Source: Thecamonas trahens ATCC 50062 (Eukaryota; Protista; Apusomonadida). From it: 64,000 bases of DNA. The notes beneath the pieces are model-generated. The model worked only from the letters and a program-made list of their open reading frames with translations, did not search any database and was not told the origin of the DNA. Shown one piece after another: positions 1-64,000 of the stretch (positions are counted from its first letter, which is position 1; every line of letters begins with the position of its first letter). The DNA lies in contig NW_013657645.1 of the NCBI RefSeq assembly GCF_000142905.1, forward strand, positions 248,001 through 312,000, written 5' to 3'. Made by a program: the position numbers and the translations under genes.

Positions 1-471
1 TGGGGGGGGTGGGTGGGTAGTGGCGGGGTGGGTGTGTGGGGGTGGGGGGGGTGTTCGGTGGCTGTTCGGCGGGTGGGCGGGTGTTCGGCGGGTGGGCGGG
101 TGTTCGGCGGGTGGGCGGGGTGAAGGGGAGGGGGGGGGTGTGTGACCAGGTGATGACGGAGCAGAAGCAATGGGCATCATGCCGATGGAGGGGAGGGGGA
201 TGGTGGGATAGTGGTGGTGGATGGGATAGTGGTGGTGGATGGGATGGTGGCTGTGGTGGCTGTGGTGGCTTTGGTGGTGCTTGCTACTGGCGATGACACC
301 ATCGACCATCCAGGTGGGCTGTGGAGGATGGGGGAGGGGGGGGGGGGGGTGGTGGAGGGGAGGGGAGGGGAGGGGGGAGGGCGAGGTGGGCTGTCTCTCC
401 CTCCTCCTCCTCCCCCTCCTCCTCCTCCCCTCCCTCCACCCCTCCACACTACCCGTCTCGGTATCTCCGCC

Positions 472-1862
472 ATGGCTGCTGCCACACGCACAGGCTTTGG
501 CCACGAGCACGACGCCTTTGTCCGTGCGGTGCCGGTCAAGCACGTACGTCCCGGGAGGAAGGGAGAGGGGGAGGCAGAGGAGGCACACCCCGCCATGGTG
601 GCACACACTCACACATGCGACTGCAACACCACCCCGGACTGGCATGGCACCACCACGGACTGGCATGGCACCTCCACGGACTGGCATGGCACCACCACGG
701 ACTGGCATGGCACCACCACGGACTGGCATGGCACCACCACGGACTGGCATGGCACCACCACGGACTGGCATATGACACCCTCACGGGCTCGGTTGCCCTG
801 TTACCCACTCGGATGACATCGCGCACGCTACGCCATGCGAGGAGACAGGCCACGGTGGACGACGAGTACGTGACGTACTACGATGTGGGCCCACGGAGCG
901 TGACCGGGGCAGAGACGAGCAGCAGGCTCGAGGGCGACGAAACCACTCCGCCACTGATATGCATCGGCGGCCTGGCCGAGTCGGCAGCGTGCTTCTTCCG
1001 ACAGCTGCTCTCGCTGGGATCGCTCGGCTATCGTGTGGTGGCCCTCTCGCTGCCGCCGCGCCAAACGTTTCCAGGCCTGGCAGCTGTGGTGATCGGCCTC
1101 TGCGCCCACCTTGGCATCGACCGCGCTGTGCTTGTTGGCTCGGGCCTCGGCGGGTTTGTGGCTCAGGTCGTTACGCAAGAGTGTCCGGACCTGGCTGCCG
1201 GCCTGGTCCTCATCAACGCATTTGTGGACCTGGCGCACTTTGCCTCTGACCTCTCGTGCGTCCCACTCATCGGCTTTATGCCCGACGTCATCATCCGCCG
1301 CAAGCTGCTCTCGCGGCTGCCGTCGGGGCTTGTCGCTCCCGAGGTGGCCGACTCGATCGACTTTATGGTCGAGCAGGTTGAGCAGCTCCCGCGCAACGCC
1401 ATCATCTCCCGCTGCCGGGCTCTGGCCTCGCACTACGACCTCGACGGACCGGTCCCGCTCGATGAGGACCACATCCTCATCATCGACGCACTCGACGACG
1501 TCGCTGTCCCGCCCAAAGCCCGCGCCGAAGTGGTCAAGTTTTATCCCAACGCCCGGGTTGCGGAGCTCAAGACCGGCTCCAACTTTCCGCACCTAGCTGT
1601 CGCCCTCGACGTCCACATGCACATGCAGGTTTTCTTCCGCGCCTGCGGCTGGGCTCCGGCCAACTCGGAGCCCGACGAGCCCGAGCCAGCTGACCACCCG
1701 TCGAACTCCGAGCCGCTACCGGATGCGTCGAGCATGCCGTTCCCCACCGCCACGCTCCCGTCGTGGTCTTCGGCCTCGGCCGCACCCGCACCCGTTGTCT
1801 TTGACTCGTTCTCTGGCGGCTTTGACGAAGCCGACGACGAGGACGCCGCCGACTTTTTCTAA
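472..1862 (+). CDS. SPG21: Maspardin (SPG21/ACP33) alpha/beta-hydrolase-fold protein; join(472..543,849..1862)
   Basis: Spliced product MAAATRTGFGHEHDAFVRAVPVKH|ATVDDEYVTYYDVGPRS...FFRQLLSLGSLGYRVVALSLP...DSIDFMVEQVEQL...YPNARVAELKTGSNFP matches maspardin motifs. GTACGT donor at 544 and CAG acceptor at 846-848 keep the frame. Confidence 0.9.
627..771 (+). repeat. 21-bp tandem repeat (CACCACCACGGACTGGCATGG) x ~7 inside the maspardin intron
   Basis: Near-identical units are directly visible. They explain the spurious TTTDWHG/HHHGLAW repeats in the ORF track. Confidence 0.95.
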
Positions 1863-1885
1863 CTACAACTCCCTTTGTGGCACGG

Positions 1886-3478
1886 TCATTGAGGCGTCGG
1901 TGACGCGAGGTCCATGCTCACGACTTGGGCCCGTCCGCTCTGCTGGCGCGGCACGGCGCCCTGCTCCTGTACGCCGCCATTCCATGCTGACGCCGACGCC
2001 GACGCGGGCCCACCGGCTTCGCCCGAGTCCGACGACGACATGCCGGTCTCAATGATCGAGACCGGCGCGAGATTCATGCCTGAGATCCCGTTAGCAGCAC
2101 CGTCATCATCGTCGGTTGTGTAGTCATCCGGAAGCTCGACAATGCGCGGCGAAGACGAGATGACGCTGGGTTTGGCGCGCTGCGGCCACACAGGGTGGCT
2201 CGATGACGCGTACGGCGTTGCTTGCGACGAGCACGAGTAGTATGTGCGGACACCGCGCCCGCGCCCATACCCGTGACCGCTTGCCCGCCGCCTCGACTCT
2301 CGCCTCCGCACCGACGACGACGATGACGACGACGAGACTGAGCGAGAGCCGCTGCCAAACTGAAGAACACTAGGCGTGGCCGCTTGCCGCGAGTTGCTTG
2401 CGAGCACAAGCTCGCGGCCCTTGGGCGTCAGCGGGGTTGGCCACAGCGGCCCAACCAGTGATGACGAAGAGACCGGCAGCCGCGACGGCGACGGGGCCGT
2501 GAAGCTTGCCAGTGAATCGACCGAGAGCTTGGGCGTGTTGGGCCAGAGCGAATCCCCGTCCTGTGACCGATAGAGCGCAAGAGACTGGCAGGTGTTGCTC
2601 AGGTAGGCCGACAGATCGGCGCACGATGTCAAGGAATCTGCACGGAGTGCGTGCCGGCGCTTGGCCGGGCGCAGAGCCCGATCGGCCAGCCGCGCCAACT
2701 CGTCGTCGGTGCACTCACTCCCACTAAACTCGCCCGACATGCGGCGGCGCTTCAGCCCCGCGGGCACGTCCGTCGGCGACAGCAAGGCCGACGAGCGCAG
2801 GTCGATGTCGGGCGGGAGTGAGCAGGCCGGGTCACGGTCATCGGCCAGGCCCTTGGGCCGCTTGGCCACAAATAGCGCCTCCATCGCCTGCGCCGCCGCC
2901 GGCGACCTCAGCCGTTTGCGGAGCGCCGATGTCCGGCGCGGGCGGGCGCAGACGAGGGTGCCCGACCCGGGCCTACCCGGCCCGTCATGACCGCGAGTCG
3001 CCAGCAGCCGCGGCACCTTGGACTGGCGCCCCGCGTCCGGCGGTGGTACCCGGACAGAAGACCCTGCGCCGTGGGAAGCATGTGACATGGCATGTGCCGG
3101 CGGCGAGTGTGCCATGGGCGCAGGGCTGGCCACCGTCGCGCCCGTAGCCTCAAGCATTTGTGAAGGAACATGCGGCGAGTCACGCCGGCGCTTGCGCGAT
3201 AAGCTCGCCATGGTGGAGACGGCCATGCCCCCGCCCAGCTCCCCGGCCTGTGCGCTGTCAATCACTGATCCAGTCGTCGTTGCTCTCTCTTCCGTCTCTC
3301 CCTTGTCTGCCGAGTCTGTCTCCGTCTGCGATGCGGAGCTTGTGTGACCGAGAGAGCGCTGTAGTGAGGAAAGTGGCTGTGAGCAGTATTGGCGGCCTGT
3401 CCGAGTCTCGCCGCATTCATGATGCCGACATGTCCCGACAGAAGCTGATCTTTGCCCGAATTTGGCCATTGCCTCCAA
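1886..3478 (-). CDS. Hypothetical Ser/Pro/Arg-rich protein with several NLS-like basic clusters (start may be the internal MAVSTMASLSRKRRR)
   Basis: 530-aa ORF filling the space between maspardin and the F-box gene. Contains RKRRR, RKRLR, KRPK, KRRR and PAKRR clusters. No recognisable domain. Confidence 0.5.
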   Translation of the reverse strand: MEAMAKFGQRSASVGTCRHHECGETRTGRQYCSQPLSSLQRSLGHTSSASQTETDSADKGETEERATTTGSVIDSAQAGELGGGMAVSTMASLSRKRRRDSPHVPSQMLEATGATVASPAPMAHSPPAHAMSHASHGAGSSVRVPPPDAGRQSKVPRLLATRGHDGPGRPGSGTLVCARPRRTSALRKRLRSPAAAQAMEALFVAKRPKGLADDRDPACSLPPDIDLRSSALLSPTDVPAGLKRRRMSGEFSGSECTDDELARLADRALRPAKRRHALRADSLTSCADLSAYLSNTCQSLALYRSQDGDSLWPNTPKLSVDSLASFTAPSPSRLPVSSSSLVGPLWPTPLTPKGRELVLASNSRQAATPSVLQFGSGSRSVSSSSSSSSVRRRESRRRASGHGYGRGRGVRTYYSCSSQATPYASSSHPVWPQRAKPSVISSSPRIVELPDDYTTDDDDGAANGISGMNLAPVSIIETGMSSSDSGEAGGPASASASAWNGGVQEQGAVPRQQSGRAQVVSMDLASPTPQ

Positions 3479-3623
3479 TGTTCATGAAGCCTCGGCCCAC
3501 ACTCATCCCGAATTCCCCGCTCGCCTGTCCGGCCTGGCCGGCTGCCGCCACCCGCCCGCCCGCCACCCGCCCGCCCACCTGCCGCCAACCGGCCACCCGA
3601 CCACTTGACCACCTGCACAGTCC

Positions 3624-5281
3624 ATGGCGGACGACGGGGCACACGCCACGTCCCCCTCTCCCTCCGCCACCTCATCCTCTCCACCCTCCTCTCCCTCGTC
3701 CTCCTGGTCCGATGACTGGTGGTCGTCGTCGGCGGCCTCGGGCCCAGCCTCGGCCCTGGGCTTGTCGGTCGGCTCCCCGCCTTGCCGACCGACGCCTGCG
3801 CGCGCCCAGCCCGAGCCGGAGCCGGAGCCCGAGTCGGAGCCAGCCCCGCCACTGGCCCTGGCGCCTATCTCACAGGCTGACTCGCCTATGGCGTGCGGCT
3901 TCTCTGCGCTCCCGACGGAGCTCGTGCTGCTGGTGTTCTCGTTCCTGGCGCCCAGCGAGCTGGCGACGGCGGCGCGGGTGTGCCGGGCGTGGCGGGCGGC
4001 AGCTTCGGACAACGCGGTGTGGCGGCCGCACGCACTGCAGCGGGCGTGGCACCCGCGGACCCGTCTGTCATCGTGTGACTCGCCGCTCGGCACTCCACGT
4101 GCGGTCCTGGCGCGCGTGCCTTCGGTCCGTCTCCGACATCGTGCGCTTCATCGCGTTCTCTGGCCTGCCGACGAGGGGCGCGACGAGGGCGGCGGCGGCC
4201 GATCGGATCAACAGAGCGACGAGAACGAGCCGGTAGCGGCGGCGTCATCGTCGTGGAAGCAGCTGTATGAGCAGCGGGCACGGCTTCGGGCGCAGTGGCA
4301 GGGCGATGGCGAGGCGTGGGCGAGCGTCAAGCCCGGGCACACTTCGCGCATCACCGACGTGGCGGTGTGGGGCGAGCTGGTTTGCTCAGCGTCACGCGAG
4401 AGCATCCGTGCGGTGCGGCTGGAGACTGGCGACAGCGAACCGACTCGGCTGTGGTCGCGATCGTGCGCCAAAGGAGCAGTGACAACGTGCGCGCCCTTGC
4501 GCTGATGCTGGGGAGCAGAGCGGCGGACGGACCTCCGCTGCAGCTTCTGGCAGGCCTCGACTCGGGCGTGCACTGCCTTGCTCCCGACTCGGGCGTCCAT
4601 ACCGCACACATCGAGACACCGACGGGCGTGGTGGCGCTGGCGGCTGGTGAGACGACGGCGGTGGTGGCAACTCGCGGCGAAGCAGTCCTGGTCTACGACG
4701 TCGACGCCGGGCGGCGTGTGTGGGCGTCGCCGTCACTCGGAGCTGAGATGCCCGGCGTCGCCTGCGACGGCCGGCACCAGGCGTTTGTGCCAGTGGCGCG
4801 GGCAGTGCATGTTTTTGACACGCGGGCTGCCGCTGCTGCCGGGCCAGCGTGGACCGCCCTCGGCGCCAACGGCCTTATCACCGGCATCGTCGCCGACGCA
4901 TCGGGCGCCGAGCTCCGACACGGCCCAGTCCCGCGGGTTATGACCAGCGATCTGGCTGGGTGTGTATGCGTATGGGACATGCGCCGCGGCGAGATACCTT
5001 TGACACGGCTGACTTGCGGCTCGGGCGCCCCGCTCCTTGGCCTCCATGCCAACGACGCCGCAGTCGCTGCGGTCACCTTTGACAAGCGGATCGAGGTTTG
5101 GTCCCTCGATGCCGACTTTGCCCACCTTGCCCGCCTTGCGGTCAAACGGTTTACTCCGCGCGCGCCCCGGCTCGACGACACCCGCATCATCTTTGGCTGC
5201 GGCACTGCACTGCGCATCTTCCATCGCGCGCAGCCTTCTCCACCTTCCATCCTCCTTGCCTCCTCGAGCGGGAGGCCTTGA
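3624..5281 (+). CDS. F-box/WD40-repeat protein (frame change near 4470-4475: 1-nt deletion or tiny intron)
   Basis: F-box FSALPTELVLLVFSFLAPSELATAARVCRAWRAAASDNAVWR in ORF 3624..4505. WD-like strands (GHTSRITDV, VLVYDV, VHVFDTR, VCVWDMR, IEVWSL) continue in ORF 4295..5281. Confidence 0.8.
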
Positions 5282-5494
5282 CCCGCGGTATCACGCCGTC
5301 CATGAATACCTGCCGACCCCCACCCGACCCCCACCCGATCACTAGCCGACCCCCAGCCGACCCCTAGCCGACCCCCAGCCGGCCACCAGCCGGCCACCAG
5401 CCGGCCGCCAGCCGGCCGCCAGCTGACAGGTCGACCCCCAGCCGACAGGCCGACCTGCGGCAGCACCTCCCTCACCCGACTGCAAGCCCCCACC

Positions 5495-6058
5495 ATGTAC
5501 GCCGCCTCTCCTCCTCCTCATCCCCTCCCCTCCCCCCACAGGTCCGCCGACGAGGTCGTGGTCGCCGCCGACGCGGTGGTAGAGGGCGCAGTGACGCTCG
5601 GTGCCGGCTGCATCGTGCATCCCAAGGCTGTTCTCCGGGCGACGGCCGGATCGGCGCTTGTGCTCGGGCGCGGGTGTGTGGTGGAGGAGCTGGCGGTGGT
5701 GGAGAGCACCGCAGCGGACGGGACCATGGTGTTGGGTGCGGGCAACGTGGTGTGTGTCGGCGCCGTCGTCCGCGACTCGTCGCTGGGTGATAACAACCTC
5801 CTGCGTGCTCGCTGTGTCCTTGACAGTGCCACTCTCGGTGACAGCTGCATCATAGGCGCGTCCTGTCTCCTGCCCACCGGCTACGTCGCCCCAGATCGCG
5901 CCTCCATCGTCGGCAACCCGCCCGTCGTCGCCACCGTCCACCCGGCCGTCGCCGCCGTCTCGGCCACCCGCCACACTGCCCTCCGCGACCTTCTCGGCTC
6001 AGCCCTCCCCAAGTTCCACCACCTCCGCGACGACGTCGCCACCTCTACCGGCTCCTGA
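5495..6058 (+). CDS. DCTN6: Dynactin subunit p27 (left-handed beta-helix); probable 45-nt intron 5497..5541
   Basis: Hexapeptide repeats GAVTLGAGCIVHPKA, LGRGCVVEE, MVLGAGNV, LGDNN, SCIIGASC, and C-terminal LPKFHHL typical of p27. Confidence 0.88.
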   Translation: MYAASPPPHPLPSPHRSADEVVVAADAVVEGAVTLGAGCIVHPKAVLRATAGSALVLGRGCVVEELAVVESTAADGTMVLGAGNVVCVGAVVRDSSLGDNNLLRARCVLDSATLGDSCIIGASCLLPTGYVAPDRASIVGNPPVVATVHPAVAAVSATRHTALRDLLGSALPKFHHLRDDVATSTGS

Positions 6059-6240
6059 TCGTGTCTCAACTGTCTCTGCACCGCAGCTGCCACGGGCATC
6101 GGAGCCGAGCTCGACATGCGCCATCGCCACGGCCAGGGCCTGGCCAGGGGCGGCGAGTCTGATCTCTCTCTCTCTCTTTCTCTTTCTCTCTCCCCTTGCA
6201 GCCGACCGGTAGCCGCCGTCTGCGAGTGGCCGTGGCCGAC

Positions 6241-8534
6241 ATGCGGCTGAGGGCACCAGGCCCAGGCCCCGACCGGCCACAGGCACCACCGCCGCAGGCG
6301 CCACCCAGGCGTCTCGCCAGTACACACCGCTCGACCGCCAGCCACAGCGCGCCCATGTCCGCCCCGGCCCCCCACCCGGCCGCGGCCTCATGGCCCCCCA
6401 CCCCCACAGCCTGGCTCGCGGCAGCCTCGGCGGCCATGGGTACGCCGCCCCACCGCCCGCCTCAACCGCCCCATGGACGCCTCTATCACCCAACCGCCCC
6501 ATTCCACTGGTGACCCGNNNNNNNNNNNNNNNNNNNNNNNNNNNNNNNNNNNNNNNNNNNNNNNNNNNNNNNNNNNNNNNNNNNNNNNNNNNNNNNNNNN
6601 NNNNNNNNNNNNNNNNNGTCGCCGCCGCTCTTGCTGCCGCGGCCTCGTCGGCCTCGCCCTCCGCCCTTGACCCACCCTCCGCCCTCGACATGGCCGTCCG
6701 CCTCGACGCCTGGCCCGGGCGGTCAGGCATGGCCCCGTCTGCCGCACCGCCGGTCTTTGTCCCTGCCCTCCTCGCCGCCTGCCCGCCTCCCCGGCTGGCC
6801 GCAGAGTATGCCGCCTCGCTCACCGCGGCGCCCGGCTCGGTCGATGCAGCCGGTGCTGCGGTAGTGGTCGCCGCTCTGAGAGCCGCAAAGCGCCTCAGCC
6901 CGGACAATGCGGCTGTCATCGCAGATGCGCTCGTTGATCACTGGCTGCCGGTCTGGGCCGCTGCTGTGGCAGAGCTTGCTATTGTGGCCGCTGGCCCGCG
7001 CCTGGCGGAGGTAAGTCTCTTTGGCTTCCTCTACCGCATGCTCACCGCATCCGTGGGCGTCTCAAAACCGCACACCATTCTCGAGCGGCTGGTGCAGAGC
7101 GCGCACTCGGCGCTCACCTTTCGTCTGGTGGTCTGGACCTGCGATCTGGGCATTGCCGCCGGCGTTGCTGCCGTCGCTTGGTCCCGCCCGCGCGGCTGGC
7201 AAACTTGGGCCGCTGCCCCCTCGCCGGGCATTGTTCGCGCCCAGCAGACCCTCGCCTGGATCCGCGCCCGGGTCCTCCCGCATTCGGGCCATCTTGCGCT
7301 CGAGTGGGGCGCCCGCGTTGGCGTTGCCTGCGTCGAGGCACTGAGCGCCGCCCGCGAAAAGGTCTCCCCGCGCTGCACGCCCACCTTTGTCCTTGACGTT
7401 GCCCTCGCCGCAGACGCCCTTGCTGCGCATGTCGAGTTGACGCTGGCCACCTTGGCGGTCGCCTGCGCCATCCCGCCGGCCCAGCTACCCGACACGCTCC
7501 GCGCCGCCGCTGCAGACGTTCTGCTGCAGGTTTCGGTCCGCCGCCACATCCGCGTTGCCATGGCTGCTGTCGACAGCCTCCTTGTCTTGCAGGACCTCGC
7601 TCTCTCCGACCTCGCCGCGGCCTTGCCAAACTCCTCGATTCGCATGCAGCGCGATGTTGTTGCTGCAATCCGCAAGGCCAACGTCTACGCTGCCACCCAC
7701 GCTGCGCGCGAGCTGGGGCGTCCTGCAGTTGCCAAGCTCGGCGCCCACCCGGTCCGCCACCTCTTGCGGCCCGCCGCTCGACAGGCGTCACTGCTGCCAG
7801 CGCCGGTAGTCCTGAGCGCGTGGCTAGAGGCAGAGGGCCCACGTGGCATCGTCGCTCTGCTGGATGTACCTCCTTCGGCCATGGCATCGGAGACTCGCGA
7901 GGTCCTCGTCCGCACCACCCTCGCCACCGTTGTTCTCTTTGCTGCTATTCCGCTCCGCGAGTGGTTTGCTGCTGTTCTCGACGCTGATCTTGCTGCAACA
8001 GCGGACGCCACCGCGCTCCGTGGCAACTCGACTCTGCTACGGTTCGTAGTGCGCGCCGTCTCACTCGCCGCGCACCCGCTCCTGGCAGCGTCAGCGCTCC
8101 GTCTGGTCAAGGCAGGCACCTGCGGCGTCGACGACGTGCTCAACGCAATGGGCACGGCCGTTGCCTCAGCGCCACTCCTGAGACTCCTAGGCGAACTACT
8201 GAGCTTGGTCATTGCCCGAACCAGCCGGCAAGTCGGCGTGGCCTTCTTCTTCCTCCGCGTAGTCTCGCCCACGCTCATCGATGTCGATCCGACGTCGGCC
8301 GACATTCTGGCGCTCTCGCGGAGCCTGCAGAACCTTGCATCGAGCGCCGAGGCGGATGCCCGCATCGACACTGTTGTCGACGCTGCGCTGCAGGCCGCCG
8401 AGACTCAGCCTACGATGGGCCCAGACGATCGGTGGCGGTTGGAGGAGCTGGTGCGGTGCCGCGAGGCGCTGGACGTAGACTCGGGTCCGGCGCCGACTTG
8501 GCTCCTTGAGCGCATGGCGGCGACGAGTGTGTAG
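6241..8534 (+). CDS. Protein with a degenerate C-terminal RasGAP domain; 5' structure uncertain (GTACGC donor at 6440, assembly gap 6518-6617)
   Basis: ALRGNS (Arg-finger-like), FFFLRVVSPTL and LSRSLQNLAS correspond to RasGAP FRxNS, FLR and KxLQNLAN. Confidence 0.65.
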
Positions 8535-8546
8535 CTGTTGTTTGCT

Positions 8547-11500
8547 TTACGCAGCGGCGGTGAGGACGTGGGCGAGCGAGGCAATGAACATGTCCACAAG
8601 AGTGGCAGCCGGTGTGCGGACCGAGACGTGGGTCGACGTTGAGGTGACCCGGACCTCGGAGAGGAACGGCGCCTCGCCGATGGAGGCGCAGAAGAAGGCG
8701 ATACGGGTGCCGTCGTCCGAGACGCGCGAGGCGATAAGATGGACGTTGAACTGGGAAGTGGCGAGCGAGTCAAAGTCGCCCACCGAGAGGCCGGGCACCT
8801 CGCGGACCGTCTCGAGCGCCTCCATGTTGCGCCAGCCCTGCAGGAAGACGCCGCGCTCGATGGTGCTGCCGTCAAAGAACACAAAGAGAGGGACCGCAAC
8901 CTGAAAGTAGACAACGCCAGCGTTGGTCTGGATGGCGACCTGGAGCGCATCGAGCGGTGTGCCCTCGTAGCTTTGCGGCTTGGTGGCGTGCGAGAGAGGG
9001 AGCGTAACGGTCGTGCTGCCGCCGGTCGGAATGCTCTGGACGAGCGTGCCGAGTGCCACAGTCGGTGCAAGCGAGAACGTGTTCTTGTTGAACTGGACCG
9101 CAAACTGGTTCATAGCCACCATCGATCGGTTGGCGAGTTCGAGCACAAGGCCGACCGAGTTGCCATTGCGCACAAAGCCAGCATCGATCTGGAGACCCTT
9201 GCCGGCAGCAGACTCGAGAACGCGCGCGGTGGGTCCGGCAACCGAGCTCACGGCACTCGACGATGACCCGTTGGCCGGTCCGCCGAGCAAACCGTCCATG
9301 AGCAACGAGCCGGAGCTCGACGACGGGGCAGAAGGACTCGGTGATGCCGCAGGCGCCACCAGATCCAGCAACGATGCCGGAACAGCCGAAGCCGGAGCAG
9401 GCTCCGGCGTAGGTGTTGATGACATGAGGTCGATGAGCGAGCCGCCAGCGGGAGCTGCAGCCGGGGCAGCGGCGGGCGCCGGAGCAGGTGCAGAAGCCGG
9501 CGCCGGGGCGGGGGCGGCCGGCTGGTCCTGGGCAGGCCCGTCAGCCGCGACCGGTGACGGCTCCGGCGATGCCGCGCGGTCGTTGCGGGCATTCGGAGCA
9601 GCGGTCAGCGCGTCAAACGGCCGATGGTAGACCGAGGAGAGCTGCGAGATCTGCGAGAGAAGGTGCGAGAGGAGGCCAGGCTCGATGGCGGCCTCGTCTG
9701 ACGAGATGCGCGGGCGGTCAAAGATGAGCAGGCGCGCCGCGTCCGGCTTGGACGACAGCAGCCGCCAGTACATGTACGCACGGTCGCGAATGTCTGGATC
9801 GCGCGGATCGTTTGTGGCAAGGTCGAGCAGGCGAGTGACAAGCTGTTGAGCGTCGTTGGGCTTCTTGAGATAGCACTTGACGACGGCAGGCACCAGGGCG
9901 TCGCGGACGCACGTCGGATGCGCTTCCCAGTCGTCGAGCCACTCGTCGAGCATTTCCGCTGCAGCATCAGCAAGGTGCGCGTGCTCACCGAGGATCCAGA
10001 CCAGCGCGGCAAGCGCCTCGGGCGAGGCGATGCTGTCAGCAAGCTCCAGAACCTTGACGGCAGCGACCTCAAAGTCGTCTGGGTAGCGGCGGAGAATGTC
10101 CTGCAGCGCAATGGCCGTCTCCTCCACCAGTAGGTGCGACATGTGCGACTCGTTGCGCTGCGAGACCTGGATGGCGGTGAAAAGGGCCTTGACACCGAGG
10201 GCGGCCACATCGGGCAGTCGGATCGCCAGCGACTTGACTGCGCGGACTGCATGCTTGATGAGCACCGCATCGATGTCGACCATGTAGCTCGAAAGCTCCG
10301 AGAGGACAGCTTCGGCGTTGCGCGACGACGTCAGCCGCGCAAGCAGATCCACCTTGAGCGTTTTGACGTACGGCGGGTCGTCGTAGCGAACAAAGAACCG
10401 CGGAACCTCGTTGCGGAGCAGCAGCGGGTGTGCCTCGGCGATAAGCATCATCGACCGCAGCGCGACGTACGCAATCTCGGGTTCTGCAGAGACAAGCGAG
10501 CAGAGCGGCGCAGAGAGCTTCATCATGCTCGCCTGGATCGTGTTCTGGTTGCCCATGTACTTGACAAAGTGCAGGACAACGTTGACGGCCGAAAGGACTA
10601 CCGCAGGATTCGCATGCTGCAGGTGTGGCGTCGCACGCTCGACAACACGCTCGGCCGTATTCGTGTCCGGCGGGACAAACCGGACGAGCGAGTCAAGAAG
10701 AAAGACTTGACCCCACTCGTTGGCCTCAGTCAGCGCAGCAAGCATGTGCCGCAGCCGCGCCGCCGTGATCTGGAAGACAGGCTCGGGCGCCGAGTCGGAA
10801 ATGTCCGCCAGCGCCGCAACAGCGTTGGACACCACCGCCGCGTTCGGGTCCGAAACCAGGTCAACCAGAGCCTCCACAAAGCCCTGGTCGACCGCCAGCT
10901 CGGCATCAATGTCGTACAGCTTGGCCACGCACACCGCCGCTGTCTTGCGCACATATGGGTCGACATCGCCCAGTGCCGCACGCAGTGGGTCCGACAGGTA
11001 CTGCACAATCTCGTGGACCTGGATGCATGACATGGTGCGGATGGCGAGTGCCCGGATAAGCGGATTGTGCGACGCTGCGTCGCGCGTAAAGGTTGACACA
11101 GCCAGAATCGCCTTCTCCGGCTCGGTCTTGGCGTAGTTCATGAGGTAGAGATAGACCAGCTTCTTGAGCTCCAGGTTGGTCGTCTGGATGCACTTGAGCA
11201 CCTCCACAAACAGCGCACGCACGTCCTTCCCACTGTCATTGCCGCAATGATCTTCTTCATAGCCATGGCCTGATCGCCATCGTCCAACGACGCCAGCGCC
11301 CGCTTCAGCTCATGCACCTCGCCTGCCCCAGCCACAAAGTCAGCCACCGAGCAAGTCACAAAACCAGGTGACCAGCCACCACATCCCCACCACCACATCC
11401 ATTCCAGCTCGTGAGTGAGTCACTCCCTCTCCACAAGGCCACTGCCACCGCCATCCCTCATTCTTCCTCCTCCTCCCTCCCCTCCCCTCCCCTCCCCCCC

Positions 11501-11767
11501 TCCCCTCATTCCTTCCCTTCCCCCAGCCGCCGTCCCTCTCGCCGCCCATGCCCCCTCCCCCTCTTGCCCACCGCCTCCGACACATGCTTCCACCCTCTGC
11601 GACCACCCGCTTGTGTCCACCCCCTTCTCCCCTCCCCCTCCCGCCCTTCTCCCCTCTCCCCCCCCTTCCACCTTCTGCACGCATGCATGCCCTCTCCCCT
11701 TCTCCTCCTTCATTCCCTCCTCCTCCAGCTACCTACCTTTCTTGGTCGTGGTAAAGAAGTCCGCCAT
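8547..11767 (-). CDS. AP-1/AP-2 complex beta subunit (beta-adaptin); exon 1 11767..11737, intron 11736..11323, 1-nt frameshift at ~11229
   Basis: MADFFTTTKKG|EVHELK...KKIIAAMTVG[fs]KDVRALF...NLELKKLVYLYLMNYAK...NPLIRALAIRTM...DPYVRKTAA...DPDIRDRAYMYWRLL. Hinge has clathrin-box-like LIDL/LLDL; appendage has QFNKNTF. Confidence 0.95.
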
Positions 11768-12451
11768 TGGTGACGGGGCGTCAAGTCGTGTGCTGGCCAG
11801 AGAGACAGCCACCAGGGCAACAGACAGAGGCACCATTGTTTGGTCTCACAGTTCTGCCACTATCACCCCCCCCCCCTCCCTCCTCCTCCTCCTCCCCCAT
11901 CTCCCCCGCCTATGACCCACACCTCGTGTCTCTTCAGGCGGCCCCCCACCGACTTGCTCTTGCCCACGCCCCGCTTGCCCCGAGAGAGCCGAAGCTTCAG
12001 GCTGCCGATCTGCAGGTGGCGGAAAATGCGCTTGACCTGGATGCTGGTGAGTCTCTTCTATCTGAGACTGAGCCCAACGTCTATCGTTACCGAGGCCTAG
12101 GTTGCTTATCTGCTACTGAGCTAATGCCCATTTTGCCGACATGTCGCCGTGACACGGGCCTGACTATGCGCCTGACACAGATCAGCAGGTGCCCGAGTAA
12201 ATGTTGCGGAGATTCAGCCGCAGGTTGTTGCTGACGCGATTTGCCGCGCGAAGTGCAAGCTGTCGAGCCAATCTTGCTCATGNNNNNNNNNNNNNNNNNN
12301 NNNNNNNNNNNNNNNNNNNNNNNNNNNNNNNNNNNNNNNNNNNNNNNNNNNNNNNNNNNNNNNNNNNNNNNNNNNNNNNNNNCCCCCCCCCCATCTTCCC
12401 AACCGCAAGGTTAACAGAGGTCCCGTCTCTCTCACACTCTCTTCCAAAGTA

Positions 12452-13327
12452 ATGCTGTCTGCTGCGCGCGCCTCGGCTTGTCGCGCTCTCGGGCGGTGGA
12501 TGCAGACGTCGGCTGCGGCTGGAGCTGCCGGCGGTGAGGCTCGAAGCAGCGGAGGTGCTGGCCAGTCGCCGTTTCCGGAGCGGCCGTGGTTTGTGCGGGC
12601 GCTGCGGGTGTCGGACGCGCTGAAGAACGAGATGCACGAGCTGCATGTGTCGGCGCCCGAGACATGGACCGTCCTCCGCCTCGCCTCGCGGTACCAGCTC
12701 AAGGTCCCTCGGGTCAAGGCCATTCTCTCGCTCAAGGCCATCGAGGCTGCCGGCCAGTACCCGAACGAGGTGCTGGAGGAGACTCGCAAGCTTGATGCTC
12801 GCATGGAGGATGTTTTCCGCGTCCGCCAGACCGGCCGCGAGGCCGATGTGCACCGCGACAAGCGGGTGGGCGGGCCCGACTTTGTGGCTCTCTCCGACGA
12901 CGACGCCGTCGCCGCCGCCGTCGCCAGCCGCCAGCCGCCCTTCCGCCCACCGCCGCCTGCGGATCCTGATGCAGGAAAGCCCGCTGCCGCTGCCGCCCCG
13001 CTCCCCGTCCTTGACGTCAACCCGGCCGCTGCCGACCGGGCCTTTGACATCGAGGTCATTGAGATCGGCTCGCACGTCGACGACGACTCGCGCACCGTCA
13101 CCATCCGCAAGAAGGACGGCTCGCTGGTCGAAGCCGACGCTTCCACCCGGGCCGCTGCCAACAAGCTCGTCAACCCGCAGTTTGATCCCCACGCGTACCA
13201 CAAGCGGACCCAGGGCCGCCTCTATCGCGACATCAACCTCTCCGCCGCCAGCGCCCAGTCTGCCGCCGCCGCCGCCGTCGCCAGCAAGGCCGCACCTGCA
13301 TCGGAATCAGCAGCAAAGGATGAGTGA
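12452..13327 (+). CDS. Mitochondrial small-subunit ribosomal protein mS45 (Bot1/Mrps35 family)
   Basis: Arg/Ala-rich presequence (MLSAARASACRALGRW), then PFPERPWF...VSDALKNEM...WTVLRLASRYQLKVPRVKAILSLKAIE helix-turn-helix typical of Bot1/mS45. Confidence 0.65.
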   Translation: MLSAARASACRALGRWMQTSAAAGAAGGEARSSGGAGQSPFPERPWFVRALRVSDALKNEMHELHVSAPETWTVLRLASRYQLKVPRVKAILSLKAIEAAGQYPNEVLEETRKLDARMEDVFRVRQTGREADVHRDKRVGGPDFVALSDDDAVAAAVASRQPPFRPPPPADPDAGKPAAAAAPLPVLDVNPAAADRAFDIEVIEIGSHVDDDSRTVTIRKKDGSLVEADASTRAAANKLVNPQFDPHAYHKRTQGRLYRDINLSAASAQSAAAAAVASKAAPASESAAKDE

Positions 13328-13373
13328 GTAACAATGATGTCTCCCAACTGGCCAGCCACTCGGCCCCACGCTT

Positions 13374-13413
13374 GCCGTTTTGCTCGCTGCCAATTGGCAG
13401 CGAGCAAAACGGC
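13374..13413. repeat. Perfect 40-bp palindrome
   Basis: GCCGTTTTGCTCGCTGCCAA|TTGGCAGCGAGCAAAACGGC; the two arms are exact reverse complements. Confidence 0.97.
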
Positions 13414-13448
13414 CGCAAGCGCCGTCTGGAGCTCGTCATGCCGCCGAC

Positions 13449-13687
13449 TGTTGCTGTGCGGGGTCCCTGTGCGGGGTCCCGCACCAGCTCAAACCCCCGC
13501 AACCTACTCGACGCGATGCAGACACATGCTGACCGTTCGCTGCGCGATGCGCAAAAATTGGTATTTGGCCGCACCGTGGCACGGGGCCACGGTGCGGCCA
13601 AATACCAATTTTTTCAGCGAGAGAATTGATTGTTGCTGTGCGGGGTCCCTGTGCGGGGTCCCGCACCAGCTCAAACCCCCGCAACCT
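13449..13687. repeat. Two identical 57-bp direct repeats (13449-13505, 13631-13687) flanking a 28-bp perfect-stem hairpin (13553-13613)
   Basis: Repeat: TGTTGCTGTGCGGGGTCCCTGTGCGGGGTCCCGCACCAGCTCAAACCCCCGCAACCT x2. Hairpin: AAAAATTGGTATTTGGCCGCACCGTGGC-acggg-GCCACGGTGCGGCCAAATACCAATTTTT. Confidence 0.95.
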
Positions 13688-13742
13688 CCTCGTGCTTCCC
13701 GTTCGGTCCCTGCATGCGGAATGTACTTACACCTGACCAACA

Positions 13743-16700
13743 ATGACAAGCTCGACCTTGGGGCTTGTTCTCCTTGTTTGTTGCGGCTTATTGGTTGCCA
13801 CAGCCCTTGGTCGTGGTACGTAGCCACCATGATGCTATCGCTGTCTGTATCGTTGCCCTCTGTCTCGGTCTCCTCGGCCGGAACATGGGCAGGTTGCCCG
13901 CTTTGGGGTGAAGGGAGCACTTGAGTCGGAACACTACAGCATGCCTTGCCATACGCTTCCTGTGTGCAGCACGTGAACCAACATCAGCCGGACAAAGAAG
14001 AGCATAACTCACAGACGCTGATTGGGTGGTGTGCGTGGCAATGGGCGCTCTCCTGTGGCGGGCGAAAGACAGCTTTTTCCGAGAAACGATGGGGGCACGA
14101 GTTCTACGGCGATAGAGATGATACGTCCGAGACTGGGTTCACCATGTCGGCGTACTGTCGCAACAGCAAGGCCGGCGGGTGGCCGGCGTGGGTGCCCAAT
14201 CAGCGCTGGAATCGCTACATGGAGCGAGAGAAGGCGGGAAACGGCAACTACTTGATGGGCATGAACGATCTTTACGAGGAAGGCATTTACCAGTGGACTT
14301 ACCGCGGCATCAACGGTCTCGCGTACACGTACCTCAACTGGGCTCCGAATGAGCCTAACAACTACTTTCCCGGCGAGGACTTTATTCAGCTTCTCGACGA
14401 CTTTGCCTACAGGTGGAACGACATTTTTACGAACGACAACGGTCGCATCTTCTGCATCCGTATCGATCCCAGTGTGGACCTGATCCAGGACTTTAAGCCC
14501 TTTCAGCACCAGAACGTTCTCTACACCCACCCGGAAGACAACGTCGAGCCGGTGCTTGTGCGAGCAACGTACGTCACGCCATCGTTCACTGCCCTGCTCT
14601 CCTTTGGCATCGGCGACTGCGACGCTGGCAACCGCTACGGCGTCATGCCGTTCCGCTCGTCTTACTTTTGGATTGAGACGCCCATCGAGGAGACTGTTGT
14701 TGGTACGGGGCGCAAGATCTGCGTCTCGAACGACTTTGGCGTCAACTGGTACGAAGGCAACCTCGATACAACGATCGAGCTCGGCCGGCCGTGGCCGACC
14801 ACGTTTGGTGCTCTCTCGCCCACGGTCATCGGTTTCAACGGCGGGCCTGGCTCGCTGACGCTGACCGCGAACAACCCGGCGTACCTTACGCCGTCGACAG
14901 AGATTGCGTTTGTGGACGTCGAAGCTTTTGCTGCCGACTGCCCAGGCTACGTGCATCCTTCATCAGGCAATTGCTACTGGATCCCAGAGCCGGTGGTCAA
15001 GGATCTCGATGAGATTGCAGAGACGTGCGGCCTTCAGGGCGGTGTAGTGTGGAGCCCGACTACGCCGCAGGAGTATGTCGACATTTTCAACCACTTTCAG
15101 CCGTGGGTTGGCGCAAGCTCGCAGTTTGGATATCCGCCGTCGAACAACATCTGGCTCGGCATGCGCGTTCTCTACAATCCCATGGTCGGGGCTGACAAGC
15201 CCGCTTTGGCATCGTGGCACTCCCGGCTCATCCCGGGCTTGGCCGGTATGTTCGACGACTGGGCGCCAAGCGAGCCTGACGACAGCAGCGAGATTTACGT
15301 CCAGGTTGACGAGGACGACCCCAACGGGCCATGGAAAACGAGAAGCACCCGGAATGCGAAGTGGATGTATGCATGCATGCGTACTCGCAAGCGCTCCATC
15401 TGCGACTTTAACCGCATCGGTGCCGCTGCTGCGTCGGCCAGCTCTGTCTCGTTTGCCGCCACGCGGACCGCCCTCGACCTGGCCACCGAGGCAAAGGGTA
15501 GGACGACGACTTACGCCGTTTGCGCGCGGACCGCACGTCCACACTGGGTCCACCAGATGCTCTCCCTCACCCACGTCCTCGTCACTCCGACCTCGATCAC
15601 CGCCATGACGCCCAGGACCGTCGGTGCCGGCGTGACCTTTACCGCCACCTTTGCCGTCGCCCCGGGCCACCGCATTCACTCGCCGACGTCGCGCTTTTCG
15701 TTTGCGACAAACTGCCTCAACGGTTCGCCGCAGTACGAGGCTGCGTACGACTCGGAGAGCGGCCGCTACACCGGCGTCTCTATTCCGACCTTTGGTACCT
15801 ACAAGCTCTGCGTCTGGCCATCCAGCAGCGCGTCTCGAGTTGAGATGGCCGGCATCCAGCTGGTTGTCGCCCCGAGCGGTGTCAACGCCATTGCCTCGGT
15901 CTCGCCGCCGACTATCGCTGCCGGTGCTCCGGCCCGGTTTGTCTTTTCCGGTGCCCAGGTGACCGACACCGGCACCCGTCTTGCGCTCGTCGCCAGCGGA
16001 GCACCGTCATGTGTCGTGGATAACCATGTTGCACCGGCTGTGCCGTACTCTGCGACTGGGTCTGTCCTCGTGGCGCCATCACTTGCGGCGGGCGCGTATC
16101 ACGTGTGCTACTCGGTCGATGGCGGTGTGTCGTTTGCGCGCCAGACGGGCCCGGTCATCACTGTGGTCGACGTCACTTCATCCACCATCTCGTCATTCTC
16201 GCCGCAAAGCGCGTACGCCGACGATGCTGGTGTCTTTCTTGAGCTCAACGGCCTGTCGAGCGTGCTCTCTGGACAGGTCGGGCTCTCGACAGTGGCCAAC
16301 TGCTCAAACCCGCCTTCTACTGCCACCATCTCCAACGCGGTGGTGGTCAACGGGCGCGGGATGGCGTCGATATCGCTCAACAGCGGCGTGCCTGCGGGTC
16401 AGTACTACCTCTGTCTTGCATCGGCGGCCAAGCCGGGGACGTGGGTGGGACAGGCTAGCGGCGCAGCGTTCGTGGTCTTCTCGCCGCCCAGTGCGATCTC
16501 TGTGACGCTGGACTCGCCGCCAGCGGTGCTCGGCAACTCGTTGAGCTCGTATGTGGTGAGCTTCACGGCCGACGATGAACTGCCGGGCGCCAAGGTGGCC
16601 ATCTCACCCTACGCCTCGTGCCAGGACCGCAAGGTCGAGGTGGCGCTTGCCGATGGCTCGATCGACCTCGCGCTCAGCGTCGACTACGGCGAGCCGGCGG

Positions 16701-19700
16701 CGCAGCTCTCCAAGAACTACCACGTCTGCTACACAGCCGAGGGCACGCGTTGGGGCTCGACGGGGCAAACGATCCAGTACGCGATCGACTCGCCGAATGC
16801 GATGACCGATCTGGTACCGTCGACGGTGCTGAACGGGACGCAGCCGCTCATGACCTTTGGGTCGCTGCAGCAGACGTCGGTGCCGTCACAGGTCCAAGTG
16901 GCGCTCCTGCATCCAGACGCCAATCAGGACTGTGGGCAGACGGGCTTCCACATCGGGACGGTTGATGTGCAGGCCAAGAACCAGGAGCTTCTGGTGAGCG
17001 AGGCGCTCGCCGAGCCTGGTGTGTTCGATGTCTGCCTCACAGTCAACGGCGGAGCGACATGGACGCGGCAACTTCGATCGCAAGTGTCTGTGGTGAACGA
17101 GCCGCTGGCGCTGTCGATCGAGTCTGCCACGCCGCAGATTGTGGCGTCTGGTGTGCCCGGTCTCGCGTTCGACATTGTGACCGATGCCCGCGACGGGACG
17201 ACACAGCTTGCAATGGCCAAGTCTGGAGCGTGTGTTTCGGGGCGGATTGGCGAAGTGGCGTACACCACCGGTTCGCCGTCGCCGCCACCGTTCACGGCGC
17301 CGACGGGGCTGGACAAGGGCAGGTACCAGTTCTGCTTCTACAAGCCTATTCTTCTCGCCGAATGGGTGGCGCAGATCGCAGTCAGTGCGGAGGTCACGGT
17401 CGTGTCGTCGACGGAGGCGCTGATTCTGTCGTCGCTCGAGCCTGCGTTCCTTGGCTCGGGCATGACGAGTGACCTCGTGCCGTCGGGGACGTCGAACCTC
17501 ATCGGGGCGTCGTCGACCAAGGTGGCGGTCATTCCGGTTGCCGACTCGTGCGGCTCGGTGCCGGTCGCGAGCGAGCGTGAGTTTGGATACGGCAACACGA
17601 CGATCCGTGGGTATGTCGGCGATCCGACACCGGGCATGTACAAGGTGTGCACGCAGATGGATGCCACGACGGCGTGGGTGGAGAATCCTGCGGCAACGTT
17701 TACGGTTGTCGGGCCGAGTGCAGACCGGTTTGTGACGCCGGTGCCAAACGTGATGGGTGCCAAGACGCGGCCGACGATCACGCTGACGGGCAACGGAGCT
17801 TACCACGCCAAGGGCGCGTCGGTGGGGCTCTCGACCTCGGCGAGCTGCGCGAGCGTGGATGCGTCGGTGGATCTCAGCACCGACCTTGGGGCAACCGTGG
17901 CTATCACGGTGGACCGCGACTACGCGTCGGGCCCGCTGTATGTGTGCTACTCAACAGACGGCAAGGCAAGCTACACGGCGCAGAGCGCAACGATCGATGT
18001 GGTGACGATTGACACAAACACGCTGACGTCGGTGGACCGGCGATACCACCCTGCAGACAAGAGCGGGCTGACGATGACGTTTAGCACGTTTACGCCTGTG
18101 ACGACGGGCGCGATCGCGTTTGCGGCGGCAGGCAAAAGCTGCCTTATTCTGGGTGACCGCGAGGCTGTGACGGACATGACGGCGACAGGACCGGTGACGC
18201 TGTCTGCGCCGCTGGCATTGGGAGCGTACTCGACGTGCTACACGGTCAATCGTGGGGCGCCGTCCGAGGAGTGGACGCAGCAGTCGTCGGTGACGCTCAC
18301 GGTGCAAGCTGGAAGCAGCACGACAGTGACAGGCCTGGTGCCGGCGGAGGTGCCGTCCGGAGTGGACGACTTTGTGCTAACGGTATCGTCGTCGATTGTG
18401 CTGATGAGCGGCGTCGAGCTCGGGTTTACGCTCACTGCCGGCGACTGCTCGTCCCCGCAGGTTGTGACGCTCATCAACAACGGGTCGCAGACCGAGTACG
18501 TGCTTGGCGGCGGGAGCGGCGGATTCACGAGCGCAGGCGTGTACTACGCGTGCGTGCGAGTCGACTCGGACGTGCCGACGTGGCTGGCGCAGACGGGGGT
18601 GTCTGTGCAGGCGATTGCTGCGACGGCGACGACGGTGACGAGCCTGTCGCCGCTTGTGGTACCTGTCGGCGTGAACCCGGTGTTTGCGATGACCGGCTCC
18701 AACATCAAGCCGTCTGCTGCGACGCGGGTGTTCTTCTCGTCGTCGGCGTCGTGCACGCCCGAGCTGGGTGTGATTCCGATTGTGAGCGGGACCGAGACGC
18801 AGTGGACGTCGGCGATCAACACACCGGGCAACTACACGGTGTGCTATGGGGTGCACGCGACGCAGGTTGTGGCGCAGACAAGCGTGGGCAAGCTGGTGGT
18901 GCGCGGTGCGACTGACGCGATTGATCATGTCGACCCGCGCGTTGTGGGCGTGGGCTCCAAGCCGACGTTTGCGCTGTCGGGAGTGTACTTTGAGTCGTCG
19001 TCGTTGATGTCGCTGGTGCCTGTGGGCGTCGGGTGTGGAGCCGGGGCCGGGACGTACGTGGATGTGCCGTGGACTGGGCCAACGATCGCCGCGGCGAGCG
19101 CGATGCCTGCAGCAGGCGACTATGTGGCGTGCTACTCGTGGGACGGCAGCCGTGGCGGGCTTGTTCAGCAGGATGGACCGCTTGTGCGTGTGGTGGACGT
19201 GACTGCGAACGATGTGGTGGATGTGAACCCGAAGCTGTTTGGCACGACCAAGCCGCCGCCGCTGACGATCAGCCTCAACACTGGGGTGGAGATCTCTGCG
19301 ACGACGTGGTTCGCACTTGTTGCGCAGGGCGTGGCATGCGATTCCGAGAACGTGGACGGCGCTGTCCTGCTCAGCCTAGGCACGACGATGTTCAACCTGG
19401 GGCCGTTTAACTCGCCATCGGGGCCGTACGAGGTTTGCTTGTCTGTGGATGGCGGGCTGAGCTACGTCAAGCAGGCTGGGCTCAATGTGACGGCGCTCTC
19501 TGCGCAGCCGACAACGATTACGTCGCTGAGCATTGACGGAGGCGAAGAGGCTGGAACGACGGTGATCGAGACTGGGGTTCGGACAGTAGTTGTGGTGAGG
19601 GGCGCGACGGCGTCGGTCAACACCAAGATCGGGTTTGACCGCGTGTCGGGCGGGTGCCAGGTGCCGAACAACGTGCTGTACGCGCGCGACTACAACGAGG

Positions 19701-22421
19701 CTGGGCCTGGCGAGCTTGCGTATTTTAACGTGACGTTTGCCAACGCTGGTGAGTACGTGTTGTGCCTGTCTGTGGACAGTGGCGACAACTACGTGATGCA
19801 GAGCCTTGCCGAGACGCGTGTGCAGGTGATTGTGTGTGCCGCGCAGACATCGTGCGGCGCGTGTGCGTCGATCTGCTCGTGGTGCCTCGAGGAGTCAAGC
19901 TGTGTGTCGCGTGTGGGGATCGGCGGCGGGGCGTGTGCCAACACGACGACGGTGATTCCCGGGCTGAGCGGCGAGAACCGGGCGTGTCCGACGGGCACGC
20001 CGTCTGCGTCATCGGGCTCGATGCAGGGCGGGACCGAGGTTGTGTTTTCGGGCGGCCCGTTCCTGCCGGGCACATCGTGCCTTTGGGATCGCGGTGCCGG
20101 ACAGCCGTTAGTGACAACCGCCGGAGTAGCAGCTGCGGATCGATCGTTGCTAACATGTGTGTCGCCAGCTTCTCTAGTGGCCAGCACCGGATCGCTTACC
20201 CTTCAGTACCTTGACCAAGAGTACCTTGCGGCTGTGCCGTTCGAGTACTACTCGTGCCTGCTCCGGGACACGTGCTCCGAGTGCTGGGAGGCAGCGCGGC
20301 CCGAGTGCGGGTGGTGCGTGGACACGCAGCAGTGCACGATTGCGTCGTCGTGCGTGAACCCGAACGCGACGGCGCCGTCCGAGACGCCGCTGTTTGGCGG
20401 GCAGAGCTGCCCGTCTGTGGACGCGATTGCGCCGCTCAACGGGCTTACATCGGGTGGTGAGACGGTGACGGTGACCGGCGTGCTGTTCACCAACTACTCG
20501 CGGCTGATGTGTGCGTTTGACGGAGTGCCGGTCAACGAGACGGTGTATGTGTCCGAGAGCGAGCTGCAGTGTTCGACGCCGCAGCGCGGGGCCGGTGGCG
20601 CGCAGTTTACGGTGGTGGCGCCGTGGGGCCGGTTTGACGAGACGACGCTGTTCTTTGTGTTTGAGCAGCCTGCGGCGGTGCCCAAGCCGCCGGAGCCGCC
20701 GCTGGGCACGAGCTCGATTGTCGGCATTGCGGTTGCGGGAGCTGTTTGCTGCCTGCTGATTGTGCTCCTCGGGATCCTTGTGTACAAGCGGAAACGCGAG
20801 GAGGAGCTGTACGGGCCGCCGGAGCTGACGGACGATCTGCGGCATTCTGTGGTGTTTGGCTCGTTTGGATCGAAGAAGCCGCTCGACTTTGACGCGATCG
20901 TCGCCAAGTCGGGCCCGCTGCTGGAGATGCTGCTGCTGCCGGGCTACGAGGTGCTTCACGCCGTGGTGGACGTGACGCAGGCGACGGAGGCGGACAAGGT
21001 GGCCAANNNNNNNNNNNNNNNNNNNNNNNNNNNNNNNNNNNNNNNNNNNNNNNNNNNNNNNNNNNNNNNNNNNNNNNNNNNNNNNNNNNNNNNNNNNNNN
21101 NNNNNNTCTCATTCTCACCGAGGCGCACAAGCTGTCTGTGGACCTGCAGAAGGACTTTATCACGCGGGAGGTGTTTGGAGCGCAGTCGCAGGCGACGATG
21201 TTCCGGACCAACTCGTTTGCGACCAAGATGTTCAAGACGTACTCGAAGATGCAGGGCCTGGACTACGTGCACGCGACGATTGGGCGGCCGCTGAACAAGA
21301 TCATCCACGATCTGGAGCTCGAGGAGCAGAAGAAGGCCAAGGGCGAGGCGCAGGACGAGACGAACAAGTTCGGGCTGCTTAACAAGTGCCAGCGGATGTT
21401 CAACACGATTGTGGAGTCTGAGCGGTACCTGCCCGTGGCGTTCCGCGAGCTGTTTGCTCATGTGCAGGCGTGTATGTCTGAGCGGTTCCCGGTGTCGACG
21501 GAGAACCTTGCAGCGATTGTGGCGGAGAACCTGCACGGCAATCTGAAGGAGACCAAGTCTGCGTACGTCAACGGGTCCGAGGTCTTCCACGAGATCGAGA
21601 ACCTGGAGCCGCTGCTGACGTCCGACCTGGCGTCGATCGGAGTGGCGATCAACCCGATGCGGGAGGGGCTCGACATGTTCAACGACGCAATCCTGGAGCT
21701 GACGGACAAGCTCGACCAGATGGTGGACGCGTGCGACAACCTGCAGGGAGCGCTGGACCCGACGTCGCAGGCCGCGCGGCGGCTGCTTGAGGAGCACACG
21801 CAGCAGCAGAACTCGATTGCGGTTGGTGGGTTCTTCTTCCTCCGTTTCATGGTGCCGTGCATCACGGCGCCCGAGTCGTACGGGCTGGTGAAGGAGCTGC
21901 CGACGCCGACGGAGCGGAAGCTGCTTGTGCTGATCGGCAAGGTGCTGCAGAACCTGTCGAACAAGAAGGAGTTTGGCAACAAGGAGAAGAAAATGCTTCA
22001 GTTCAACGACTTTATCGTGTCGAACGAACGCGTGATGGCGGAGCTGTTCGACAAGCTCTCGACGGTGCCGGAGCGCGTGGAGGGCGTGGCGGTGACGTTC
22101 TCGGAGGTTCCGGAGAAGTACCGCGACGCGGCGATTTGCACGCTGTACCAGCACATCGAGCGGCTGCTGCCCAAGGTTGTGGCGCGGCTGACGGACGCAG
22201 AGCTTTGCGACGACGAGCCGACGCGAGTGATGCGGGAGCAGATGGCTCGAATGCTCGCGATGCTCTACGGGCGTGCGGATCTCGCAGGCGATGAGAAACA
22301 GGCAACCGTGCAGCGGACGGCGCACCTCAACTCGGAGGACGACTCGTCGTCGTCGAGCTCGACGGACTCGTCGGACTCGTTTGCAATGCCGGCGGGAGCA
22401 ATTGTGGAGAAGGAGCTGTAG
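13743..22421 (+). CDS. Giant single-pass receptor: putative signal exon, 2 C-type lectin domains, ~14 IPT/Ig-like Cys repeats, PSI-IPT-PSI-IPT, TM, RasGAP (spans gap 21007-21106)
   Basis: Putative signal exon MTSSTLGLVLLVCCGLLVATALGR (13743-13815, GTACGT donor; splice phase unresolved). CTLD motifs WAPNEPNN..GED..WND and IWLG..WAPSEPD. PSI motifs SCGAC..CSWC and TCSEC..ECGWC..CP. IPT motifs GGTEVVFSG and GGETVTVTG. TM IVGIAVAGAVCCLLIVLLGILV followed by YKRKR. Post-gap ORF 21138..22421 has TMFRTNS, GGFFFLRF, KVLQNLSN. Confidence 0.85.
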
Positions 22422-22834
22422 TCATGACGTTGATAGCCGAGCGTATGCTTGCGATTTTCCCATGAAAGCAAGCGATTTTGAGCTTGATGTGTGTTGAGGC
22501 TGATTGCGAGGTAGCGGTGAGAGCGAATTGGAAGGACGCGTGAGGAGGCACTCTGCCAGGGGAAGCAAACGGAGGACTGCACCCGCAAGAGCACAGGACC
22601 AAGCGTTCCGACATCACACCGTTGAGCGAACGAGTTGATAGGCCATGATCCATAGCGTACGAGCGGAGCAACGGCTGTAGCTATCCACCATCGACCATCG
22701 CTCGATGCCGGGTTGGCGAGGGAGCTTGCTTGACAAGGCGCACCGGCATCCATGGGCGGCCGACTTGACCTTGTTCGCGGGCGCAAACGACACCTCGCTC
22801 CCGTCTCCCCTCGCCTCGGTCACATCACCCTGAC

Positions 22835-25458
<2,624 letters not shown>

Positions 25459-25482
25459 TAGAGTCAAGGGCCTGCATTGGGC

Positions 25483-26843
25483 TCAGTCGCGAAGCGAGCG
25501 ACCCTTGCCTCCAAATGCAGTAAAGTTCTCCGGGACGGACGAGGCAACCTTGCGGTCACGGAGCGGGAGAGCAGCAGCCGGATCGGCAGCAGCGTTGGCG
25601 GAGCTCGCACTCGCCGAGGCCCGAGCTGTGGAACCACTGCTCCGGAGCGAGTGCCCCGAACCAAGCTTAGCCCAGTACGAGGCCTTGGCGGCAGCGTCCG
25701 AGTCCGAGTCCGAGTCCGAGTCCGAGTACGAGTCCGAGTCCGAGTTCGGGCTCTGCTTAGGCTTGGCATCGTCAGCGCCGGCGCCAAGCACCAGGCCGTC
25801 CGCGGTGACCGGGGCAGCAGCGGATGAGGAAGAGGCCGCGGCAGTCGACGAGGAGACCTTGGAAGCCAATGTGGACGGATCGACGTAGCCGACAGGCGGC
25901 GAGAAGTCGACTTCCATGTCGGTCTCGATGACGCAAATGCCGCCATTGTGGGTGTCCGGGCGCACCTCCTCAACGGCAAGGTAGTAATCACGGTCGTTGT
26001 AGTGGATCTTGATGACGTCGTCCTTGGTGAGGGTGGCAAACGAGCGAAGCGAGTTCTCCAGCACAGCCTTGGGGTTGGAGATGTCAAGGAAGGCAACCGA
26101 CTGCGGCTTGAGCTTGACAAAGGTGCCGAGGGGAAGCGAGACGTTGCGGACGGTGAGGATGCCGCCCTCCTGCAGCAGCAGGCTCTGCATCAGCCAGTAA
26201 GGAATGTACGCCCTCCCCTCTTCGGCCACAAACTCCAGCACACCGCAGTGAGAGATGGAGCCAGTGTTCTCGTTGCGCAACTCAAACAGCATGGGGTACA
26301 CAATCGACAGCCGCGCAAGCTTGTCCAGTGCCGACGGCGGCAGCACAATCTTGTTTCCAGTCTCAAGGTCAGGCCGGCCGAGGAACGAGACCGGGTAGAC
26401 CTGGTACCGCTCCGCAAAGGTCGTCGGTTGGGCACGTCGCCCGAATCCGAAAAAGTCCTGAAGATGGTGCGATATAGGGCATGAGATGGCGATCAGTCCG
26501 CGTGCAGCAGCAGCCATGACGAGCGTTGATTAGCCATGATCAGCCATGACCAGCGTTGATCAGCCATGACCATCCATCCCCGCACGTTCAACAACCACGC
26601 CGACCAGTGCCAATGAGTAGTCCGGAACACCACCATGACCATGACGACAACGACAAAGACCAGCCAACAAAGAGAGAGACAGACAGACAGACAGATTCAC
26701 CACACCATCACCACCACCCATACCCATACCCATAACCATAACCATACCCACCGTTGCACCCCGTGAGTCACCGCTCCTCCCCCCTTCCCTCCCCCCCCCC
26801 CCTCCTCCCCCCTCCCTCCCTTCTCTCCCCGCCCACATACCAT
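25483..26843 (-). CDS. UFD1: Ubiquitin fusion degradation protein UFD1 (p97/Cdc48 cofactor); ATG-only first exon 26843..26841, exon 2 26457..25483
   Basis: GNKIVLPPSAL, YPMLFEL, SHCGVLEFVAEEG, FLDISNPKAVLENSLR, IETDMEVDF, and SHP box FTAFGGKGRSLR. ATG|GTATGT donor and TTCAG| acceptor are in frame. Confidence 0.95.
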
Positions 26844-27836
26844 AGTATGCACACACTCAGCAAGTTGCTACACGGATGTGGCGCTCTCTGGATAGGTCAC
26901 CTGCTCCTCTCCTCTGAGACGTGTGTCGTCGTGTGTCCGTGTGTCCGCGTGTTCCCCTGCCCCTGCCCCTGCCCCTGCCCCTGCCCCTGCCCCGGCCCCT
27001 GCCCCTGCCCCTCCGCCACCTCCCCTTCCATCGTGTCGCATTCGGCTATCGCCACCTTCCGCCAACTCACCTACGCCGCACCATCAATACCGCCCACAAG
27101 CTTGGTCCGCCCGGTGCACCGCACATAGGGCTCAACATCAAGACTCAGATCCCGGCATCGGCGTGGCGATGCGGCATGGGCAGACAGATATCGGCATCGG
27201 CGTGGCATGAGGTCAGAGCCCAGCCACTGGTGTGTAGTGATGCGGCATGGGCATGTGTTCTGCGCGGCTCTGTCTGCCAGCTCAAGCGAGTCTGGCATGG
27301 CAGCTTCGGCCACGGCAGCCATGTTTCGTGAATGTCCCGGAAGGTTCTTCACTGCGCGACACGGGCGAGAGGCAGGGGACGAGCAGGAGAAGGGGGGGGG
27401 GGAGGGGGGGAGGGGGCAGAGAGCCACACTTGTCTCTTGCCGGACCCGCATCTGCATACCCGTCGCACACATAGCAGGGGGGAGTACTCTTGCTTTGCTT
27501 CTGGCTGGTGATCTGTCTGAACTCACTCCGCCTTGGTCTGTCCTCCTCCCTGTCCGGTCGAGAGCTTCGCCGCCACCTCATCTCGCCTCGTCTCGCCTCG
27601 CCTCACCTCGCCTTACCTCGTCTCGTCTCACATCGCATCGCATCGCCCTCTCCCTCCTATCTCCTTGCCTCGCCGGAGCAGGTTCGACTGATTGCACCTC
27701 CTGCTCGCGATTGCACCTCCTGCTCGCGTCGCATCGCATCGCATCGTGTCGCCTCTCTGCTCCAGCCTCGCTGCTTCACACGGCTCACTTGCTTGATAAT
27801 CCCTCGCTGACAAGAAGCAGACACAGGTAGCTCGGC

Positions 27837-30800
27837 ATGGCTTCGCAGAGGCAGAACAGAAAGGTTCCTCTGGTGGCCTCGCTCTCGCTTCCGGTTGCCG
27901 ATGCACTCATCACCCCGGATCAGATCCGCGAGGCGGCATCGGCGTCGCTGGCTGGCGAGACACCCAGTCCGCTCCCACCGAGCCACCCGCTGGCTCTGCC
28001 GTATTTTTCCGAGCTGGCCACAGAGACCAACCTGAACAAGGCGCCGCTCAACTGGCTGGCAGCGCCATCGCCAGCTGCGCTGGCGCCGTCGGGCGCGCTG
28101 CGGGCCAGTGGCGAGCTGGCGGCGTCCGAGCTGGCAGCCTATGGTGAAGACGCCGACATCCTTGCCCCGACCGCCAACATGAAGAAGATCTTCAAGATGA
28201 CTTACTCGCGGGCGCCAGTCTCCATGGCAGTCCACCGCATCGGGTCGACCCTGGTGCTCGACGGAGCCATCGACCCGTTCCAGGTCCCTGTCGACGGACC
28301 ATCGGACCCGATGCCACCCAAGAAGGCCTCACCCGATGACCGCATTCTCTACTCCAAGTTCATGTACCATCAGATGGGCCAGGCAAACGGGGGCGCTCAG
28401 CCACAGCCGCCGCCGCAGTCTCAGCCTGGCGGCCCAGAGGCCGCGGTCCAGGCGGTCATGGAGGACCCAGCCATCCCGCTCCCGGCCTCGTCCAAGTTTA
28501 CTCGCACCTTTGCCTTTAAGCTCCGCGACTCGAACCTGATTCTCGGCTCGGATCTGCTTGTCTTCTCCTCGGTCGGCCACCCTGCCATCTCACTCAAGCT
28601 GCACTCGATCGAGGAGGAGATCACCCGCTCAACCTCGCTCGACTACTGGCTGGACAACGTGCTGGCAGATGTGCCCGAGCTCTGCATCTGCTACCACAAG
28701 GGCGGCTTTGTCCAGGGCTACCAAATCGTCCGTACCGAGGACATTCCGTTCCTCACCGCCCCGGCTTCGTCGTCGTCGGCTTCATCGTCGTCGGCCTCAT
28801 CGTCGTCCGCCGAGTCACCGAAGCGCAAGCCTTGCGAGGCGGGCCGGAAGTCGCGAACCCCGGCCTTCCAGCCGGCTGTGGTCGAGCAGACGGCAGCCTC
28901 GGTCGTGCAGTTCCTCAAGGATCATGCCACTCGAGACGGTGGTACCTACTGGCTGTACAAAGGCACTGGTGAGTCCATGCTTCGGCTGTACGACCTCTCG
29001 CCACCCTCACCCTCGCCCGCGGCATCAACATCGGCAACGGGGTCGGCAGCAGACGGCATGGCTCCCGCAGCATCACCGCAGCCGCAGCCGCAGCCCACAC
29101 AGCCGGCAGCCTCATCCGACCCACCGCCGTTTGCCTTTGCCGTCGCTATGCTCTGCTACAGGCTCGGCTTTAAGCTTATGGAGCCTGGCAAGAGTCGCCC
29201 GCACGTCGAACGTGCGCGGTCGCTCTTTGAGCGCGCGCTTGACTTGCTCAACCCGCGGCTGCGGCCAGGCGTGCACGTCGCTGTCACACGCAAGCTCGCC
29301 GAGACCTACATCGCGCAGTACCGTCCGGGCTCACAGCTCACCCGCATGCTCTCCAAGACTCTCGTCAACGCTGATCCAACCGAGGCAGAGTTGGGCGGTA
29401 GCCAGAGCAGCGACGGTCTTGTCGCGCCCATCGTTGCCCGCGACATGTACAACGATGCCGGTGAGGTCGAGGCCTACGTCCGTGCTGGCACCCTGCTCAC
29501 CGATGCGCTCCGAACTCTGGTCCGCATGCGCCACGACACACCGCCCGGCCCGGTCGGCCCGCTCGTTGATGTACCCAAGCTCTGGGCCGAGGTTCTCGGC
29601 CTCCTCGCCGAAATCCACCTCTACCTCGCGTACTCGAGCATCAAGCACCGCGCACCAGCGTCGGCGCTCCGGCACATCACCCACGCCCTCGTTGCTGCTC
29701 ACCTTGTCAACGAAGGTGGCAGTGAGAGCAGCGGAGAGAGCGAGATCCTGGCCGCGACTGTCGCCCGCGCGCTAGCGACACTTGCGCTCGGCGATGTGGT
29801 TGTCATTGCCCGCGATGGCTCAGATCGCGCTGTCGAGCTCTGCCGCGAGCCCGGCAGCGTCGTCGACGGCATCCTCGGTCCACAGTCGGCGCCGCTCATG
29901 CTCACGCCATCAGCAAAGCACTCAGACGCCGACGCCATGGCCGATGAGACGTTTGAATTCAACACCGACGCGCTCGGCATCGACTGTGACGACGAGTACG
30001 ACCTGGAACACGTCGGGCTCGCGGCACGGCTCAAGCTTGAGGTGCTGAATGCCAAGGCTGTGGCCCGGTCGCACGCGGCTGTCCGCAGCACACTCGCGCC
30101 GGCTCTTGCGGCACTGGCGTCGTTTGCGGCTTCGGGCGCCGAGCAAATCGAGGTCTACGCCACCATGCTCTCGTACTGTAAGCTCGGCCTCGCGCTCGTC
30201 GTCGCGCATGACGCACTCGACAGCGCGCGGTGCGAGATTCAAGCCCGCACGGGCGCGCTGCACAACCTCATTGGCTCGTGCTACCTCGAGACACACCGGT
30301 TCACCAAGGGACTGCGCGAGCTGCGTGCGGCTGAGAAGGCCTTTGCCGACCTCCCGGACTCACCGCGAGCGACGCTCAATCTTGCGGGCGTGCTGGCCAA
30401 TGAGGCCCGGGCGCATCGACTGCGGGCTATGCACGAAGCTGCAAGCCAGGCCAACTCGGAGAGCCTGTATACGTCAGCGGTGAACGCGTATCTGCGCGCG
30501 TCCAAGATGCTCGCCGCTGCGCACCTCGACCATACCGCTTTGTTCTCCGACATCAACTCGGGCCTCGGCGGCACGTACCTCTCGATCGCCATGGAGCTCA
30601 TGGAGGGCGGTGGGCCGGCAGCCGGCAGCGGCGACCAGGCCTTGGCTACCATCCGCAAGCAGCTCGAGTGTGCAGAGCGTGCATACGAGATGGCGGCCAA
30701 CACATCGCGAGTTGTCCTAGTCAAGGTCCAGATGGCGCGGCTGTACGCGCTTGCGCTCGGCGACTGGTCCGGCATCAGCAACGTACAGGCCAAGACCAAG

Positions 30801-31205
30801 GTGACCAAGGTGATCTTTGGCAAGGCACTGGCGGCCGCCACCGCCGCCGGCGACTTGCTCTCCAAGCTCTCGGTCCTCACCATGGAGTTAGAACTGTTTA
30901 CCAAGACCCACAAGTGGCGGCCTCCGGCACGGGTCGCGCTCGAGCTCACCACCCTCGCTGCCGGCATACTCGCCGGAAGCGGACCAACGGCACCCGAGGT
31001 GGCGGCCAAGACTAGCGTGGCACTCAACATTGTGCGGCTTTGGCTGCGCGATGCAGTGGCACACGCGACACGGGCGCACAAAAGCGAGGCGAGGGTGGCA
31101 GCGCTCAAGGCAGCATACCGTGCTGCGCTGATGGCCAAGGCCGCCGAACGCGACGGCTGGGCCGAGCTCGCCGATCAGGTCGCCGGACTCATGACGCCGT
31201 CCTGA
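27837..31205 (+). CDS. EDRF1: Erythroid differentiation-related factor 1-like protein (C-terminal TPR-like helices)
   Basis: NMKKIFKMTYSRAPVSMAVHRIGSTLVLD, LDYWLDNVLADVPELCICYHKGGFVQGYQIVRTEDIP and GGTYWLYKG...LRLYDLS match EDRF1 conserved blocks. Confidence 0.85.
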   Translation: MASQRQNRKVPLVASLSLPVADALITPDQIREAASASLAGETPSPLPPSHPLALPYFSELATETNLNKAPLNWLAAPSPAALAPSGALRASGELAASELAAYGEDADILAPTANMKKIFKMTYSRAPVSMAVHRIGSTLVLDGAIDPFQVPVDGPSDPMPPKKASPDDRILYSKFMYHQMGQANGGAQPQPPPQSQPGGPEAAVQAVMEDPAIPLPASSKFTRTFAFKLRDSNLILGSDLLVFSSVGHPAISLKLHSIEEEITRSTSLDYWLDNVLADVPELCICYHKGGFVQGYQIVRTEDIPFLTAPASSSSASSSSASSSSAESPKRKPCEAGRKSRTPAFQPAVVEQTAASVVQFLKDHATRDGGTYWLYKGTGESMLRLYDLSPPSPSPAASTSATGSAADGMAPAASPQPQPQPTQPAASSDPPPFAFAVAMLCYRLGFKLMEPGKSRPHVERARSLFERALDLLNPRLRPGVHVAVTRKLAETYIAQYRPGSQLTRMLSKTLVNADPTEAELGGSQSSDGLVAPIVARDMYNDAGEVEAYVRAGTLLTDALRTLVRMRHDTPPGPVGPLVDVPKLWAEVLGLLAEIHLYLAYSSIKHRAPASALRHITHALVAAHLVNEGGSESSGESEILAATVARALATLALGDVVVIARDGSDRAVELCREPGSVVDGILGPQSAPLMLTPSAKHSDADAMADETFEFNTDALGIDCDDEYDLEHVGLAARLKLEVLNAKAVARSHAAVRSTLAPALAALASFAASGAEQIEVYATMLSYCKLGLALVVAHDALDSARCEIQARTGALHNLIGSCYLETHRFTKGLRELRAAEKAFADLPDSPRATLNLAGVLANEARAHRLRAMHEAASQANSESLYTSAVNAYLRASKMLAAAHLDHTALFSDINSGLGGTYLSIAMELMEGGGPAAGSGDQALATIRKQLECAERAYEMAANTSRVVLVKVQMARLYALALGDWSGISNVQAKTKVTKVIFGKALAAATAAGDLLSKLSVLTMELELFTKTHKWRPPARVALELTTLAAGILAGSGPTAPEVAAKTSVALNIVRLWLRDAVAHATRAHKSEARVAALKAAYRAALMAKAAERDGWAELADQVAGLMTPS

Positions 31206-32707
31206 CTGCGCTTGCGTTTGCGACCCGACGAGGGACTTTCCGGTGGGCCGGCGGCCTCTTGCGCCGCCTTGGACGCCTTGCGGCGCGTGCCCTTGGCCTT
31301 GGGCACCTCCCAGCCGCCAAGCTTGGCCTTGAGGGCGACGAGCTTGTCGGACGGGTCGAGGATGTAGACGTCGAGCTCGTCGTCGTGTGCGGCGGCGTCG
31401 GCGTCGAGTGCGGCAAGCTGCTCGGCGACGTTATCAGAGTCACCGGCACCAACCGCGTTAAAGTAGCCAGCTTCGATGTCGAGCCGCGAGACGCCGCGGA
31501 GGTACGCACAGAGGATGAGGACAAGCTCGCGGTCGGCGGCGAGCTCAGCATCGGTAAAGCCGACCTCGGCAGGCGTCGGCATGCCGAGACCAAGGTCGAA
31601 GCCCTCCCCCCGCCCGAGCGCCGTCCGCGACGATGTGGCGTCGTCTGCAAGCGCACGGCGCGGGGCCTTGGCCTGCGGCTGAGAGCGGGCGGCTTGGACC
31701 CGGCCGTGGACGAGGGAGAGCTTGGCCTTGCGCCGCTCGCGGTTGGCCATGTTGCGGCGAAATGACGCCGGGAGCGCAGCGTGTGGTGTCGATGAGCTGG
31801 CAAGGGCCGCCGGCGTCACTGATCCGCTCGTAGCACCCGAGGGTGTGAGCAGAAAGGGCGTGGATGGAGCTGCCGGCTCGGCGGCCGGGGTTGGCGGGCA
31901 GGTGCTTGGTCCTGCCTTGGACTCGGGCTCGGCGATGGCGGCCGACGCGGTAGCCGGGGTAGCGGCAGCGGGGGTGGCGGCAGACGGGATAGCGGAAGAA
32001 TGTATGAGACCCTGCTCGAGCTCGAGCGCGCGCTCGTTGACGAGCGCGGTCTTGCGGAGGACCTGCATGTGGCGGAGGAGAAAGGTGAGGTGGGCGTCGA
32101 GCGAGTAGACGGTAATGTCGTCGCCCCAAGGCAGCGACTTTGCGACGCGGAGTAGGACCTTGCGCAGTTCATCGACGCGGTGGGAGATGGTGTTCCGTCC
32201 GCAGCCGTACAGGTCGGCAAAGTAGGTGACGTCGATGGTGGCGTCGAGCTTGCAAGCTCGGGCGGCGAGAGAGAGGGCAGCGGCGGCGATGGGTGCAGGA
32301 GCACGGCCAGTGACGAGCCCGTAGTCGTCTGCAACCGCAATGAGCGACTTTGCCAGGCTTGCGGCCTTGTTCCGGTCACGACGATCGATGCCGTCCATCC
32401 GGGCCACGCCCTGCTGCACAAACTCTGCCGGGTTGACCGTCCCCTTTGCAGCGACGGCATCGACGGGAGCAATCTTCCGCAACTTGCGGTACATGTTCCC
32501 CAACTTGTTTGCCGGCACATCCAGGGCAGCCGAGATGACGTCCAGAGTGAGGGCACATTGTCTTGAGAGCGAGACCATGTGGATGCAAGCACCGAGTATG
32601 ACATCTGCCGATCGCTTTGCAGCAAAGCCGTCAGCGACGACCGCAGCCGCCGGTTCTCCTCCTCCAGCCGCGCAATTTCCTGCGTCTTTTGGTTGACTCG
32701 AGTAGCC
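31175..32707 (-). CDS. TFIIB-related factor, BRF2/PTF2-like; 5' end (Zn ribbon) not found
   Basis: Cyclin folds ..ADVILGACIHMVS..LTLDVISAAL..LGNMYRKL, LVTGRAPAPIAAAAL, RVDELRKVLLRVAKSLPW; C-terminal DDELDVYI. Frame is open up to a TGA at 32708-32710. Confidence 0.75.
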   Translation of the reverse strand, partial: GYSSQPKDAGNCAAGGGEPAAAVVADGFAAKRSADVILGACIHMVSLSRQCALTLDVISAALDVPANKLGNMYRKLRKIAPVDAVAAKGTVNPAEFVQQGVARMDGIDRRDRNKAASLAKSLIAVADDYGLVTGRAPAPIAAAALSLAARACKLDATIDVTYFADLYGCGRNTISHRVDELRKVLLRVAKSLPWGDDITVYSLDAHLTFLLRHMQVLRKTALVNERALELEQGLIHSSAIPSAATPAAATPATASAAIAEPESKAGPSTCPPTPAAEPAAPSTPFLLTPSGATSGSVTPAALASSSTPHAALPASFRRNMANRERRKAKLSLVHGRVQAARSQPQAKAPRRALADDATSSRTALGRGEGFDLGLGMPTPAEVGFTDAELAADRELVLILCAYLRGVSRLDIEAGYFNAVGAGDSDNVAEQLAALDADAAAHDDELDVYILDPSDKLVALKAKLGGWEVPKAKGTRRKASKAAQEAAGPPESPSSGRKRKRSQDGVMSPAT

Positions 32708-34098
32708 TCAGCCGATCTCTGATCTTGTTCCCTCTTCTCCGACTCCGTTCACTGGCGTCCAATCGGACAGAGCTCCGCATCATGCCCCCCACGTCCCACC
32801 CAGTTCCGAGATAAAACCAGTCCCGCCACCAAGCCACATAGTCACCAGCCAGCCCCGAGTGAGTCCACACCGCCTTCATCAGCACACAGTGGGGATATGG
32901 GAGGGGAAGGGGGGGGGGGGGGGGGGTAGGGCCAGCCTGCCTGCCTGCCTGCCTGCCTGTCTGCCTACGGCCTTGTCCACCATACCATGGCCCCCCCCAT
33001 GTTTTTTTGCTCGACAGAGACAAAGGCTTTGGGCGAGGCGACATGAGCACGACCGGTCGTTCCGCATACTCTCCAAGGCCATCCACTGGCCAGCTATGAG
33101 GATAGAGCAAAATAAACATGCCACAATGGGTGGTACCTACTACAACTCTACCTGCATTCACTTTCCCGCACTCTCTCTGTCCTGTATCGACCTCTAGAGG
33201 TACGAGTAGCATGACCCAGGCACGGGGGGGAGGACGGGGCCGAGCCGGTGGGCGGCGATGGACGGAACCAACAGCCTCAACAATTAATTGAACGAATAAA
33301 TGTTCGCTCTACGATCATTCGTTCGTTCGTTCGTTCGTTCGTTTCGTTCGCCCATTCGTTCGGTGGGGCCAAGCCGCAGGCTCTCGCCACCCACCCCGGT
33401 AGCGTCTTGCCGCAGTTGGCATGGGCAAGGGAGAGAGCTGGAATACATGCATATATATATACTGGGTACGTACCGCTGCAATCTCGGACAACGGCATCTG
33501 CTTCGTAGTGTCCGTCATCCTGGACGGGTGAGAGTAAGAGACGTGTGCTAGCGAGCAACAGCGACGGGCCGTGGCCGTGCCTGGTGGCTGGCGGCTGGGG
33601 CGGCTGGTGACTGGCGGCTGGCGGCTGGCGGCTGACGGAGGCCGGGACAGAGACACCAGGCCGCACAGTCATTTCCGTTGTACTTGATCATCGGATCACA
33701 TCAGGGCCTTTGTCGTCGACCATGGGTCTTGTGCTTACATGCAGGTTGTCTTGAGAGGCATCTCTGGGCCTGGGAGCATGTATAAATCTCGATGGGATCA
33801 TCTCAACCACTGCGATAAAGTTGCCGTCCAATAATCATTGCCAAGCAACTCTACCCACCAGCTCACACCAACGATTATTTGAACGTCCTTTAATCGTTGC
33901 GACTCCTTTGCGACCTCCACTGACGGCACCGCCACCACCCTTCCTCCTCCTCCTCCGCCTCCTCGGCCTCGTCTCAGGCTCACCCTCCCTCTCCACTCCC
34001 TGCCCACACCCACCTGTCTTCCTCTTTGACAACCCCCGAAGGGCTACCCCCTCCCCTCCCCCTCCTTCCCCCTCTTTCTCTCTCTCTCTCTCAAAGTA

Positions 34099-34860
34099 AT
34101 GAACAGGCTCCGCAAGGCTGAGAAGGCAAAGGTCGCCGAGTACCGCGACGTGGTGGGAGCAGCTGTGACGGCGCGTGATGCCATGACTGCCCTCGAGGCG
34201 CATGGATGGGATGTGCAGACTGCGGTGAATGCATTCTTTTCGGCTGGTGGTCAGGCTGGAGCTGGTGTGGCCTCGGGTGATCGGGCGGTTGTGGAAGCCC
34301 TGTTTGAGCAGTACAAGGATGATGGCTGCGACTCGATGCTCCTTGAGGGCGTCCTGGCGTGGTGCAACGACATGGAGCTCGATCCAATGAAGCGCCCGCT
34401 GCTCATTGTGTGCCACAAGCTCCAGGCTGCCGTCATGTGTGAGTTCACCCGCGAGGAGTTTATGCGCTGGGCCGAGCTCGGCGCAGACAGCATAGACGCC
34501 ATGAAGGCTGCCGTGCCCACCTTTGTGGCTCAGGTCGACTCGGACGCCACCATCTTTGCCGACTTTTACGCCTGGGTCTTCGACTTTTCCAAGGAGCCCG
34601 GCCGCCGCTCGCTCTCGGCAGAGTCGGCCCGCTTCATGTGGTCGCTGCTCCTCGCTGACAAGTTCCCCATCGTCGACCGCTGGGTCAAGTTCCTCGAGAA
34701 CCACACTCGCGACATCACCAAGGACACCTGGCTGCTCTTCCTCGACTTTGTCAACACCTACGGCACGGATGTGACCGACTACGACGACGATGGCGCCTGG
34801 CCCGTCCTCATCGACGAGTTTGTCGAGTACTGCAACGCCAACCCGGCCGCAGCCTCGTGA
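34099..34860 (+). CDS. DCN1: DCN1-like cullin neddylation E3 (UBA-like + PONY domains)
   Basis: N-terminal LEAHGWDVQTAVNAFF, MCEFTREEF, FADFYAWVFDF, ITKDTWLLFLDF, YDDDGAWPVLIDEFVEY. Confidence 0.93.
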   Translation: MNRLRKAEKAKVAEYRDVVGAAVTARDAMTALEAHGWDVQTAVNAFFSAGGQAGAGVASGDRAVVEALFEQYKDDGCDSMLLEGVLAWCNDMELDPMKRPLLIVCHKLQAAVMCEFTREEFMRWAELGADSIDAMKAAVPTFVAQVDSDATIFADFYAWVFDFSKEPGRRSLSAESARFMWSLLLADKFPIVDRWVKFLENHTRDITKDTWLLFLDFVNTYGTDVTDYDDDGAWPVLIDEFVEYCNANPAAAS

Positions 34861-35338
34861 GCCCCCCCCCCCCTCTCCCCTCCCCCTCTTTCGTCCTCCC
34901 TCGTGTATACACGCGTCTCCCTGGACTGCCATCGACATACTCAGCCGCCGCAGGCAGTTCAATCCCGTCCTACCATGCTCCAACTCGTCCCATCGCTCCC
35001 GATCTCATCCAGCCGTACTCTTCGTTGAACCAAGACTCTCCAACCTCCCCTCCACCCATACCCGCAAGTGACCCACATGCGCCACCCCCCGNNNNNNNNN
35101 NNNNNNNNNNNNNNNNNNNNNNNNNNNNNNNNNNNNNNNNNNNNNNNNNNNNNNNNNNNNNNNNNNNNNNNNNNNNNNNNNNNNNNNNNNNCGGGCAAAA
35201 CCGACCAATCAACCTGTTAACTCTCACCGCACCGCACCGCCATCGCACGACACGACACGACACGACACGACACGACACGACACGACCCCCACCACACACA
35301 CACACATAGCTACACACACATAGCTACACTTTGAAAAC

Positions 35339-36076
35339 ATGTCCAAGTACCGGCGGAATGCATGCCCTGTGTCGTGCGTGAAGCACCTTTTCGTGTTTAT
35401 CAACCTCATCTTCCTCATTGTGGGCTTGGCCGTCATTGGCGCCGGCGTCCACTTGTCGAAAAAGGGTTCTGCCGTACCGAAGAACCATTCTGGACCCAAT
35501 GTGTACGATTACTCCAAGCACATTGCCACAGCATTGTACATCATTGGCTCGCTCATTTCGCTCGTCTCCTTCCTTGGTTGCTGTGGTGCTTGGAAGCGGA
35601 TCAAGGCTCTGCTCTGCTGCTACTGGATGCTGGTCTTTCTTCTCATCGCCGCTCAAGTCGCCATCGGCGTCGTCGTCTATCACGCTGCAAAGGACAACAA
35701 GCTTGATGATCATCTGGCAGATTCGTGGTCTTCCTCGGACAACGCGTGGAAGAACAGCGTGCAGGAAAACTTCCACTGCTGTGGCTACAACTCGCCCACC
35801 GACGATCCCGGATCGGTCTGTCCGGGCTCCACCGCCGACGATCCCAACGCAGGATGCCGCGCTGTGCTCAAGGACGATCTTCAGAAGGCCCTGCATGTCA
35901 TCGTCATCGTGGCACTTGTCCTTGCTGCTCTGGAGCTCTTTGGCCTCCTCGCCTCCATGATCCTCATGTGCTGCCTCAACACCGAGCTGAAGGACCCGGC
36001 TGGCGTCGGCCTCCTCAACTCGCGCCAGCCGCAGCCGGCCTACCGCCCCACCTACTCGACCCGCACCTACCAGTGA
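35339..36076 (+). CDS. Tetraspanin
   Basis: Four TM helices, FLGCCGA, and a large extracellular loop with CCG (QENFHCCGY) plus two further Cys. Confidence 0.92.
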   Translation: MSKYRRNACPVSCVKHLFVFINLIFLIVGLAVIGAGVHLSKKGSAVPKNHSGPNVYDYSKHIATALYIIGSLISLVSFLGCCGAWKRIKALLCCYWMLVFLLIAAQVAIGVVVYHAAKDNKLDDHLADSWSSSDNAWKNSVQENFHCCGYNSPTDDPGSVCPGSTADDPNAGCRAVLKDDLQKALHVIVIVALVLAALELFGLLASMILMCCLNTELKDPAGVGLLNSRQPQPAYRPTYSTRTYQ

Positions 36077-36208
36077 GTGTCGCTTTCCATGATCGATGAC
36101 GTGGGCTCACGATCGCCTCTTCTAGCCCTCTCTCTCTCTCTCTTTCTCACACATACACATCTCCTTAGCACCACACTTGTCTCCCTCTCGCCTCCCCCTC
36201 CTCTCCTC

Positions 36209-36904
36209 ATGTCCTCCTCCTCCTCCTCCGCTACCTCTCTCCCCCTCGCCATCCTCACCATCGTCCTCGTTCTTGCTCTGTTATCACCTGCCATCACCGC
36301 TGCTGCCGCCGCCTCGAATCCGACCGTCCTCACCGATCCCTCGTTGTCCTCGGCCGACATCGCCCCCAGCAGCATGATGTCCACGTCCAACGAGCCTGCC
36401 GCCGCTTCGACTGCCTCAGTCAATACGCCAGCCACTGATACCGCCGCTACCGATGCCGAGCTCGTCGCACGTGCGTCGGTCGTCGAGCGGTGCTCCGCGT
36501 GCCAGGTGGTGGTCAAGGCCGGCCTGGCGGCGGCTGCCGAAGCAGTGACAGGTGCCCCAAGCGAGGCATTGAGCGAGGAGAAGAGCGAGGCGGCCGCGAA
36601 AGCGTTCAGGTCTGTCTGCGCTCACCTTGGCGGCGCACAGTATGCCACCGTCGGCGCAGGGCGGGCGACCAAGTTTGTGCCGTTTGTCGGCTTCCAGCCG
36701 GGCCACTCGTACGACAACCTCTCGCTCGGCTCCGAGGTCGACAACGCCCTGGCGAGCCACTGCCGAGTCATTCTGAGCGAGGAGACTCTGGCTGCCACTG
36801 CGAAAGCTCTGGCCGCCGCGCCGCGGGTCTACGATGCCAAGCTCGCATTTATCTGCGCCTCACCCTGCGCTGCCGCTCTCTCGGGCCTTGCCCGCCCCAA
36901 GTAA
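36209..36904 (+). CDS. Secreted saposin-like/canopy (CNPY, DUF3456-like) protein
   Basis: Hydrophobic signal sequence, S/T-rich linker, and Cys pattern CSAC...VC...HC...IC...C of saposin-like folds. No KDEL-type tail. Confidence 0.55.
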   Translation: MSSSSSSATSLPLAILTIVLVLALLSPAITAAAAASNPTVLTDPSLSSADIAPSSMMSTSNEPAAASTASVNTPATDTAATDAELVARASVVERCSACQVVVKAGLAAAAEAVTGAPSEALSEEKSEAAAKAFRSVCAHLGGAQYATVGAGRATKFVPFVGFQPGHSYDNLSLGSEVDNALASHCRVILSEETLAATAKALAAAPRVYDAKLAFICASPCAAALSGLARPK

Positions 36905-36923
36905 CACTCAACGCGCTCGTTGC

Positions 36924-37925
36924 CTACTTGCTCGTGGCCCACGGCAGGTTGTCGACGTCGGCGTTGCCGCCGCACAGCACGACGCCGACGCGCTCGATGC
37001 CGTGCTCTGCAGCGTAGGCGCGGAACTCGTCCGAGAGCACAACCGCGACACCGACGCCGGCCGACGGCTCGATGACGACCTTCATCCGCTCCCACACCAT
37101 CCGCATGCCGGCAATGATTGCGTCCTCCGGCACGGTGAAGATGTGGTCGACAAGGTTGGAGACAATGGCCCAGGTGTTCGGGCCCAGCGTGGTCTTGAGC
37201 CCGTCGGCAACTGTTGTCACAGGCTCGGTCTCGTGGCCGAGCCGCTCGCCTGCCACCAGCGACCGCGCCGCGTCGTCGGCGGCCGCTGGCTCGGCGCCGA
37301 GCACCTTGATGTGCGGCTGCAGGCCCTTTGCGGCAACAGAGACGCCCGAGATGAGCCCACCGCCGCCGACAGGCACCACTAGCGCATCAAGCGTCGCGCC
37401 GGCAGCCGGCATGTCGTCCAGCAGCAGCTCCAGCGCCAGGGTGCCCTGGCCGGCAATGACCGCCACATCATCCGAAGGATGGACAAACAGAGCGCTGTGC
37501 TCTTCGACAAGCGCCGCAGCCGTCGCCGCCCTCGCCGCGCCTGTCGGCTCGCACTCGACCACGTTTGCTTGGTACGTCTCCTTCACCGCCATCATCTTGA
37601 TCTTGGGCGCGGTCGAGGGCATGGCAATGTACGCCGGAATGGAGAGAGCCTGCGCAGCGGCCGCCAGCGCTTGCGCATGGTTGCCCGACGAGTGTGTGAC
37701 GACCGCAGGCGGGCGAGGATCGGCAGAGGCAAGCGCATTCGTTGCGCCGCGGATTTTAAAAGAGCCCGTCTTCTGCATGGCCTCTGTCTTGAAAAAGAGC
37801 TCTACACCAGCAGCTGCCGACAGGGCCGACGAGGTCAGGACGGGCGTGTGGTGGACGTGCGGCCGGACACGGGCGAGGGCGGCTTTGACGTCGCCCAGGT
37901 TGACGGGGAGGGCATCTGTGCTCAT
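36924..37925 (-). CDS. Serine racemase / threo-3-hydroxyaspartate ammonia-lyase (PLP fold type II)
   Basis: HTPVLTS, QKTGSFKIRGA (PLP Lys), VVTHSSGNHAQA, PVGGGGLISG, TVADGL, ERMKVVIEPSA, LCGGN. ATG at 37925. Confidence 0.9.
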   Translation of the reverse strand: MSTDALPVNLGDVKAALARVRPHVHHTPVLTSSALSAAAGVELFFKTEAMQKTGSFKIRGATNALASADPRPPAVVTHSSGNHAQALAAAAQALSIPAYIAMPSTAPKIKMMAVKETYQANVVECEPTGAARAATAAALVEEHSALFVHPSDDVAVIAGQGTLALELLLDDMPAAGATLDALVVPVGGGGLISGVSVAAKGLQPHIKVLGAEPAAADDAARSLVAGERLGHETEPVTTVADGLKTTLGPNTWAIVSNLVDHIFTVPEDAIIAGMRMVWERMKVVIEPSAGVGVAVVLSDEFRAYAAEHGIERVGVVLCGGNADVDNLPWATSK

Positions 37926-38151
37926 TGTGTGTGGGTCGGGGGGGGGGGGGGGGAGGGAGGAGAGGGTGGGGGGGGGGGAGGAGGGGGGGGGAGGAGGAGG
38001 GGAGGGAGGGGGGGCNNNNNNNNNNNNNNNNNNNNNNNNNNNNNNNNNNNNNNNNNNNNNNNNNNNNNNNNNNNNNNNNNNNNNNNNNNNNNNNNNNNNN
38101 NNNNNNNNNNNNNNNGGGAAAATGTCAAGGAGAATGCCAGGTGCATGAGGC

Positions 38152-40230
38152 TTAAGCCGTCGAGTCAGGCGCAACAAACAGCGGGTTGGACTGCTTGTTG
38201 AGCGGATCGTCGTAGAGCGGCGAGCCAGTGAGGGTCGAGTCGGCGTTGGCGTCAGCATCGAGCTTGCGCTGGAGGTAAGCCTCAGACTTCTTGACGGCAA
38301 AGACGACGCCGATGACGGCAATGATGAGGACGAGGTACCAACGGCGGCCGAGAGGCCGATGATGGTGGTCAGATCCTTGTTCTTGGCCTGCTGCGGCGGG
38401 AGGAAGTAGTAGTTGCACTCCTTCTGCACAGCCTTCTGCGTCGAAGCGTCGAGCGTCTCGTTACAGATCTTGGCGTACGTCGACGACGGCGAGAACATAA
38501 GCTCACAGTCGTTCGGCTCACGGCAGTGGACACACTCGCCATCAAGGCAGTACGCGCCATCGCACTGCTCCGGGCAGGTCTGGAGCGGCTCGGGGAGGAT
38601 GGCGTTGGGCGACGGAGCGGCGCCGAGAACAACGGCGAACTGGCAGAGGCGGAGGCCGTGGTTGGAGACGCAAGTCGGCTGGAGGAGGCCATCGACCTCA
38701 CCCACAATCGCCGCGCAATGCGAGTCGCGGATGCACTGCTGGCACGTGTTCGTGCCGAGATCGCAGTGGTACGACCGCGAGCAGTCGGCAGAGGTCTGGC
38801 ACGTGCCCGGGCCGGTCATCGTCGAGCCGAACCACGAGACAGGGTGCGAACCACCACCGTTCGTGCCACCATCGGTGGCCGAGCCAGCAGCAATGTCGTA
38901 CGTGAACTGCGGCGTCTGCACAGGCTGGAAGACACGCTTGGGGTGGACGCCGTGCTCGCGCACGTAGTCCTCGTCCGGCAGATCAAGGAGGCCCTGGTTA
39001 GAGCACGGCGGCACACCGCCAAACTCGTCAGCAACACCCTCCTTGTTGCACACGTTGATGTCACCCGACCGCTCGTAGTACGACGTCACCGTCGTGAAGC
39101 AGATGAACGTCACCTCGCGCGAAGCGTTGAGGATCCAGTCCGCCGGGTTAAAGTCGTTGACCTTGCCGTAGAAGCCGGCAAGCATGTCGACCGCAGACGC
39201 GGCGTCGATGAGCAGCGTCCGGACGTAGTCCTTGACGTTGATCGACGGAGCAAGGTTGAACTTGTCGAGCGTCCGGAGCTTGACACCGTTCTCAATGTCC
39301 CACACGATGAACTCAACATGCTGGATGTCGGCATCGTGGAAGTCAAACGGCTTGACCACAGTCGCACCGGCGTTGTTCTGATCCGGCACAGACGCCGAGA
39401 TGGTGCCCTGCTGGTTCTTGACCGCAACGCCACACGCGCAGTCCTCGGGGTTATCGATCTTGAACATCTCCATGTCGACGTAGATCGCCGCAGGGAGCTT
39501 GGCGTAGCAACCCTCCTGAACAGACGGCGTCGCCTCTGCGGCCGGCACACGGCAGAGCACAATGCCACGCGTGGTGACAAACGTCCGCGGGTCAAACAGG
39601 TCGTCGGTGTCGACCACGTTGCCGTCGAGCGGCGGAGGCGGCGACGGCGGCGGAGGCGGCGACGGCGGAGGAGGAGACGGCGGCGGAGGCGGCGGCGGCG
39701 ATGGCGGAGGCGGCGGAGGAGGAGACGGCGGAGGCGGCGACGGAGGCGGCGACGGCGGAGGAGGCGACGGCGGCGGCGACGACGGCGGCGGCGGCGACGG
39801 CGGCGGAGGCGGCGAAGGCGGAGGGGGCGGCGACGGCGGAGGCGGCGACGGCGGCGGCGACGGAGGCGGCGACGGCGGCGGAGGCGGCGACGGCGGAGGA
39901 GGCGACGGCGGCGGAGGCGGCGACGGCGGAGGAGGCGACGGCGGAGGAGGCGACGGCGGAGGCGGCGACGGCGGCGNNNNNNNNNNNNNNNNNNNNNNNN
40001 NNNNNNNNNNNNNNNNNNNNNNNNNNNNNNNNNNNNNNNNNNNNNNNNNNNNNNNNNNNNNNNNNNNNNNNNNNNNGCGACGGCGGCGGCGGAGGGGGGC
40101 TGGCAGGGCGCGGAGTCGGAGGCGGGCGACGACGGCGGCGGCGGCGACGGCGCGAGCACGCGTCGGTGGGCGTGAAAGCCAATGCGGCAATGACCACAAC
40201 TACAAGCAGAAGCTTGAGCGAGATCCGCAT
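38152..40230 (-). CDS. Type I membrane protein: signal peptide, poly-Arg, SPPP(P) repeats, Cys-rich ectodomain, TM, double NPxY-like tail (gap 39977-40076; 1-nt frameshift at ~38334)
   Basis: MRISLKLLLVVVVIAALAFTPTDA signal, (SPPP)n, CQTSADC..C..CQQCIRDSHC repeats, then IIGLSAAVG[fs]TLVLIIAVIGVVFAV-KK...SPLY..NPLF...* at 38152. Confidence 0.8.
39630..40100 (-). repeat. Coding Ser-Pro3-5 repeat tract (contains an assembly gap)
   Basis: (GGC/GGA)n-GAC units on the + strand read as CCG/CCT..TCG on the coding strand. Confidence 0.9.
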
Positions 40231-40915
40231 GATGGCTGCTCTCGTAAAGGAAGGGGGGGGGAGAAGGAAGGGAGGGAGTGAGTATGATCTCGAGAAGGGC
40301 GGCGACGGAAGATGCCCGCGGGTAGCGGCAGCCTGAAAAAAAATAAGGGTCACGCGTGACGATCGCGACCAGCCAAAAACATGCCCCACGCGGCCAACCT
40401 CATGCCCCCATGCCACAACGTGTGTCAGAGGGCCAAAGCCATTGTGCTCCAAAGATGCGGCATCTGCGTTTGTGCTACAGCATGTGCTTAAAGAAGCGCT
40501 ATGGCCGCTTGTGCATGGAAAAGCGCCACATGACTGCCCCAAGCTGCCGGCTGTACGGATGAAAACGAGCGTTGGAATTGCCTCTCGGCGGCAGCCGCCC
40601 CACCTTGCAAAGGAAGGCACAGTTGGGCAGCAAAGCACGTCCGCCCGCCCATAGAGCAAGCTATCTGCTGCCGGATGGGTTGTCGTAGGTCAGAAAGGCC
40701 TTCTCCTGTTGCTGAAGGGCACTCAGGACGCTTCGGCACTCTGGGAGCCTTGCAAGAGTACGTACCAAAAAAAGGGAGAAAAGCGAATACCCACAGTAGG
40801 GTTGTCAGAATTGGGGGGAGAAAGCGGAAGAAGAACAGAGTGCTTTCGTTTCGTCAGCCACAAAGGGGGGTGTAACAAAGTCAAGAACAGGCAGCGATGG
40901 GCAAAGCTTCCAAAG

Positions 40916-43900
40916 TTACGAGAGCAGGAAACCAGACTGGCCCTCGGTCATGGCCTGGCGGAGCTTGGCCTGCAGCACCTCGGCCGACGAGTACTCGGGG
41001 AGCTTAAGGTAGTTGAGGCACGTCATGGTCGACGGCATGTAGGCGTCGGGCTGAGCTGCCGTCTTGCGCACAATCTTAAACGGCGGGTCGAGGGCGGCCC
41101 AACCCCCGTACGGCAACCGCGGCGAGCCGGTCATGAACTTGAGGAACTGCCGTCGCTCGTTGTCGTCAAACGAGGCGAGGACGTCGAAGAGGTCGTTGAC
41201 AATCCGTGAGTGCGCCTCGTATCCGTGCTCGATTACGGTGTGCGCGGCAATGTCAGCGGCTGTCCACGGCTCGTCGGTGCCCATGAGGATGATCTCGAGC
41301 TCGCGGGCGTCAAAGCCGGCGAGAGCAGCAAGGTCAAAAACGTCGTTGACCCCGGCCAGGAACGCGTCGAGCTGCGGCCGGACGCCGCTGCCAATGGTGG
41401 CATCGACTACCGCGTCGACATACTGGCCCACGTTGGCGGTCGTCACCTCCATCTCGCACCCGCCGTCGACGAGCGCAAAGCCCGGCGCGCCAGGCAGCTC
41501 AAAGACGAGGAACAGGTCCTCAACCCGGGTGCCGTGGTCGTCGACCGTGACCTTGTCTGCCGGTGTGCCGTTGGCCACGGCTTCGGCCGCCCGCATCAGC
41601 GGCTCAAGCGACGCTGCAAAGACCGGGTCGAACAGCGCCACGTCCGCCGCCGCCAGCGGCGCGCCCAGCAGCACCTTGTACATCGCGGGTGCAAACGGCA
41701 GGTCAATCAGCCGCGAGTCCATCAGCGCCTTGCCCACCAGCCACCCCATAAACTTGAAGAGCTTGAGCAGCCGCTCGCCGGCCGCCGCCGCGGTGCTCCC
41801 CGGCCCGCTAGCCTCGGCCTTGCGCCAGTCAAACGGTTTGGCGAAGAGCCCGTGTGGCGCGACAACGTACTTGTTGTCCTTGCTCTCGCTTGTCCGCCAC
41901 ATCTCCAGGTCCGCTCGCTGGACTTCGGCACACACAAGGGTGTAAAACTCGAGCGAGGGCCCAAGTCCGGTCCCTGACTCGCCAAAGTACTCGATCTCCA
42001 GCACAGACTTGGACGCCGCATACAGCTCGAGCACCTTGAACGCCGATGACAGAATGGTCTCGCGCGAGATCCGCACCTTGGACCGCTGGATCCGCCCGAC
42101 CATGACCGAGTTGCTCCGGCCGGACGAGGCCGTCGCACCCGAGTTCTCCTGCAGCTGCAGCAGCGCGCGCGCCACGCCAAACGCAGTCGTGTGCAGAAAC
42201 TGCTTGCGCGTCGCAAACGGAAAGACAAACGGCGCGCCCGCCATGAGCTGCGTCACCCACGACGGGAACGCGCCCGAGGTCACCGTCAGCGGATCCTGCA
42301 TCTGCCGCTCGAGTTTGGCCGTCACAACCTGGTTAACAAACTCTCCGCTCGCCACGACACCACTGCCCGAGTCGAGCACCGCTGCCAGCTGGAGCTTGGC
42401 GTGAGTTAGCGCCTCGGGACTGTCGTACCCGCTTCCGTCGCGCTCGACCAGCTCGCGAATGTGAACCACCATCGTGTGGAGCAGCTTGAGCAGCGCTAGC
42501 GGCACAAACGCCGGCGAGGAGGACGAGAGCCCGCCCACAAGCTCCGCCAGAGGCGTCCCAATGTGCTCAAACGGCGAGAGCCACGTGCCGACACGACCAG
42601 CCTGCTTCTGTGTCCCGGCCGCACCCGCATACCGCGGCGTGCCGACCCGCCGCAGCACATTGGGCGTGCCGACCGACGCTGGCGCCACCTTGTCGTCTGC
42701 CGCCCGGAGCACCGCGCTCTGCTCCGCCACGTATGCCGCGTACTCGTCCCGAGTCTTGAGCCGGTACTCAAACGTGTACACCTCGTCCCACAGCGCACGG
42801 TGCATCTCGGCGGAGTCGTCATACGCATAGTTGTCCTCGCTCCCAGCCCGCTCGACCGCAAACGCCTGCACAGCTTGGAAGACCGTCGTCGACGGCGGGA
42901 GCTCCTTGCCGTTGAGCGAGAGCACAAGGACCGCGTTCTCGGCCGCATACTTTGCGCCTGGCTCCGCAGATGCAGTCGAGCCGAGTCCGCCGCCCCACTC
43001 CTCCACATTGTAGCCGGAGCTCGACTTTTTCTTGCCCTTGGTTGGCCGCGCGCGCGAACCGCCCTTGCGCCCCAAGCCTGGGCCACGCGCAAGCCGCTCG
43101 CCGCTCTCGGTCTCGTTCCGGCCCTCGCTGCCGTTCGTCGAGCTTGACGCCGCCATGGTCGATGCCGACCCCGACGCCGCCGCCGCCGTGCTCGGCGAGG
43201 TTGCCTGAGTGGCTAGCGCTGCATCCAGCAAGTCCATGACTGCCTGCGCCCCGTGCTCTCCGGCCTCATCATTGCCCCCACCGTCGCCAAAGCCGGCCAG
43301 CTCGTCGTCGTCCTCATCCTCGTCGTACTCGTAGTCGTCCGAAGCGCCCGAGGCGTCAACAACAGCGCCCGACGACGAGCCTGCCAGCGGCTCATCCTCC
43401 GAGCCGAGCATGTGCAGCTCAGCAGTGTTGGAGCTCGAGCGCGGAATGCCCGGCGCGGTGGTGCCCGGCGCCGGCGGCAGTTGCTTCGGCCCGCCCAGCG
43501 CCACGCGGGCCTTGGCCACGGCCTTGTTCGGCAGCTTGCCGATGACAAACTCCTCAATGGAGATGAGCGGTGCGAGCGGCTCGACAAGAAGCTCCGATGC
43601 CGTGTACGAGAGGCCTGCCTCGCGCGAAGACGATCCCGGGCTAACTGCCACTCGGAATGACTGCGTCAGAATCCGCAGGTCCTGGTTGCCGTCCGGGGGT
43701 GAGTGGAGCATGACTGGAAGCGTCTGGACCTTGGACAGCGCCTCCTGCACCTTGCGCACAAGCGGGACCAGCATCGGGTAGCCGTGTTGCGGTGTCGCCG
43801 GCGACGGCGCGTCGGCCGGCACCGATGCAGGCCGCGGCGCGTTGACCCACACGTGCGCAAAGACCGCAAGCCGGTCGAGCGCAATCTGCGGTGCAACCGC

Positions 43901-46618
43901 CGTGTCAGTCAAGTACTCCAGCAACTGCTCCATGACCTCGGACGAGATGATCTCAAAGGTTGTGACCATCGCAGTCCCTGTACCGTCGACGTCGACAAGC
44001 GCGTTGCGAAGTGCCACATGCGCACCCAGGTCGGCAGCGCCAACAGAGTCGCGTGGGAGCTTGTTGAGGCTCGCAGCTACCTCCCGCAGATGGCTCGTTC
44101 GCTCGTGCCCGCTGCCGGCGCCATGCAGCGTGCCAACGACGTCGAGAACGCTCGAGACGCTGGTGGCAATCCACTCGCGAAGTGTGGGAGTGTTCTCGCT
44201 CCTGCTTGTGGCCTGCTCAGTCCCACTCTTGCTGTCATTGTTCGAGCCAGACGACGAGGCCTGGCCAAATGCAGACTTGGATGTCGAGCACGTGCCCGCA
44301 GGCGTGCCGAGGCTGCCGAGGTCCGAGCTAGCGAGCCGCTTGAGCTCAAACACCACACCTTCCTGCACAAAGTACGAGCCAAAAACGTCCGGCAGCTTGG
44401 CAAGGAGCATGCAAGCCAGCGAGACGCCGACCGCCAGCGCGGTCAGGTCCCGCTCCGAGAGAAGCGCGGCCACAAACGACGAGATGGGCAAGTCTGCAAG
44501 CCGCTCGCGAAGAACATCGGCCGAGGCTAGGTGCACAAGCTTGCCCACCACACGAAATCCGCCGTTGCGGACCGACGGATTGACCGACGTCGCGCACACG
44601 CCAAGTAGCGGTGCAAGCAGCATCTCGACCATCGAGTCGAGGAGCAGCTCCGACTCGGCCAGCATCCGCAGACGCGCCGTCTCACCGGTCTCGGTGTCGA
44701 GCACCTCATTACCGGCGGACCGTGATTCGAGGCCCTTGCCGAGCACAAGCTGGTATCCGCCCGATGACCGGAGGCCGCCCGAGTACCGCGACGAGAACCG
44801 CGAGAGCGACGAGTACGACGACGACGACGACGACGACGTGTTCTTGGCTGGAAAGTCATACTCAAAGTACGGCAGCAGCTCCGAGGCCAGCGTCAGCGAC
44901 TGGAAGAGAACCGCCGCAGGCCGTCCGGCAGCGGTGCCCGACGCCGACGTAGTCGGCGCCATGGTACTAGGGGACGCAAGGGTACCGCCAGGCGTGCCGG
45001 CCGGAACCGGCGAGCCCGGTGCCGGCCCAGCTCCGGTTGCGTCGCCGGCCGCGGGCTCGGCAGCAATGAGGTGCCGCAGGACAGCGAGGACGCCAGACTG
45101 CATGAGGTTGGTGGCGAGCTGCGGCGAGGCACGCGCAAAGGTAGCCAGCGTCGACAGTACCATGACAAACGCGTTGTCCGGGAGCGAGACTGAGGCCTCG
45201 GGTCCGATGAGCATGAGCAAGTTGTTGAAGAGTCCGTAAGACGTGACCGTCGTCAGCGCCGCCTCGTCCGAGTAGAGCGACGATGCCAGGCGCGAGAAAC
45301 AGAGGATGGCCGACTCGAGGATTTTCGGGTCCGAGTAGTTGAGCAGGTTGGTCAGCGTCGGCAGCGTGTCTGACAACAGTGGCATCGTCGACGACGACAT
45401 CGACCGGCAGAGCGACGACGCGAGCTTGACAGCCACCCGCTGCGACGACATCGGCATAAAGTCCAGATGCGAGAGCACAGCCATCATGCCGCCTTCTTGG
45501 ATGATTGCCGCCGCGTGCTCGTGCGCAACCTTGTCCAGCGCCTGCATCGCCGCCTCGGCGAGATCGATGTACGCTAGATTCATCAAGTTCATAACCAGCG
45601 GCGGCACGCCGCCGTTGCCCACCACCACATTGGCAGAGTTGGGCTGGATGTCCATCATGTGTGTAAGCGACCGGATGGCAAATAGCATGATGTTCGGGTT
45701 GTGCGCCAGCGAGAGACAGTTGATCATCGGCGGCACAAACGCGTCAGGCGAGAATCCCGACATCGAATCTTCGTTCGCCATCGCCAGGTACTCGCACAGC
45801 TGCGAAAGCGCAAGCAATACGCGCGTCTCGTCATGCAGCGCAGAAATGCCCTCCAGCATCTCCGTCAAGGGTCCCGACATCGGTCGGCGTCGGTGAAGTA
45901 GACCTCCGAACGCGCGGGAAAAGAGCTGCCCGGCTCGCGGGACGCTAGATGCGGTGCTCGAGGTACTGCCGCAACTGAGCGGACTCGCGAGGTCTCGAAG
46001 CGGCTTGTGTCGCTTGAGCTCTTTGGCTTTGGATGCCTTGTTAGACGGACTGGAGCGAGAGCGCTTGCTCTTGCTCTTGCTCTTGCTTTTGCTCTTGCTC
46101 TTGCTCTTGCTCTTGCTGGCTTGCGGCGACTCGGTCGACGGCGACGCGGGGCTTGGCTTACCCTTGTCCCTGTATTTGGTCTTGTCCTTGCCCTTAGCCT
46201 TGGTCTTGCCCTTGGTCTTGGCCTTGGATTTGCGTGCTTTTGTCAAGTCTGGCGCAGGTCCGGGGTGTGACGGCTTGCTTGCAGTCAGGCCCCGTGTCCG
46301 TTTCGACGGTGGTGATGTCTCGGTAGGCGAGTGTGCTGACGATGAGTTGCGACGCTGGCGCTTCCGAGTCTTCGGTAGACACGAAGATGGAGTCGATGAG
46401 TTGGTCTTTGTTGACGATGGCGCAGTATCAGTCTTTCGCTGCTTGCGGGTCTTGCGCGGGGCGGGGAGAGAGCTGTAGACGGCGGCGAGCTCGGCTCGGT
46501 CTTGCGAGATCGAGTCTGTTTCCGCGACGAGTTTTTCTGCACAGGAGACAAGCGTCGGGACGACTACGCCATAGCAGCCAAACCAAGCCATCCCCCATTT
46601 ACAGAGCATGCCTCTCAT
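40916..46618 (-). CDS. ARM-repeat HECT E3 ubiquitin ligase, TRIP12/UPL3/Ufd4 type (start uncertain)
   Basis: YIDLAEAAMQALDKV, KLERQMQDPL, PFVFPFATR, LEIEYFGESGTGLGPSLEFY, FLKFMTGSPRLP, PSTMTCLNYLKLPEYSS (catalytic Cys), terminal GFLLS. Confidence 0.95.
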   Translation of the reverse strand: MRGMLCKWGMAWFGCYGVVVPTLVSCAEKLVAETDSISQDRAELAAVYSSLPAPRKTRKQRKTDTAPSSTKTNSSTPSSCLPKTRKRQRRNSSSAHSPTETSPPSKRTRGLTASKPSHPGPAPDLTKARKSKAKTKGKTKAKGKDKTKYRDKGKPSPASPSTESPQASKSKSKSKSKSKSKSKSKRSRSSPSNKASKAKELKRHKPLRDLASPLSCGSTSSTASSVPRAGQLFSRAFGGLLHRRRPMSGPLTEMLEGISALHDETRVLLALSQLCEYLAMANEDSMSGFSPDAFVPPMINCLSLAHNPNIMLFAIRSLTHMMDIQPNSANVVVGNGGVPPLVMNLMNLAYIDLAEAAMQALDKVAHEHAAAIIQEGGMMAVLSHLDFMPMSSQRVAVKLASSLCRSMSSSTMPLLSDTLPTLTNLLNYSDPKILESAILCFSRLASSLYSDEAALTTVTSYGLFNNLLMLIGPEASVSLPDNAFVMVLSTLATFARASPQLATNLMQSGVLAVLRHLIAAEPAAGDATGAGPAPGSPVPAGTPGGTLASPSTMAPTTSASGTAAGRPAAVLFQSLTLASELLPYFEYDFPAKNTSSSSSSSYSSLSRFSSRYSGGLRSSGGYQLVLGKGLESRSAGNEVLDTETGETARLRMLAESELLLDSMVEMLLAPLLGVCATSVNPSVRNGGFRVVGKLVHLASADVLRERLADLPISSFVAALLSERDLTALAVGVSLACMLLAKLPDVFGSYFVQEGVVFELKRLASSDLGSLGTPAGTCSTSKSAFGQASSSGSNNDSKSGTEQATSRSENTPTLREWIATSVSSVLDVVGTLHGAGSGHERTSHLREVAASLNKLPRDSVGAADLGAHVALRNALVDVDGTGTAMVTTFEIISSEVMEQLLEYLTDTAVAPQIALDRLAVFAHVWVNAPRPASVPADAPSPATPQHGYPMLVPLVRKVQEALSKVQTLPVMLHSPPDGNQDLRILTQSFRVAVSPGSSSREAGLSYTASELLVEPLAPLISIEEFVIGKLPNKAVAKARVALGGPKQLPPAPGTTAPGIPRSSSNTAELHMLGSEDEPLAGSSSGAVVDASGASDDYEYDEDEDDDELAGFGDGGGNDEAGEHGAQAVMDLLDAALATQATSPSTAAAASGSASTMAASSSTNGSEGRNETESGERLARGPGLGRKGGSRARPTKGKKKSSSGYNVEEWGGGLGSTASAEPGAKYAAENAVLVLSLNGKELPPSTTVFQAVQAFAVERAGSEDNYAYDDSAEMHRALWDEVYTFEYRLKTRDEYAAYVAEQSAVLRAADDKVAPASVGTPNVLRRVGTPRYAGAAGTQKQAGRVGTWLSPFEHIGTPLAELVGGLSSSSPAFVPLALLKLLHTMVVHIRELVERDGSGYDSPEALTHAKLQLAAVLDSGSGVVASGEFVNQVVTAKLERQMQDPLTVTSGAFPSWVTQLMAGAPFVFPFATRKQFLHTTAFGVARALLQLQENSGATASSGRSNSVMVGRIQRSKVRISRETILSSAFKVLELYAASKSVLEIEYFGESGTGLGPSLEFYTLVCAEVQRADLEMWRTSESKDNKYVVAPHGLFAKPFDWRKAEASGPGSTAAAAGERLLKLFKFMGWLVGKALMDSRLIDLPFAPAMYKVLLGAPLAAADVALFDPVFAASLEPLMRAAEAVANGTPADKVTVDDHGTRVEDLFLVFELPGAPGFALVDGGCEMEVTTANVGQYVDAVVDATIGSGVRPQLDAFLAGVNDVFDLAALAGFDARELEIILMGTDEPWTAADIAAHTVIEHGYEAHSRIVNDLFDVLASFDDNERRQFLKFMTGSPRLPYGGWAALDPPFKIVRKTAAQPDAYMPSTMTCLNYLKLPEYSSAEVLQAKLRQAMTEGQSGFLLS

Positions 46619-47412
46619 TGTGTGAGTTGCCTGTCTCACCCGGCACACTGCAGCTACTGCGACCCACCGTGCCTGTCTGGCCTGGCCGGCCTGGCCTTGG
46701 CGCTTGACCACCACCACCACCAGAAGCCGCCTCAAGCTGGACGACAAGATGAAGATACAAATAGGGACTACATGCGGGAGTGTGGAAGAAGGAGGAGGGG
46801 TCGGGGAGGGGAGGTGTGGGGTGCGCGGTTGCGGCGAGACCAAAGGTCACGAATGATGCCATAGACAGCCAAGGGTGTCCCCTCTCCGGGGAGACCTACT
46901 GGGTCATGGAAGAAGATATGGAGAATGTCAACTGCAGCATACCATGCAGTGTCCATGGGTGGTGCTAGATGGCTGGGAGGAAGGCGGTACTGGGTGGTGG
47001 TAGCAGTGGCGGTGGGGCAGAGGGACTTTCGCGACATGGCTTTCCCTCGCGACCGTGTCACCCTCTCCTTCCGCCCCCCCCTCCTTCCAAGGATACGGAC
47101 ACGTCCTGCTGCCTAGCCACCCCCCTTCCCCCCTTGCCTTACTTCCCCCTCCCTCTCCCTCCTTTTCCTCACCCCCCCCCCCCCCACCACACACACACAC
47201 TTCCCCCTCTCCCTCGTCAAAGGCACTTGAATACGTACGCGGCGGACAATGGAAGCTTGAGGACGCTTGTCCATCGACGACGAATGTGGCTCTGTAAGCG
47301 CGTGTCACGTTCACGCCTCTGTTCATGATCAGTTTCCATGGTTTTGACTGCCTGAATTCCGACACGGGCGCGATCGGCACAAAGGCGGACTTGCGGCTTG
47401 CGACTTGCTGCA

Positions 47413-47447
47413 CACCACCACCACCACCACCACCACCACCACCACCA
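47413..47447 (+). repeat. (CCA)n microsatellite in the divergent HECT/Roco intergenic region
   Basis: About 11 CCA units. Confidence 0.9.
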
Positions 47448-47583
47448 TCTACGCGAGGACGACTGGCTCCCCACATCTCCCAACATTCACATACGTGTAC
47501 ATATACACCACTGAGAGTGGAAGAGAGGGTGGTAGGGAGCAAGGTCCGCAAAGTGACCACAGTCGGAAGCCAGTATCGCCGCC

Positions 47584-50500
47584 ATGTCGACGACAGCTTG
47601 GCCGGACAGTGGCAGAAGGCCAGATGTTGGTGATGATGGAAGTTGTGGCTCATCGTCATCGTCGTCGTCACACTCGGCGAGCTTGTCATCGTCGCGATCA
47701 TGGGTGAAGCAAGGTAGTGTGGATGGTCCTGGCTCGAGTCGACGACCTCGGGCAGTGTCGACCTTCTCGAGGACTCGGTCGTCATCCTCAGACGAAGAGA
47801 GCTCGGCCTCAGTCTCGAGATCATCTGACTCGGGATCAGACTCAGAAGTGACCCAAAGCTCGTCTTATGACTCGAGTGCCACTCAGGCCCAGGACAGGGC
47901 CACGATCTTTGTGCCCGAGTCGTTTGGTCTGCCGCAGGTGGCGCTGCTGCGGTGGACGCTCGCGTCAGCGCTTGTCTCGCCACTTGGCGTCGCCGACTCA
48001 CTCGAGGACCCCTGGCCGGCGGCGCTCATTGGTCTGCCGATGACCGAATCTGTCGAGGTGGCTGCATCGCTGTTGGTTGCTCTTGGTGAACGTGTCTTTG
48101 GCGTCTCGGCCCTACCGCCATCCCATGTCGATGCTGTGACGCAGATCCTGGCGCTTGCGCCGGTGCTGGCCGACGTGCGGCGGGCGCCACCGCTTCTCGG
48201 GCAGCTAGTCCGGGCTGATGAGCCGGAACGCGAGCTCCTTGCGCCTGGATTTTGCTCCGCGCTGATGGTCGAGGCCGTAGTGGCAGCGGTGGTGACGGCC
48301 GACGCTGGCGAGATGCTGCCCACCTGCGTCCACTGCTACACCGGGGCGGCAGCCAACCCGATGACGTATCCGCTCACGACGACGCTCAGCGGCAACACTC
48401 TTCCGCCAAGACTCACACTGGAGCTGGTCAATACCGATGCGTTTCCCAATGCACCAGACAAAGTTGTTGTGTCTGGCCCCAACGCTGTGCTGGGGCGGTC
48501 AGACAAGCGGTGCCACGCATGGCTCAAGTCGAACACGCTGATGGTCGCCGACAGCTCCGAGCCACTCGATCCTGACGAGGTTATTGTGGTAAGCGTGCAT
48601 GCGCCGCGAGTCTCGGCCGTCCACGTCGCGCTTGTTTACCACGTGCCCATCAACGCGTACGTGCTCCAACCAGCCGATCTGGGCGCCAACGACACTCTGC
48701 TCAACGATGTCTCGCTGGCGGCAGCTGTTGAGGGTGGCGCGACGGCCAAGGAGCTTGCGCGCGCCTTTGCCATCCGCCTCCACGACCACATTGAGCTCGA
48801 CCACGGCGGGCCTCTCTATAGGGTCGTGGCGCTGCGTGGTGTCGGCGCGCCGCCCTGTGGCAGCTATCCGCTCTCGCCGGCAGTTGCTGTCCTTGAAGCT
48901 ACCAATGCAGCCGTCCTCGAACCGCTGGTGGCAGCACTCTCGCCACGCCTGGCTGCCTTTCGTGATCTTCGCCTTGATCCTGAGCTCGACACGCTGCAAC
49001 CCACTACCGCTGTGGCATGGACACTGTTCGAGACGTCGGTGGCTGCCAATGCGGTGTCTGCAGCGCACGCCGTGTTCGTCGGTTACGGTCTCGACTCGGA
49101 TGCGCCGCGTGCACTGGCGATTGTCCTGGAGAGACTTGTAGTCGATGATCATGCGCTGGTCTCGCTTGTGCTTCGCCACTGCAGCGGCAGCTGTCTCACA
49201 TCATCATCAGTAACGGGACCGGCGCAGCGGGGGCTGAGTACTGTCGTTTCTCTGCTGCTGGATGCGGGAGTGTCGTCTGAAGCGGCGCTAGCACCCGAGA
49301 TGGCGTCGACGCTTGCTCCTAACATACTCGCTCTCCTCCGCGCGCCCACTTCGCTCGATCTGGCTGGTACCGATCTCGAGACCGACGGCGAGGTGGCGAA
49401 TGCGATTGAGGCGAGTGGCGGGATGCTTGCCCGTCTCAAGAGCGTTGATTTATCCGGCAACAGCCTTGAAGCGCTACCGATGGGGGTGCTGGAGCGGTGC
49501 ATGGCGTTGACGACGCTCAACCTGGCCTCGTCTGGGGTGTCGGACTTGGCGCTTGTCGGGCCTTTTGGGCCCGGCGTTCTCGCAAATCTCACGTCGCTCA
49601 ATGTGGCGAGCAACGGGTTGTACGGGGTGCCGATGGCGCTGCTCGAGTGTGCAACTGCACTGTGCGAGCTCGATCTCTCGGGCAACGAGCTGCCTGGCTT
49701 CCCCGATGCGGCGGCAGAGCTGCTTGCGCCCTCGCTCGTCTCGCTCGCGCTTGCCGACAACAACCTCAACACGCTTCCGCCTGCACTGGGCTCACTTACT
49801 CGGCTGCGGTACCTCAACGTGGCTGGACATGCGGCAGTGTCTAGCCTCGAGTGGCTCTCCTCGCTGACCGAGCTTGAGATCCTGATTCTAGACGGGGCAC
49901 CGCTTGCCGCGCCGGTCTCGGGTGTACTGGACCGGAGCGAGTGGATGGAGATGGTGAGGGCCAAGCCGTATGCGGTCTGGCTCGACTCACAAGTTGCAAT
50001 GGCGGCGTTTGATGCGCTTGATGAAGATGGAGTGGGGAGCCTCGATGCGCCGGCAGTGCTGCGACTCAATGCCGAGCTCGCGCATGTGCTTGTGCCCCGC
50101 AAGTTGGACGTGACGCCGATTGCACAGCTCAGCTCGCTCCGGCAGCTCTCGATCAAGCACCTCGGGCTTGACGAGCTGTCGCGCGAGCTGCTCTCTGGAC
50201 TTGGATCTGGTGGGCAGCTGACGCGGCTCGATGTGTCGTCAAACGCGCTCGTCCGGCTGCCAGAGGAGCTCGGGACGATGAGCTCGCTGGTACACTTTGA
50301 GTGCATGGGCAACCCGCTCGAGTTTCCGGCCCCATGCATCCGGGCCAAGGGCTCTGCGGCTATCCTGCTGTACTACCAGGCGCTTGCCGGCGGCTCCGTC
50401 CCGATTTCGCGAACCAAGCTGTGCGTGGTCGGTCTTGGCAACGCAGGCAAGACGTCGCTCATTGCAGCGCTCACGCAAGGTCCAGACGCGTTTGACCGCG

Positions 50501-53500
50501 AGTCCAAGTCAACCGACGGAATCGCCATCCGCGAGTGGGTGGTACCGGCGGCGGATGTAGTGGCGGCGGCGCCCGAAGCGGTGTTGGAGACGGACAGCAT
50601 CCGGTTTTCGGTGTGGGACTTTGCCGGGCAGTCGGTCTACTACAACACGCACCAGTTTTTCCTCTCACACCGTGCCATCTACGTCCTGGTGTGGAACATT
50701 CGGCTCGGCGCCGAGCACGGCGGCCTCGACTTTTGGCTCAACTCGATCCGGTCACACCATCCCGAGGCGCCAGTTGTCATTGTGGGAACGCATGCGGACC
50801 AGGTTCCAGTCTCAAACATCGAGGAGGCACGACTGCGGCGGCAGTTTAGTCAGATACGCGGCTTTGTCAACGTGTCGTCGGCCACCGGGCTCAACATTGA
50901 CGTGCTGCGAGCCAAAGTGCTGGCGATTGCCGCCGGTGAGCCGTACATGAACCAGATTGTGCCGACGGCGTTCATCAAGCTCGAGAATCAGCTCCGCCAG
51001 CTGGCAACCGAGTGCACGACCGAGCTCATCACCCAGTGGTCGCGAGTCCGGTGCTTTGGCGCGCTCTGCACCCTCCACACAGAGGAGGAGGTGCTGCGGG
51101 CGACCGAGTACCTGACGGACCTGGGAACGATCATCCACGTACAGACACCGGCACTGCGGGATCTTGTTATCCTCTCGCCGCAGTTTCTGGCAGATGTGAT
51201 GGCGTGCGTTGTCTCTGCGCAGCTGCCGCAGATGGATGCAGCCGGGCAGGCGCCTGCCATTGTGGACGGGATCCTGTACGAGTCGGCCACGGCGTTGGTT
51301 TGGGCGCGGTACGACACCTCACTCCACACCAAGCTCCTGCACCTCATCGCTCAGTTTGAGCTTGTCTACGCGCTCCCGCCGCATCCGACGCGCGGGCCGC
51401 GGTATCTGGTCCCGTGTCTCCTGCCCGACGACCCGGTGGCGTGGCCTGCCGAGTGGAGAGGCATTCCGCATGGCGCGGAGCGTGTGAGCCTGACGTACTC
51501 GTTTGACTTTCTCCCAATCGGCCTCTTCTCGCGGATCCAAGTGCGTGCGCGCGACGTGCCGGGTCCGGCATCGGGCGCCAACTTTGCCGTGATGTGGCGG
51601 ACGGGTCTGCGGCTCCGGCGCGGGCCGCACGTTGCTGAGCTCACGACGAGTCAGAAGCGCGGGGTGATTACGGTGGCGGTTGCGGGCTCGGCGCCGCACA
51701 CCCTCCTCAGCCTTTTCTCGCAGATCATATCTCGACTTGTCGACGAGCTGTACACCGGACTGGCGTACAGCGTCCACGTGCCGTGTCCCGAGTGCACGGA
51801 GCTTGTGGACGGAGGCAGAGGGCAGACGCTGGTGCGCGGGTTCCATGTCGACGGCGACGAAAGCTTGCGTCGGGCGGCGTCGAGCTTTCTGGTGCGGACG
51901 ATCCGGCGGGCGGTGACGTCCGAGGTCCCGTTTTTGCAGTGCGAGTACTTTCACATGGTGCCTGTGCGGCGGCTGGTGGCGTACATTCCGCCACGGTCGG
52001 ACGTGCAGGTGGCGGACCAGTTTGAGCGCGACGTGGCGATGCTTGAGCAGCAGCACGTCCTCCTCACCTCTGCCATCTACATCTCGTACTCGTTTGCCAA
52101 CTCCTCCGAGGCGGTGGCCGCCGGCATCGTGCCGGCGGCGCGCGGTAGCTTTGATCCGTTGGCGCTCGGTGAGCAGCTGCGGGCACTCGGGTTCACAGTC
52201 TACTTTCGTGATCCTCGAGCGCCAAGCGGCGACGACATGTCTCGAATCCTGCAGTCTGTGCGGATCTTTGTGGCCTGTGTCTCGGTCGAGTATTTTAACG
52301 ACCCGGCGGCGGTCCGCGAGTATGAGTACGCCATCAAGATCCTGCACAAGTCGCGAGTGCCTGTGGTTGTGGGTGAGTCGTTTGATTTTATGCGGCACCG
52401 AGCGTACATGCTCATATCAGGCGAGCTGTGGATCGACTTTGTGTCGCCTGCAACGCGAGAGGCAAAGCTCGCAGAGCTCTCGTCGCGGCTGCTGATGATG
52501 CTGCCGGCCAACTCGCCTGCGCAGGCGTATGTTCCAACCGATGACAAAGGAGCAGAGGGGCATATTGAGGTGTACGAGCGTGGGCTTGCCGTCCCGCGAC
52601 GGGTGCCTCCTCTGGCGGTCAACAGCGCGAGGCCGGTCTTTGTCTCGTACGCGTGGCGCAACTCTGCGCACGCGTTTGGCGAGGCGGCGGTGGGCAAGGT
52701 CGATCCGCGCGGGATTGCCATCGATCTTGCCAAGAACTATGGGCTTGGCACGTGGCTCGACATCGACTGTCTGGGGCGGAACGGGTTGTTTGAGGACATT
52801 GCGGCGGGACTGTCGCGGGCGCGGGTTGTGGTAGCGTGTGTGTCGGACGCGTATGCGGCGTCGGACAACTGCCGTATGGAATTTCTGCATGCGGCCAAGA
52901 ACCTGTGCCTTCCGATGGTAGTGGCTGTTGTTGGGTCGGGCGACTACGCGTGGACACGGAGCGAGGTCGGACTCATCGCAGCAGGGCTTCCGCAGATCAA
53001 GTTTGGGTCGGCGAGTGAGTTTGAGGCGTCGATGGAGGAGCTGGCCGGGGCGGTGTGCGAGGCGATGGCATCGTCGGGCGGGTGCGACGACGAGCCCAAA
53101 GCTGACGACGGTAGCAGAGCCGAAGCCGATGCGGCGGACGCTGAGTGGGCCGACTTGCGCGAGCATGCGCAGCGCTCGTTTATGCGGCAGCTGAACATGG
53201 CCGACGGCCTTGTGGCGCACATTGACGGGCCGCGGATCTTTGCTGTGACGCAGCTCTCGTCGTCATCGTGCTGCGTGGTGAACGGAGCGTCGCTGGTGGC
53301 GCTGTGCGAGAACCCTCAGGGCTGGCATATGCCGCTGGCGCCCGAGGCAGTGAAGCTCTCTGCCGAGAACGGGTGCGACGTGGTGGCGGCCGTGCCGTAC
53401 TTTGACAGTCTGGTCCGGCTGATGCGGCTGACGTCGCCCGAGCTGGAGATGGTCCAGTCTGTCGAGTTTGCCGAGTTTATCGCCCGCAAGGGTAGCGTCG

Positions 53501-53829
53501 GGCGGCATGAGCTCGGAGTTGACGGCGGGCGTGGAGGCGGGCCGCTCGCGGGCGGGCGATCGCGGACACGGTCGCGGGCGGGCTCGCTCCGGCGCAACCG
53601 AGCGAGTTCGCGAGTGAGCGACGGGCATGTGTCGTCGGATCAGGCGGCGGGCGTAGGCGGCAGAAGCGATGGAGAGCCACTGACCATCCGTGAAGCGTAT
53701 CGAGTTCTATCCGAAGTCTTCGATGGACACGGTGGGCTCGAGCTCGTAGCGTTGACTACCGGCGAGTCGCTCTGGCTCTGCCGCGAGTGCGCGGCTCGAT
53801 TGGCAGTTGACGGGAGCCAATCGGTGTGA
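47584..53829 (+). CDS. Kinase-less Roco protein: FHA-like, LRRs with EF-hand-like insert, ROC GTPase, COR, two TIR domains, C-terminal Cys/His domain
   Basis: FHA-like LGRS..VSAVH..DLGANDTLLND; LxxLDLSGNxL repeats; GLGNAGKTS, STDGI, WDFAGQ, GTHAD; TIR IYISYS..VREYEYA and VFVSYAW..WLDI..SDNCRMEF; LCENPQGWH...GGL...LWLC. Confidence 0.9.
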   Translation: MSTTAWPDSGRRPDVGDDGSCGSSSSSSSHSASLSSSRSWVKQGSVDGPGSSRRPRAVSTFSRTRSSSSDEESSASVSRSSDSGSDSEVTQSSSYDSSATQAQDRATIFVPESFGLPQVALLRWTLASALVSPLGVADSLEDPWPAALIGLPMTESVEVAASLLVALGERVFGVSALPPSHVDAVTQILALAPVLADVRRAPPLLGQLVRADEPERELLAPGFCSALMVEAVVAAVVTADAGEMLPTCVHCYTGAAANPMTYPLTTTLSGNTLPPRLTLELVNTDAFPNAPDKVVVSGPNAVLGRSDKRCHAWLKSNTLMVADSSEPLDPDEVIVVSVHAPRVSAVHVALVYHVPINAYVLQPADLGANDTLLNDVSLAAAVEGGATAKELARAFAIRLHDHIELDHGGPLYRVVALRGVGAPPCGSYPLSPAVAVLEATNAAVLEPLVAALSPRLAAFRDLRLDPELDTLQPTTAVAWTLFETSVAANAVSAAHAVFVGYGLDSDAPRALAIVLERLVVDDHALVSLVLRHCSGSCLTSSSVTGPAQRGLSTVVSLLLDAGVSSEAALAPEMASTLAPNILALLRAPTSLDLAGTDLETDGEVANAIEASGGMLARLKSVDLSGNSLEALPMGVLERCMALTTLNLASSGVSDLALVGPFGPGVLANLTSLNVASNGLYGVPMALLECATALCELDLSGNELPGFPDAAAELLAPSLVSLALADNNLNTLPPALGSLTRLRYLNVAGHAAVSSLEWLSSLTELEILILDGAPLAAPVSGVLDRSEWMEMVRAKPYAVWLDSQVAMAAFDALDEDGVGSLDAPAVLRLNAELAHVLVPRKLDVTPIAQLSSLRQLSIKHLGLDELSRELLSGLGSGGQLTRLDVSSNALVRLPEELGTMSSLVHFECMGNPLEFPAPCIRAKGSAAILLYYQALAGGSVPISRTKLCVVGLGNAGKTSLIAALTQGPDAFDRESKSTDGIAIREWVVPAADVVAAAPEAVLETDSIRFSVWDFAGQSVYYNTHQFFLSHRAIYVLVWNIRLGAEHGGLDFWLNSIRSHHPEAPVVIVGTHADQVPVSNIEEARLRRQFSQIRGFVNVSSATGLNIDVLRAKVLAIAAGEPYMNQIVPTAFIKLENQLRQLATECTTELITQWSRVRCFGALCTLHTEEEVLRATEYLTDLGTIIHVQTPALRDLVILSPQFLADVMACVVSAQLPQMDAAGQAPAIVDGILYESATALVWARYDTSLHTKLLHLIAQFELVYALPPHPTRGPRYLVPCLLPDDPVAWPAEWRGIPHGAERVSLTYSFDFLPIGLFSRIQVRARDVPGPASGANFAVMWRTGLRLRRGPHVAELTTSQKRGVITVAVAGSAPHTLLSLFSQIISRLVDELYTGLAYSVHVPCPECTELVDGGRGQTLVRGFHVDGDESLRRAASSFLVRTIRRAVTSEVPFLQCEYFHMVPVRRLVAYIPPRSDVQVADQFERDVAMLEQQHVLLTSAIYISYSFANSSEAVAAGIVPAARGSFDPLALGEQLRALGFTVYFRDPRAPSGDDMSRILQSVRIFVACVSVEYFNDPAAVREYEYAIKILHKSRVPVVVGESFDFMRHRAYMLISGELWIDFVSPATREAKLAELSSRLLMMLPANSPAQAYVPTDDKGAEGHIEVYERGLAVPRRVPPLAVNSARPVFVSYAWRNSAHAFGEAAVGKVDPRGIAIDLAKNYGLGTWLDIDCLGRNGLFEDIAAGLSRARVVVACVSDAYAASDNCRMEFLHAAKNLCLPMVVAVVGSGDYAWTRSEVGLIAAGLPQIKFGSASEFEASMEELAGAVCEAMASSGGCDDEPKADDGSRAEADAADAEWADLREHAQRSFMRQLNMADGLVAHIDGPRIFAVTQLSSSSCCVVNGASLVALCENPQGWHMPLAPEAVKLSAENGCDVVAAVPYFDSLVRLMRLTSPELEMVQSVEFAEFIARKGSVGRHELGVDGGRGGGPLAGGRSRTRSRAGSLRRNRASSRVSDGHVSSDQAAGVGGRSDGEPLTIREAYRVLSEVFDGHGGLELVALTTGESLWLCRECAARLAVDGSQSV

Positions 53830-54003
53830 GCAGAAGCGGGCCAAAAACGTTCCAGCGCTTCCTTGGAAGAAGGTATTGGTCGTTTTTTGGCGGACGGAAC
53901 ACTCGCCATCCACAATCCCCAAAAAACGCCATCCCTCGCCACGGCGCACAGGCCCCCCCACAAACACAACACACCGCACCACTTATCTTAGTCCGAAGCA
54001 AAC

Positions 54004-55440
54004 ATGTCTGCTGAGACCTTTGACCCCGCCCGCAAGCTCAACGTCGTCATCATTGGCCACGTCGATGCTGGCAAGTCCACCATGACCGGCCGTCTCATCT
54101 ACGAGCTCGGCGGCATCGACGAGCGTGCCAAGGAGAAGCTCGAGCAGGCTGCTGCCGAGAACAACAAGGCCGGTTTCGCCTTTGCCTACTTCATGGACAC
54201 GTCCAAGGAGGAGCGCGAGCGCGGTATCACCATCGACTGCCAGACGTCGTCGTTCCGCACCACCAACTACGACTACTCGATCACCGACGCCCCCGGTCAT
54301 GCCGATTTTATCACTAACATGATCACCGGTGCCGGCCAGGCTGACGTCGCGGTCCTCATGGTCCCGGCTGACGGTAACTTCGAGGCATCGATTGCCAAGC
54401 CGTCCGGCATGATGGCTGGTGGCCAGACCCGCCAGCACGCCAACCTCGCCAACCTGCTCGGCATCAAGCAGCTCGTGGTTTGCGTCAACAAGATGGATTC
54501 GTCCGAGGGCGGCGCCTACAACGAGGCTCGTTTCAACGAGATCCGCGATGAGGTCTCGCGCATGATCGACGAGGCTGGCTTCCACTCGGCCACTGTCCCG
54601 ATCATCCCGGTTTCCGGCTGGGTTGGTGACAACCTCACCTCGCCGACCGAGAACATGCCGTGGTACAACGGCTGGTCCGGCCGGTACGGCTACACCGCCA
54701 AGCGCAAGAAGAAGGGCTTCGAGATTGTCGGCGGCACCGAGATCAAGGGCAAGACCCTTGTCGAGGCGCTCGACAACTACATGCGCATCCCCGACCGTGA
54801 CGCCAACGGCCCGCTCCACCTTTCGGTTTCGGGCTCGCGCCTCATCCCGGGCCAGGGTCTCGTGACCATGGGCCGGATTGAGATCGGTACCATCCGCAAG
54901 GACGACGTCGTCGCGCTCGCGCGCAACGGCCTGTCTGGCAAGACCTTCTCGATCCAGATGCACCACCAGGACGTGGACGCCGGTATTGCTGGCTTCAACG
55001 TTGGCATTGTGGTCAAGTTCCCGAAGGGCACCAAGCCGAAGCAGGTCAAGCGTGGTGACCTCCTGTACCGCCCGGCTGACTACGCCGACAAGCAGGAGCT
55101 CCTCCCGCGCCGCGTCAAGTCGTTCCGCGCCATGATCCGCGTGCAGAACCACCCTGGTGACCTCAAGGTCGGCTTCTGCCCGCAGATGTGCGTGCGTACC
55201 GGCCGGTGCGCTTCGCGCATTTCGGAGATCCACTGGGTGATGGGCAAGCGCACTGCTGGCCAGAAGCTCGAGAACCCGGAGTTCGTCCGCAAGCACGAGA
55301 TGGCCGAGATCACCTTTGAGCCGCAGGGCTTCCTCTACTGCGAGACCTTTGAGCGCTCGGAGTCGTACGGCCGTGTTGCCGGCCTCGAGTCGAAGACCCT
55401 TGTCTTCATGGGCAAGATCATCGATGTTGAGTACGCTTAA
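54004..55440 (+). CDS. EFL: Elongation factor-like GTPase (EFL), divergent
   Basis: GHVDAGKST, ERERGITI, DAPGH, NKMD. EFL-type signatures YELGGI, FAFAYFMD, LMVPADGNF, GQTRQHA.L.NLLG, VRTGRCASRISEIHW.MGK.T, EMAE..FEP. Strongly biased codon use. Confidence 0.88.
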   Translation: MSAETFDPARKLNVVIIGHVDAGKSTMTGRLIYELGGIDERAKEKLEQAAAENNKAGFAFAYFMDTSKEERERGITIDCQTSSFRTTNYDYSITDAPGHADFITNMITGAGQADVAVLMVPADGNFEASIAKPSGMMAGGQTRQHANLANLLGIKQLVVCVNKMDSSEGGAYNEARFNEIRDEVSRMIDEAGFHSATVPIIPVSGWVGDNLTSPTENMPWYNGWSGRYGYTAKRKKKGFEIVGGTEIKGKTLVEALDNYMRIPDRDANGPLHLSVSGSRLIPGQGLVTMGRIEIGTIRKDDVVALARNGLSGKTFSIQMHHQDVDAGIAGFNVGIVVKFPKGTKPKQVKRGDLLYRPADYADKQELLPRRVKSFRAMIRVQNHPGDLKVGFCPQMCVRTGRCASRISEIHWVMGKRTAGQKLENPEFVRKHEMAEITFEPQGFLYCETFERSESYGRVAGLESKTLVFMGKIIDVEYA

Positions 55441-55502
55441 AACGGACCACTTTTGAGGACTGGGGGAGAGGGGGTTTGATGCTACGTGTCAGGCAGACGG
55501 GA

Positions 55503-56231
55503 TTACAACACATACATGTGGGAGCCATCGGCGGCGGTGTGGACATCGACAGCACCATGCGGCATGGGCGGCGGCGACGGCGGACGCTGGATGGAATGGG
55601 GCGGATGGTGGGCGAGGTGGGCTGGAGTCGAGCGAGTAGCGTGGACCGATCGTCTGGTGGAAGAGACGGTGGGGGGCGGTGCGGCGCGGCGGTCGAGCTT
55701 GATCTTTGCCTTTTGCTCGTCGACCAGAGCATGGACCAGGGCGTCAATCGCCTGCTGCTCCAGCTCGATCTGCTCAGCCAGCTTGGCCTTGTAAGCGCGG
55801 CGGCGGGCACGAGACGAGGTGTCTGTCTTGGCCTCGACGTCTGCAGTGAGACGGAGGCGGAGAACGCGGATTTCGGCCTCGAGAGCGTCGACCTCGGCAG
55901 CCAGGGCGTCGCGCTCGGCTGTCACTGCGCGGAGCTCGTCAGCGAGTGCGTTCTTTCCGGCAAGAGCATGCTCCAGGACCAGAGCTTGTTCCTCAGCAAG
56001 TGCTTGCGCTCGCTCGTACTCCCGCTGGATGGCAGTCGTCTTGGCTCGGGCTACATACAGCTCAGACGCGAGGTCAGGCTCCCACCCCGCCTCGCCATGC
56101 TGAGCCAGCCAGCTCACATGGTGTGCTTTCTCAGACTCGAGCACCTCTATGGTCTCCTCAGCCTTGGCGAGCTTGGCTTGACTACGCCGAAAGGCTTGCA
56201 ATAGCTCGTCATAGCTAAGCCCTCCCGCCAT
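55503..56231 (-). CDS. Hypothetical coiled-coil protein
   Basis: MAGGLSYDELLQAFRR... heptad-rich segment (ELRAVTAERDALAAEVDALEAEIRVLR) within ORF 55503..56462. Confidence 0.65.
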   Translation of the reverse strand: MAGGLSYDELLQAFRRSQAKLAKAEETIEVLESEKAHHVSWLAQHGEAGWEPDLASELYVARAKTTAIQREYERAQALAEEQALVLEHALAGKNALADELRAVTAERDALAAEVDALEAEIRVLRLRLTADVEAKTDTSSRARRRAYKAKLAEQIELEQQAIDALVHALVDEQKAKIKLDRRAAPPPTVSSTRRSVHATRSTPAHLAHHPPHSIQRPPSPPPMPHGAVDVHTAADGSHMYVL

Positions 56232-56612
56232 ACTCGAGCAGCGTTGGGTGTGGCGAGGAGAGGTAGAGGAGGTGGAGGCTGGCGTACAAAGCCAAGCGGG
56301 CTTGGTTGGAGGAAGGCGATGAGGAGGATGAGGAGGGTGAGACCATGGTGTGGTCATCACCGATGATGGCGGGGAAAGAAAAGGTCGTGAAAGTGGCATG
56401 CCGTCGACGGGGTTGGTTGCTAGTGATGGAGGGCCAGGGGGGGAGGGGGGGGGGTTGATCAAGTGGGTTGAACATGCGGTTGGTGATCAGGCACTCTCTC
56501 GCCAATGGCGATCGATCGGGTGCGGAGCACCGACCGTCAAGGTAGCATGGCGAGGAGGAGGGTGGAGTAGGGGTAGGAGGACAAGAGCGGAAGCGGTACA
56601 CACCACTCGAGG

Positions 56613-58065
56613 ATGGAGGTTGTGTCGGAGAACGTGCTTCTTGCGGATAAGATTGCACAGCTCATTGCTGCAACAAAAGGTGACCATGTACGTGGTGCTG
56701 CGTGGGCAGGGGGGGGGGGGAAGGGGGCAGGGCCGCTGACGGGGGTCATGAACAGGCGTTGCAGGTGCACAAGGCAATTTTTCGAAAGGCAGCGGAGGCG
56801 ACGGTGAGAGCGGCGGAGGAAAGGTGGGGGAGGGGGGGAGAGGGGGGGAGAGGGGGGGAGGGGGGGAGGAAGGGAGGAAATGGAAGAAGCTCATGTGTAT
56901 GGTATTGTGGTGGTGATGGCATGTTTAGGCGACGTGGGAGTCGACGGCCGACCCGGATGACGCCGACATGATTGTGGAGAGCTCCGGGTGGCAAATTATG
57001 CGCAAGGACAACACGACCGTGGCCGCGGTGGCAGAGCAGGAGCTGGAGATTGTAGAGATGGATACAGACAAGACGTGGTACAATGACTACTTTTTCGGCA
57101 AGCCGCATGTGACGTTTGTGGGGAAGGACAAGGCTATGGGAGCGCTGGTGATCTCTGTGGTGAAGGAGGATTTTGGCGACGACTTTCACTTTCGGGTCCG
57201 GGTCCTTTCGCAGGCCGGGCGGCAGCATGTGCTTGTGAGCTCGGACGATGTGAACGTGAAAAACAAGGATCTGAACTCCAAGATGGCGCGCAAGGTGGTG
57301 AACGTGGCGCTGCCTGCACTGGAGAAGATGGCGCTCAAGGTGGCGGACGATGAGAAGTTCTGCAAGCGGCTGGCGACGCACGAGACGTCCGAGCTGGTGA
57401 CCAAGTACAAGTTTGGCCTGCTGTATGTCAAGGACGGGCAGACGGTGGAGGAGGACATGTTTGCCAACGACGGGTATGTGATCGACCACTCCCCCGAGTA
57501 CCAGGAGTTCTGCGACTGGTTGGGTGACACGATCGAGCTGCAGGGATGGGAAGCGTACCGGGCCGGGCTTGACGTCCGCTCGGGCGGCACCGGGACAACG
57601 TCGATCTACACGCAGTGGCGCCACTTTGAGGTCATGTGGCACGTCGCCACCATGCTCCCGTACTTTCCCACCGACGTGCAGCAACTTCAGCGCAAGCGTC
57701 ACCTTGGCAACGACATTGTTATGGTGGTCTTTGTCGAGGGCTCGACGCCGTACGTCCCGACTTGTGTTTACTCGCAGTTCAACCACGTCCTGCTCATTGT
57801 CCAGCCGGTGGACAAGGAGCTGACCGGCGGACGGACGTGCTACCGCATGTCAATGGCGTGCAAGTCGGACGTCGGCACGTTTGGACCCAAGCTTCCGCGC
57901 CAAAAGTACTTTGAACGCTCGCAAGATCTCCGCAACTGGCTCTATGCCCGTCTCATCAACGGCGAGCGGACCGCTATCCTCAACGCTGCCGGCTTCCGCA
58001 TGACTCGCGAGCGGACCGCCCAGCTGTGGCTCGCTGACGTCTGCAACGACTTTGGCATTTCGTAG
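56613..58065 (+). CDS. Rap/Ran-GAP (Rap1GAP family); join(56613..56687,56929..58065)
   Basis: YKFGLLYVKDGQT.EE, YRAGLD..GGTG, EVMWHVATMLP, QRKRHLGNDIV (catalytic Asn). GTACGT donor at 56688 and TAG acceptor ending at 56928 are in frame. Confidence 0.93.
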
Positions 58066-58298
58066 TTTCTTGCTTCCAGCCACATACATCAACCGCCCAA
58101 CCAGCCCGCCACTCACCAGCCCCCGATCAGCCTCTCCTGCCACACCGGCCGAGTCATGCCTTTTCGCCCACTCTCACTGTCTACCACCGTCCCCATCATA
58201 CTCGATGGAGCAGCCGTCGTGCGGAAGAGTCCGCCTAGCAACTGCCACCAGCCGGCCATCTTCCTTGGTTGGCCATCCGCCCGACATCTGCCACCAAG

Positions 58299-58766
58299 CC
58301 CATCATCTGCCCAAGTCAAAGGAGAGACTGCGGATATGATGGCGTCATTGCGCCAAGCAGCACGCCTCATCATCTACCTAATCAAAGGAGAGACTGCGGA
58401 TATGATGGCGTCATTGCGCCAAGCAGCACGCCTCATCATCTGCCAAATCAAAGGAGAGACTGCGGATACGATGGCGTCATTGCGCCAAGCAGCACGCCCC
58501 CCCATCATCTGCCCAAGTCAAAGGAGAGACTGGGGGATATGATGGCGTCATTGCGCCAAGCAGCACGCCCCCCCATCATCTGCCCAAGTCAAAGGAGAGA
58601 CTGGGGGATATGATGGCGTCATTGCGCCAAGCAGCACGCCCCCCCATCATCTGCCCAAGTCAAAGGAGAGACTGGGGGATATGATGGCGTCATTGCGCCA
58701 AGCAGCACGCCCCCCCATCATCTGCCCAAGTCAAAGGAGAGACTGGGGGATATGATGGCGTCATTG
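58299..58766. repeat. Minisatellite, 7 copies of a 66-71 bp unit
   Basis: AAAGGAGAGACTG recurs at 58318, 58384, 58450, 58520, 58591, 58662 and 58733. Unit: CATCATCTGCCCAAGTCAAAGGAGAGACTG(C/GG)GGATATGATGGCGTCATTGCGCCAAGCAGCACGCC. Confidence 0.97.
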
Positions 58767-58936
58767 GCGGAGAGTGCGCCAAGCAACGTTTTTTTGTCGG
58801 CAGCCAACACGACACAGAAGGAGGCCCACCTGACGAGGGAGGACAGCTCACTCTCGCCACGGGGCGAAGCAACAGAGACGAGAGAGAGAGAGAGAGAAAG
58901 GGAGGGAGCAGAGACGCCAAGAGTTGAACAAAGCTA

Positions 58937-60718
58937 ATGATGTGGATGTCTGGAATGTTTGGTGTTACGGTGGTCGTTGTGGTCGTTCTTGTTGCCGCCA
59001 TGGCTCCTGATGTCTCTGGCCAGCAGCTGTCGTGGTCGTTGCTCACGCCATCAACCTCTGCGGCACCATCTCCTCGACGTGATGCTGTGTGGGAGTATGA
59101 TGCTGGAAGGAATCAAGTTGTTCTCTTTGGTGGTGTCTCTGCCTCGGGAGAGACAAACGATGTGTGGACCTTTGATTTGACCACAAACGTGTGGACAGAG
59201 CGATCCACCTCTGGTACCCGTCCGGTTGTTCGCTTTGATATGGTCTCGGGCATTGTGGGCAACTCGTTGTACATCTCCTCAGGTCAATCAGGTCCCATTG
59301 TGCTCTCGGATGTGTGGGAGCTTGATCTGACAACCTACGCATGGACTCAGCTGCCGCAGGCTGGTGCCATTCCTCGCGGACGGTACGGATCGGCTGGCGG
59401 CGTCTTCCGCACAGGCACGGGCCTGTACCTCTCGCACGGCTTCAACAAGAAGGTCCGCTACGATGACACCTTCTTCTACTCGTTTGCCGAGCAAAAGTGG
59501 ATCGAGGTGACGCCGGCAGGGAATCTGCCCGGCGCGAGGTGCCTGGTGGGCACCACCATGCTCACCGCCAACTCGTTCACCATGTACGGCGGATGCGGGT
59601 CCGGCGGCTACTCGCCGTGCCCGTCGCAGGAGAGCTTCATCTTTGCCGCCAACTTTGCCGATGGCTCGCGCAACTGGGTCAAGACCCGCAAGTGCCCGCC
59701 CAAGCTCCAGCGGGCCGCCATGGCGTTCTTCCCGGGCGACAGCTCCAAGGCTGTGCTCTACGGCGGCGCCAAGGCGACCGCCGGCGGCGTTGTTAACGTG
59801 CTCGACGTGCCATCTGGGGCGTGGACCCGGGTAGTGCCGGGCGGCAGCGCAGTGCCTGCCGTTCGCCAAGCTCACACCATGACGCTTGTGTACAACACGG
59901 CATCACCCTCGTCCGAGTACGTGCTGGTCTTTGGCGGGCAGGTCAGCGGCGCGCTGACCAACGAGATCTGGCGGCTGAGCGGGACGACGACGGCCGGACT
60001 GCCGAACAAGGCCTGCCAGATCGGCTTTGACTTTCGGATTCTGCACGGCCTCTTTATGTGGCTCTCGTGGGGTCTCCTCCTTCCGGGAGGCATCTTTGCG
60101 GCGCGGTTCCTCAAGCACTCGAGCGCCAAGCCGCGCGGGCTTCCGATCTGGTTCTTCATCCACCGCATTGTCATGCCGATTGGGCTATGCTTTGCGCTGC
60201 TAGGCTTCATCTTTGCGTGGTTCATCACCGGCAAGCACTTTACCGCCCTCCCACACGCCATTTTTGGCGTCCTTGTCACGCTTCTCGGCCTGCTCCAGCC
60301 GGTCAACGCCTACTTTCGGCCGCACCCCAACCCGCTCAACTGCAAGCGCAAGTTCTGGCAATACCTCCACTGGTGGGGCGGGCGGACGGCGGCGGTGCTC
60401 GGCCTGGTCAACGTCGGCCTCGGCGTATGGCATCTCAACCAGCACATCTTTGAGAACCTCTCGGGCCTGTACATCGTGTACGGTCTCGAGATGGCGCTGT
60501 TTGTCTTTGGCTTCCTCGCCCTCAACGTGCTCAAGGGCAAGAACGACGCCGAGACCTTTAAGTTCTCGTCGTGGCATGTTTGGTTGCCCAACATCACCCG
60601 CAAGGGCGAACCTGTCACCTCAACATCCAACTCGGACGACGGCGTGGCCATGTCGTCGTCGTCGCCAGCGCGCACCAAGGGCAGCGAGTCGGCGGCGTCG
60701 TCGTCGTCATCGTCATAA
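58937..60718 (+). CDS. Signal peptide + Kelch beta-propeller + cytochrome b561 (FRRS1/CYBDOM-type) membrane protein
   Basis: Kelch LFGG..TNDVWTFDL...W repeats. b561 heme His motifs LHGLFMWLSWG, WFFIHR, HAIFG..LQP...FRP, WQYLHWWGGR. Confidence 0.88.
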   Translation: MMWMSGMFGVTVVVVVVLVAAMAPDVSGQQLSWSLLTPSTSAAPSPRRDAVWEYDAGRNQVVLFGGVSASGETNDVWTFDLTTNVWTERSTSGTRPVVRFDMVSGIVGNSLYISSGQSGPIVLSDVWELDLTTYAWTQLPQAGAIPRGRYGSAGGVFRTGTGLYLSHGFNKKVRYDDTFFYSFAEQKWIEVTPAGNLPGARCLVGTTMLTANSFTMYGGCGSGGYSPCPSQESFIFAANFADGSRNWVKTRKCPPKLQRAAMAFFPGDSSKAVLYGGAKATAGGVVNVLDVPSGAWTRVVPGGSAVPAVRQAHTMTLVYNTASPSSEYVLVFGGQVSGALTNEIWRLSGTTTAGLPNKACQIGFDFRILHGLFMWLSWGLLLPGGIFAARFLKHSSAKPRGLPIWFFIHRIVMPIGLCFALLGFIFAWFITGKHFTALPHAIFGVLVTLLGLLQPVNAYFRPHPNPLNCKRKFWQYLHWWGGRTAAVLGLVNVGLGVWHLNQHIFENLSGLYIVYGLEMALFVFGFLALNVLKGKNDAETFKFSSWHVWLPNITRKGEPVTSTSNSDDGVAMSSSSPARTKGSESAASSSSSS

Positions 60719-60758
60719 ATCAAACACTCTATGCTGCATCCAGCTTTGTCTCCACTAC

Positions 60759-62279
60759 CTACGACGAGAGCGGGCGAACCCAGAGGTCGAGGATGACCAG
60801 CGAGATGAGGCCGAGGACGAGAGAGCCGAGGAGGGCGGCCGAGAGGACAAAGAACGACGCAAACTGCGAGGCGGCAAAGGCGGCGCCGGTCGAGCCGGCC
60901 TGGACGGCCTTGAAGGCGGCAAATGCCGCCTCGCGGTGCTCCGGGAAGAATGAGCCGAGGATGGCGTATAGCTGGGTGTTGTACGAGGCATCGGCAGCGC
61001 CGAGCGCAACAGCGGCCGGGAACATGACCCACGACGGCCAGTCAAAGTGGGCGACGGCGTTGGCGGCGAGGACACCCACAACACAGGCAAAGGCGCCTGC
61101 AAAGAGGATCGGGCGCCGGCCGATGCGGTCCGAGACCTTGCCGAGAATGAGCGAGAGCGAGGCGTCGGCCGAGCCAAAGCACGCCATCAGCCAGCCGATC
61201 ATGCGGAGGTCGACCTGCCGCGGGAAGATGCCGAAATAGTACGTCTGCGTCAGTCCCGAGTAGAACATGGGCAAAATGAGAAGCTGGAGCCGGAGCTTGC
61301 CAAACAGATGGAGAGTCTCCAGGACGAGCTCACGAGTGGTGAGCGTCGGCAGGCCAAGGTCGGGCCCGGCCTCGGTGTCCTGCACAGAGCCGGCTTGCGC
61401 AAGGAGCGACTCGGCCGCCGCGGCATCGTCACCAACGACAGGCGCCTTGAGCAGCGAGCCCGGATACGTCGGCTTGACTGCAAGGAGCAGGAGCGAGAAG
61501 AGCAGCGCAATGCCGGTGAGGATGATGATGACCACGTGGACATTGATGCCGACGTGCAGGAGAACGGCAACAAGCAGGTTGCCGGTCACCTGGTTGATCT
61601 GGAAGATGGAGAAGAACAGGCCAGACATCTTGCCCATTTGCCCAGCGTCCGATGACTGCGCCAGATGCGCGCCCTGCGCCGTCCACAGGACGCCGGCACC
61701 CACACCCATAATGCCTGCAACAGGCAGCAGGATGTACGCCTCGACATGGATGTTAGCCGCAATAAACATGCAGTAGGTAAAGGCGCCGATGCAGAGCGAG
61801 ATCCGGTTGCCGAGCGTCCGCACCACCGCAGGAGCGATAAAGGTCGAGAGCGCAAGGCAGGTGTAGAGGATGCCGAGCGAGAAGAAGCCAAGTGACTTGT
61901 TGAGCGAGGTCTCAAAGTTCTGCAACGAGTTAAACGAGGTGAAGAGACCACAGAACGCTGTCGCCACCACAATCACGTTGCCCACGTTGTACTCGCCGAG
62001 GCCTACACCACAGAGCTTGAACACTTCGGGACGGCCCTTCCCGCCACTGCCACCACCACCAGCTCCACCATCACCACCGCCATCATACGCAGTCGACAGG
62101 TGACGGCGAGCCGATGATGGCACGACAGAACCAGCAGCGAATTTTCCATTTCCTCGCTCGTGCCCAACACGAGAGCGATTGGCATTCGAGTTGTAGGGCA
62201 GAGCAGATGTGAGAGCCGTTGCTGAGGAAGACCTCGTGCTTGTCGCCGTCTTTGCACCACTCGACGTGGCAGGAGCCAT
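60759..62279 (-). CDS. UNC-93-like MFS membrane protein (start may be 62438)
   Basis: LFTSFNSLQNFETSLN, LGFFSLGILY, GVGAGVLWTAQGAHL, GLFFSIFQINQVTGN, LILPMFYSG, GKVSDRIGRR, AFAAFK. Confidence 0.88.
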   Translation of the reverse strand: MAPATSSGAKTATSTRSSSATALTSALPYNSNANRSRVGHERGNGKFAAGSVVPSSARRHLSTAYDGGGDGGAGGGGSGGKGRPEVFKLCGVGLGEYNVGNVIVVATAFCGLFTSFNSLQNFETSLNKSLGFFSLGILYTCLALSTFIAPAVVRTLGNRISLCIGAFTYCMFIAANIHVEAYILLPVAGIMGVGAGVLWTAQGAHLAQSSDAGQMGKMSGLFFSIFQINQVTGNLLVAVLLHVGINVHVVIIILTGIALLFSLLLLAVKPTYPGSLLKAPVVGDDAAAAESLLAQAGSVQDTEAGPDLGLPTLTTRELVLETLHLFGKLRLQLLILPMFYSGLTQTYYFGIFPRQVDLRMIGWLMACFGSADASLSLILGKVSDRIGRRPILFAGAFACVVGVLAANAVAHFDWPSWVMFPAAVALGAADASYNTQLYAILGSFFPEHREAAFAAFKAVQAGSTGAAFAASQFASFFVLSAALLGSLVLGLISLVILDLWVRPLSS

Positions 62280-62772
62280 GGCGGTGTTGGTGGCGGTGAC
62301 GGTGGTGGTACCCAAGCCACGTGGGCTCTCACTCGCTACATAGCTCAAGAGAGGTGAAGCAGGTGAAGGTGAAGGTGAAGGTGGAGGTATGAGTAGGGAT
62401 GGTGAGCCTGTAGAGCCGTGCTCTGGAACGTTCTGCATCCTCTCTCCCCGCCTGCTCTCCGGCTGGCCGAGTCAGATGCCGGCCGCCGCCCACCAATGGC
62501 ACTCTCAGTTTATTGCAATCCAATTGATCGAGACAATCGAAAGCGGCAGCCGGTCGTGTGACTTGTCCTTTCGGTCAGGGCCTGGGAACTGGCGCTTTTT
62601 GCCCCGTCATCTTGGCCTGGGCTTCGGCCTGGGCCTGGGACCTGGCTCTTGGCCCTTGGCTCTTGGCTCCGGCATCTTACTGTTTCTTTGTGTCATGTTG
62701 GTCACGTTGGTCGGTTGATCGGTCGGTCGGTCAGCCGATCTGGGTGGTGGCTGACGTACAGCTACGGGAAGG

Positions 62773-64000
62773 CTACGGTGACGGAGTGTGATCAAGATGA
62801 GATCGGGGCTTGGCTAGCCAGGGAAGGCCGCCAGGAGGGAGCTTGCAGCAAGCAAAGAGTGGGGAGCCGTGACGGTTGAGGAGGGAGACGATGGACGAGT
62901 GGCCGCGCGCGGCGGCGAGTTTGAGCGCCTTGGCCCGTGCAGAGACGGGGTTGGCAGAAGGCGCAGAGATGAGGGCGAGCACAATGTCGTGGTGGCCGTG
63001 CCATGCAGCCTCACACACCGCGCGATACTCGGCGGCGCTGACATCAATGTGCTCGCACTCGAGGAGGCGTGCCACAACAGCAAGGTGGCCAGCGCTGGCC
63101 CCGGCGCACAATGCCGAGGACAGCGCCGGGCCGTCGGTCCTCCCGGTGCCCGCCAGAACGTCCACCACGCCAACATGCCCGCGCTTGGCCGCCAACCGCA
63201 GCGCTTCGTAGCCGCCGGCAGAAGGATCAACTCTGGGGCAATCGAGCAAGAGGCGGACGACAGCAAGATGCCCATTGACCGCGGCAATACGGAGCGCTTG
63301 CGAGCTGTGCGCCGCGGGATCGGCACCGCCGCAGCCAACCAGCACGTTGACAACTTCTGCCGACCCGTGCGACGCCGCGAGGCAAACAAGTCGCGAGTTT
63401 CTCGCACAAGCATCAGCCGACGGACAGGCTGCAAGGACTGCCGCTGTGGCGCCCGCGTGACCAACTCGGATCGCAGCCTCCAGCGCCTCGGCCACGACGG
63501 CGCTCCCCAGCGGTCTGCCCGCCTCGGCCGCATCCCGCGCCAGCACCATGATCGCCGGGCTAGCACCATACGCGGCGGCCCAGACAAAGACCGGAACAGG
63601 CGCACAATCATCATCACGAAGCGTTGCCGCCACAGAGCAAGCCGCCAATCGCCGCACCAGGCGGAGCCAGTCCTCGGAGCAACTTGCAGCGCCGTTCTCA
63701 AATGCGATCCGAAGGCGGTGCTCCTCGTTCCAATTCCAACACGAGCAGAGTGGGCGGGAGGCGGCAAACAAGCGGTTGCGGGGCTGGCCTTGGTTGTGCC
63801 GTTGGTCACGGTAGTTATGATCATTAAGATTGATGCGGTGGTAGTTGTTGCTGTGGTGATCATCGTTGCCGTTGTTGGAGTCGCTGTCGTGGTCGGGATG
63901 GTTGTCGTTGTCATCGTTGTTATCGTTGCGGTAGTCGCGGTCGTGGTCGTGTTTGTTGCCATGATCATCACCATGGTCATGATAATGTGGCTGAAAAAGG
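62773..64000 (-). CDS. Ankyrin-repeat protein with His/Asp/Asn-rich N-terminal tract; 5' end beyond the window
   Basis: ALRIAAVNGHLAVVRLLL, ALRLAAKRGHVGVV, AAWHGHHDIVLALI. The same frame stays open upstream of 63771 to the window edge (HYHDHGDDHGNKHDHDRD...). Confidence 0.85.
   Translation of the reverse strand, partial: LFQPHYHDHGDDHGNKHDHDRDYRNDNNDDNDNHPDHDSDSNNGNDDHHSNNYHRINLNDHNYRDQRHNQGQPRNRLFAASRPLCSCWNWNEEHRLRIAFENGAASCSEDWLRLVRRLAACSVAATLRDDDCAPVPVFVWAAAYGASPAIMVLARDAAEAGRPLGSAVVAEALEAAIRVGHAGATAAVLAACPSADACARNSRLVCLAASHGSAEVVNVLVGCGGADPAAHSSQALRIAAVNGHLAVVRLLLDCPRVDPSAGGYEALRLAAKRGHVGVVDVLAGTGRTDGPALSSALCAGASAGHLAVVARLLECEHIDVSAAEYRAVCEAAWHGHHDIVLALISAPSANPVSARAKALKLAAARGHSSIVSLLNRHGSPLFACCKLPPGGLPWLAKPRSHLDHTPSP

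What the first reader, a model, noticed from the sequence alone, without database searches (positions are those of the whole stretch)
38152..40230. Hidden integrin-beta/Sib-like tail on an extensin-like (SPPP) Cys-rich receptor
Seen: the ORF track fuses this gene to serine racemase, but adding one C at ~38334 (GGT ACC [C]TC GTC) yields a full TM helix and the tail KKSEAYLQRKLDADANADSTLTG-SPLY-DDPLNKQS-NPLF-VAPDSTA*. Established: integrin beta tails carry two NPxY/F motifs separated by about 8 residues (talin and kindlin sites), and Dictyostelium Sib adhesion proteins have a similar tail on a non-integrin ectodomain. The spacer here is exactly 8 aa. The ectodomain has no recognisable vWA/I-like domain; it has poly-Arg, Ser-Pro3-5 repeats (typical of plant and algal hydroxyproline-rich glycoproteins) and Cys-rich repeats. 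Inference: a non-integrin adhesion or phagocytosis receptor that plugs into the talin/PTB machinery and is probably mis-annotated.
Basis: partly seen in the sequence, partly recalled or inferred. Interest (0 to 1): 0.8.

Follow-up and report, generated by a model that had tools for sequence, protein, structure and literature searches.

The report
Hidden integrin-like tail on apusomonad receptor
A surface-receptor gene of the protist Thecamonas trahens is wrongly fused to a neighbouring enzyme gene in the public annotation; read correctly, it ends in a membrane anchor and a short conserved tail that resembles the talin-docking tail of integrins, although binding to talin has not been tested.

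Summary
The window is Thecamonas trahens ATCC 50062. The minus-strand gene 40230-38152 encodes a signal peptide, a run of 9 Arg, an SPPPP-type stalk, a 433-aa ectodomain with no Pfam match, and then a one-base frame break near 38334. Both paralogues (contigs C4 and C11) have one more base at that spot and read straight into a TM helix and tail. The tail frame has GC3 0.80 and pN/pS 0.27 against C4. The reference C4 copy has four 1-nt insertions that three independent assemblies lack. The break is therefore probably an assembly error. The public model AMSG_12086 splices the ectodomain directly onto the serine racemase, so it is a chimera.

The family is tiny: 18 hits among 1.84 billion representative proteins. 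Seven members carry S[PS]LY-x8/9-NP[LM][YFA], and this is their best-conserved stretch. In this genome, xPxY-x8-NPx[YF] in a real tail occurs only here, in C4 and in the single integrin beta.

Limits on the interpretation:
- The first motif is always Ser, never Asn. This matches the talin-binding SPLH site of PIPKIgamma.
- The upstream Trp is missing.
- One subfamily has NPLA.
- No kindlin was detected.
- The complex predictor was unavailable.

Docking of a FERM-F3 adaptor, with talin first among the candidates, is a plausible but untested hypothesis. First-stage readers of this scan noted similar double-NPxY tails on other pieces of this genome.

The parts
40159..40230 (-). Start codon (40228-40230) and 24-aa signal peptide
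   Evidence: ORF 39592..40659 (-). The same N-terminus heads the intact 614-aa ORF in L017 and the annotated AMSG_12086.
40126..40152 (-). Run of nine Arg directly after Cys-Ser at the predicted mature N-terminus
   Evidence: Conserved in the C4 paralogue (R8) and in L017 (R9).
39633..40125 (-). Pro-rich (SPPPP/SPPPPP) stalk, interrupted by the assembly gap 39977-40076. Its true length and the frame across the gap are unknown.
   Evidence: It is in frame with the signal peptide and ectodomain in L017 and in C4. The nominal 100-N gap puts the two sides out of frame.
38793..39590 (-). N-terminal beta-sandwich domain (residues about 15-280 of the 433-aa ectodomain); no known family
   Evidence: AF2 model built on 17 sequences, with block pLDDT mostly 66-88 in the core and low-confidence loops at residues 197-205 and 218-233. 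No Pfam match. Foldseek found nothing at E<=1e-3. VIA-wide best Z 6.0, to Als, pilin and MSCRAMM Ig-like adhesin domains.
38403..38792 (-). Cys-rich module with two C-x2-C-x5-[DH]C type units
   Evidence: conserved Cys columns. Model confidence is mixed here: block pLDDT 34-79.
38333..38336 (-). One-base frame break: the window lacks one base relative to all paralogues and related contigs
   Evidence: Alignments: GGTA-CCTCGTC against GGCGTCCTTGTC (C4, L017, L026, L027) and GGCTTCCTCGCC (C11).
38293..38372 (-). Transmembrane helix, split by the frame break. The first half is in the ectodomain frame and the second half in the tail frame. It contains a small-xxx-small motif (SAAVG).
   Evidence: It is continuous in C4, C11 and P0002 and 85% identical to P0002.
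38155..38292 (-). 46-aa cytoplasmic tail
   Evidence: GC3 is 0.80 in this frame against 0.63 and 0.39 in the others. pN/pS against C4 is 0.27, with 13 of 21 differences at third codon positions.
38212..38223 (-). Membrane-proximal motif S-P-L-Y, with Leu at -3
   Evidence: S[PS]LY is invariant in the 7 class-A members. Precedent: the talin-F3 ligand WVYSPLH of PIPKIgamma, where Ser replaces the Asn of NPXY (PMC2171813).
38176..38187 (-). Membrane-distal motif N-P-L-F, 8 residues after the Tyr
   Evidence: NP[LM] is invariant. The last residue is Y, F or A depending on the subfamily.
38152..38154 (-). Stop codon TAA of the receptor gene
36924..37925 (-). Separate downstream gene for a PALP (serine racemase-type) enzyme, wrongly fused to the receptor in AMSG_12086
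   Evidence: PF00291 at E 6.6e-68. P0024 joins ...GLSAAV directly to DALPVNLGD....

Best explanation
The locus encodes one of three close paralogues in Thecamonas trahens of a small type I membrane glycoprotein family that seems restricted to apusomonad-like protists.

Domain order: signal peptide, a cationic Arg9 tip, a long polyproline (SPPPP) rod, an Ig-like beta-sandwich, a Cys-rich module, a TM helix and a 46-aa tail.

Shown:
- The gene ends at TAA 38152 and is not joined to the serine racemase.
- The TM helix and tail are hidden by a single missing base near 38334. This is most likely an assembly error rather than a true mutation.
- The tail carries S-P-L-Y, 8 residues, then N-P-L-F. This is the most conserved part of the protein. 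It copies the spacing of the organism's own integrin beta tail (NPLY-x8-NPIY).

Inferred:
- The tail is a docking site for a FERM-F3 (IRS-type PTB) adaptor. Talin is the prime candidate. It would couple a surface adhesion or prey-capture receptor to actin, as SibA does in Dictyostelium.
- The invariant Ser in place of Asn puts the site in the PIPKIgamma class (WVYSPLH), where phosphorylation of the Ser by a proline-directed kinase switches talin binding off. The coupling would then be regulated.
- The distal NP[LM]x motif has an unknown reader, because kindlin was not detected.
For: Gene model:
- There is a one-base gap against both paralogues and three related contigs.
- Intact TM and tail are present in C4, C11, P0002, P0004, P0005 and P0011.
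- Tail-frame GC3 is 0.80 and pN/pS is 0.27.
- The reference C4 copy has four 1-nt insertions, three of them in A runs, that C35 and three independent assemblies lack. The reference is therefore prone to indel errors in this family.
- The annotated AMSG_12086 is a chimera.

Tail function:
- The motif region is 82-86% identical between orthologues, against 59-75% for the ectodomain.
- A genome-wide scan puts the xPxY-x8-NPx[YF] pair in true tails only in the integrin beta and these paralogues.
- The organism's own integrin tail is NPLY-x8-NPIY, with Leu at -3 as here.
- There is one talin, whose F2F3 matches human talin-1 at E 1e-67 with KRWAAS and YYSVQT conserved.
- PID, tensin-type PTB and SNX17 FERM_C were not detected, whereas 11 IRS/F3 loci were.

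Literature:
- SibA's proximal NPXY binds talin A and transmits force (PMC12686525, PMC9197732).
- In PIPKIgamma, Ser650 of WVYSPL replaces the Asn of NPXY. S650N still binds talin, and pS650 or S650D blocks binding (PMC2171813).
- A beta3-SPLH chimera binds talin (PMC4003243).

Ectodomain: the beta-sandwich's best matches, though weak, are microbial and fungal Ig-like adhesin domains.
Against:
- No member has a canonical proximal NPxY.
- The Trp that is critical in beta3 (W739) and in PIPKIgamma (W647) is replaced by Leu or Val at -3.
- The C11 subfamily has NPLA, P0011 has SSLY and a spacer of 9, so the 'exactly 8' and 'Y/F' features are not family-wide.
- Pfam Integrin_b_cyt gives no hit on these tails at E<=10.
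- Distant paralogues with the same ectodomain use a different tail.
- The ectodomain fold matches are below the level that separates kinship from a common arrangement (Z<8). The first AF2 model was poor and the second only moderate (pLDDT 46 and 66).
- No read or transcript covering 38334 of this copy was found. The related contigs that cover the gene carry the C4-type 3' end.
Confidence: 0.45

Rival explanations
1. The two motifs are trafficking signals of the tyrosine or NPxY type, used for endocytosis or recycling. They would be read by a sorting adaptor, and the receptor would be a cargo or nutrient-uptake receptor with no link to talin or actin.
For: NPxY was first defined as an internalisation signal, and distal NxxY motifs of integrins are read by sorting nexins (established knowledge). 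The proximal motif lacks both Asn and the upstream Trp, and the distal motif tolerates Ala. Both facts fit a looser turn-type signal.
Against: No PID, tensin-type PTB or SNX17-type FERM_C domain was detected in the genome, although absence in a six-frame scan is not proof. The residues conserved lie upstream of the Tyr, which is the F3/PTB recognition mode. Residues Y+1 to Y+3 vary, so YxxPhi does not fit. The spacing copies the organism's own integrin tail.
Confidence: 0.22
2. The window's copy (C35) is a true pseudogene. The frameshift would be real, the TM helix and tail would not be made from this locus, and only the C4 and C11 copies would function.
For: No independent sequence confirms an intact C35-type 3' end. 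All three related contigs (L017, L026, L027) that carry a C35-like 5' half have the C4-type 3' half and flank. No protein with the C35-type tail is in the 90% cluster.
Against: The tail frame is open to a stop at the homologous place, with GC3 0.80 and pN/pS 0.27. There is only one frame-breaking indel. It lies in a stretch bounded by two assembly gaps, in an assembly that has four demonstrable 1-nt errors in the sister copy.
Confidence: 0.15
3. The likeness to integrin tails is a coincidence of short motifs. The tail would act through something else, for example phosphotyrosine/SH2 signalling or an unknown lineage-specific partner.
For: Pfam Integrin_b_cyt does not match. With variable spacing, the motif pair is not enriched genome-wide: 30 hits against 66 in the control. 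The motifs deviate from the canon.
Against: With the 8-residue spacing, the only hits in true tails are the integrin and this family. The motif block is the most conserved part of the protein. SH2 recognition needs conserved Y+1 to Y+3, and these vary (DDP, EGQ, AGG).
Confidence: 0.18

Closest known systems
Dictyostelium SibA-E (similar to integrin beta)
   Same: A type I membrane protein with a non-integrin overall architecture. It has a TM helix with small-residue motifs and a short tail with two turn motifs. In Sib the proximal motif binds talin A and carries force (PMC12686525, PMC9197732). Both occur in free-living phagotrophic protists.
   Different: Sib has an extracellular VWA domain and bacterial-like repeats, which are absent here. 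Sib has two true NPXY motifs, whereas here the proximal motif is SPLY. Sib was reported only in dictyostelids (bioRxiv 10.1101/2020.04.29.069435). T. trahens also keeps a canonical integrin, while Dictyostelium has none. There is no sequence homology.
Integrin beta cytoplasmic tail (the organism's own: contig C30, L009)
   Same: Tail length of about 46-50 aa. A [NS]PLY motif with Leu at -3 and Asp at -6, an 8-residue spacer, then NP[IL][YF].
   Different: No betaI/VWA, PSI or I-EGF domains. No Pfam Integrin_b_cyt match. Ser in place of Asn. No Trp at -5. No membrane-proximal HDR(R/K)E-like helix motif.
Talin-binding site of PIPKIgamma90 (WVYSPLH) and layilin
   Same: Ser-Pro-Leu followed by an aromatic or His residue, with a hydrophobic residue three positions before the Ser. 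The Ser functionally replaces the Asn of NPXY and is a proline-directed kinase site that switches binding off (PMC2171813, PMC4003243).
   Different: In the known ligands the hydrophobic residue is Trp, and it is critical; here it is Leu or Val. PIPKIgamma is a cytosolic enzyme, not a receptor. No binding data exist for this tail.
Extensin-type hydroxyproline-rich glycoproteins of plants and algae
   Same: Long arrays of Ser-Pro3-5 behind a signal peptide.
   Different: No Tyr cross-linking motifs. The array is the N-terminal part of a membrane receptor, not a wall protein. Hydroxylation and arabinosylation are unknown in this organism.

Membership tests
Integrin beta | betaI (VWA-like) head domain with MIDAS, Pfam PF00362 | tested here: not met
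   No Pfam family in the ectodomain or in any of 17 family members. The same model finds the organism's true integrin at E 8.5e-41.
Integrin beta | Cytoplasmic tail matching Pfam Integrin_b_cyt (PF08725) | tested here: not met
   No hit at E<=10 for the C35, C4 or C11 tails. The organism's own integrin scores 29.4 bits.
Integrin beta | Proximal NPxY and distal NxxY/F about 8 residues apart | tested here: inconclusive
   The 8-residue spacing and the distal NPLF are met in this copy. The proximal motif is SPLY in all 7 members. The distal aromatic is Ala in one subfamily, and one member has a spacer of 9.
Sib (Dictyostelium) | Extracellular VWA domain | tested here: not met
   No VWA-type hit ranks near the top of the fold searches; the only VWA-annotated entry (4fx5, Z 5.0, rank 36) is tied with generic beta-sandwich matches.
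Sib (Dictyostelium) | Tail binds talin through the proximal motif | not testable with these tools
Both talin F2F3 and the tail are defined and ready for the test (L019:4815-5429:+ and window:38155-38292:-).
PIPKIgamma-type talin F3 ligand | S-P-L-[H/Y] core with the Ser in the Asn position | tested here: met
   SPLY at 38212-38223. The Ser is invariant in the family. Definition taken from PMC2171813.
PIPKIgamma-type talin F3 ligand | Trp three residues before the Ser (WVYSPL minimal motif) | tested here: not met
   Leu or Val occupies that position in all members.
Extensin/HRGP | Ser-Pro3-5 repeat arrays in a secreted protein | tested here: met
Extensin/HRGP | Tyr-containing cross-link motifs; Pro hydroxylation and arabinosylation | tested here: not met
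   No Tyr in the repeat region. The modifications cannot be tested with these tools.

The most novel reading that the evidence does not exclude
Apusomonads, which already have a canonical integrin, may also have evolved a lineage-specific, non-integrin receptor family. It would consist of an Arg-tipped polyproline rod, an Ig-like domain and a Cys-rich module. Its tail would be a Ser-gated (PIPKIgamma-like) talin/F3 docking site built on the same spacing as the integrin tail. If so, talin-coupled surface receptors diversified, by convergence or by tail shuffling, well before animals, and phospho-switchable talin coupling is ancient.
Probability: 0.3. Interest if true: 0.75.

Novelty: new variant of a known kind. 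Interest (0 to 1): 0.55.

Why it matters
Recent work argues that force coupling through talin predates integrins and can use alternative receptors, but SibA of dictyostelids is the only such receptor known (PMC12686525). A second, unrelated receptor family with an integrin-like tail would make that idea testable outside Amoebozoa, because this organism sits next to animals and fungi and also has a true integrin. It would also show whether the double-motif tail is a portable module.

On the practical side, all three annotated models of this family in the reference genome are defective. AMSG_12086 is fused to serine racemase. AMSG_01081 and AMSG_03136 are truncated at the N-terminus. Proteome-based surveys of adhesion machinery will therefore have missed or misread them.

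Tried and rejected
- Pfam gave nothing for the ectodomain or for any of 17 relatives. Pfam on the tails gave only TM-type noise.
- A profile search against PDB sequences gave only TM noise.
- The ESM Atlas could not take the window protein. For P0003 it gave ADAM/reprolysin clusters at 0.75-0.79, which is chance level. There is no HExxH motif, so this lead was rejected.
- The first AF2 model, built on 8 sequences, was too poor to use (pLDDT 46).
- Foldseek on the second model gave no hit at E<=1e-3. The Eph-LBD and CBM rows had TM scores of 0.1-0.3 and were not used.
- An exact-pattern scan of JGI metagenome contigs for the C35-specific sequence around the frame break found nothing.
- I had hoped that L017 and P0001 would give independent evidence for the C35 tail. 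They do not, because their 3' half is C4-type.
- The motif scan with variable spacing showed no enrichment.
- The Sib primary paper (PMC1479592) is not held.
- In one script the two reading frames were placed side by side with an X at the break, for column bookkeeping only.
Full report
**Identity of the DNA.**
The window is contig C35:248001-312000 of a 28.7-Mb, 131-contig genome of about 63% GC with long intron-poor ORFs. A protein search returned the paralogue AMSG_03136 of Thecamonas trahens ATCC 50062. A cluster look-up returned AMSG_12086 and AMSG_01081 from the same strain. The organism is therefore the apusomonad T. trahens, a gliding bacterivorous flagellate known to have one integrin beta and a talin (PMC4325847; bioRxiv 10.1101/2020.04.29.069435).

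**Checking the observation.**
On the minus strand, an ATG at 40230 opens a 24-aa signal peptide. Cys-Ser, nine Arg and Pro-rich sequence follow.
- After the assembly gap 39977-40076, SPPPP/SPPPPP repeats continue to about 39633. A 433-aa ectodomain follows (window:38334-39632:-).
- That frame then runs on without a stop, through a second 100-N gap (38017-38116), into a PALP enzyme ORF.
- In another frame, 38152..38418 (-) encodes a hydrophobic stretch and then the quoted 46-aa tail, ending at TAA 38152-38154.

With the nominal 100 N, the signal-peptide frame and the ectodomain frame differ, but the length is a placeholder. An independent metagenome contig, L017, is 98.8% identical to the window upstream of the gap and 58-60 of 60 identical per block just downstream. 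It reads from the same signal peptide through a Pro-rich stretch into the same ectodomain as one 614-aa ORF. The C4 paralogue does likewise. Continuity is therefore supported. The real stalk length is unknown, and the window holds more repeats than L017.

**The frame break.**
The genome has four further copies of the ectodomain: C4 (94% identical), C11 (55%), C3 (31%) and C18 (26%).
- C4 and C11 read from the ectodomain straight into a TM helix and a tail in one frame.
- Aligned as DNA, the window lacks exactly one base at GGTA-CCTCGTC compared with both paralogues and with three related contigs.
- Downstream of the break, the tail frame has GC3 0.80, against 0.63 and 0.39 in the other frames.
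- Differences from C4 fall 13 of 21 at third codon positions, and pN/pS is 0.27. The frame has therefore been under purifying selection since the duplication.
- The reference C4 copy carries four single-base insertions, three of them in A runs. C35 and three independent assemblies (L017, L026, L027) all lack them. The reference is thus demonstrably prone to 1-nt errors in this gene family. The window's break also lies between two assembly gaps.

I judge it about 85% likely to be an assembly error. No read or transcript over this exact copy could be found.

**Annotation.**
AMSG_12086 (P0024, 756 aa) takes the signal peptide and skips the stalk and the gap as an 'intron'. It keeps the ectodomain up to ...GLSAAV and then splices directly to DALPVNLGD... 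of the PALP enzyme. It is a chimera of two genes and lacks half the TM helix and the whole tail. AMSG_01081 (C4) starts at an internal Met and contains a frameshifted stretch. AMSG_03136 (C11) lacks the N-terminus because of a large gap.

**The family.**
The word-based search gave 6 relatives. A full HMM profile search of 1.84 billion representatives gave only 18, several of them fragments. Sources are T. trahens, marine protein catalogues and metagenomes. To my knowledge the 'merc' catalogue is assembled from Tara Oceans metatranscriptomes, so those relatives would be transcripts.

No member matches any Pfam family or any PDB sequence. An AF2 model built on 17 sequences reached pLDDT 66 and pTM 0.67.
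- Residues about 15-280 form a beta-sandwich, with block pLDDT mostly 66-88 in the core and low-confidence loops.
- The Cys-rich part is less certain (block pLDDT 34-79).
- Foldseek found nothing at E<=1e-3.
- The exhaustive aligner gave a best Z of 6.0 (rmsd 4.1 Å over 126 residues). The top rows were Candida Als, Gram-positive pilins and MSCRAMM adhesins.

This fits an Ig-like surface-adhesin domain, but it is below the level that separates kinship from a common arrangement.

**The tails.**
Seven members (C35, C4, P0002, C11, P0004, P0005, P0011) share ...S-x-L-x-x-S-[PS]-L-Y, then 8 or 9 residues, then N-P-[LM]-[YFA].
- The Ser before Pro is invariant and is never Asn.
- A hydrophobic residue (Leu or Val) sits three positions before it.
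- The C11 subfamily has NPLA in three species.
- P0011 has SSLY and a 9-residue spacer.
- Between orthologues the motif block is 82-86% identical, against 59-75% for the ectodomain.
- The more distant paralogues (C3, C18, P0012, P0015) end instead in ...RFTF[ST][DE], and P0013 ends in ...HDPFAD. The tail is therefore a swappable module.

**Is the likeness to integrin more than chance?**
- The organism's single integrin beta (C30) ends ...DWGLDA-NPLY-KDAFDQHE-NPIY..., with an 8-residue spacer, Leu at -3 and Asp at -6, as in this tail.
- A genome-wide DNA scan for xPxY-x8-NPx[YF] gave 7 hits against 3 in the control. Four were repeats, stop-containing or non-tail sequence. The remaining three were the integrin beta, C4 and this gene.
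- With spacing left free (6-11 residues) there is no enrichment: 30 hits against 66. The in-frame hits include calreticulin-like repeats.
- Pfam's integrin tail model does not match these tails.

The resemblance is a specific motif architecture and not demonstrable homology.

**Who could read the motifs?**
- The genome has one talin (Talin_middle E 1.2e-16 in a 3197-aa frame). Its F2F3 matches human talin-1 at E 1e-67, with the ligand-groove strand KRWAAS and YYSVQT conserved.
- IRS-type F3 domains occur at 11 loci. At least three of these are additional talin-head-like proteins (FERM_f0, FERM_M, F3), and one protein showed only an F3 domain in the stretch scanned.
- PID, tensin-type PTB, SNX17 FERM_C and Kindlin_2_N were not detected. 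Such negatives from a six-frame scan are weak. The lack of kindlin agrees with PMC4325847.

The readers visible in this genome are therefore FERM-F3 domains.

**Literature that sharpens the hypothesis.**
- The minimal talin-F3 ligand of PIPKIgamma is WVYSPL.
- Its Ser650 'functionally replaces the asparagine of NPXY'. S650N still binds.
- S650D, or phosphorylation by Cdk5, MAPK or Cdk1, blocks binding (PMC2171813).
- A beta3 integrin carrying SPLH binds talin (PMC4003243).

The family's invariant S-P-L-Y with a hydrophobic residue at -3 is in the same register. The critical Trp, however, is Leu or Val here, which should weaken binding.

**Best reading.**
The gene model is shown with high confidence. 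Function is inferred. The protein would be a surface receptor that presents, at the end of a stiff polyproline rod, a highly cationic Arg9 tip and an Ig-like domain. The Arg9 tip could also be a kexin-type processing site. The tail would dock an F3 adaptor, with talin the first candidate, and the Ser-Pro would make the link switchable by proline-directed kinases. I put about 0.45 on F3 docking in general and about 0.3 on talin specifically.

**Rivals.**
- A trafficking signal (0.22).
- A true pseudogene at this locus (0.15; this is a separate question from the function of the family).
- A coincidental motif with another function (0.18).

**Unresolved.**
L017, L026 and L027 come from three different samples and differ from each other by 1-4%. 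All combine a C35-like 5' half with a C4-type 3' half and downstream flank. L017 also has the C35-type upstream flank. C35 and C4 share a stretch of about 400 bases that is 100% identical, inside about 700 bases of near-identity. This could reflect chimeric short-read assembly across that tract, gene conversion, or a misjoin in the reference. Long reads would decide.

**Novelty.**
The protein family is undescribed and lineage-restricted. The principle, a non-integrin receptor with an integrin-like tail, is known from Sib. I class it as a new variant of a known kind. First-stage readers of this scan flagged other 'double NPxY tail' receptors on other pieces of this genome. These are unchecked and are probably in part the paralogues described here.

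Noticed in passing
L002 (G000:C4:484704-488885), coding region aligned to window 39333-39506: The reference C4 paralogue (AMSG_01081) has four single-base insertions, three of them in A runs. C35 and three independent assemblies all lack them. They create a frameshifted stretch in the annotated protein and look like assembly errors.
   Followed up: yes
L017, L026, L027 compared with window 38150-41270 and L002: Three contigs from different samples combine a C35-like 5' half with a C4-type 3' half and downstream MOSC-gene flank. L017 also has the C35 upstream flank. C35 and C4 share a stretch of about 400 bases that is 100% identical, within about 700 bases of near-identity. The cause may be gene conversion, chimeric assembly or a reference misjoin; it was not resolved.
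   Followed up: partly
L005:1216-2502:- and L006:1477-2856:+ (contigs C3 and C18); P0012, P0013, P0015: Distant paralogues with the same ectodomain have a different tail: ...EADN...-K-x-RFTF[ST][DE] at the very C-terminus. This is conserved across species, and its function is unknown.
   Followed up: partly
L022 (C7), L023 (C11), L024 (C50), L025 (C15), L021 (C78): Besides talin, the genome encodes several large proteins with a talin-head-like FERM (FERM_f0, FERM_M and IRS-type F3; some with RA-like domains). It also encodes a protein in which only an F3 domain was found in the stretch scanned. There are 11 IRS/F3 loci in all. No PID, tensin-type PTB, SNX17 FERM_C or kindlin N-domain was detected.
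   Followed up: partly
window 35339-36073 (+), 34099-34857 (+), 40916-46843 (-): The neighbouring genes are a tetraspanin (PF00335, E 1.9e-38), a DCN1-like cullin-binding protein with UBA, and a 1975-aa HECT ligase. No functional link to the receptor is implied.
   Followed up: partly
window 37935-38016 (+): A long G/A-only tract (C/T on the gene strand) lies between the receptor's stop codon and the serine racemase start. It abuts the 100-N gap and probably caused the assembly break.
   Followed up: no
window 40126-40152 (-); L002; L017:1044-1150: A run of 8-9 Arg lies immediately after the predicted signal-peptide cleavage site (Cys-Ser-Arg9) and is conserved in C4 and L017. P0018, from another species, has Cys-Gly-Arg-Pro... 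at the same place. It may be a cationic tip or a kexin-type processing site.
   Followed up: no
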